DNA of 50,694 nucleotides from Basidioascus undulatus (taxonomy: Eukaryota). How positions within the stretch are numbered: position 1 is the stretch's first letter; each line of letters begins with the position of its first letter. Below are positions 1-50,694 of the stretch, piece by piece. The DNA lies in assembly GCA_000826855.1 (NCBI GenBank), contig JTLS01000016.1:1-50694 (forward strand). The letters are read 5' to 3'. The notes under the pieces were generated by a model. The model made no database searches, was not told the DNA's origin, and saw nothing but the letters and a program-made list of their open reading frames with translations. The position numbers were made by a program, and so were the translations under genes.

Positions 1-79
1 CTTACCACCCTCACCCTCAATATCACCTTCGATTGCCTCGATGCCGCTCTCCCTCGTCTAATCCCCTCCTCTCTCACAG

Positions 80-1405
80 CTCTGGATCCACTCCGGCTCC
101 CTACACCTCATCCCTCCCCAACACACCTCGCGCACCCCGCGCCGGCGGCGGCCGCACCTCCCCTCCGAAGCAGCGCTCGACGAGCGGGACGATTCCCTGC
201 GCCCCTCGGACTCCTCCGAATGGATCGACCACCTTGACGCTCTCGCCCTCGTTCGGAACCCCGCAGTCGACACGCGCGCCCCGCCCGAGGTCGAGCACGC
301 CGCCTTCAAGCGGACAGAGGTTTACCCCGGCGCGCTGCCATATCATCAGCACACGTTCCACGCGTTCGTGCCCAGGGACGTGGCGAGGGTGCTCGCGCTC
401 ACGGCGCCCGAGGGGGTGGTCGACCTGGGAGAAGGAGAGATGGGCGGGAGGGCGGAGGTCAGGCAGGCGGCATGTGAGTTGGCGCAGCGCGCCGTGGAGG
501 CATTTGCGAGTCGGGATGCGTCTGGGATGAGAGTGCGTCTTCTTTCTTCCATCTTCCATCTTCCTCTCTCCCTCCCTCCACCCTGACCTTTCTCCCTCCG
601 TCATCCAGGCCGCACAAAAGATGTCGCGGTTCCCGCCCTCCTCAACCCGCTCCTCCCCCGCGCGGGCGGCCCTCACCCGGACATCCTACGCCCAGCTGCT
701 CGGGCAGAAGTTCTACCCTCCAAAAGTGTTCGAGCCGTCCACGTGGCCGAAGGAGGGCGTGCCCGGGGTGGAGAGGGAGAGGCGGGAGAGGGGGATGAAA
801 TTGGTGCGTGTGGTGAGAGGGGGAGACGGGGGGTGGAAGAGATGGGTGGGGAGAGAAGGAAGCTGATGGAGTACGATGAGAACACAGGCGGTTGGGTTCG
901 AGATTTTGTATGCGGAGAGCAAGAGCAGTGTAAAGCCTAACGCGGCGGCGAGCGAGGCGGCTGCACTGTCGGATGTGCGTTTCTTTATTTCTTCTCGCCC
1001 CCTATTCTCCCCCTTCAAAATCCTTCCCTCTCCCCACTTCCTTCCTTACCCCCTTCTATCTCCTACCCCCCTCTCTCAAACCAGATCGAGGCCGACTGAC
1101 GCTCTCCCATCTTCCCCTCGCGCAGGCCCAAACCTCCGCCGACCCCGCTTACAAGGCGTACATCGACGGGCTCGCCAAGGCGGGCTACTTCGGCGGAGAG
1201 CTGGAGGGCAGCGTGCGATGGCAGGCGCGCGAGAGCGAGGCTCGCCGGGTGTGGTCCGAGTCGCGGGCGAGGGAGTGCGTGTTTTCTCCCGATTTCCCTC
1301 TTCCGATTTCCCGCTCTTTCCACCTCGTCCTCCTACCCACCACACCTTACTGACGGTACTGTTGGTTTGTGCGTGCCACCCCAGTCCCGACGCTTTCCGC
1401 CCGCC
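80..1405 (+). CDS. ECD: Ecdysoneless/SGT1 (hSGT1/ECD) family protein, middle portion; 5' end upstream of the window, 3' half missing
   Basis: Exons 80-532, 609-803, 888-974, 1126-1274, 1385-~1405 joined by GT-AG introns give LWIHSGSLHLIP...LAQRAVEAFASRD...MSRFPP...TRTSYAQLLGQKFYPPK...RGMKLAVGFEILY...LAKAGYFGGELEGS, motifs typical of the Ecd/SGT1 family. The expected acidic C-terminal half is absent. Confidence 0.85.
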
Positions 1406-1862
1406 TACCCCACCCCGCAAACCAAGTCCTTCCACACCCCCACACCAGGCAACAGCGCCCTCGCAATCCGCTCGGACTCGCGCATCTTTGCTGTGGGATC
1501 GTGGGACGGGTCGTGCGTCCCCTCTTCCTCCCCTTCCCCACATCCTCCTCTTTCCTCTCCTACCCCTCTTCCTCTCTCTCCCCACTTACCGACCCCTCCG
1601 CAGTATCAACCTCCACTCCACCCGCTCTTTCAAGCCCCTCGGGCAGCTGTCGTACCACCGCCGCGCGTGCTCGGCGCTCTGCTTTGCCCGGTGGAACGAC
1701 CCCCCACCTGAAGAGGAAGGGGTTATCGAGAGCGACGTGCGCGATTGGCTTGCTAGTGCTGGACGGGACGAGCGCGTCGCGGTTTGGGGGCTGATGGACT
1801 TTGGGGTGAGGAGGGCGGGGGAGGTGATAGGCTTCATTTCGGGGAGGAAGGCGGACGGGTAA
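1406..1862 (+). CDS. ASA1: ASA1/GNB1L-like WD40 protein, C-terminal fragment only
   Basis: Exons ~1406-1512 and 1604-1862 (intron 1513-1603, GTGCGT...CAG) give TPGNSALAIRSDSRIFAVGSWDGSINLHSTRSFKPLGQLSYHRRACSALCFA...DWLASAGRDERVAVWGLMDF, the last WD repeats as in ASA1/GNB1L. No start codon or N-terminal repeats. Confidence 0.75.
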
Positions 1863-2784
1863 AGGGGGTTGTGGGTGCACGAGCTGAATGCAATGGGATG
1901 CACCATGAGCGAGCGTGCAGGCTGCGCAGGCCGAGTAGCGTTATGTTTGGATGCGCGGGGCGGAGCAGTAAGCGCCGGCTGAGACAACACAAGGAGGGGC
2001 AGGGAAAGTCTTGTAATGGGCGTTCAGATAAGGCAGAATCACAAATGGATAATGAGGACGGGTGTAACGCAGTAGGAAGAGAATTTGTGTCCGTGAAGAC
2101 AGGACATGCGAGAAGACGGCGAGACAAAACTGTCCATGCGAGGTGAAGAGTAGCTGACGTTATAGATAGACTTCAAAAGCGATGGGATGTAGAAGGGGAT
2201 GGGGTAGGAGAAAGGGGAGAGAAGGGCGGCACGGCAAGACACGCAAGACGCGAGCTGGTGAGTAGGTTCGCCGAAAGTGAAAGCCGAGGCATGAAGAAGG
2301 ACACATGAAAGATTTCAGTCGTTCTCAAGTGACTTTTCGAGCAATCGAGCAACTTTCAATACCTCTCAGGGGTCTACAAGCGCGTCGAAGCGGCGTCTGC
2401 GTCGAAGTAGCGTGGTCCAGCTTGGGCCGCGACATTGAGGTATCCGTCAGTTCCTTGCAGGTGTTGCGCGTTGAAGACAGGGGAAGGATAAGATCGAGAT
2501 GTGCGAATGAAAGCCGCGAGGAAGAGCTTCTTCGCGGGGAGGGGAAGCGATGGACGGACGACGCGAACGTGAGCGGGGCGGGTTTCCGTGAAATGTAAGC
2601 GCGCGGAGCAACAGAAACGAGTTGAATCCGGTGGATGTCGATCGAAAAGAAGAAAGCATAAGTGGATGCGAATGTGAGGTGAGACGAATGATGGACGTGC
2701 ATGGTCAGTAGCCGCTTAAAGGCACACGCATTCACGTCGCCCACGCCCACGCATACACCCACAAGCCAAAGCGCAGCTCGCAAA

Positions 2785-3164
2785 TCACTCCCAGACCTTT
2801 TTGCTTGTATCCCTCCTGCGCTTCCTCGCCTCGCTGTCGTCGCGCTTCATATCGAGCTTGGCGGCGTGGTTGACGGCCTTCTCCTGCATCTTTGCGCTGC
2901 GCTTGCGCTTGCGCTGCGGGGTGGCCTTGTACTTGGGCGCGGACGCGGCGGCCGAGGACGCGGCGGCCTCGTTTCGTGCTTGGATGGACGCGAGCTGCTC
3001 GGAGACGCGCGCTTGCGTCGTCGACTCGGAGTCGGCGGACAGGGAGAGGTCGGGCTGCGGCTCGGCGCGGCGGTCTTTGCCTGGTGAGGGGAATGGGGGA
3101 GGGTTGAGAGGAGTTTGGTAGATTGGGGAATACCAGGCTTACGGGAGAGTTTTGAGCGTGCCAT
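2785..3164 (-). CDS. Small basic protein, Alb1/Ecm1-like pre-60S ribosome biogenesis factor (105 aa)
   Basis: Exons 3164-3143 and 3080-2785 (intron GTAAGC...CAG) give MARSKLSRKDRRAEPQPDLSL...QRKRKRSAKMQEKAVNHAAKLDMKRDDSEARKRRRDTSKKVWE*. The K/R-rich helix ending near Trp resembles Alb1/Ecm1. Absent from the ORF track. Confidence 0.65.
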
Positions 3165-3593
3165 GATGCTGCTTTGTGGCGTGAAATCGGATGCGGGATG
3201 TGAGAGTGCGGTCCAAGGAAGCTGCACACTTGCGATCTAATCTCCGGCGGCAAGTCCCTTTCGGCGATGAGAATTCAAAGCTCTGCAATTCGCCTAGCGG
3301 CATCTTGCCCGGGCGTCTTCTCGCCGAGTATCGAGGTCTGACTGCCTTGCCTTCTCTCCTCGCCGCCAGTAGCTTGTCCTCCTGCCCCCATCTCCCCCTC
3401 TCCCCACACTCACTAGCCACCCGGTCGTCGCAGGCCCACACCAGGTGCCGCTGCCATTCGCTTCGCCGCCACGCCTCTCCCAACGCGCAGTTTTCTGCGC
3501 GCAGCTGTCCTTTCCTCTCGCCCATTCGCCGCACACCGTTTCACCCCTCTCATCCCGAAGCCTTTCCTCGCCACACGCCCCTTTTCATCCACC

Positions 3594-6500
3594 ATGGCGA
3601 CCACCACCCAGTCCGGTGATGGGCCGATTGAGCTCCAAAAGGTGCGTCCGCCTCCCACACCTCTCCCTCTCCCCCACCCCCTCCCCCTCTGCGAGCTCAT
3701 CCGCGAGCTCATCGCCCCACCTCCCTCCCCACAGACGGCCAAGCGCGACTACCTCCAGAAACTCGAGAAGGACGTCCAGGCGCGCTGGGCGTCCGAGCGC
3801 ATCTTCGACATCGACGCGCCCGCGAGCGCCGACCTCGTCGACCTCTCGCCCGACGAGATCCGCGCACAGCACCCCAAGTTCATGGGCACCTTCCCCTACC
3901 CATACATGAACGGCTCCCTCCACCTCGGCCACGCGTTCTCCATCTCCAAGATCGAGTTTGCCACCGGCTACCAGCGCATGCTCGGCAAGCGCGCGCTCTT
4001 CCCCATGGGCTTCCACTGCACCGGCATGCCGATCAAGGTGCGTTTGGGGATGTGAAAGGCTGCGAAGGTGGGAGAAGCGCCCTACTGACTACCCACCCTC
4101 CTTCCTTCTCCCCGCCAACCCAGGCCGCCGCCGACAAGCTCGTCCGCGAGATGGAGCTCTTCGGCGAGGACTTCTCCGGCTACGGCGAGACGACTGAGCC
4201 AGAGCCCGCGAAGAAGACGGGCCCCGTCGTCCCCGCACCCGAGGACAAGGTCGACAAGGCCAAGAAGGGCAAGGTCGCGGCCAAGTCGACGGGCCTGACG
4301 TACCAGTTCCAGATCATGGAGAGCATCGGCGTTCCGCGCTCCGAGATCCCCAAGTTCGCGAACCCCTCGTACTGGCTCGAGTACTTCCCGCCCATCGCTA
4401 TCGTGCGTCGTCCGCTCTAGTGGAAACTTAAAGGAGGGGAGGAGGCAGTCAGGGAGAAGGAGAAGTAGAAGAAGCAGCTGACTCGGTGGGGTGCGGGCAA
4501 CAGGCGGACTGCACCTCCCTCGGCGCGCGCATCGACTGGCGCCGGTCGTTCATCACGACGGACGTGAACCCGTACTACGACGCGTTCGTGCGGTGGCAGA
4601 TGAACAAGCTGCACACGCTGCAGAAGATCAAGTTCGGCAAGCGCTACACGATCTACTCGGTCAAGGACGGTCAGCCGTGCATGGATCACGACCGCGCGAG
4701 CGGCGAGGGAGTCGGCCCGCAGGAGTACACCGGCATCAAGATGCAGGTCACCCAGTGGTCCGAGAACGTGCCTGCCGATGTGAAGGCCAAGCTCGAGGGG
4801 AAGAAGGTCTTCCTCGTCGCTGCTACCCTCCGCCCGGAGACCATGTGCGTTCGCTTTCCTCCTCTTCCTCTTCCTCTTCCTCCTCCCTGTCCCTCTTCCT
4901 TTCTTGTCGACAAATGCTAATCTTGTTGAATGGACCAACGCAGGTACGGCCAGACGAACTGCTTCGTCGGCCCGACGCTCGACTACGGCATCTTCGCCGT
5001 CTCGGACGACGAAGTGTACGTGTGCACGGAGCGCGCCGCGCGCAACATGGCGTTCCAGGGCATCTCCCAGCCCGAGGGCGAGGTGCGCAAGATGGCGGCG
5101 CTCAAGGGCGAGAGCATCGTCGGCACCAAGATCAAGGCGCCGTTCTCCATCTACGACGAGGTCTGGGTCCTCCCCATGGAGGGCGTGCTTGCTACCAAGG
5201 TGCGTTGCGGTCCCCCTGTTCTTCAAGTAACCCCAAAGTGCCTCTATGAGCTGTATTTGACATGGCGATTCGTGCGGGGCTCGACAGGGTACCGGCGTCG
5301 TCACCTCCGTCCCGTCCGACTCCCCGGACGACTTCGCCACCCTCACAGACCTGAAGAAGAAGCCCGAGTTCTACAAGATCGACCCCTCCTGGGCGGCGTT
5401 CGAGCCTGTCCCGGTCCTCTCGACGCCGACGTATGGCGATCTGACCGCGCCGGCGCTGGTGAAGAAGTTCAAGATCCAGAGCCAGAAGGACGCGAAGCAG
5501 CTCGCTGAGGCAAAGGAGATCGCGTACAAGGAGGGCTTCTACGGCGGCACGATGGTCGTCGGCGAGTTCAAAGGCCTCCCCGTCCAGGAGGCCAAGCCAA
5601 AGGTCCGTGATTCCATGGTCGAGAAGGGCCTGGCCTTCGTCTACTCTGAGCCCGAGGGCCAGGTCATGAGCCGCTCCGGCGACGAGTGCATCGTCGCGCT
5701 CTGCGACCAATGGTACCTCGACTACGGCGAGGCTGAGTGGAAGGCCCAGGCCGAGCTGTGCGTCCTACGCTGCTTTCCCAATCATCCCCCCAAATGGAAA
5801 CTGACTGTTCCCCGCGCTCGCTCGCACAGCCTCCTCAAGCGCATGAACACCTACTTCCCCGAGACGCGCAACCAGTTCGAGGGCACGCTCGCCTGGCTCA
5901 ACCAGTGGGCGTGCGCCCGCTCCTTCGGCCTCGGCTCCAAGCTCCCGTGGGACCCGCAGTTCCTCGTCGAGTCCCTCTCCGACTCGACCATCTACATGGC
6001 CTACTACACTGTCGCGCACCTTCTGCAGGGTGCGTTCGCGTCTTCTTCAATTCAAGCAATGAAGAGAGAAGGGACTGATGTTGGTTGCATGTTCCACAGG
6101 CAGCGTCGACGGCAAGACCGTCGGCCCGCTGGGCATCAAGGCGGAGCAGCTCACGGATGCGATCTTCGATTACCTCTTCGTCGACGGGCCGTTCCCCGAG
6201 TCGTCCCCGATCCCGCGCGAGAAGGTCGACAAGCTGAAGCGCGAGTTCAGCTACTTCTACCCGATGGACGTGCGCTCGTCGGGCAAGGACCTCATCCCGA
6301 ACCACCTCACCTTCTCCATCTACAACCACGCCGCCATCTTCCCCGAGCACAACTGGCCGCTCTCGATGCGCGCCAACGGCCACCTCATGCTCAACGGCAA
6401 GAAGATGTCCAAGAGCACGGGAAACAGCCTCACGCTCCGCGACGCCGTCGAGAAGTTCGGCGCGGACGCGACCCGCCTTACCCTTGCGGATGCCGGCGAC

Positions 6501-7696
6501 GGCATCGAGGACGCCAACTTTGAGGAGAAGACTGCGAATGCAGCTATCCTCCGTCTGCACACGCTTATCGAGTGGTGCGAGGTGCGTCGGCCTTCCCGGA
6601 TCGGGTTCGGTTTGTTGCTGGGTGATACGTTGCTCATTCGGGGTCTGGGCGAACAGGAGATGGTCAAGAACAAGGGTCAGCTCCGCTCCGGCCCGCGCGA
6701 CACCTTCCACGACAAGGCGTTCCAGCACGAGCTCAACGCGCTGACGCTCAAGACCAAGGCGGCTTACGACGCGTAAGTCTATCCGACATCCGTGTTAGTG
6801 ATGGGGAGCTGCCGCTCACTCTTCGTGCTGTCGATGCAGGACGTTCTACAAGGAGGCGCTGAAGGAGGGCTTCTACGAGCTCCAGACGGCGCGCGACTGG
6901 TATCGCGAGGTCACCGCGGACATCGGGATGCACGTCGACCTCGTCCTGCACTTCATCCGCCTGCAAGCGCTCCTCATCCTCCCCATCGCGCCGCACTTCG
7001 CCGAGCAGGTGTGGACGCACGTCCTCGGCGAGCAGGGCTCAGTGCAGAACGCGCGCTTCCCCGAGATCACGGACGAGATCGACCAGAGCGTGCTCGACGC
7101 GCTCGCGTACATCCGCTCGACCGTCAAGGACATGCGCGACGCCGAGATCCTCCTCGGCAAGAAGAAGAAGGGCAAGGCCGCCGCGAGCGCGTACGATGAC
7201 AAGAAGCCCAAGGCGCTCCGCATCTTTGTTGCCAAAATGTTCCCCGCGTGGCAGGAGGACGCCGTCGCGATCGTCCGCGAGGCGTACGACGACAAGACGG
7301 GCGCGGTCAACGACGCAAAGGTCCGCCAGATCCTCAACGACAAGGGCCTCCTCAAGGACAAGCGCTTCATGCCCTTCATCCAAGCGTTCAAGGTGCGCTG
7401 AAACTTTGCTTTCCTTCCGCTCGCGAGTCACCGCAACTGATCTCCGACTGGCCGTCCAACAGAAACGTATCGCCCAATTCGGCGCCGTGACCGCGTTCAA
7501 CCGGACGCTGCCCTTCTCCGAGGTCGAGGTGCTGCAGATTGTCTCGCCATACATCAAACACACGCTCGGCCTCACCGAGATCAGCGTCGAGCCCGTCGAC
7601 GCGCAGACCGCGGCGTCCGAGACGGACGAGGCGCGCAAGCGCATCATCGAGCAGGCCGAGCCGGGCAACCCGGGGAGCATGTTCTACAATCTTTGA
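3594..7696 (+). CDS. CDC60: Cytosolic leucyl-tRNA synthetase (multi-exon)
   Basis: [14 protein letters not shown] (HIGH-type motif), [19 protein letters not shown] and [15 protein letters not shown] (editing domain), [15 protein letters not shown]; stop TGA 7694-7696. Confidence 0.97.
4855..4885 (+). repeat. (CCTCTT)n-like polypyrimidine microsatellite in a LeuRS intron
   Basis: ttcctcctcttcctcttcctcttcctcctcc read directly. Confidence 0.7.
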
Positions 7697-8519
7697 GTAG
7701 AGGGATCTGTGACGAGGAAGAGGGTTGAGGAAGACAAAATACTAGTTTGCGAGATGGACTTATTCTTACTTGTACGATCTGTTGGCTGGCGTGCGGCTGC
7801 TCCGTCATCTTGAAGCCGACCAATCACACACTTCGATAGATGAGGAAATCTGAACAGGCAGCGCTCTTCTGTCATGGATCCGGAGAAGGGGGAATGAACC
7901 TGCTGTGCGCGCCCGGCGTCAGGCTGTACGGCTGTGGTGGGGCCGTTAACGGACTTGCGCACAAGGTCCCTAGAACGCCGGCACCTTTCGTGAAGGTTCT
8001 AGCCAGCATCGTACCACCATCTCAGATATTCGAATGTGGCCTTTGAGGTGCAAAGAAAACGCTGGAAGGGTGGGACTGCAGTTCTGCAATGTCCAGGGTG
8101 AAACGCTGCTTCGCCGCTTCATACCTTTCCTTTATCACCCATCTTTCCCATTGCATTATGCTTCACACTGATAATTAACTATTCGAAAGAAAATTCTATT
8201 GCATTCATAGCACAGTTTTCTCTGTCATACGTCCCATTCCTCAAAGTACAGATTTTCACAACATGTTTGGGCCAGCACCTTCACGGCGTGATGCAGGATA
8301 GCTGTGCTTATACCCAATGTCTGTGATTTCGAAGGGATGTTCATACACCTTTTCCCCTAAATACGAGGATACTGAAAGAGATCTTGGCGTACATGATGCC
8401 ACACAAGCAACGGCAGCCAGTTTCCTTCTCAACATTTTCCCCTGGGCAAACGGTCTCAACGGCCCCCAAGTAACCTGGAAAGTTAAGGAATCTGGAAAGT
8501 TGAATATGTATTGATTGGT

Positions 8520-8665
8520 TTTTCCTTCCCTACAGCTGTCTCTGGCGTCTCGTACAACTTCAGTGAGGCAGCTAGTTCTTGTGCTCTACTTCTTGCTGAC
8601 GTCGCTCTTCGTTGTCCTGCCTTCTTCTCTCTGCTTCTCAGGTTTGTTGTTCTTGTCACTGTGGC
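8520..8665 (-). pseudogene. Decayed fragment of a charged coiled-coil ORF (possible transposon or gene remnant)
   Basis: Minus frame reads Q*QEQQT*EAERRRQDNEERRQQEVEHKN*LPH*; stops sit where CGA/CAG codons would fit the R/Q/E-rich context. Confidence 0.4.
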
Positions 8666-9184
8666 AAAACCACAGGGTATGAAAACCATGTCCAACGGCC
8701 TCTATGCACACACAGCCCCCTAGCTGCTTGTCCTCGCACGATGCGGAATAGGCCGTTGGGACGGGGCACCAAAGCCGAGGTCGTTCGGGCGGGATTCGAA
8801 GAGGTTGGTATCCAGCGGATACTTCCAAAGAAGATGCAGATAGTCGAGGAGAGTGTTGTAGCGCTCGAGCAGAGAAGTCCGGTAGGTTGCGTTTTTGAGC
8901 TTGGGGCTCGCACATAGAGCTGTAAAGTGAAGATCGAGGTGCAGCTGGAGTGGGGGGATCGGAGAAGGATAGCCGGTGGCTGGATCGTAAAGAGTGTGGG
9001 TGATGTGGGTACGCCGGTCGGTGAGGGTGGAGGGGATAGAACTGCCGACAGCTCGCGGCTTGCGGCAGAGGAAGAAGTGGAACGTTCCAACGGGAGCGAG
9101 CTTATAAATTACCACAGTAGCCTCTCTCGGTGAGTCCGAGTTCATCAGTTGGGAGGGGAAGGAAACTCACGTAAGGACCGGGCA

Positions 9185-9828
9185 CTAGGTCAGCGGACGC
9201 GACGGCGTCTTCCCGCTGTCTCGCTTAAGCTCCCGCCGTCGGGCGAAGTCCTGCTCGGCCTCCCACACCATGTCGAGAAGCTTGATTTCCTCCGGGACGG
9301 TAGCGACGACGCATTTCCTATACAAGGGCTCTCAGGTGGGTTGTACTGAAAGAGAGGAAGAGAGATTTGAAACCGCGCCGTCGACAGCGCTCACGACAAC
9401 CACAACACGTTGCAGGCTTACGAGGAAACGTGTCGTTGGGCTCGATACAGCTGTAGAAGCGCGGAATAAGGTGATATCATTCGACCCCCTGAAGAGCTAC
9501 ATGTAGGGGCACCGCATCTGCGTAACGGATGTCGAGCAGGGTCAAAGAAACCGGGCCGCTTACCATCTCGTACTTCTCAACTTGGGACCCACTAAGAACA
9601 GCCAGAGGCGGAACCAGATAGGACCACACACCGCCGGAATGTTCGTTGAGTGCGTACATACTTCCGACCGCCGTACCACCTCTTGAGCGTCTCTAACACC
9701 GAATCGAGCGGACCATATTCAGGATCTGACAAGTCGCAGTCGTCGGACATCGAGGTGAGCGCTGACGAAGGATGCGCCCCGTGTTGATTTGGAAGAGGGG
9801 GAACAGCGGCGCTCTCGCTAAAGGTCAT
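9185..9828 (-). CDS. Hypothetical orphan protein, about 118 aa, four exons
   Basis: ATG at 9828; donors GTATGT, GTAAGC, GTAAGC with YAG acceptors keep one frame: MTFSESAAVPP...LETLKRWYGGRNGSQVEKYEMLYRAQRHVSSKCVVATVPEEIKLLDMVWEAEQDFARRRELKRDSGKTPSRPLT*. No family recognised. Confidence 0.45.
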
Positions 9829-10807
9829 GTCGTGAGGGATGGATAAGCGCTGAGGGGGATGAGCGCGTTGATGAGATATGGTGAGGGGGCGAAGATGGCA
9901 GACGCGCCGGACTATGGTTCCGCTTCCGTTGCTTGTTTCGCCGTAGTCGAACGTGACATAGACGTGAAACGCCTTGCACTGAAAACTAAAAGCGACACAG
10001 ACAGGTTTACAATGAGTAAACCGCACCGTAGCGCCTGACGAGTCGCCAATAGTATCCATGGACTCCTTGACTTCAACCAAGTGCCGTCGTAAACGCGTGA
10101 ACGGCACTGTTCCGCAAACAAACAATACACGACTCCCACAGTAGTAATGGATATCTGAACCTCCTTTATAGTTCATCTCAGGCAGGAGTACAGCCTCAGA
10201 CAATAATTGGGTCTTGATCATAAAGCCAAGCGACATTGTCTCCTTGTGCCCGTCGTCCTTTGACGTCCTCGTACGTGGGTGCCGAAGGCTGCGATGAGCA
10301 ACGCCCTCTTTGGACATTGACAAGATGAGACGTCTGATAATAAAGGTGTTGGTGCAGTCAGAAAGTATCAGGATAGTCATACTGTCATGCAACCCCAAAG
10401 AACAACAGTAACCACGAACGAAGGTGCTTCGGAGGACTGTGGCAAACTAGTTAACTACATTTCAAGGTTCATTTGCTTTATGGGTCGGCTAAGGCTCTTG
10501 ATTCACACGAAAATAATGCAAAGGATTGACATTAGACAGCAGGTATTCTGCCGCCAGCGTGGCCGAAGTGGAATGCAGTTGCCTTCGAGAGCATCAAGCC
10601 GCCCGCGTGCGACGTCCACGCACGTCCACCTTAAAGTCTCCATGAAGGGAGACAAACTGAATTTTTTGCCCAATGATGTTGCAAGCAAATCAGTCATTCG
10701 TGAGTGACTGGGGAGGATGGCCTACACTGAGTCTCAGCAAACACGACGCAAACGAACATGCATGCCGACGACTACTTAGTCCCAAGAGTACGAGCCATAG
10801 TACGCAT

Positions 10808-12716
10808 TCAAACAGTAACCTCTGTTCCGGGGCAAGACGTCAGAGCTGGTGTTTGTGAGGGGGGAGGGGAGATCCAACAGCTCGGCAGCGCACCATCTTC
10901 AGTCGTATCGCAGATGGCCCACTGCGCGCGAAACGAGGGATCCTTCGAAACCGATACGATGGACGGGGTGGTGCCCTCGTTGCGCGCGTTGGAGATGTGC
11001 GCCGTCTTCCCTCGGACAGAAACGCGTTCGAGGTCCCAAGTCGCGGCGAGCATGATGCTGTACGCGAGAGGTTATTGGCGGGCTGTAGCGGCAAAAAGCA
11101 ACCGGAGCATACGCACGCCCATGCACCTAACTCGGACAGGTCGTCCCGTTCCCTGCAGTTGACCGCGAGCTCGCCGCATGCTGAAGGCTGAGTGGATCCC
11201 CTTCGCGAGGTGGATCTATCATTCAGGCTAAGTGAATTGAATGCTCCAGCAAGCCGTAGAGGTGAGCAAGCACTCACAAGACCGCAAGCGTCCAGAGGAT
11301 ATGTGAACTTGACCGAGGAAATGACACCAAGGCGTCGTCGTCGGTGGCAGGCTGGAAGAGATCCCGCAAACCGGGTCCGATAATGCAGAAGATGAGCCAG
11401 AAGGCACACGGAGTTCGAGACGTTCGATTTTGAATTCACGATGAGAGATACGGGAAGCGCCAGGAAGAGGGATCGAAAGCGACGTTTGGGGGGTAGCAGT
11501 ATGCCATGGCGTGAAGGGGCAGGAAATGGTGAAGCGAACAGGGAACGGGGAAGTGGTCGGCTGGCCAGTCCACGTCCCAGAGGGTTGTCCTAGTCGCTGT
11601 CGCTGGTGAAAAGGTGCAACGGCTCGGCCGCGCGCTCCAGCTCCTCGGCGCTCGGCGCCAGGACGATCTCCATTTCGCGCCTGCTAGCGCGGGCAGCGCG
11701 GGCATCGATGCTAGACCGCGGAGAGGAGCCGATTACGGAGCTTCACAGAACTCCAGCTCCTCGATAGACGGAGACCACTTGAGGCAGCGGACAAGCGTCC
11801 GGTAGCCCTCCCTCGCTGTCTGCGAGGCCCGCGAGCGACAGGCGACGGAGACGTCGCAGAGCGTGTGGAAAGTCGTTCGGCTCCGGGAGAAGGCGCTCGC
11901 TCAGGATGTGCCCGCCTCCAAAGAGCGCACATCGGGCGTTGTGCGCAGGTGAAGTTCGTGGAGGGTCCCCGCGCTGGCGGCGATCGAGCGTCTGAGCCAC
12001 GAGGTCAGAAACGAGGCGAGAAGACACCTGATGCGGCTACGACAAGACTCTCGAGGTTCTCGAGCGGGCGGAGGGGTATGTCCGGAGGTCCTCAACTACG
12101 GACGCCGAGCGTGTCGCTGGTGATATAGAGGCGTCGAAGGGCAGGGAGCGTGCTGGCCGCGACAAGGAAATCGACGATGGCCGCGTCGACTGGGCCGGTC
12201 AAGGGGGTGTCGATATGGATCGAGGGACCCGGATGTTGCGGCACTGAAGAGCGACTTACGAAGCGTCCAAGATGCTCTCGGCTGCGCTCGGCCTTTCTTC
12301 CCCGTTACCCCATAATCTTCGGCCGGAGAAGGAGATGGGGAAGTGGAAAGGCGTGAAGAATGCGGCCAGGCCGAGTCGGTTACGAATCTGTAGTTAAATC
12401 GCCTCGTCAATCGAGTACGACTCCGCGGAGAATCCCGCCAAGTTGCGGTGAACGTATTGTGCAGTCTTGTTGCGTACTCCACCTCTGCGCGCAACGTGAT
12501 GCGCGAGTACAGCTCCTGCGAAGCAAGCGCGGCGAAACGCCTGTTGAACCGTACGACCGCACGCAAGTGCGCGCTGCTAGGGAAGGGATTAGGGACGAAG
12601 CTGAGGAGGTGCTGGACGATCTCATCGGCCAGATTGGCGAACGGATCGCTCGAGGGACGGTTCGAAGCGGATCGCGAGGAATCTTCCGAGACGCCTGACG
12701 ACGGAGACGTCGTCAT
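10808..12716 (-). pseudogene. F-box/LRR-like protein pseudogene with stops and frameshifts
   Basis: F-box-like N-terminus DPFANLADEIVQHLLSFV...LRAVVRFNRRFAALASQELYSRITL, then LRR-like pieces (LPALRRLYI, LENLESLVV, TLHELHL, LRRLRRLSL, SIEELEF, KIERLELRV) in different frames separated by stops. 3' limit approximate. Confidence 0.6.
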
Positions 12717-15075
12717 GAGTGATGAGGCGTAGAGCCAAGTCAGATCACAGCGAGCAAGGTAAGCGCTATGGCGGCGAAGATGAGGATCGATCGAGGCCGT
12801 GGTTGAAGGTCAACCAACAGCGAGCAGTGAGGGGTACTTTATCCCCGGGCCGCCGGTTGTTCCGGCGGTCGGGCTGCCCTGCATTACCTACAGTGCAGGT
12901 ACGCTGATCCTTCATCATAGCCCTGAATCGAGCTCCCTCTGAACCGTATAGGAACGTCGTCGACAAGACAGCCTCCAAGATCATCACTCAGCAGGTGGTA
13001 CTCTAAGGATGCATGATTCATCTTTAAACTATAGTCGTCGAGCTTTGATTTTAATTCTCTGGTAAATTTTTATGAAAACGCGAACACGACTCGAGGGTCC
13101 CAACCCACTGCATGGCCGTGCTGCCGAGGGCAACATGCTACGAGTCCACCGACTCGACTGCTGAGAGCTGCAAAGTCAATGTCCTTGAGCCCAGAACAAT
13201 GAAAAGATAAAAGAAAATAGGTTAATATGGCACCGTAGGGCTCTACATGCTGAGATGCCATAGACAACGGGCGTTGTTGGATGTTGCTGAACCAAATCGC
13301 TTCCTAGGCGACACTGTCGCGACTCCAGTAAGTCGTGCGACTACAGTCTGTTGGGTTCAATATCGTAGAAAATACCATCATTAGTGGGACCCATGAAGCG
13401 GATCAAGTGCCTCATGGAAACCTTGCCATAGTCAATATCTATCGTCAAGCGCCGCCTTCAGCGCTGCCCAGCCCCGGTTGGTTCAGGTCGCTCATCCAAA
13501 GTCGCCCTGAGTGTGCTTATTTACCGGTTATCATGATGGCCTGTAGGATTATTTCTCTCGCAACGTTAAAGCAGAGTTCTAGACGACATAACACGAGGAG
13601 GACAGTGTCGCCTCCCACGTTCCGACCCTGATACAACATGATACGACATGCTCGCAAGGGGGTCCATTTTTCTTTACATAGAGTTTCAGAGACTTCTATT
13701 CCACAACCTTCAAAGAACTTCACGTGCTTGCGGTGAATGGTGTGGTTTGCAAAGCCGGCAACAGCTGCAGTCCGCCGGACCAAAGTCTGCTCGTCTTTCT
13801 CCGCTCCCCTTCAGGATTACTATAAAGTAGTGTGTGGAAAATCAAATCATAAGCTCAAGTATTCGAATGTTCAAAGTAACCCATGGCAGCACAACCGTTT
13901 CATGCGTGAAAAAGGCTGGCTGGCATCCCTCGCCCATGCATCTATCCGTAGCTAATGGTCACCTTCGACCCCATAGCTTTGGTAGTAAAAGCCCAAAAAA
14001 TGACCTTCATCGTTTGTGCGTATGCTGCTGCTGTACCACAGCTCATCGAGTTCGATATACTCTAAATTGGAGAGCGCGCATGCAAAAGCTTGCATTACCG
14101 CTTGGCGCTGTTGAGCAGGCTCCCTGCGCTCAGCCAAATGTCGCAAAAGAAAACATATAGTCCCCGGTAAACCCTCATATAAGAGGCAGTCACGTGTTGT
14201 TACAGACAGCGCTTGTCACCCAACGCAATCGTGTGCTGCGGCCTGCCTTTCAAAAGAAGCGGCCAGCACAGCTTTGGGGGAGTCGTCCTATTCGGGGTCG
14301 TACAAAATGAAGTTCGACCAGGCTGAACCGAAATAAACCGCATCTTTACTGTGCTTGAACAGGCGCTTCCCGTGGCAAACGTTTAAGTCGGACCACCTAA
14401 CGAAACATTCCAGGCATCCTCACGATTCGACCTTCGACTTTCTTATCAACTATGGAGGTGATCCATTTTATATTCACTAGCCTTTCAGCTACAGCATTAT
14501 CTTCTAGCGGCTACGCAGCACTTGGCGTGCGGTAGCGAGCTCTTGGTCAAGCGTCAAGGCGTCGTGAAACTTGTGCGAGTGTGGACTAGTCTACCCACTC
14601 CATTGAGCCAGCTCCACAGCCGGCTCCACTTTCACCGGCTCTTTGAGAGGTAGACTCCCGCCTTGAGCTACACTGCACCATGAAAGGCAACCGAGGAAAG
14701 CATGGTATGCGTCAAGCCTCATTCTGGAGCCCAATCAAAAATACCGATGTTGACCGGAAGCTTGAAGGTGACTAGGTCGAAGGATGGTGTTGCGTATATC
14801 CATTGCTTGGCCAGTCGTCGGCACCCTGAAAACACATCAAACGCATGGGATCCCAAAGAAACACATGCAATATAGTGCTGATACAGCAGGCTTTTCAAGT
14901 CGACTTCCCCAAGCCTATTGCAGAGATACCTCAGATCATCGCGAATTTTCCCTTCGCAGTGCGACTTCATACAGCCACAGCACACTCTGGTGAGTGGAAA
15001 GGAGGGCGTAAATGGGCCCCAGGCAGACAAGCAGACTAAAAGTTCATCTAATTGGACGTCCAGTAATTGATACAA

Positions 15076-17012
15076 CTATATGATGCCCTTCTGAAGGCTG
15101 ACCTCCGACCTTGTAGAAGCCGTTTCGAGGGGCGGCGCAACGACGGGCGACCGGTCGCCATGCCGGGAGCCACGGGCGCCGTCTTCCGCGACCTCCACGT
15201 CCACTTGGACCCGCACGCCAAGCTCAACGGCGCTGTCGTCATCAGCTACGGTCTTCCGGTGACGCGACCGTGACTTTGAGAAGGCGAGGAGGCTGTTGGG
15301 CCCGGGGGAGCCCCCGATCGTGTTGACCTGTCCAGCGGCGGGCGAACGACCATCATCGTGATAGCCTCGGGACGACGTTCGGTAGCTTGAGCCGTTCCGG
15401 TGCGGGTCTGCGAAGGCATGGTACAGTCATTCATGCTCACAAGGAAGATTGGTAATTGGAGATACCTTGAAGGTTGAGGATCATGCGGCTGCTTGCGATT
15501 GCAACGAGTGCAATGCCCAGTGGTACAAACATTGCCTGAGGACATGCTAGTGCACGTGAGTGTCGCCCGGGCAACTCCCCCAGCGCATTACGCACCTGAA
15601 TCTCTGGCTGCGGAAGGTTAAAGAATATCACGTTGAGGAGATTGATGAGAGTGGCCACAAATACACTGGAGCGTTCGGGATATTTAGCACAGGCACAAAG
15701 CGACATGAAATGGTGGCAGTCAGTCCGCACTAGAACAGGCCGTCCTCGAACTGAACCAAGCAAGGGCAGGTGTCAGACGCAAGATCACAAAGAGAGCGTT
15801 TCAAAGGAGCGAACCAGTGTACGCGTGAAGGAGAAATTGCTTGAAAACATGCAGCCACCGGTACGGATGCCTAGCAGGAAGTACGAAGATATTCCTGCGA
15901 TGGCCATATCGTAGATCCTGCACTCGAATGTCAGGGACGGCAGCAACACGGCACTCTCCAAAAGCTCACATTCCTCCAAGGTAGAATACCCAAGCATACG
16001 GCCGTCCCTTCTGCGCGGAAGAGAAGCAGTTTGCCTAACAAATATTCGCTTGAGGTCAACCGTGCTGCCGAGTCTCCGAGTCCCCCATCCTCCTTGACTT
16101 ACGTCTATTGACAAAGCTGTGGCCCACAAACGACGAGGTTAGCAAGTATCGCGGTCATGACTCTTAACGTATGACTCGCGAGTTATGAAGATGTTTCCCA
16201 AGATCTCCAGCTGGGAGAAGTTAAGTGGTGAGGATGGTGCGAAGCGAAACAACGGAGTGGAAAGACCGACCACGATAACCGGGATGAGTAGGGCGACCAA
16301 AGTTATTACTACCCAGCGCTGTCGACCAGATATTGCCCAGGTTCTGAACCAATGCCCAAGACGTGTTACGCGGCTGCGAGATGGAGACACGGTATAGACG
16401 TACCTCCAGAAAAAGACCGCGTGCGACGCCCAAGCGGCCAGAATCTGGTCGAGAGCGGTCAGCACAACAACAACGAGTAGTACAGGGAGTAGCTTACTTT
16501 GATTGCAGGTGGTACATGGGCGTACGAGTTGCAAGACTCGGCAGAGAAGTCCCCGAAGTACCTGAAAATGATACGACGCCCGGATCAGCAGCTAGCGTCG
16601 GCAACCCGAGTGCAGCTGGCCCACTCACCCCACCGAGTTCGTCACCATGGCTAACGTACTCAGATATCTGAGTAACATCTCCTCAGCGTAAAACAGACCG
16701 GCTCCAAAAATGAGAGCTCACCTTACGAGCACAAACAGCACGCCCGCTGCGGAAGATCTGCGTTGCTTATGTTGTCTGGCGAACAGACGGGCAATAGGTC
16801 AATCGTCTGAGTTAGTCTATGTCGAATATGAAGTCCTACTTTGTGTACAGCCGAATTTCTCCTGGCAAAGTCTGTAGAAAGCTGCAAGAAGACGCATAAG
16901 TTCGGACGCCTCGAATATGGCAGCGTAAGGAGACGAACTCGAAGATCCAGACCGCCAACGCGGAAACCCGCATATACTCCGCCGCTTTCAGGGCCAGGGC
17001 CTGGTCGAACAT
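15076..17012 (-). CDS. DUF6533-like multi-pass (about 7 TM) membrane protein, many small exons
   Basis: MFDQALALKAAEYMRVSALAVWIFEFLQTLPGEIRLY...VLFVLVRY...FSAESC...FFWRTWAISGRQRWVV...YDMAIAGISSYFL...LINLLNVIFF...IALVAIASSRMILNLQ, then a hydrophilic tail ending QKGII* (TAG 15076-15078). The E-x-LxTLPxEIxL, RTWAIS and SRMILNL motifs fit this basidiomycete family. Confidence 0.8.
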
Positions 17013-17155
17013 CCTTTCAGAGGACGGAAAAGTGAGGTAGGTGCTGCTCAACCAACTACTTGCTCTGAAAGGTCAGAAGAGATGCGGAAGAGGAGGGGAG
17101 CGGCAAGGAGCAGCGACAGGCATCGTATTCTTGAAGCACGCCTACTTTTGTGCAA

Positions 17156-17448
17156 GCATGCGGTCCATCTTGGTATCCAATGCAGACTAGTCCACTTTTC
17201 ATGAATGAATGTCGGTGTAGTGTGCACGGGCAGCCGTCCGCAAACGCATGCGTGCTGCCCCTACCTCCGCTTGGCATGCAGAGACGTGCCCCGGAAGCTG
17301 CTGGGACCGTAGTGGCACCAGATGGCTGGACGCTACCCGAAGAGGGGGGGCAATCCCAGATGTGCTAGGGAGCGAGGCGCTAGGCGCGAAGGCTATGCAG
17401 ACGCCACATGAAGTGGGCCCGTGCATGCATGTCACGATCGATGCATGC
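17156..17448. promoter_or_regulatory. Cluster of five GCATGC palindromes in the divergent promoter of the DUF6533-like and monooxygenase genes
   Basis: GCATGC at 17156, 17246, 17274, 17423 and 17443. Regulatory role is inferred. Confidence 0.4.
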
Positions 17449-17898
17449 AAAATGAAGACGGCAGCACGGTGCAACAAGGTGTGCATTTGGAGAAATTCGG
17501 AGAAGGGCCTAGCGAAAAGTTAGTGTCCTGCACTCGCATGGTGCACGAACTTGTGGGCACAGCCGCACGCACTTCGAACTTCGCAGCAAGGTCGCTGTCA
17601 GCCAGGCGCACTCGGCGGAGCCGGACGTGTGCAAAATAAACAGCGAATAATAAGAGTACTTTATGGTTGGGGTCTTCCCCCAAAAAAAAAACCTGGCATA
17701 TTGACAGGACGGCTTCCGCGTCCCTACATGCGATCCACACGCCGTTACTTCCGGTCTTCCAGTAGTGGCGATCTTGTGGTCCACCTCGTTCTTCTCGCCC
17801 TCATCTTGGTTTCGACATCGCACGAACACGAATTTGACCTTTCGAGCAACCTGCTCATCGCTATTTCGTGCTCATACTGACGCTCGACGTCGATCGCT

Positions 17899-20073
17899 AT
17901 GCCCGCTGCAATTACCCAGCAGCACGTGCTCGTCATGGGGTAAGCGTCGTGCTGGTCAAGTTGCGGTGGACTTTGCCCAAGCTGACGCTTCTTCGTCCAG
18001 CGGTGGCCTGGTCGTACGTCTAGAAATTACCCACGTCCTTCGCAATGCAAGCTAAGCCCGGCCCTCGCTTCGCAGGGCCTCACCATTGCCCAAGGTCTGA
18101 AGAAGCGGGGAATCGCTTGCACGGTCTTTGAGCGCGACCCCGACCAAGGTAGGGCATGTCCCACTGTTGGAAAGGTACCCATTCTGACGTCTTCTTGCGT
18201 TTAGGGCGGCGTAGCCAAGGGTGGGCTATCACAATTCATTGGATTCTCGGGGCGCTGGGGCAAATGCTGCCAAAGGAGCTGTTTGACAAGCTTGACACCG
18301 TACGTATCTGTTCCTTCATTTCATTCCCCCAATCGAAGCCGGTCTCTGACACATTTTTTACTTCAGGTCCAAGTCGATCGTAAGTCCCAAGTCATTAGCG
18401 GACGGACCGGAACCACGCACTGACGCTCCCGAGTAGCCTTTTTGCGTCAGGACGAGGGGAACTTTCTCTTTCTCGGTGCGAACCCTGAACATCTCACGCC
18501 GAATATTTACTTAGCACGAAACCTTCTCAGACGGCCGGGACCTTTCCATCGTTTACCGCATTCCTCCTTCGAAGCGTCGTGTCCGGGCGCACCGCGGCAA
18601 ACTGCGCGAGCTTCTCTTAACCGGTCTGACCGTTCAGGTGCATCATACGCTTGGGTAGGACATTATAGAGGGCCTTAATGCTTACTTCTTCGTGCGATAT
18701 CAGTACGAGAAACGTGTCGCTCGCTTCGAGACCATCACCGGTGGCGTGCGTGCATGGTTCACAGATGGCTCTTCCGCTGAAGGAACCGTGATTGTTGGCG
18801 CGGATGGCAACAACAGCGTTGGTAAGCTATATGAAACTCTTAGACTTACTTTTTTGCTTGCCGTAAGCTTAATGTTGGCCCCCTTTTCCAGTCCGAAAGC
18901 AGCTCGTTGGCGAAGAGGCCGCCGCACTCAACAGCATTCCAGTGGTTTCTTACGGCGGTGCGTCAATCTTTACATACAGGGCGTGTTTTGGTGTTTCGGA
19001 CTGAGCTGTTACTTTGTTTAAAAGTGGTCCAGCGGTACACCAAGGAGCAGGTCGCACCGTTGCGCGCGCTGGACCCTCTCCTTTTTCAAGCTGTCAACCC
19101 GGAAACACGCAGCTTCGTCTGGGTGAGTTTGTCATTCGCCAAACGAAGCGGGTTTAACGCTCAGGCCAACTCTACCTGCGGTGTGCGCAGCACAGCATTC
19201 AGGAAATCGACGAAACTCAGACACACTTCGACCTGCTCACCATGGTCTCTCACCAAGTTACTGATCCCGCACTTGAGCTTCCACACGACGCGTCCGACGA
19301 GGAGAAGATCGCAGACATGAAGAAGCATGCTGGTACACTGCATTATTCCCCACATTGTGCAGCTTAGCTCTGACACGCTTCTTGATCTGTCGCAGAGGGA
19401 TTTGCAGAGCCGCTGTACTCGCTCGTTCGCAACATCGACCCTTCTCTTAAGGTGCAGAGGTTGTTCTACCCTTTATCACTGCATGCTGAAACGGTTTTTG
19501 CATTCCAGTGCACTCGAATCAGCCTCGCCGACTGGGTGCCGATGCCGTGGGACAACAAAGGTCGCGTTACGCTGGCAGGTGACGCAACGGGACCGATGAC
19601 AATGTACCGAGGAGAGGGTAAGTCCCTTTCTTACACATACGTGAGTAAAATCTTCGTGCACGGAACTGAATACTCCCATTGTCTTTACTTCCAGGCGCCA
19701 ATCACGGGCTGCTTGATGCCGCATGCTTCGTTTCTCAAATGTGTCGCGTCTCCAAGGGCGAGATAAGTCTTCCCGAAGCGGTCAGTCGTCGGCGACTTCT
19801 TTCTATTGGAAAGACGACCGTTTAGGAACAGGATTTCAACAGCTCGACAAATATGAGGAAGAAGTGCGTGCTCGACGCGAGATCGCCATCCCGCTCAGCC
19901 GCCAGGCTGCTTTGGACGCGCATAGCGGCATTCCAGGGTGTAAGTCCTTGTCAATTCAGCATGCCGGTCACACAGCGTATTGACCTTCCAACGGGGGTGC
20001 TCGTATTATAGCCGACTCTCCCATTGTTACCGGCCGGGCAGGCCCGCCTATTGCTTTTGGCACTTTTGCTTGA
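17899..20073 (+). CDS. FAD-dependent monooxygenase (group A aromatic hydroxylase-like), about 15 introns
   Basis: HVLVMGGGLVGLTIAQGLKKRGIACTVFERD (GxGxxG Rossmann fold), VIVGADGNNSVVR (DG motif), GRVTLAGDATGPMTMYRGEGANHGLLDA (GD motif); stop TGA 20071-20073. Confidence 0.9.
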
Positions 20074-20908
20074 GAATCATTTCTCGAGAAGTGGAATGTT
20101 GCTGGTCAATGAAAGCCCTAGCTTGCACGATGTCGTTCATCTGTCTCTATATTTTTGGCATGAAGAGAGCAACACAACTGCAGCTGCGCAAGATTGTCCT
20201 GAGTGAAAACAGGACTCGACCTGCTTGTGGATACAGCCAAGAAAAGGTAGGTGGTACCTAGAAGTGCATTCTCTTTCGTATGGTTAGTTCCTTCTCTGGG
20301 ACGGACAAAGATGATCTATCCGGGAACTTCTCCGCAGCTGCTCAAATTCGGAAGACGAAGTGGATCTTGACCGAACACCCTGAAAGGTTTGAAGACCCGG
20401 AATAATAACTTGCTCATATCTAGTAACGTCCTGTCGTTTCGAGATGACTTGAAGGTTCCTTTCCGAATGCCTGAAGGACTATCCTGAATCTTCTCCTGCA
20501 CAGGCACCAGCGTTCGCGCCTGCGCCGTTCTCTCCGACGTCCCGGTGAGACCAACTCTGCAGACCGATCGACGCTTCGTTCCTATTGAGATCGAAGAAAA
20601 GGGCCGTGCTTTTGTCATGCGCGCACATGTGCCAAGTTGCAGTGCTACCGCATGGTGTTCTGCACTAGTCCAACTTTTTTTGGGTAGCGCAATACCAGGA
20701 GAGGGGTAGCCGGGCACAACTCGTCGCGTATTTCCTTGCCGCATACATAGACCACTCTACGTAGTTGAAATACCATATTCTCGAGGACTGGCTTGGCTTC
20801 AGACGATTCAGGCGATCATTGTAATGCGAGGAACGAAGACGTGCCATTTCCCCGTATGCGGCTTTCTTCCTCACCACTTCGTGCACACGCAAAGCTTTCG
20901 AACTTAGC

Positions 20909-23871
20909 ATGCCCTTCTGGCAAGATAGGCGGTACGCCTGCGCTTTGTTTGCTTGGCTGCCCAACCTTGTTCTGATGCATACCCACTCTCAGTGCGTACG
21001 CTGTTGCTGCCGTAGCGGCAATAGGAGGGGCGGCTTTTGGATATGTAAAGATCTTTATTGGGATACTCTGTGTACCTTGAGCCTTGGCACTGATCCTTTT
21101 CTCATTCGCATATAGGACACGTGAGTGTGGCTGATGCTCATAGAAGAGACTCATTGATATCGGGCTTCGACTTCAGCGGCATCGGTGGCGGCGTGATCGC
21201 CCTCAGCTCGTTCCAACACTCTTTCTACGGGACAAACCTGACCACTCCGAAGAAAGCTGAGCTCTCATCCAACATGTACGTCGCGGCACGGTCATATGTA
21301 AAGGAGACAAGCGGGTTACACGCTTTTAACACCCGACTTGCAGCGTTTCGATCCTTTTCGGAGGGGCGTTCTTCGGTTCCCTTTTCGTACCTGTAGCCGA
21401 TAGACTGGGTCGTAAATACTCCCTGGTGGTGAGTGATTCCTTGCTGATCGCATTAGGCCGTCTTTGCTGATAAGCCGGTGCCAACCGGCAGGTCGCAACC
21501 CTGCTCTTCCTATTCGGCGCATTCCTCCAGATCGGACAGACAAGCAATATCGACTATGTCTATGCGGGGAGGGCCGTGGCTGGTCTCGGGATTGGGATGA
21601 TCAGGTGAGTTCTCTGGTATCCCTTAGTTGGCGTACGGTGTTGAAAGAATTTGCATGCACACACAGCAACCTCTCGCCCATCTACATATCTGAGACTGCG
21701 CCCAAGCACATTCGGGGACGCCTTACCGGCCTTTTTCAGGTGCGTCGACCTCTGACGGTCTTGGGTGATTGGGGCGGCTGACGCGAGCCGGCTTTCAAGA
21801 TGTTGCTGGTCATCGGCGGTCGTGAGTCTCAGTTGCTCTCTCTTCTCCACTGCCTATACTGACAGTACGATTGTCGCCTTCCTTAACAGTTCTGGCCTAC
21901 TTTATCACGTACGGCTGCAGTGTCCACATGCCTACCACAAGCACCGTCCAATGGCGTCTGGTCGGTCAATCGTTCAATCCCGGACTGCCGCCTTCACCTC
22001 AGCTGAACCGCCCACCTACGCAGCCGCTCGGATTCCAAGCAGTTCCTGGCTTCTTCCTTCTCGTTGGGCTGTTCTTGATCCCCGAGTCTCCCGTAAGCGT
22101 CATCGCCGTTCCTCTCCCCTCCTTCGCTCATTCTTGGTCTCTGCGCAGCGATGGCTTGCCAGTGCGGGCCGCACTGAAGAGGCACGGGCCACCCTTGCGT
22201 ATATCCGTGCAAAAGACATTCACGACTCGGATGTCGTGGTTGAGTTTGCCGAGATCGAGGCTCAGGTAAGGATGCTAGTCGCGAGCACACCAGAATTGCA
22301 GCAACAACCGCTGACCCTCGAATGCAGCTCGCTGAAGAGAAGGCCGCTGGAGAAGGCTTGACGTGCGTCGTTTGCTCCCGCAGTCTCAGCACTGATTCCT
22401 CTACGAGATACTTACTTTCCCATGACCCAACCGATGGCATCTTGACTTTTCAGCCTGAGGGAGCTCTTGAAGCCTGCAAACCTCAAGCGGCTTGCGGCGG
22501 CCTATGCTGTGTCGATCGGACTTGTAAGTCTCTATTCCTCAATGATTCTTCTATACATGCTCTCAAAGTGTTACGCTACAGATCTTCTGTGGACACACCT
22601 CGTGAGATACCCGGAAGTTCGTAACTTTCGACTACGTGGCTGACGACCCCATTTTCAGGATCCTGTACTACGGTCCTACTATCGTAAGCGTCAAAGACCT
22701 TTATTGTACCCATGTCCCCAACTATTCATGCTAATATACCTTCCTACACAGTTCCAGACTGTGGGCTATGACAACCAAAACAGCGCATTGTTGGCTACCG
22801 GAATCTTCACAGGCAAGTCGACTCTCTTGTTATAACCGTTCCTGCCCGCTAATCAACTGCTCCCCACAGTCATCAAAGTTGTCTGTACCCCAATCTGCCT
22901 CTGGATCGGCATTGACCGATACGGTCGAAGGGCTGGGATGCTCTGGGGCTCAGCCGCGCAAGCAGCCGTCCTTTACATTCTCGGCGCGCTGTGCTACGTG
23001 AGGAACTGCCCTGCTTTCTAGCATGGGACGTGACCGCTGGACTGACTTTCAGTGCTTGCCTCTAGAAATGGCCTACTGGGGGCAAGAACCCCGACGGTCC
23101 TGGTCCTCAGAACCGGGCGATGGCCGCGATGTTGTATCTCTTCGTCATCGCGTATTCATTCAGCTGGGGTCCTATCGCTGTATGTATAACAGCCGCATTC
23201 TCTAACCTGCAAGATCAACACCGTTGACGACAATCCGTCCCGTTCCAGTGGATCTACGTTAGTACCGTCTTGACTGTCTATCGTGTCAGACTCCCTTCTC
23301 ACACAGCGCGTCGTTGAACAGATCAGCGAGATCTTCTCTGCTCGAACTCGCCAGATCGGTGTCGCCACTGCTATCGCACTCACTTGGCTTGCCAAGTAAG
23401 TCCTGCATTCGATGCTGTTGCATTCTTGTGCTCGTCCCATCCCCTCATTGTTGACCCATCTATTTGCGCAGCTACGCCATCTCCAAGTCCACCCCGCTCG
23501 CCTTGGTCGACATCAAGGCTGGATGGTGGATCGTCCTCGCGTCGTTCAACGCCGGTCTGTTTGCCCTCGTGTGGTTCTTGCCTGAGACCCGCGGAAAGAG
23601 CTTGGAGGAGATGGACGTAAGTTTTCTCCGCTGTCTTTGCCCTTTTCAGTGCCTTCGTTTACACTGACGGATATACTTGCAGATCCTGTTCGGATCCGCC
23701 ACAGCGGAGGTCAGGGAGAACAACATCTCGGCCGCGCTCGAGCACAAGCACAAGGAGAAGGAGGAAATGAACCTCTCTAAGGTGAAATTCGAGTTCTTTG
23801 ACAGTTTTTGCCCGATCCAAAACTGCTCCACTCACAAAAAGGCTTTTTAGAGCTCGATGGCGGAGGTTTAG
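20909..23871 (+). CDS. MFS sugar-porter family transporter (quinate permease-like), about 20 introns
   Basis: GGAAFGYDTG, ADRLGRK, YISETAPKHIRGRL, PESPRWL, DRYGRR, FSWGPIAWIYISEIF, PETRGKSLEEMD. The 3' end is 23871 with a final intron, or 23850 without it. Confidence 0.9.
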
Positions 23872-24548
23872 CCTCTGATAGCCAAGGCCGATGCGACGTG
23901 TATAGGCTTCACAGCAGCTGAAAAGAGTCGAACTGCATGGACGCTTTTTCGACCACAGGCCAAGCGTTGTTTGCCCTTGGCCAGGCTGTGCTGTGCGGCT
24001 ATATCGGAAGGTCCTGCATAGGCGGCGCGCAAGCTGTAAGGTACTTATGATGGAAGAAAGCTGGTCCAGCAGCCAAAGCAGAGGACTCAACGATGGGCAA
24101 ATCAGGAGACCCTTCTGATATTGATGGTGAAATTGAGCTGCAGCATACTGGTATGTGTTACCGTACTCACTTACACAGTACACAGAAGCAAGCATGGGCT
24201 AAAGGATCGCAGTATGCAAGGCCGGAGACAAGTTGGTGCTGCGTGTGAGCCTGTCACGCTGGGCGGCCCAGTCTGACTGCGTTTGCTAGGTATTCACTGA
24301 CAGTCAGAGGTAAATACTGAGACGTCGGTTGCCTGCAGTCTCAAGACTGCAATACCTGAACTGAATGATCTGACTGTGAGCACTGCGAGCGCACTTTCAG
24401 TTCGCGAATCCAGCGAGTTTCTCGAATTGCATCATAGGAACTCCTGAGAGGCGACTGGCAGTGTTGTAGCTTGCTGTTCCTCCGCTTCGTCTCTCTCTTC
24501 CTCCTTTCAAGTTCTCGTATTTCTCTTTTTCTCCTGGAACGGTCAACC

Positions 24549-25862
24549 ATGGCGCCGCCACCAGCCGCCCCCTCCCCGTCGCGACCGATCTTGGCCGCGC
24601 CGCTGCCGTCGTCGCAAGCGCCGCACCCGCACCCGCCGACCCTTCCGCGCCGGCCTACCCTGCCAGGCCTCTCCAAAGTCGGTGCCGCGCTCCGGAAGCC
24701 TTCGCACTCATCATCCACCCCTCCCGCGCCCCCGTCCCCCAAGCCGTCCTCGTCCTACATCGGGCGCGGCACCCCCGCGCGCGCGGCGCCCAAGCAAGCC
24801 CTCCCGTCCCGCACGTCCAAGGTCACCCAGAAGCACGTGTTCCTCCCTGAGGAGCTCCAGACGCGGCCGATCCCTGAGTCGGCGCGTCCACTGGTGACGG
24901 TGGAGGAGGAGGGCCCGCCGAGGGACGAACGCCCGGGGAGGAGCGAGCCGGAGAGGATGAGCAAGGAGGAGAGGGAGGAGGCTGGCTACGCGCGTTTGAC
25001 TGCGTATGCGGTGGGGGAGAGCTACAGGATGAAGCTCCTTGCAGCTTTCTCGAAGCGCGAGCATGGCGCTTGGACGAGGCAGTTTGATGAGGCCATCTAT
25101 GTCGTGCGTCTTCTCTCCCCATCCTTGCTCATTCAGACCAGGGCTGAATCGCGATCGGCAACCAGGTCTACCACCTCCCCCTCCTCCCCGGCTACTCCGC
25201 CGCGACCTCCGTGCGCTCCTCCCCGCCTGTCAAGTCCCCCGGCGGCGGCTCGATCCTGGACGTGCTGGAGGAGTCGGAGGACCTGCCGTACCAGGGTTCT
25301 TACTTCGCGCCGCCCGCCTCTCCGCCCCGCGGCGGCGACGCGTCCGTCGTCGGCAGCCCACCGAGGATGGACCCGGACGGGTTCCTCCCCGGCAGTCCGA
25401 CTGAGAACGAGCGCCCGACGGTGGAGGACGAGCCGCCGCGCAAGCAGCCGAAGCCGACGCGGAGGAAGAAGGCGAGGCAGTGGAGCGCCAGCAGCGATCC
25501 CTCCGCGAGGATCGCAGAGGCGATCCACTTCGACTATGTACGCTTTCTAGTCCACTGGCTTCATGCGAGGGAGTTCCACGTACTGACTGTGAGGGTTGTG
25601 CAGGGCGTGTCCGTCTTTTTCAACTTCACCGCCAACCAGGAGGCCATGATCCTCTCGGACTTGCAGCGCGCCGGCGCCGTGGTCCGGCCTCTGGGTGATG
25701 ACGAGCGGGAGGTGGAGGAATGTCATTACGCGTACGACTCCTCCGCGCATGCGAGCAAGATCTTCAACGATTTCTTCAGTACGCCTGCTCTCAAACTAAC
25801 AACCCCAAATCTGTTTCTCACGCTTCACGTGTCGACCAGCCTTCAAGACCAATTCCCACCTC
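24549..25862 (+). CDS. DUF155 (Rmd1/Rmd8, Sif2/Sif3-like) protein, N-terminal half only
   Basis: Exons 24549-25103, 25166-25537, 25604-25778, 25840-~25862: RTSKVTQKHVFLPE...RLTAYAVGESY...FDEAIYVVY...IAEAIHFDYGVSVFFNFT...EVEECHYAYD...KIFNDFFTFKTNSHL. The expected KLSISHALAQS segment and the rest of DUF155 are absent. Confidence 0.85.
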
Positions 25863-25904
25863 CCTACGTCCTCCCAGACTGAACACCCCACGTGTCTCCC
25901 TCAG

Positions 25905-26858
25905 ATTCTCGCGGCTATAGCAGGTCACTACGGGGAGCAGCACATTCGCGCGCGGTTCTCCGACCTGGCCGTGAGCTTTGTGCGCATGGCGGCGCGGTAC
26001 GAGGAGGAGACGCTCGGGTCGACGTCGATCGGCCACCCGTCGCAGCCGTACCTCAACAACCAGCTCGGAAGCGGGACGGTCTTCGCGGACGATTCTACGC
26101 GCGCACGCGAGCTCGCGGCCAACGCGCACCGCGTAGAGGCCTGGCGTGCGACGAAGAGCTACAGAAATTTCAGGGCGGTGCGTGTTTCTCGATCGATTGA
26201 GCTCAGGAGGGCTGATTCTGAGCTTGGGTGCGTGGGGTGGGATAGGACTGGCAACATCACGCGGGGACGCGCGCGATATGCGATATCGACGTCCTCTACC
26301 AGATCCAGCGGTTGCGGACGGCAAAGAACATGCCCGAGCCGGAGGCGGCCCTCATCTTTCGCTCGCTTGCCGATCGCGTTGACACGTACCCGCAAGTCGC
26401 CGAGGTGCGCATCGTCGTCTCGGGCTATGGGTAATGCTTACCCAAGAAGACGCGATGCTGATGCCCACCGCCCTCGCAGCTCTTGTCTCAACTCCCGCCG
26501 CAGCAGGACGGTCTCGTGCCCCTCGGCTTTGGGCTCTTCCACCCGCGCGAGAGCGTACGAGAAGCGACGCTGGAGCTCTTTATCAAGCTCCAAGCGTATC
26601 CTGTGCGTTCCTCCTCCCTTACCCACCCTCTTCCCTTCGTTTCCCTCAATCCCACCGCACAAGCCGACCCCCGATCTGCCCCCGCAGCTCGGCATCGTCC
26701 AACTATCCACGCTCAACACCTTCCACCGCCTCGCCTTCGTGCGCCTCATGGACCAGCGCTTTGGTCCCGGCGTATGGTCCCAGCAGCACCAGGGCTCCGC
26801 GTCCGCCTCGGCTCCGGAACACGAGGACGACGGCCCGCCTGCTGGGTCGGCTCAATAG
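25905..26858 (+). CDS. Afi1/MesA-like polarity protein, C-terminal portion only (in frame with the upstream DUF155 half)
   Basis: Exons 25905-26177, 26246-26404, 26480-26602, 26688-26858: ILAAIAGHYGEQHIRARF...FVRMAARYEEETLG...RELAANAHRVEAWRATKSY...DVLYQIQRLR...GLVPLGFGLFHP...LNTFHRLAF, resembling the MesA/Afi1 C-terminus. Confidence 0.75.
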   Translation: MLAAIAGHYGEQHIRARFSDLAVSFVRMAARYEEETLGSTSIGHPSQPYLNNQLGSGTVFADDSTRARELAANAHRVEAWRATKSYRNFRAVRVSRSIELRRADSELGCVGWDRTGNITRGRARYAISTSSTRSSGCGRQRTCPSRRRPSSFARLPIALTRTRKSPRCASSSRAMGNAYPRRRDADAHRPRSSCLNSRRSRTVSCPSALGSSTRARAYEKRRWSSLSSSKRILCVPPPLPTLFPSFPSIPPHKPTPDLPPQLGIVQLSTLNTFHRLAFVRLMDQRFGPGVWSQQHQGSASASAPEHEDDGPPAGSAQ

Positions 26859-29441
26859 CCCGCGTGCGACTGGACGGGACGCGTTGCGTTCATACCCCGC
26901 CTTTTCTTCTTTCGTGTGCAACTGCTTTCGGTTTACTTTTGCACTTTGCCTTTTGCTTTTGCGAGGACGCGCTGTTGTTCACGCATCCATACTCTGCACT
27001 GTCTTGTCGCTTGGCCGGGATGCGGCTTCTGGTCAGTAGGACTGGAGAAAAGGGCGGCAATTCAGCAAATAATTCAAATATGATAGTACAGCGCCGGATC
27101 ACGACGTCGTTATGGCAAAGCGTGAGCCGACAGATGCCACTACAGGAGACACTCCAGACGCTGGAGGCTGCTTGAGTCTTCCGTGCTGGGGACCTGGCGT
27201 CCCTTGACAAGCCCCGTGTTCGTACTGGATGAGTTTGGCATGCCGCTCCTTCAAACACACTAATCTTTCTAACATACCCGTTCCACTGGAGTCCGCTGCT
27301 GCTGCCGAGCATGTGTCGCCACGGGCGAACGCCCGGGAAACCTAAGAGCAGACGAGGCTGAGTGTGCGAAGGGGCGACAGCGCGAAAAGAGACGCTGGGA
27401 GAGCGTGGGAAAGGGGCGCTAAGCTCTGAAACCACGCCTCGACACATGCTCGATGCCGAGCCTGGTGAGGTGCGGGCCCTTGCCGTAGTTGGACACGCAA
27501 TGAAAGACTGGACCCGGGACGCGAAAGGGAATTCATAAACGTAGTTCGTATTGTGTGAAATAATTTGCCTGTTCACTGCTGTTCAATTTGCCAGGGTCAA
27601 CGCAGCTGCAGCTGCGTCGTGGTACGGAGGCTTGAAAACGCTCGCAGACTGTGGGCACCTTCCATTCAGCCGTATTGCAATTCCATTACGATCTGACCTT
27701 TCTTCTTCTGCTTTTGGCCGATGAAGCGTTCAAAAGTTCAGAAAGAGACCTACTGGTTCCTCCTGATGCCTACGCAGGCGTTCTCAGGCTTCAAACAACC
27801 GAACAGACGCCCCACCGATATTGTAGCAGCCAGGCAGTACTGCTATGAGGCAGTGCTACCCGAACTGAGTCTGAAGTGTTTTCAGACTCAACACGTATTT
27901 GCACTAAACTGCTGGCAGAGCCAACCCTCGTCTTCGAATGTCGTCAGTCAAATTGCAGACCACGCAACTGCGCTGTACCCTTCCATCACGCACCCACGGA
28001 ATCACCCAGACTACTGATTATCACAGTAAGGAAAAGGCCTTCTTCTTTTCTTCAGCAGCATGGAGCTCGAAACTGTTGTAGAATCCCACGTTATTCTCGA
28101 TCTCAATGGGCGTCGGCGCATATCCTGGGGAACACTACTGATTGGAGGGAGAGAGGAACAAATACCGCTTTGTTTATCTTGGTTTGACCACGAACGTGGA
28201 GAAGCGATAGTACTGATTCCGTGAGCTGTAGCTCTCCTTCGTAGCCACGCTTTTGAGAGACATCGCGCCGCCCGTTCTGTCACAGATATGGGTTAAGCCC
28301 AGCTAAACGGGTTGTGCTTATTTTCCATAGATATAGATACAGGGTAAATCTTTGTATTTACAGAGCGTTAACGCCTGGACTGTCGACAGTACGCACTCAG
28401 CTGGGCTCGGTCTTGTCCAATGCTGAAAAACGGCCAGTTTCCAACGGGCCTTTCGAACTGCGTTGTTTCTCGATAATACCGCATGGAGCCGACCCCCTCT
28501 ACCCTGAATGACTCAAGAGATTTCTTTCTTCCCGACGGGGGGAAACCTTTGGGCGGCGCCGAGTCGAAGCCAGCCCTCATGCCAGCGCTGTCCAGCAGCA
28601 GTCGAGGGCGACACTAAACAGCCACGGACACTATACACGCACTCATACACCACTTTTTTTCTAGGCGTTAATGCATGCACTATTTTTCTGACACATGGTC
28701 TCGTAAGACAACCAACGATAGCAACATTGCTTGTTTAGAACAGACTCAGGCTTGGCTGGCTCTTGCGGTGAGACATTGAATCACAGCGAGGTGTAGCACA
28801 AGGTCAAAAGAGCCTCCTGGTTTCATTTTACACTCATCCACGCGAGGTATGTTTAGGTGGGCGTTCGCAGGAATTAAAACTGCAAGACACCTTCACAACG
28901 AAAAGTTCTGACGGACAGGCCCAACCTGGGTTTGGCAGAAACGCATTGTTTGTCAGGTTTTATTATTTTCAAGAAAAAAATGACAGGTATCTTCATAGTA
29001 GTAGGTTTGTTGCACTCGTTACGCTGTTCAAGACCAGAAGCACAACCGGTGTTGAAGCTTGAAGGCGAAAGGGGAAGGGTGTCAAGGGCAGCCATCACTC
29101 GGTTGGTTACGTGTCTACTCTTTGCAAGCCAAGTAACATTTCCAAAGCCTATGGAACAGCTCCACCATCTGGCAGAGCTCTGAGATGGACAAACGCTGAG
29201 GATCTGTTCTGGTTTATTACTTGGCGAGACTAGCGGAACTGCACTCACGTGATAAAAGATCTCGTTTCGGATCTTCAGAAATCCTTGTCGCCGGCCTAAG
29301 AGCGCGAGTCCAAGATTTGGCATCGACAGCACCCTTCCCTTCGCACTTTACAGCCAACCGTCTTCTTTCATCCTCCAGCGGTGAGCACGCATGCACATTA
29401 TCGTTGGGAATTAAGCGCTCAATTCCCTCCAACAGTCAGCA

Positions 29442-31490
29442 ATGTCGAGCTTGATCAGCTCGCTCGCCTGGGTCCGGCGCGGCGTCGCCAAGCAGCAGCC
29501 GGCGAAGTACAACCTCGACGACAAGGAGCTCTCGCGCGTCGCCGAGCTCGCGCGTATCGAGCTCGAGGACGCCAAGACCGAGCTTGCGCGCGCGGAAAAG
29601 GCCGCGCAGGAGATGGGCGAGAGGAACGGGGAGGACGAGGACGAGGGGATGGACGAAGGCGAGGAGGAGGGCGAGGGCGAGTGGGAAGAGTGAGTCTCGT
29701 TTCTTTTGCCTGTGTTGGAGGAGAACATCAGGGGTAGAGGGATCTGGAGAGGTCGCATAACTACATCTTACGGCTTGACCTGACCACTATTGGTCCCATT
29801 AGTGAACCGGATGCCGACAACATGGACGAGGACGCGCCAAAACCTCGGGACCCGAACGACCTTTCCGAGTACAACTTGGACGATTACGACAACGAGGAAT
29901 CTCAAGGCGCTGGTATGCACTATGTTTCCTTGCCGGCCGCGATGGCCGTCATTGACGCTGACCGGCACTGCTCACAGCAATGGGAGCGTTCAGCAACATC
30001 AAGGGCCTCACCTACTACCGCAATAACGAGGAGGACCCTTACATCACGCTGAAGGAGGTGCGTGGTTCCCGAGCTTCTGAGGATCTGGCGCCCCGTCTGA
30101 TGAAGCTCCGCACTTCCTTCAGGACGAGGAGGAGGAGAAGGAGGAGCTTGAGGTCCTGCCGACCGACAACATGATCGTCACCGCCAAGACCGAGGAGGAC
30201 GTTTCGCAGCTCGAGATATACGTCTACGACGACGCCCAGGAAAACCTCTACGTCCACCACGACATCATGCTCCCCGCCTTTCCCCTTTGCCTCGAATGGC
30301 TCGACTTCCCTCCCGCTTCCTCCTCCACCGACCCGACTGCCTCCGCCTCTGATCCCGCCTCTTCTTTCGGCAACTACATCGCCGTCGGCACGTTCGAACC
30401 CGAAATCGAGATCTGGTCGCTCGACGTGGTCGACGGCCTGTACCCGGATGCGCTCCTCGGTCGGCCCGACGAGTCCAAGCTCGCCGCGCTCAATTCCGTT
30501 CCCCTCGGAACGGGCAAGAAGAAGAAGAAGAAGCTGAAGCCGCGGACGGTCAACGCCGAGTACCACGTCGACGCGGTCCTCTCCCTCTCCTGGAACCGCG
30601 CGCACCGCAACCTCCTCGCGTCCGGCTCGGCCGACAAGACCGTCAAGCTGTGGGATCTCAACTTGCCGTCCACTAGCGGCGCGATCCGGAGCTTCGACGT
30701 CCACGGGGACAAGGTGCAGGCCGTTGAGTGGAACCCGGTGGACCCAACCGTACTCCTTACTGGCGGTTTCGACAAGACCGTCCGGACGTTCGACTCGCGA
30801 TCGCCCGCCCAGGGCGTCGGCGCCAAGGTCGCAGCGGACGTGGAAGTCTGCAAGTGGGATCCTTGGAATCCGCATAACTTCTATGTGCGCCTTTCCCTTT
30901 GCTGCGAGGATGCGGCTCGCTGACAGCTGGCTTTGGGTACAGGTCTCGACCGAGGACGGCCTTGTCCAGTACTTCGACGCTCGCAACCTCTCCACTCTCT
31001 CCGCCGGCAAGGCGCCGTCGAATCCGACTTCCGCCCTTTATATGCTCTCCGCCCATGACGGTGCCGTCTCGGCGCTCGATATCAGCCCACACGTGCGGGG
31101 CTGTGTCGCGACGGGCGGGACGGACAAGCTCGTCAAGATCTGGAACGTTGCGGAGGCCGAGGGCGGCAAGCGCGCGGTCAGCATGGTCACCAGCCGAGAT
31201 CTCAACGTGGTACGTATGGGGTCCCATGCTGCTCGGGGGACCAGTACTCATCAACGGCTGTCGAGTAGGGCAAGGTGTTCTCGGTCTCCTTCTCTCCCGA
31301 CGACCCTCTCGTCCTCGCAGCGGCCGGCTCAAAGGCCAAGCTGCAAGTCTGGGACGTCGGAACCAACCCGGGCGCACGCAAGGCGTTTGCTGGCCGGGTA
31401 GCGAGCGGCGCCCAGCTGCGCGAGCGGTCGGGCGAAGGTGTCATCGGGGTGGAGTCGGACGACGAGGGTCTTAGTGACGGGGACGATTAG
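29442..31490 (+). CDS. PWP1: Periodic tryptophan protein 1 (WD40, ribosome biogenesis)
   Basis: MSSLISSLAWVRRGVA, DLSEYNLDDYD, NLYVHHDIMLPAFPLCLEW, NYIAVGTFEPEIEIWSLDVVD, LLASGSADKTVKLWDL. Confidence 0.95.
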
Positions 31491-31718
31491 ATCCTTTCGG
31501 AGCGCAGCACATTCATTACTTTTAATATGCACGTTGGTCGGACTACCGCGGTTCTGCACCTCTTGGGCTACCGACTTTTCTGTCGCATTGACCGCATCTT
31601 GCTGCCAACGCATTTCCGCCAGCCGACTGCTTGCGCTGTTGCGACGTGCTCTCAACACCTCTCAGTCGTGCACAAAGATACGCTTCATTCATGGCCTATC
31701 TCTCGCTGCCGCACGACC

Positions 31719-34700
31719 CTAGACTCTGCTCTTCTTGCGCTTCGAATAGAACGGCGCCAGAACCCTGTGGGAGATGTCAGTTACAATGTTATCAGTAGAC
31801 AAGCGCTGGCTGTTTCGAAACGTACTTGACTGCCTCCGGGAAGGTCTCCGCCACCTTGACCGACTCGCCGATCCATTTCGGCAGCTTTTCGGCGATGCGC
31901 GATGAAGCATAGCGCTTGTCGACGAGCTTTGAAAATGATTTGTCAGTAATGTACAGCTTGCATACGCGCAGTGTGCGTACTACCAATCCGGCCCAGTCAT
32001 TGGCGTGTCGAATCGCTCGACCTGCAGCGGTCTCGAACAATGAGCTTGGTGAACAAGGCGCGCACGGATATGCGATTGGGCGTGCCTATGCTCTGGTTCA
32101 CCTGCAAGGCAACGTTCTCGTTAGAGAGGTTTCGGCCAGATGGGTGCAGTGCACTCACGGCTCGCATGGTCTGATTTACAATCAGCTCAGCGCCCCTATC
32201 AGGACCCTTGCCGCCGTCGACTCGCATGCCGACAGCGCGGACGTATGCCTTCCGCTCCTCCAGAGAGGCTGACGGCGAGGCAAAGGGCAAGCCGACCATG
32301 ACCACCTGAGGGCGGACATTCAAAGGTTAGCCCAAAACTTTTCAGAAAGTGCGAGTCAACTTACGCATCGAGCGAGCTCGTTCGAAAAGTTGATACCCTC
32401 CGAAAGCTTGGCGCCAACGACAGCGAGTCTGAACATGAAGCTTTAGAGAAGGTACGAGATAGAGAATGTGTACGTTGCTCAACAGTAGCGCGCCGGTCTT
32501 CCGCATCGTGCCAGCTGGTTGGGTGACACTGGTTGTGCAACGAGCCCCCGCGATAGCTTCGGCGTACCGGTCAAGGGTAAGCTGTACAGCAGAAGTCTCC
32601 TTCGGTTCGCGGAAGATCTGTACATCCTTCATCAGCAAGACCAGCTCACGCATGATTGGTCAAACTATCATTGCGACTACACACCGTCTTCTTCTGGTCG
32701 AGGCGCGAGATCAGGCCAGTCGCGTTCCAGCGCTTTTCGACCTCGGCGAGGTAGCCGTAAGACGGGAAAAAGACAACGCAACCTGCTCGCGAATAACCGC
32801 CTTCATTAACTTCAAAGCAGGTCTAGCATCGTTTGGACGAAAGACACACCGTCGGGCGCAAGGTTGCAGAGGTTCTGCACTACTGCACCGAGCTCGTCCA
32901 TCTGAAAAGCCTGTCAGCATGGCTCGCGAAGTAAGAAATAGGCGGAAGCGACGGACGACGGCAGGCGAACTCCGCGTCTCGTAACGTAAGTCCACTGTTC
33001 AATGCACTCATATTGTCAGATACTTGAGATCGTTGCCGATACACGTAGGAAGTGGAAGGGTTACTTTCGACACCTTTCGGTCCTTTGCAAACAACGGTCC
33101 TGAGGGGGGCGCTGTCAACTCATTTTCTGCGATCAGATATGCCAAAACTCACGTCAACAAGTTCTCCGTTGGGATCACATGCGAGCATGACAATGTCGTG
33201 AAGCGTTCGAGTGGAAGTTCAGGCATGAGGAAGGTTCGAAAGTCGTTGATCTGCCTCCAGGAATTGGCATGCAGCGTCGACGCAGAAATCTAGTAGACCA
33301 GAACGTACCGGGTGCATCGTGCCGCCAGCCATAACTGCAGACCATGTTCAGTTCAGTGCGACGGACGGTCACAGAACGCTCACGTACTAACTGCACGCGC
33401 GTCATCAACGATCTGCTTGAAGTGGCTTGCGCCATTCAGAAGCTGATACGACAGTCGAACATCACCAGCGTCGTCTGCGTCGTCCAGCGAGACAAGCACC
33501 CGCCCATCATCGTCCGGATGGGCGAGAGAGACGAGGAACGCCTGGATCTGGTGCATCGCCCCGACTGCGGCTTGCGAAGCGGGCAGTCCATTCTTTCCTG
33601 CGGAGCCGTGCTGAGGCGCGCTTGCAGATGCGTCTTGCGCGAGCTTGTCCGCGAAGCCACTGATCTGGAAACCAATTCGCACTCAGCCTCAAACGACAAA
33701 GCGTCAGAGGTCATTCGGCCTGCGCACCTTCTGCGCGATCTTGCTCTCCCTCAGGTACTTCTCGACCGTCTCGAGGTTGATCGAGTCCGCGTTGCCCATC
33801 CCGGACAAAACCTCCGCAGGCTTGCACATCTCCTCCGGCTTCCCAGCCGAAGCGCTCCGAAGCTTCGACTGCCGGTCCTTGCAGAACTTCGCGAGCCCGG
33901 CGAGCACGCGAAGGAACAGCTTCAGCGAGACGGCGTGCGCGCCCGACAGCCGCTTGCCGTAGCGTGCGAGGTAAGCGGTAAGGTGCTGAGCTGCAGCGGA
34001 GACTTGTCGTAGTGTAATGGAGCAGGCGTGGACGGAGAGGATAGTCTACAACCCTATGTCAGCAACCGGTACATCCTACAGGTTTCCGCAGAGCGCACAT
34101 CGATCAAGTTGTGCGCCTCATCGATGATGACAATATCTGATTTTTTACAGCGAGTTCAGTCAGTTGAGCAGGTTGGCGGAACATGTGTTGGCGCTACGTA
34201 CGGTCTTTGAGGGAGATACCAAGCGACTCCCTTGCGCGAGAGGAAAGGAGGAGATTGTAGGGCAGAGTGCAGAGCTAGACAGTCTTTTTAGCTTCATTCT
34301 CTCCGGAGAAAGATGGTGCACGACCAACCTCAGCTTGCCTGACCGCTGCGCGAGATCCGTAGTAAGGGCAAACGTGCATGCGCCTTCCGAGATTCTCGAG
34401 ATCTTGGATGTCGTGGATCGACGCCTGCGATGTAGACTGTCAGCAGCAAGCGCAATACATACCCGCAAATGGGATGTACGAGTGCGTGGTCCCGAAAGTC
34501 GAGCGTCTTGCCCTGTTCGTCCTGTCCAGGCAGAAACTCACACCGCTTCTTTGAGCCTGTGACATCGGACGATCGCGTCAAATGTGGTTTCGCTTCCCAG
34601 CGCAGGTCGCACGCACCAGCTTTCCTCAGCTCTCTGCACCGCTCATTCAATCCCGCATCGCCGCCCGGCCCCTTGCGGACAGCGTCGTTGATGCAGAGGT

Positions 34701-35806
34701 TCTTGCGGGAGCCGAGCGGGACCGTGCGAGTATCCGATGAGAACGGCGTTTTGAGAATCTCCTCGGTGAACTGGGCGAGTTGGGAATGCGTGCGGGAGGT
34801 GTAGAATATCTGTGCAGGACAACCTATCTTAGTCCAAAACTATTTCCATAAAGTGGGAAATAAGAGAGACATGCCTTGGTGGTGTCGGGTTGGTCATCGA
34901 CGTCCTTGCCTGCCCAGCGATTCTTCCGCGCCGTGTCGAACCTGAACAGTATTTCGGTAGGGGCCTCTAAGCGTGTGAAAGTCGCTGACAACGTACTTCT
35001 GGATCATGGCCCTCGCTTCAGCGTTGATCGTATCGCCGTTCTCGGGCCCTTCGTCATCGTCGGGTAGGAAGGCGTCCCACCCGTCGTCGTCGTCCTCGCT
35101 CTCGTCGGAGTATTGGATTTTCTGAAGGGGTTCCGTAGCACATAGTCAGCGAATGGTCCCTGCACGACGCCGACGACTGTCCGCACCGGCTTTTTCTTTG
35201 ATCGCCCGGGACCGTCGCGAGACTGCCGTCGGATCTTTTCCTCCTTCTTGCGTATCTCCTCCAAGCGCTCGTCCATCTCGCGAACGGAGTCATCCTGAAG
35301 ACGCGGGTAATAAGCTTTGAGGTCTGTCGCTGAGTACCAGATGTCGACGTACAAGCTCTTGCTGCTTGATCTTGAGAGTATGCTCGAGCACCCAGGCGGG
35401 CTCGTTTGGGCCGGCCTCAGCGGTGAGCTGAGCTCGAAGTGCTTCGAGCGAAGCCTGCCTCGCCTGTAGTACATTTTGTCGGAGCTTCAGTATATAGCAG
35501 AGAGTCACTGATAACCCACGCACCCTCTTCGCATTGTCCCGAAGCCATGTCAAAGAGGAGACGATGAGCGAGAGCGACTTGCCCTGCGGCTGGGATCAGC
35601 CCACGTCTAGATTACGGTCCACCGGTCGATTTACGTACCGTCCCGGTCGGCGACTCCATTACAGCGACCTTTCCTTTTTCGCAAGCTTCGTACACGGCGC
35701 GCATGAGGTCGTTCTGGATCCCGTAGGGCGTGTACGGAAACGCCGCAAATTGCGATGGCGCCGCGAGCGGGATGAGCTCCGCGAGTTCTCGAGGAAGCTT
35801 GTCCAT
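31719..35806 (-). CDS. CHL1: Chl1/DDX11 Fe-S DNA helicase (XPD family), multi-exon
   Basis: [18 protein letters not shown] (Walker A), [25 protein letters not shown] (Fe-S ligands), [47 protein letters not shown]. Confidence 0.95.
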
Positions 35807-35923
35807 GATTCGGACGCGCGAACGATATCAGTGAGCAGGTAGGTAGTTAAGGGTGCGGGATGCGGTGAAAGAAGATGGATGGCGTGGAGAGATAGAGAAA
35901 TGAAGTGAAGATGAAGCGTTCGG

Positions 35924-35940
35924 ACGCGACCACGACGCGT
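35924..35940. promoter_or_regulatory. Tandem MCB-like elements (ACGCGA, ACGCGT) upstream of CHL1
   Basis: acgcgaccacgacgcgt about 120-135 bp upstream of the CHL1 ATG; MCB boxes are typical of fungal G1/S genes. Confidence 0.5.
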
Positions 35941-36390
35941 TTCGATCCAGCTGGTGTTGGCAGTACAGCGCCAAACAGCAGCGCACCTTTCACACCGAAG
36001 CGTGAAGCCTTGTTTTTATCATTCTGTCTGGGTAATAAATTTTACGCAGGCAGCAACTCAGCACGGTGGACTCTGTCCATGGCGTGAACTGAAGATGGCT
36101 GCGCTGTGTGCGTCGCACACAAGCCGCATACTGCCGCACCGCCGCATTCTGTATTTTTAGTCTTGATAAAGTTTCAAGAGCACGATTGGGTCCGAGAAGA
36201 CCCCGAAAAAAGGCAAGCCACGAAGCATGGCACTGGGTAGGTTGAGGCGAGCGAGAGGGGACGGCGTCGCGCGCTCCTCATCAACGGTCCTTCGCACCGT
36301 TACCTCATCAGCTCGCACCAGTTGCCTCTCACGCCCGGCCTACATTACAATCTTCCCGGCATCTTCTCCACGCCTCACTCGCCCCGCCCC

Positions 36391-37614
36391 ATGCTCGGTC
36401 TTGATTACGCCAACAGCGACTCGGAGGACGAGAGCGTCGCCCTCCCCGCCTCGGCCGCGCGTTCGCCCGCTCCAGGCGCGTCCGCCAAGGTGAGCTCTTG
36501 TTCCTTGCCTTGTCGCTGCAACCCAGCGGTTGTGTTCGCGGCCACATCCATCCCCCTTTTCGCTATCAATTGTCGCTTGAGCCGCAGGACCTGACGCCGA
36601 GCGTTGCCCCAGGACGACGTACGTCTTTTCACCCTGCTGGTCCTCCCCGATATTGCTCCTGAATGTGCTCACTTTGTCTCCCTTTCTTCATGCAGCTACA
36701 CCGCGCCCTCCTGCTGCGATAGCCTTGTCCGCCAAACCCTCCCCAAAATCCCTACCGCCCGACATCGTCCGTCGCCCTCCGCCCTCGAAACCCGCACCTG
36801 CCGCGCCCAAGCGTCCAGCTTCACCGTCTCCGCCCGCCCTCCCAACGAATGACGTGCCGTCGCCGCTCGATGCGTCCGACGAGGCTTGGGCCAGGCCGAG
36901 CGAGCAGGACGAACTGCGCGCAGCGATGAGGCCCCCGCCCTTGGGCGGCAAGACGTCGTGGCCTGTGCCCCCGCCTCCCCCGGGCCCGGTGGACCCGGAT
37001 ATTGAGGTACGCGGCCTTTTTCAAGTCAAACAGCGCTGGCTACAGCGGTTACTGAATGTAACGGGTCGCAACAGGGGAAGGTCAAGAAGTTCCACGAATT
37101 GAAACGCCAAAGCGTGCACTTCAACGACAAGCTCATGAGCAGTCACGCCTTCCGCAACCCGCACATCGGCTCCAAACTCGTAGAGTGGGTCGACATCGAC
37201 GAGACGGCCACCAACTTTTCGGCTTCCGTTTGGGATCCTCACGCGTTCGGGCCGCACTACTACGCATCGGCAATCGGTGCCTCCTTCATTCCATATCACG
37301 CCCTCGTTCAAGTGCTCAATCCCGCGCTTTTCCGTTCAGCCGATTTGCAGAAGCAGCGCTCTGAAGAGCGCAACGCTGCGCAAGCCGCCGGCAAGCGTTC
37401 CGCAATAAGCTTCACGTCTTCCGCGTCCTCTTCGCGCGAGCCCCTGCCGCGAGCGGCGCAGCAAGAGCGCGTCCGCGAGTCGCTTGCGAGGCGAGACTCG
37501 GCGAGCGATCGGGGGCATGACAGGCAGGGTGGAGTTTCGGAGCGGGATCGCGGACGTGGAGGCGATGACCGGCAACGGAAACGCAGTCGGTGGGACTCGG
37601 ACGCGAGACGTTAA
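36391..37614 (+). CDS. HCNGP/SAP30BP-like protein
   Basis: MLGLDYANSDSEDE start; [61 protein letters not shown]; C-terminal RKRSRWD. Confidence 0.88.
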
Positions 37615-37727
37615 GATGCATTACCTTGGACACCTTGGACTTGTTAGACGAGCAGAGTGCAAGCGTGCTGCGCGGAAAGACGACGAGGCAAATCAAGAAT
37701 ACAACATGAATAGCCAGAAGTGTGACG

Positions 37728-39128
37728 TTAAGCTGCCGCCCCCTCCTCTTCCCTCTCTTCCTGCTCCCGTATCTCTCTAGCCAACCGCTCTCGCTCTCGC
37801 AACCTCATCAGCGTAGCCGCCTCGTAATCAACACCGGGCGCTTTAGGAGCTGGCGGCGCGGAGAACGACGGCGCTGTGGACTGCGATGGTACACGAAGAA
37901 GTCAGCTGCGTGCCATGGAGGGGGCGAGAGATCGAAGTATGAGAACGCACGAAGCTTGTGGGGAAGGAAGAGAAGGTAAAGGACTTGGTGTTCCCCCCTT
38001 CTCCACCCGCCGCTGTCGCCGGCGCAGGTGACGGCGTCCACCCCTTCGTGTCGAGCTTGCCCTCCGCTCGGAGCCGCTTCACCGCTTCGGGCTCGTCCCC
38101 ACCCGCCCAACGAACTCCCACGTCCTCCAACACGCCACCCTGGCGCCCAGCGGCCTCGACTGCGGCGAACGCGCCTAGGATAGTCTTGAACGCCACAACA
38201 GCAGTGATGTTTTTGGGCGGCTTGCCAGAGGCGGACTTGGCCGAGACGAAGATTGAGTCGGTCTCGCCGAAAGGCGAGAGCGCAGCGGAGAGTGCGTCTG
38301 ATTCGGTCCAGGTTGGTTGGGATTTGCGCGGCCATTTCAGGCGCACGGTGGTATCTAGGGGACCTGTAAGGATAGGAGTCAGTTGGAACTCATCATCGCC
38401 AGCCGTGGTTCCCAACTCACCATCCGGCCCATCGACTTTTGCCTCCGTGCTCGCCGTCCTCCCCGCCTTTCCCTCCCTCCTAGCCAGCTCCTCCCGCTCC
38501 CTCAACGCCTTCTCCTTCTCCGCCATGAGCCTCTGCGTCTCCGCCTTGATACGCTCAAACTCGTTCTTCCTATCCCGCTCGTCCTGCGCAGCCTCCTTGC
38601 GCTGGCGCTTGAACTGGCGTTCGCGCTCCTCGAGCTCGGTTTGTAGATCGCGGCGTTTGGCGTCGTACGACGCGAAGCGGGCAGCGCGCGCGGCCTTCGC
38701 TTTCGCGGCCTCTGCGAGAGCCTCGCGCTTGGCGGGGTCGGTGAGGATCTCGAGCGCGCGCCTGAGTTGGTGGAATTCGTGTGCTGTTCGAAGGAACATG
38801 CGGTTAGCAGAAGCCACGTAGTGTAGAGGAACGATGCACGGACCAGCATTAGGATTATCAGGATTCTGTAAAGCAGGCGGTCAGCGCAGGTTCGGTGGGT
38901 GGAAACGGTGGAAACCCGCATGGTGTTGGACGTACGCGATCCGGGTGGATCTTGAGACTGCGCTTACGCTGTGGGAGAGGAGATACGGTGGATCAGAACT
39001 GCTGGGGCTACAAAGAGCAGACCAAGAGGACGCGGACGCACATATGCAGTCTGGATCTCGGCCTCAGAGGCCTCGGCGGTGACGCCGAGCAAGGCATAGC
39101 AATCGATCTCCTCCTCCTTGTCGGCCAT
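37728..39128 (-). CDS. CWC23: Cwc23/DNAJC17 spliceosomal J-domain protein
   Basis: DCYALLGV...AYRKRSLKIHPDRNPDNP (HPD motif), coiled coil RRDLQTELEERERQF, RRM-like TTVRLKW...AVVAFK, tail DYEAATLMRLRERERL. Confidence 0.9.
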
Positions 39129-39341
39129 GCTGATGCGTGCTCAATGTGTGGGACTGTGAAAGCCGATTCGCCCTGCAGAGACGGACGCGAGCGAGCGAGA
39201 TGGTGGCGGAGAGAGAGGGAGCAGATGCGAGGACGGGCGACGACTTGAGCGTGCGACTTGACTCGCACCGTCGTCTTCTCGCTTGCCTTCTCGCTTGCCT
39301 CGCCCCTTCATCGGGCTCCCTTTTGTACCCTCGTACTCGCG

Positions 39342-41083
39342 ATGATCTACTTTCGCACTCCGATTCGTCCATCCCTCTCGCGCACCTCGGCGCTGAGCGC
39401 GCGAACGCGGGCGCTGTCGAATCTGCCCCGCACAATCCGCCAAGTGCTCGCCTCGAGCACCGACGAGCCCGTCACCGTCCATGGCTGGGTCCGCTCGGTA
39501 CGCCGACAGAAGCGTATCACCTTTGCCGAGGTGAACGACGGCTCCACTGCCAAAGGCATCCAGGCCGTCATCAGCCCCCAGCTGGCTGCTCGGTGAGCTG
39601 GTCTCGTCTCCCTGCGACTTTCGCAGTCTGCGCTGACATCGAGGTAAACCACATTGGACTGATAGGTTGACCACTGGCGCGAGCGTGAAGCTTCAGGGAA
39701 TCCTCATCGACAGTCCCGGCGCCGGGCAGGCGAAGGAGGTCAAGGTGGAGAGCGTTCAAGTACTGGGGGGGTGCGATCCTGAGGTGCGTAGATGCTCGCT
39801 TTCGTCGGGTATCATACAGCCTGTTGAAAGTCTCCTCCAGACATACCCGATGCAGAAGAAGGATCATAGCCCAGAGTTCTTGCGCGACCACGCTCATCTG
39901 CGCTCTCGAACGGCCACGACTTCAGCTGTCCTCCGAGTCCGCGATTCTCTCGCCAGACATACTCACGACTGGTTTAAGGTAGATATTATTGCAAAATCGC
40001 GCGCAGGAACCCTCAGTGACCTTCTTCGCTACTATACAGGCCAACGACTTTCTTCAGGTCCAGACGCCCGTCCTCACGTCGAGTGACTGCGAAGGCGCAG
40101 GCGAAGTCTTCCTCGTCGATCGAGCGCAGTCCACCGATCCTTCCTCGGATGCGTCGCACTCGCCGCCATCATCATCGAACGTCCCCCTCACCTCGGCTCC
40201 AAGCGCTAGCGCTTCGCTCTCGCATCCTTCGTCCTCGTCGCATTTGTCTGCCACAGAGCCCTTCTTCTCGACGCCGACGTATCTCACCGTCTCGTCACAA
40301 CTCCATCTCGAGTCGTTCGCCTCTGCGATCGGTCGTGTTTACACTCTGTCCCCCACTTTCCGTGCCGAGCCTTCTCAAACGTCGCGCCACCTTGCCGAGT
40401 TCTGGATGCTCGAAGCGGAGACCGCCTTTGTCGGAGATCTCGAGGGAGTCATGAGCATCGCCGAGGCCTCGATCAAGGCGGCGTTGCGAGGCGTGCTGGA
40501 TTCTTGCCCGGATGACCTGCACGTCTTAGGGCGCGACTCGGACCTCATCGATCGTCTCACGTCGGCGGTTTCCTCGACGTGGCCTCGCATGTCCTACAGC
40601 GCCGCGATCGAGCATCTCTCCGCTCAGCACGCGCGCACGCCGTTCACCTATCCGCCGACCTGGGGCGCATCGCTGCAGTCGGAGCACGAGAAGTGGCTAG
40701 CGGGTACCTTCGTCAGTGGCCCTGTCTTCATCACCGACTACCCATCGTCCCAGAAGCCGTTCTACATGCGCGCGAATGCCCCCAATCCCTCGGATCCTTC
40801 CCGAGAGAGCGTGGCGTGCTTCGACCTTCTCGTTCCGCGACTCGGCGAGCTCGCGGGCGGATCACTTCGCGAGGAGCGATTGGAGCTGCTCGAGCAGCGG
40901 ATGGATTCGGCGGGGCTGAAGCGGGAGGATTACCGATGGTATACAGACTTGAGACGGTTTGGAGGCGCACCGCACGGCGGGTATGGGATGGGTTGGGAGC
41001 GTTTCCTGAGCTGGGTGACTGGGGTGGAGAACGTACGGGATGTGGTTGTTTTTCCCAGGTGGGCAGGCCGGTGCCACTTCTAA
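39342..41083 (+). CDS. SLM5: Mitochondrial asparaginyl-tRNA synthetase
   Basis: R/S-rich presequence, OB fold VHGWVRSVRRQK...VNDGS, TSSDCEGAGEVF, YLTVSSQLHLE, FRAEPSQTSRHLAEFWMLE, GGSLREER, PHGGYGMGWER. Confidence 0.95.
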
Positions 41084-41615
41084 AGCTGGACTTTGCACAT
41101 CTTGCATCGCATCACATCGCATCGCACACCTCACCTCTTTTAACTGCCGTCTCGAGTTGCTTCTACCCTTGTTTGCAATGCGTTCTGCCTGTTGAGGTTA
41201 CTTCATCGTTGAAGGGCCTCCGTCCGTGAGCGTGACATGTGACAGCGGGCAGCCTTCAATTGCGCTTTCGCTCTTTTCGACGCCGCCTCCCGGACCACAT
41301 GAGTGATTCATTTCTCGTGTTCCTGCTAACCTTAGTCAACAAAGATGGTACTTTCCTGTTGAACCGCACAAAGACAGCAAGTCTGAAACAAAGACCACGC
41401 GGCACTACACGTGATTGCTCCGCATCTCTCCGGCCTAAGAGCTCGCGTTGACCTCTCACCTCGAAACCGGCGTTCACCATCCAATTTCGCTGTTTGACTT
41501 GGCTATCTCAAATCTGTACTGACCCTTGTGCGCTCATTCGTACTGCGCAAGCTGTGTTTGATTCCTTCGCTCGACTGAACTCAAGCTTGCCAGGCCACCC
41601 TCCGCCGCTCCGTCA

Positions 41616-41660
41616 CCTCGAGCTCGCTTCGCCTCGAGCTCGCTTCGCCTCGAGTTCGCT
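41616..41660 (+). repeat. Short tandem repeat (16-bp unit cctcgagctcgcttcg, nearly 3 copies) upstream of FAB1
   Basis: cctcgagctcgcttcg cctcgagctcgcttcg cctcgagttcgct read directly. Confidence 0.75.
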
Positions 41661-41916
41661 GGCGGTGCTCTTGGGGTGGGACTCGTTGGCGTCTAGATCG
41701 CCGTAGGGGATTTCTGGGACTGTTGACAGTTCAGGTGAGCTGCATAACTATCTGCAAGTAGGAGTTGTTTGCAGCGTAGGACTAGGCGTGTGGGCGTGAG
41801 CCCTTCGTGCCGCATACCGCTTCTCCGGCGCCCATTTCGGGACTCACATGCCGTTGCATTGCAAATCAATATTCTGAACATACTGACATCAGTCCTTCAG
41901 TTACTCGGCTCCCAGC

Positions 41917-44900
41917 ATGGAACCTGTGCGCCCAGCCCCCAGCGGCGATGGCGCGAGCAGCGTCGCCCAGAGGCATGCCTCTCACGAGCTGACGACGCAC
42001 AATCCTTTCGAGGAGGACGAAGGTGCCGGCCTCGTTTCTCGTATCTACTCGCGCGTCCGTTCCAGCTTCGGCCCCAGCCAAGCGCCAGTCCCACCCCTTC
42101 CGCCGCCTGCCCCTTCCGCCTCCGCCGACGCTGACCCCCCCGCCGCCGAGTCGCGACCAGCGCCCTCGGCGCCTGTGACCGTCCCCGGCGCGACGCGAGC
42201 TACGCTACTTCCTCGACGCGCGAGTAGAAGCGGCGAAGGTTCCGCGCTCTCTTCTGCGCTGTCCACACCTCTGTCATTTCCAACCCACTACTTCCCTGCC
42301 TCTGCCGCGCCGCCCCTCGTCTCCCTTACCCCGGCCGTCATATCCTCTTCGGTATCCTCTTCGCCGAGCGAGCTCTATCGTCCATCCTCTCGACAAGGCC
42401 GGTCTTCTCTCGATGATTTTCAAGCGCCCGGCTTCATCCCCGGCTTTCCGATTCCCGACGATGCCCGCTCCGTGCACACCGCGTCGAGCGTGCCCAAGGC
42501 GAGCGCGGGAAACGTGGTGAAGCTCATGAAGCGTATGAGGGGAGACGGCCTGAGTCGAGATTACTGGCAAGATGACGACAAGTACGTTCGTCCGCTCCGG
42601 AGCACTGAGCAGTCGGCCCTCACGAAAAACGGCGCTCACGATAATCACACAGGTGTCACGAGTGCTACAAATGCAGAGGAGCGTTTGGCGTGTGGAGACG
42701 AAAGCAGTACGTTGCTTATCCGACTCGGCGTAGACGTTGGAGGTTTGAATGAAGCACCAATTCATTGACGCTTCTCCTCTAGTCACTGCAGGATATGCGG
42801 TAGCTTGTTTTGTGCTCTGATTGCTGTACAGTACCAGTTTGATTGATGATGTATAGCAGGCCTCATCTTTTGTTCTCGATGCGCGTCAACTGTCGTCCCC
42901 GGATCGCGCTTCGGGCACGATGGTTCGGTTCGCGCATGCGACCTGTGCGCGATCTCTTCCTTGCTCTCTCATCCCGCACTTCTTTATGCTCATCTCAAGT
43001 TTTCCAGCTGTGTACTACGTATGGACGAGGGGGACGACGACGACGACCGACGCTCTGTGGCCTCAGCCTCTTCGCCCTTTCCCCCGCTCATGTACGGCCG
43101 CGGCGACCCTTCCAACGAGCCGCATCCCCATTCCCAATTTGCCGCATCGCAGCTTTTCCCCGCCATGCGGGCGATTCAGGAGCACTTGCCGGTCGACGAC
43201 TTTCCCTCGCGTCCGCAGACGCCCAGCGAAGGCCCGCATCTTTCCGAATCGTTACGCCGCTCGCAGTTCCTCCCCGACACAAGCTCCTGGCTGGTCGGCA
43301 GTCGCAGGCCGTCGGCGTCGGTAGGCGCATCGGCCCCGTTTCGACGAGCGCTCGGCGAGGGGGATGCCGAAGCGGCTGCAGTCTCGCCTGTCCTTCCTCC
43401 CGGCGAGCTCGCGATCGACCCCGCCCTCGCCCGCTACGTTGGTAGCGCGTCGCCCGAGCGACCGCAGGCGCCTGGATTGCCGGTCACTTCGAAGGACGCG
43501 CACCCCACCGTCGCGCTTACCTCCGCGACCGGCCGCGGACGAACCTCGCGCACCGGCTATTGCGATGTTCACTTCCCGACCGTCGGCGACAGCAGCGACC
43601 AAAGCGACGAGGAGCATCCGAGCTTCGTCCCGCTCCGCTCACGTGTTTCATCAAGGGTGACCGACTCGCCAAGCCAGCTCGGCACGCAGTCGGACAGCTC
43701 GGGATGGAAAACTCGCAGGCCGTCCTTCAACGCGTGAGTCATCAGATTCGGCTTCCCCAGATTTGTCGACTCAACCATAGATCCTATACTTTTATCCTCC
43801 AGGCCGCAGCAGTTCACGCCGGAGGAAGACCTTAACGAGGCGTCGCTCGATCACCTCTCACGCATGCTTCGCCAATGTCTGGAACGAGCCGGCGTTCCCG
43901 ACCCGGCGCGCTGGGAGCCGCACTTGCTCCCACTGCTCCTGAAGGTCGCGCGGCATCTTCGGCCGCACATGAAGGATGGCCCCGACGTCCCGGACGTCCG
44001 TAACTACGTCAAGGTCAAGAAGATCCCCGGCGGACGACCGCGCGACTGCGAGTACGTCGACGGAGTCGTCATCACCAAGAATCTGGCGCACAAGCACATG
44101 CCGCGTCACGTCCATCGGCCGCGCATCCTCCTCCTCACCTTCCCGCTCGACTTTTTCCCGCTCGACTACCACCAAACGGAGAACCAGCTCATGAGCCTCG
44201 ACCCGCTCCTCTCGTCCGAGAAGAACTACCTGCGGACCCTCGTCCAGCGCATCGCCGCGCAGCACCCGCATCTCGTGCTCGCGGAACACTCGGTCTCGCG
44301 CCTCGCGCTCGACTACCTCAACGAGGCAAAGATCGCGGTCGCGCGAAACGTCAAAGCGCGCTCGATCAACGTCATCAGCAGGTGCACGCAGGGCGAGATC
44401 ATCGGCGGCATGGACAAGCTCGCTCTCAACCCCGTCCTCGGCCAATGCCGCGACTTCCGTGTCCAGACGTACGAGCACGCTTTCATCCCCGGCCGTCGCA
44501 AAACCTTCATGCGATTCGAAGGGTGCGAACGCGCCCGCGGCTGCACGCTCGTGCTGCGCGGAGGCGACCTCGAGCTACTCAAACGCGTCAAGGAAGTGAT
44601 GAACCTCCTCGTCTTCGTCGTCTACAATCTCAAGCTCGAAAGCGCGCTCCTCCGCGACGAGTACGCATCGGCGATCAGGCCGCTGAGAGTCGGTCCGCCG
44701 TTCATCGGACCGTCGCCGCTAGAGCTCGGCACGCCGCCTATCACGCCGCCCCCCGAGGGCGTGGAGCACGGCAACGACCTCGACGAGAAGGAGCGTGCAG
44801 CTCTCTCCGCCCGCATCCAACGCTCGCTCTTGCCGTTCCGACACGCCATCCTCACGTCGTCCGCCTCTGTCGAGTTCCCTCCGCCTTGGGACATCCGACG

Positions 44901-47900
44901 CATGGCCGAGCTGGACAAGGCTCTGAGTCAGCTCCGCAAAGCTCGCGATGACGAGATCGCTTCCCAAGTCCTCCACGATGAGGCGCAAGCTCTTCGTGAC
45001 ATCCAGGACGCTCCGAGCCGGATCCCCAGTCCGAACCTCGCCAGCCCGAGACTCGTCGCCCAGAACCTCTCTCGGTCTCAATCGCCACAGGCCTCCGACT
45101 CCCCTTCCCACCTCCCGCCCACATCACTCTCCCTCTCGTCCCCTTTCTCCCTCGCCGAAGACCACCGCTCCCTGCGCTCCGGCGCAGAGTCTATAAGCTC
45201 GGAGGCGCCGTCCGCTTCGCCCACGGAGCACGAGCGACTCGCGCTGCTGCCGGAATCGCTGGCAGCCCCGATACCTCTGCGCACGTCAGTTGCGCAGCGG
45301 CCGTTCGTGCTGCGGAAGCCCGAAGACGTTGCGCGCGAAAGTGCGCTCGAGAGGCTGCAGGCGGCGTTTGACGCGCAGCTGCGGGTGTGGGAGGAAGAGG
45401 TACTGCACGGCAGCTTCGTTGATCGGCTCCAGCCCGCCAACCATCAGAATCTCGTCGTTCTCGAATCTCGCATCGCGTCCAAGCCCGGCGAGCCGACGGC
45501 ATACTGCATTCATCCGCGCCACCGAACGATCGCATACTACGGCCAGGGGGACGAAGTGCGTCTTTTACTTTGCGTTCATATCAGAATCCTGCTAACGGCT
45601 ATCCTATTCAGACTCTCGGGCAGTTCATCGAGCGCACGATAACCGACGCGCAGCTGCCGCCCAGCTCGGGCAATATCAAGGGCGAGCGTCCTCTTCAATC
45701 GTGCTCGAGCAAGACCTGCGGCGGCCGCCCGCACGTCCATCACGTCCTCGTCTACGTCCATAACGACGCCCGAGTGCAGATCATCCTCGAGCATTACGAA
45801 CACTCCACCGTCGGCGACCGTATCTGGACTTGGAGTTACTGCAAGGTCTGCGGCACATCAACGCCCATGTCGCCCATGTCGGAGGACACGTGGAAGTGTA
45901 CGCCGCAAATTACCTGCTCCTCTCCGCCGGCTCAGTCGTGCTCATTATGTCCACTCGCTCAGACTCGTTCGGCAAGTATCTCGAACTTTGCTTCTACGCC
46001 GCGGACGTCCAGACCCTCGCCAACGGCTGTTCGCACAACCCGCAACGCGACCACATCCGCTACTTCGCGTGGCACGGCTTCGTCGTCCGCTTCATCGCCG
46101 AGCGCGTCTCGATCGGCCAGGTCATCATGCCGCAGCGCAAGATCGACACGCGTCGCGAGGATTTCGTCGCGCTCAAGAACGCCGCGTACAACGAGATCGT
46201 GGCTCGCTCGACGACATACTGGGACTCGGTCCTCCGCCGTATTCGCTCGTACAATCCGGACGCGGCGATCGTCGGCAAGAGCGAGGCGCTGCGCCTTCTC
46301 ATCTCGGATCTCCTCTCGCGCTGCGCAGCCGACCGCAAGCTCCACGCCGAGCGCCTCAACAGGGCTTACGGCGAGACGCCGGAGGACGACTCCTTGTCGC
46401 TCAACGGGTACCGCCGCGAATTCCAGACCGCTGTACTGCAGTGGGACGGCTATCTGGCCGAGCTCGAGGCGTACATGCCGTCGGATAAGGACCTCCGGCG
46501 CGTTACGAGCAACTTCTCCGGCATGTTTTCGACCGCGACCAGCCATTCGCAGTCGACGGACCGCTCCATCCCCTCGTTCCGACCGCCCACCGATGAGAAA
46601 TCGGACGCAGCCGTCAGCCCGCGCCTCGACGCTGCCGCCGCAGCGCTACCGCCGTCCGAGATGTCAGACGCGTTCTCGACCCACGCGTCCGAAGGCAGCA
46701 CGATCATCGCTCCGTCTGACACGGCGGCTCAACGAGACGTTCCGACCGCACCCGCACTACTCCCTCCGCCCGCCGTCCCTCTCGATTCTCAGGACGATGC
46801 GACGGCCTCCCCCGGTCCCAGTCCTCGACTTATCGTCCGTCCGCACCCGCGCGCACCGTCTCAGCACGAGCACGAGCTGTCGGCGTCAAGCGCGGTTGAA
46901 GAGGAGTTGACGCATAGCGTCCCGCTCACCGCAGGAAAGACGCGCTCGTCGCCGCCGCGCGTAGATCCGCGGTCCGACCAAGATCGCGAGACGGGCACGA
47001 GCGGCGTCGATAGCGATTTAGCGAGCTTCGCGTCCAAGCTACCGGGCCGTGCTCGCGGGGGCGTGGCCGAGATGGTCAAGCGGTTCGACTCGCCGCACCA
47101 GCGCATCTTCCCGTCGACGGCTCAGCCCTCGCACGACGACCAACATTCCGACGCCGATCGGGACGCTTCTCCAAGCGCGCCGCGGCCGCGCATGCGACGG
47201 GGACGCACCGAAGAGCTCGTTCGCGGTTCGCGCGAACGTGACCTTCTCGGCGAGGATCTCACATCCGATAACGACAGAGATCTCACCGTCAAGGCCGTCG
47301 CTCGTCATCGCGCGCTTCGCTCAACGGCTAGCGGCTCGCTTATTGGCGGGCGCGCACGCGACGCTCAGTCGACCGTCAAAGGACGCCGCTCGCCTTCACC
47401 GAGCAAGCTCTCAGGCAGCGCGTCCCAACCGCGACGCGCGATCTCGCGTCCGCCTGCCGCTCGCGGGAGTCAGACCCCATCCTCATCGCGTCTATCCCTG
47501 GGCGCGTCACCCTCTTCCACTGCAACGCCGCCGTCGTCTTTCGCAAAGCCCGCAGCCAAAGGCAAGGGCGTGCCGCGTATCGTCACGAGCCGCACTCCCG
47601 GCCCAGCTCGCCGCATCGCCGGCGTGCCTCCCAACAAGGTCTCGACCATGACTCGCCATTGGGAAAGCGTACGACGCGATGCGGAAAAGGACCGTGTCCG
47701 CCGAAACGCGCTCATGCGCAATCGCCGCGCACGGCCGATCGCCACAACCCAGGCGAAGGTCGAAGTCTTCACAGACTTCCGCGAAGCCGTCAAGGACGAT
47801 TCAAGCGACGAGAGCGAACACTCGTCGCACGCCGACGACGAGTTCGACGGCGATGGCGAGATCGAAGAGCTCGACGTCCAAGGCTCGTTGCGGCACACTC

Positions 47901-50228
47901 GCAAGAGCTTCGACGAGACGGGCGAGTACGACGACGGCAGGGACGAGGCAGCGGACGCGGCAGCGGACGCGGGCCGCCAGCATTTCACGGTCCCGCCAAC
48001 CCACTCGGCTGCCGAATCCACACGGGCGCCGCCAACGCCGTCTAGCCCGCTACCACCGGTCGAAGAGTATCCAGCTCTCGATCTCACTCCAGCCCTGGCC
48101 GGCGGCTCGAACGCGTCCGTGCCGCCGTCGCCCTTGCTCCCCGGCTCCCCCTACCAAGGCGAGGGCGCGTTCACCGCTCGGCCTTCCTATCCTCCCGCTC
48201 CGTCCTCCGAGAGCGACCTCGGCTCCAGCGTGACGCGCAACACTTCGATCCTCAAGAGTCTCGCAGGCCTCTTCTACGGCGATCGCATCTCTCCTCTTGA
48301 CTACCCCTTGTATGCACGCCTATGCTTTTAAGAAAGGTTCTTTCTGAGCTAACCTAGTGTTGCAGAACTTCCTACGAGCATCTTTCCGTCGACTCGGACG
48401 TGATCGTACGGGAGGACGAGCCGTCCAGTTTGATAGCGTTCACGCTCACGTGCGTATCAACTCTGCTTGCTTGTCGACGTCAACTCAAGCTTTCTTTATC
48501 ATTTAGTCATCCTCGCTATACCGAAGCTCTCGCGCTCAAGAGAAAGCAGGTCAAGGTTACTGTTGACCGTCACGAGGTCTTCATGCCGGACGAGCCGCAC
48601 GGCAAGGACGTTAGCGGAACGTGGGGCATGATCGACCTCGAGGAGCCTCCGCCTCCTTCGGAGCTGCCTGCTTCTTTCAACGGCGCCGACAACGCCAATC
48701 CGCTTTTATCCGCTGGGCAGAACCACTTCAAATTCGGTAGGTTGCTTCCCCCTTCTTGCCCGTCCCGCCCGTCGTTCTTTGAAGCTGATAGCTCAGTGTA
48801 TACCTCAGACTTCAACGTCGGCCCCGCAACGCTGACGTGCCGCGTCTTTTACGCGCAGCAGTTCGACGAGCTGCGCAGAATGTGCGGGGTGCACGAAACG
48901 TTCGCTGAGAGCCTAGCCCGCTGCGTGAAGTGGGAGGCGACGGGCGGCAAATCGGGAGCTGGGATGTTGATGACGCAAGGTACGCTGCTGTCATCTATGC
49001 TTTTCGTCCGCTGTTGATGCTCACTCTCGCTGCTTGTTGCCATATCCAGATCGACGCTTCATGCTGAAAGAGGCGGGGACGAAGGAGACGGACGCCTTCC
49101 TGCGCTTCGCGCACGAGTATTTCAAGTACATGTACGACGCCCAAACGGTAAGCATTCCGGTACAATTTCCTCCGCGGCGCGAGAACGGCTGAAGTCACAT
49201 GTTTCCAGCGTCCGAGCGCGCTTGCTCGCATCTTGGGATTCTTCCGTATCAGCTTCAAAAATCCCACGACGGGTCGATCTTATCGTTTGAATCTACTGGC
49301 TATGGAGCATCTGTACGATATTCCTATTTCCCAGAGTGCTCAGTCATCTCACATCCGCATCAACGCCGCTTTCAGCTTCTACCAGCAACCGATCTCACAG
49401 GTCACTTTGATTGTGCTGAGCAGCTTTCTGTCCCAAAGATGCTGACGAATTGTCTGCTGGGCTTGCAGAAGTTCGATTTGAAGGGCTCGATGCGGAATCG
49501 GCTGATTGAAACCAAAGGCCGAGACAACGAGGTTCTACTTGATGAGAATCTTGTCATCCGTTCGTGGCACCCTGTTCTGTCCCTACCCTTTTACTTTGGC
49601 AACAGCTTAGTGTCCTTACATTGCGTGGCTAAGGTGCATTCGAGGACCCACTCTACGTCCGCGAGCGGGACAAGAAGACCTTGCAGGAAGCACTGCTGAA
49701 TGATTCACGGTTCTTGTCATCACTCAACGTCATGGATGTGCGCGATGCTTTTTTTCTTCTCTTTGCAAAGGCTTCGTCATTGACAATGGGTGGCATCCAA
49801 TAGTACTCGCTTGTAGTGGGTATCACCGACTGCAATGAGCTCGTAGTCGGTATCATAGGTAATCAGTTGGCGATGCTTTTCGCGATTGAACCTTGCTGAC
49901 CATATGTACTAGACTTCATTCGCACCTACACTCTTGACAAGCGCCTCGAGAATTGGGTCAAAGAAGTCTCGCCAGCGATTCTGGGACGTTCAAGGTATGT
50001 GTCTTCACATGCCCTGCCTGTCCTTTCAATGACTCACATTCACACTCCTTTGTAGTGTGGAACCAACGGTGGTCACACCCAAGCTGTACCAGCAACGCTT
50101 TGAGGTTGCCATGGACCGTTACTTCCCGCTGGTACGCTCATTATCACTGCGCTTATTTTGTTGAATATGCTAACAGTGATTGTGTGCAGGTCCCTGACCA
50201 TTGGATACCTGCTGCTCCAAAAACCTAA
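41917..50228 (+). CDS. FAB1: Fab1/PIKfyve phosphatidylinositol 3-phosphate 5-kinase
   Basis: FYVE domain (YWQDD...WRRKHHCRICG...FCSRC), chaperonin-like domain (YVKVKKIPGG...TKNLAHKHM), WSYCKVC...SFGKYLEL, VIVREDEPSSLIAFTL, kinase GGKSG...FDLKGS...MDYSL...DFIRTY. Confidence 0.96.
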
Positions 50229-50694
50229 TAGACCTTCTGACAAAATTGCCTTGCCTTGCCTGCCTGCCTGATCTGTTTCATGAAGGGTTTTCTGTTTCAT
50301 CCTCTCGAGCTAGACCTGCATTACTTCACACTTTTGTTTGCATTATACTCTGTCATGGATATGGTGGTGTCTCCATGCTGCTTGTGGCCGTGACGTAATG
50401 ACAACACTCTGTGTTGGTGTGAGTGAGCCAGCCAGGCTACTGTCACGGTTGGCTGAAGGTTGGTAAAATAGGGTGATGAGTAGGTCCTTTGGCTGATGGG
50501 AAAGCTACCTAAAGTGCAAGCCTCTTTGTGGAAGAACAGAGCGCCAGAAACTTTGCAACAGGCTGCCCAAGCCTGCTGGGCAGGAGGAGCTTTCCAGCGG
50601 GGGTCCTTGTCAGGACTTGACTGGGTAAGACAGACCGCAGCGGGGACTACCAGCAGGGTTGGTGTCAAGATGCAAGATGGATGAAGAAAGGGCT

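What the first reader, a model, noticed from the sequence alone, without database searches (positions are those of the whole stretch)
25840..25905. In-frame chimera: DUF155/Rmd8 N-terminal half joined to an Afi1/MesA C-terminus through an intron tail
Seen: about 23 nt into exon 4 (TFKTNSHL) the DUF155 sequence stops. The next 42 nt look like an intron 3' end (CTGAAC branch-like site, CTCCCTCAG acceptor, no donor), followed by four Afi1/MesA-like exons. The frame stays open: TFKTNSHL-PTSSQTEHPTCLPQ-ILAAIAGHYGE. Known: these are normally separate genes, so the DUF155 core and the Afi1 N-terminal domains (probably several kb) are missing. Inference: either a collapsed gap or mis-join, or a real deletion producing a translatable fusion protein. 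A random join is in frame about one time in three.
Basis: partly seen in the sequence, partly recalled or inferred. Interest (0 to 1): 0.7.

Follow-up and report, generated by a model that had tools for sequence, protein, structure and literature searches.

The report
False gene fusion from assembly mis-join
The apparent fusion of two ordinary fungal genes is an error in the draft genome, where two unrelated pieces were joined at an 11-letter word they share, and the fungus carries and splices both genes normally.

Summary
The letters are as described, but the fusion is an assembly artefact. The DUF155 gene and the Afi1/MesA gene are joined at an 11-nt word they share (25853-25863). In 3 of 3 public runs laid on the region, no listed contig crosses this point. 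The DNA contigs from the left continue into the real end of DUF155 exon 4 and a GT donor. Those from the right begin with the real MesA donor. The spliced contigs of the third run give two separate, normal transcripts. The 'missing' halves are in the same assembly at contig ends: the DUF155 C-half at the start of C2640 and the Afi1 N-half on C945. Both ends carry 45-73 nt tails copied from other contigs, so short-overlap mis-joins recur in this draft. The open frame is a roughly 1-in-5 chance. A rare real rearrangement is not strictly excluded, because contigs hide minor variants (about 3%).

The parts
24549..25103 (+). DUF155 (Rmd8-like) gene, coding exon 1
   Evidence: 64% identical to Wallemia mellicola DUF155 protein P0002; spliced X3 contig covers 24434-25103 and joins to 25166
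25166..25537 (+). DUF155 gene exon 2
   Evidence: X3 contig piece 25166-25537; GT..AG introns of 62 and 66 nt on either side
25604..25778 (+). DUF155 gene exon 3, start of the PF02582 domain
   Evidence: PF02582 positions 7-62, E 1.8e-6; X3 piece 25604-25778
25840..25863 (+). DUF155 gene exon 4, cut 5 nt before its real donor
   Evidence: X1 and X2 contigs end at 25863 and go on with 5 exon letters (completing Leu-Lys) and a GT; X3 goes on with the same 5 letters spliced to the LSLAHALA exon
25853..25863 (+). 11-nt word shared by DUF155 exon 4 and the MesA intron: the mis-join
   Evidence: Left contigs end at 25863 and right contigs start at 25853 in X1 and X2; the word occurs twice in the window and about 22 times by chance in 32 Mb
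25853..25904 (+). Last 52 nt of a 62-nt MesA intron; its first 10 nt with the GT donor are absent from the window
   Evidence: The loose end before 25853 in X1 and X2 shows an exon end, then a GT donor 10 nt upstream; other introns of both genes are about 61-85 nt
25905..26177 (+). Afi1/MesA gene, first exon held in the window
   Evidence: 66% identical to P0006 residues 551-642, E 2.1e-28; the X3 contig joins it to 69 upstream letters that end in a DNLFMDE-type peptide (my translation), like SDNIFMNE in Wallemia
26246..26404 (+). Afi1/MesA exon
   Evidence: P0006 638-697, 53%; X3 piece 26245-26402
26480..26602 (+). Afi1/MesA exon
   Evidence: P0006 from residue 696, 50%; GT..AG borders
26688..26858 (+). 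Afi1/MesA last coding exon with stop
   Evidence: X3 piece 26688-26980; the frame ends at 26858

Best explanation
The junction exists only in this draft assembly. Two ordinary, separate genes each had a thinly covered stretch where contigs stopped. The sequence ending in DUF155 exon 4 was merged with the sequence starting in a MesA intron, because both hold the same 11-nt pyrimidine-rich word. The real neighbours were left at the ends of other contigs (C2640, C945), and the letters right at the two true joints were lost. Shown: the break, both true continuations, both normal spliced forms, and where the missing halves lie. Inferred: how the join arose. I favour contig extension or merging on a short overlap by the assembly software (about 65%) over a chimeric library molecule made by template switching (about 35%). 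No fusion protein is made.
For: (1): none of the contigs listed for X1, X2 or X3 crosses 25853-25863, and no joint there is listed. Loose ends at 25863 and 25853 (25903 in the spliced run) stand in all 3 runs. (2) Left contigs continue as Leu-Lys plus a GT donor, as homologs predict (TFKTNSHYLKLSLAHALAQS in P0002). Right contigs begin with a normal donor giving a 62-nt intron. (3) X3's contigs skip GT..AG introns and one ends in A's, so I read it as RNA. Its 1,840-nt DUF155 contig has 599 nt beyond 25863. The C2640 exons plus the 5 lost letters need 437 nt before the last exon, and the remaining 162 nt would end 66 nt past the stop. (4) The parts tile single homologs without overlap: P0002 1-about 318 in the window and 320-465 on C2640; P0006 2-303 on C945 and 544-753 in the window. 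(5) C2640:1-45 is identical to the interior of C2852, and C945:1-73 to the interior of C631, so all 3 broken ends of these two genes that I examined are joined to foreign sequence. (6) No DUF155 hit in the 288 proteins fetched with MesA queries; no Afi1/SPA in 5 of 5 DUF155 homologs.
Against: Only re-assembled contigs were laid, not raw reads, and contigs drop rare variants. Tables 5 and 8 were cut (6 joints and 16 pieces not shown). The 3 runs are at most 2 samples, and X1 and X2 are each flagged as a possible source of the DNA. X3 is on record as 'DNA?'; that it is RNA is my inference. The RNA contig differs from C2640 by one synonymous letter near the exon 5 start. The MesA middle (residues 304-543, SPA domain) was not found in the assembly. 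That the two contig-end tails are foreign is inferred from their copies inside other contigs; no reads were laid there.
Confidence: 0.96

Rival explanations
1. A real microhomology-mediated rearrangement (translocation or long deletion) in a minority of nuclei of the sequenced culture, kept by the original assembler and dropped by the re-assemblies. It would encode an in-frame DUF155-N/MesA-C protein lacking most of DUF155 and both Afi1 and SPA domains.
For: The 11-nt microhomology fits microhomology-mediated end joining (established knowledge, recalled). The frame is open. Contigs cannot show the absence of rare variants. In Laetiporus sulphureus the two genes appear to share a scaffold, 19 accession numbers apart, so loose linkage in the window's organism is possible.
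Against: Both intact arrangements are the assembled form in both DNA runs and in the spliced run. Two more short-overlap joins sit at the partner ends, which points to a habit of the assembly. The open frame is a 0.22 chance event.
Confidence: 0.03
2. A fixed deletion or fusion allele, or a collapsed gap between tandem neighbours.
For: Only the window sequence itself: no N, and an open frame.
Against: The supposedly deleted halves are in the assembly and in spliced contigs. X1's left contig runs 23,086 nt past the junction without meeting the MesA 3' half. C2640 and C945 do not overlap each other or the window. The genes are adjacent in 0 of 8 genome pairs judged by locus tags, accessions or contig lengths.
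Confidence: 0.01

Closest known systems
DUF155 proteins (Pfam PF02582, RMND1/Sif2-Sif3/Mrx10; the yeast name Rmd8 is recalled, from no call)
   Same: Exons in the window plus C2640 rebuild a full-length orthologue: 64% and 82% identical in parts to W. mellicola P0002, with a C-terminal hydrophobic stretch.
   Different: No biological difference found; the gene is only split over two contigs in this draft.
Afi1/MesA (Mes1) proteins, Pfam PF07792 + PF08616, DENN/Avl9-related (PMC9331856, passages seen)
   Same: N-terminal Afi1 region on C945 (76% to P0006 31-116) and C-terminal region in the window (50-61%).
   Different: The SPA-domain middle is missing from the draft. X1's contig has 838 nt upstream of the junction, and X3 shows the next exon upstream.
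Chimeric contig joined at a short shared word (mis-assembly or template-switch chimera; general knowledge, recalled)
   Same: Overlap of 11 nt, true continuations present in re-assemblies, partners stranded at contig ends, same pattern at neighbouring ends.
   Different: Whether software or a library molecule made the join was not resolved.

Membership tests
Real gene fusion | Genomic sequence crosses the junction in independent data | tested here: not met
   0 of 3 runs list a contig across 25853-25863; loose ends there in all 3
Real gene fusion | A transcript crosses the junction | tested here: not met
   X3's spliced contigs give two separate parental forms; a rare transcript would not show in contigs
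Real gene fusion by deletion | The intervening halves are lost from the genome | tested here: not met
   DUF155 C-half on C2640, Afi1 N-half on C945
Real gene fusion | The same fusion or adjacency in relatives | tested here: not met
   No DUF155 in 288 proteins, no PF02582 listed for the 120 shown of 1,662 hits, adjacent in 0 of 8 genome pairs
Rare sub-population rearrangement | A minority of raw reads cross the junction | not testable with these tools
   All three holders are kept as contigs, not raw reads
Assembly mis-join | Short shared word at the join, both true continuations recoverable | tested here: met
   11-nt overlap and loose ends in X1, X2, X3
Assembly mis-join | True partners lie at contig ends elsewhere in the draft | tested here: met
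   C2640 start and C945 start
DUF155 (PF02582) | PF02582 domain over the curated cut-off | tested here: met
   Positions 7-62 in the window, 28.6 bits; 75-141 on C2640, 72.2 bits; cut-off 27
Afi1/MesA | Afi1 domain PF07792 | tested here: met
   On C945, over the cut-off
Afi1/MesA | SPA domain PF08616 | tested here: inconclusive
   Not found in the draft; it falls in the gap between C945 and the window (P0006 323-434)

The most novel reading that the evidence does not exclude
A minority of nuclei in the sequenced culture carry a real microhomology-mediated rearrangement. It joins the DUF155 gene to the 3' part of MesA and turns 42 nt of intron into an in-frame linker, a newborn chimeric gene caught in a heterokaryon. 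The intact alleles dominate and hide it in re-assembled contigs.
Probability: 0.03. Interest if true: 0.4.

Novelty: not a real feature. Interest (0 to 1): 0.04.

Why it matters
It has no biological meaning. The practical lesson concerns this draft (32.1 Mb in 2,992 contigs): it contains joins on short overlaps, at 3 of the 3 broken gene ends examined. Other 'fusions', truncations or odd neighbours read from this assembly should be checked against sequencing runs first. The window is itself two unrelated genomic pieces joined at 25853-25863, so gene order across that point is meaningless.

Tried and rejected
- Homolog search with the 91-aa MesA exon among longer proteins found nothing; the all-representatives search then found 250.
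- The own-genome search for the SPA domain was blank, and its control rang nowhere, so it is no evidence of loss.
- 20-nt patterns from the two true flanks had no match in the draft, consistent with dropped sequence but not proof.
- No RNA holder was listed on record.
- C168 and C2865 were considered as the DUF155 continuation and rejected as paralogues (39% and 52% to P0002, against 77-85% for C2640).
- The 1,098-aa W. ichthyophaga P0003 was checked as a possible natural fusion; Pfam shows DUF155 only.
They proved to be a copy of C631 sequence, and that reading was dropped.
- An exon border was off by one and was corrected. One exon reference (26690-26856) was out of frame, so its blank means nothing.
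- A paper search on chimeric reads and microhomology was seen as a listing only, and nothing from it is used.
- Earlier findings for this genome: none.
- No structure or complex prediction was run, since the chimera is not real.

Full report
Setting. The window is the whole of contig C667 of a 32.1-Mb draft in 2,992 contigs, without N. It is intron-rich fungal DNA. The best protein hits of both genes are from Wallemia and other basidiomycetes.

Observation. The DUF155 gene has exons at 24549-25103, 25166-25537, 25604-25778 and from 25840, with GT..AG introns of 62, 66 and 61 nt. Exon 3 matches PF02582 positions 7-62. After TFKTNSHL the frame runs through 14 codons into ILAAIAGHYGE without a stop. 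The exon 25905-26177 has 250 relatives at E up to 0.001, the best a 771-aa W. hederae protein at 66%. Of 22 longer hits scanned, 17 carry both Afi1 and SPA, 3 carry SPA only, and 2 are unrelated models. MesA/Mes1 homologs are described with Afi1 and SPA domains in PMC9331856 (passages seen). The open frame is weak evidence: 65% of shuffles of the 42 nt have no stop, about 0.22 with phase.

The missing halves are in the assembly. PF02582 positions 71-167 lie at the very start of contig C2640. Against W. mellicola P0002, the window covers residues 1 to about 318 and C2640 covers 320-465 at 77-85%. The homolog reads TFKTNSHYLKLSLAHALAQS, so only two codons are unaccounted for. C168 and C2865 hold paralogues (39%, 52%). 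The Afi1 domain lies on C945, running toward the contig's end. Against P0006, C945 covers 2-303 and the window 544-753. Residues 304-543, with the SPA domain, were not found. C2640 and C945 share no sequence with each other or with the window. A deletion cannot explain halves that are still there.

Sequencing runs decide it. Three runs hold the stretch, from at most two samples and two studies, and two are flagged as possible sources. All are contigs. Laid on 22000-30000, no listed contig crosses the junction. In X1 a 25,251-nt contig covers 23699-25863 and goes on for 23,086 nt unlike the stretch. A 25,621-nt contig covers 25853-30000, with 838 nt left over on the upstream side. X2 shows the same two ends, with 72 and 18 loose letters. 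The left loose end supplies 5 exon letters (completing Leu-Lys) and a GT donor. The right loose end supplies an exon end and a GT donor 10 nt before 25853, which makes a 62-nt intron. The two sides overlap by 11 nt, 25853-25863, a word that belongs to both genes. About 22 copies of such a word are expected by chance in the genome.

The spliced run agrees. X3 is on record as 'DNA?', but its contigs skip GT..AG introns and one ends in A's, so I read it as RNA (inference). Its DUF155 contig (1,840 nt) leaves the window at 25863 and continues straight into the LSLAHALA exon. The 599 nt beyond fit the C2640 exons: 437 nt before the last exon, with the rest ending 66 nt past the stop. Its MesA contig (919 nt) enters the window at 25903 from 69 other letters whose last 30 translate (by me) to a DNLFMDE-type peptide, matching SDNIFMNE in Wallemia. 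Both genes are therefore transcribed and spliced in the normal form. Limits: contigs hide rare variants, 6 joints and 16 pieces were not shown, and the RNA contig differs from C2640 by one synonymous letter near the exon 5 start.

A habit of this assembly. The first 45 nt of C2640 are identical to C2852:780-824 and then diverge. The first 73 nt of C945 are identical to C631:5234-5306, where an open frame runs through on both sides; on C945 they follow a GT donor through an imperfect pyrimidine-rich likeness. So all 3 broken ends of these two genes that I examined are attached to foreign sequence. That the two tails are foreign is inferred, since no reads were laid on them. In X2, two contigs also meet at 25309-25318 with only 10 nt of overlap, where X1 is continuous: thin cover occurs in this gene. 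I infer that low-coverage ends were extended or merged on short overlaps. Chimeric library molecules formed at microhomologies (recalled knowledge) would look the same, and I cannot separate the two without raw reads.

Relatives. None of the 120 listed MesA homologs (of 1,662; lengths 424-1,350 only) shows PF02582. Three DUF155 queries found no hit among 288 proteins fetched with MesA queries. 5 of 5 DUF155 homologs carry no Afi1 or SPA. By locus tags, accessions and contig lengths, the genes are far apart or on different contigs in 7 of 8 genomes: four W. ichthyophaga, two W. mellicola and Mycena capillaripes. In 1 of 8, Laetiporus sulphureus, they appear to share a 436-kb scaffold 19 accession numbers apart. 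They are adjacent in none. The Laetiporus case leaves loose linkage open for the window's organism, but at more than 23 kb.

Verdict. This is an assembly mis-join at an 11-nt shared word (confidence 0.96). A rare real rearrangement in some nuclei has about 0.03, and a fixed fusion or a collapsed tandem gap about 0.01. It is not a real feature; interest 0.04. The names Rmd8 and alpha-COP are recalled and come from no call. No supplements were consulted. I make no claim about what is or is not in print.

Noticed in passing
window 22000-23728 (sugar-transporter-like gene, weak PF00083 hit): Contig depth is about double that of the flanks (X1 88 against 41-50; X2 42 against 14-17), and the run contigs differ from the window at a few places. 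C1086:1-212 matches 23571-23782 at 92% and carries the alternative letters; C338's end matches 20913-21260 at 85%. Probably a recently duplicated transporter, collapsed in assembly.
   Followed up: partly
G000:C2640:1-45 and G000:C945:1-73: Contig-end tails identical to the interiors of C2852 and C631: two more probable mis-joins.
   Followed up: yes
G000:C2640:783-855 (L009): The last intron of the DUF155 gene appears to use a GC donor (GC..AG, 73 nt) by exon bookkeeping; not checked with reads.
   Followed up: no
G000:C168 end (L002): A DUF155 paralogue is also cut by a contig end in G+C-rich coding sequence, suggesting that coverage drops in such genes.
   Followed up: no
window 23179-23322: X3's spliced contig has 9 letters between the two sides of this 142-nt skip (table 5c): probably a 9-nt micro-exon in the transporter gene.
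   Followed up: no
G000:C945 about 1780-2477 (L007): A WD40 gene starting MQMLTKFES lies head to head with MesA; it looks like coatomer alpha (recalled, not tested).
   Followed up: no
window 29400-31490: WD40 beta-propeller gene with an acidic N-terminus; it resembles Pwp1 (recalled, not tested).
   Followed up: no
Laetiporus sulphureus, accessions KZT04460.1 and KZT04479.1: The DUF155 and MesA orthologues appear to share one scaffold, 19 accession numbers apart; chance or old loose linkage.
   Followed up: no
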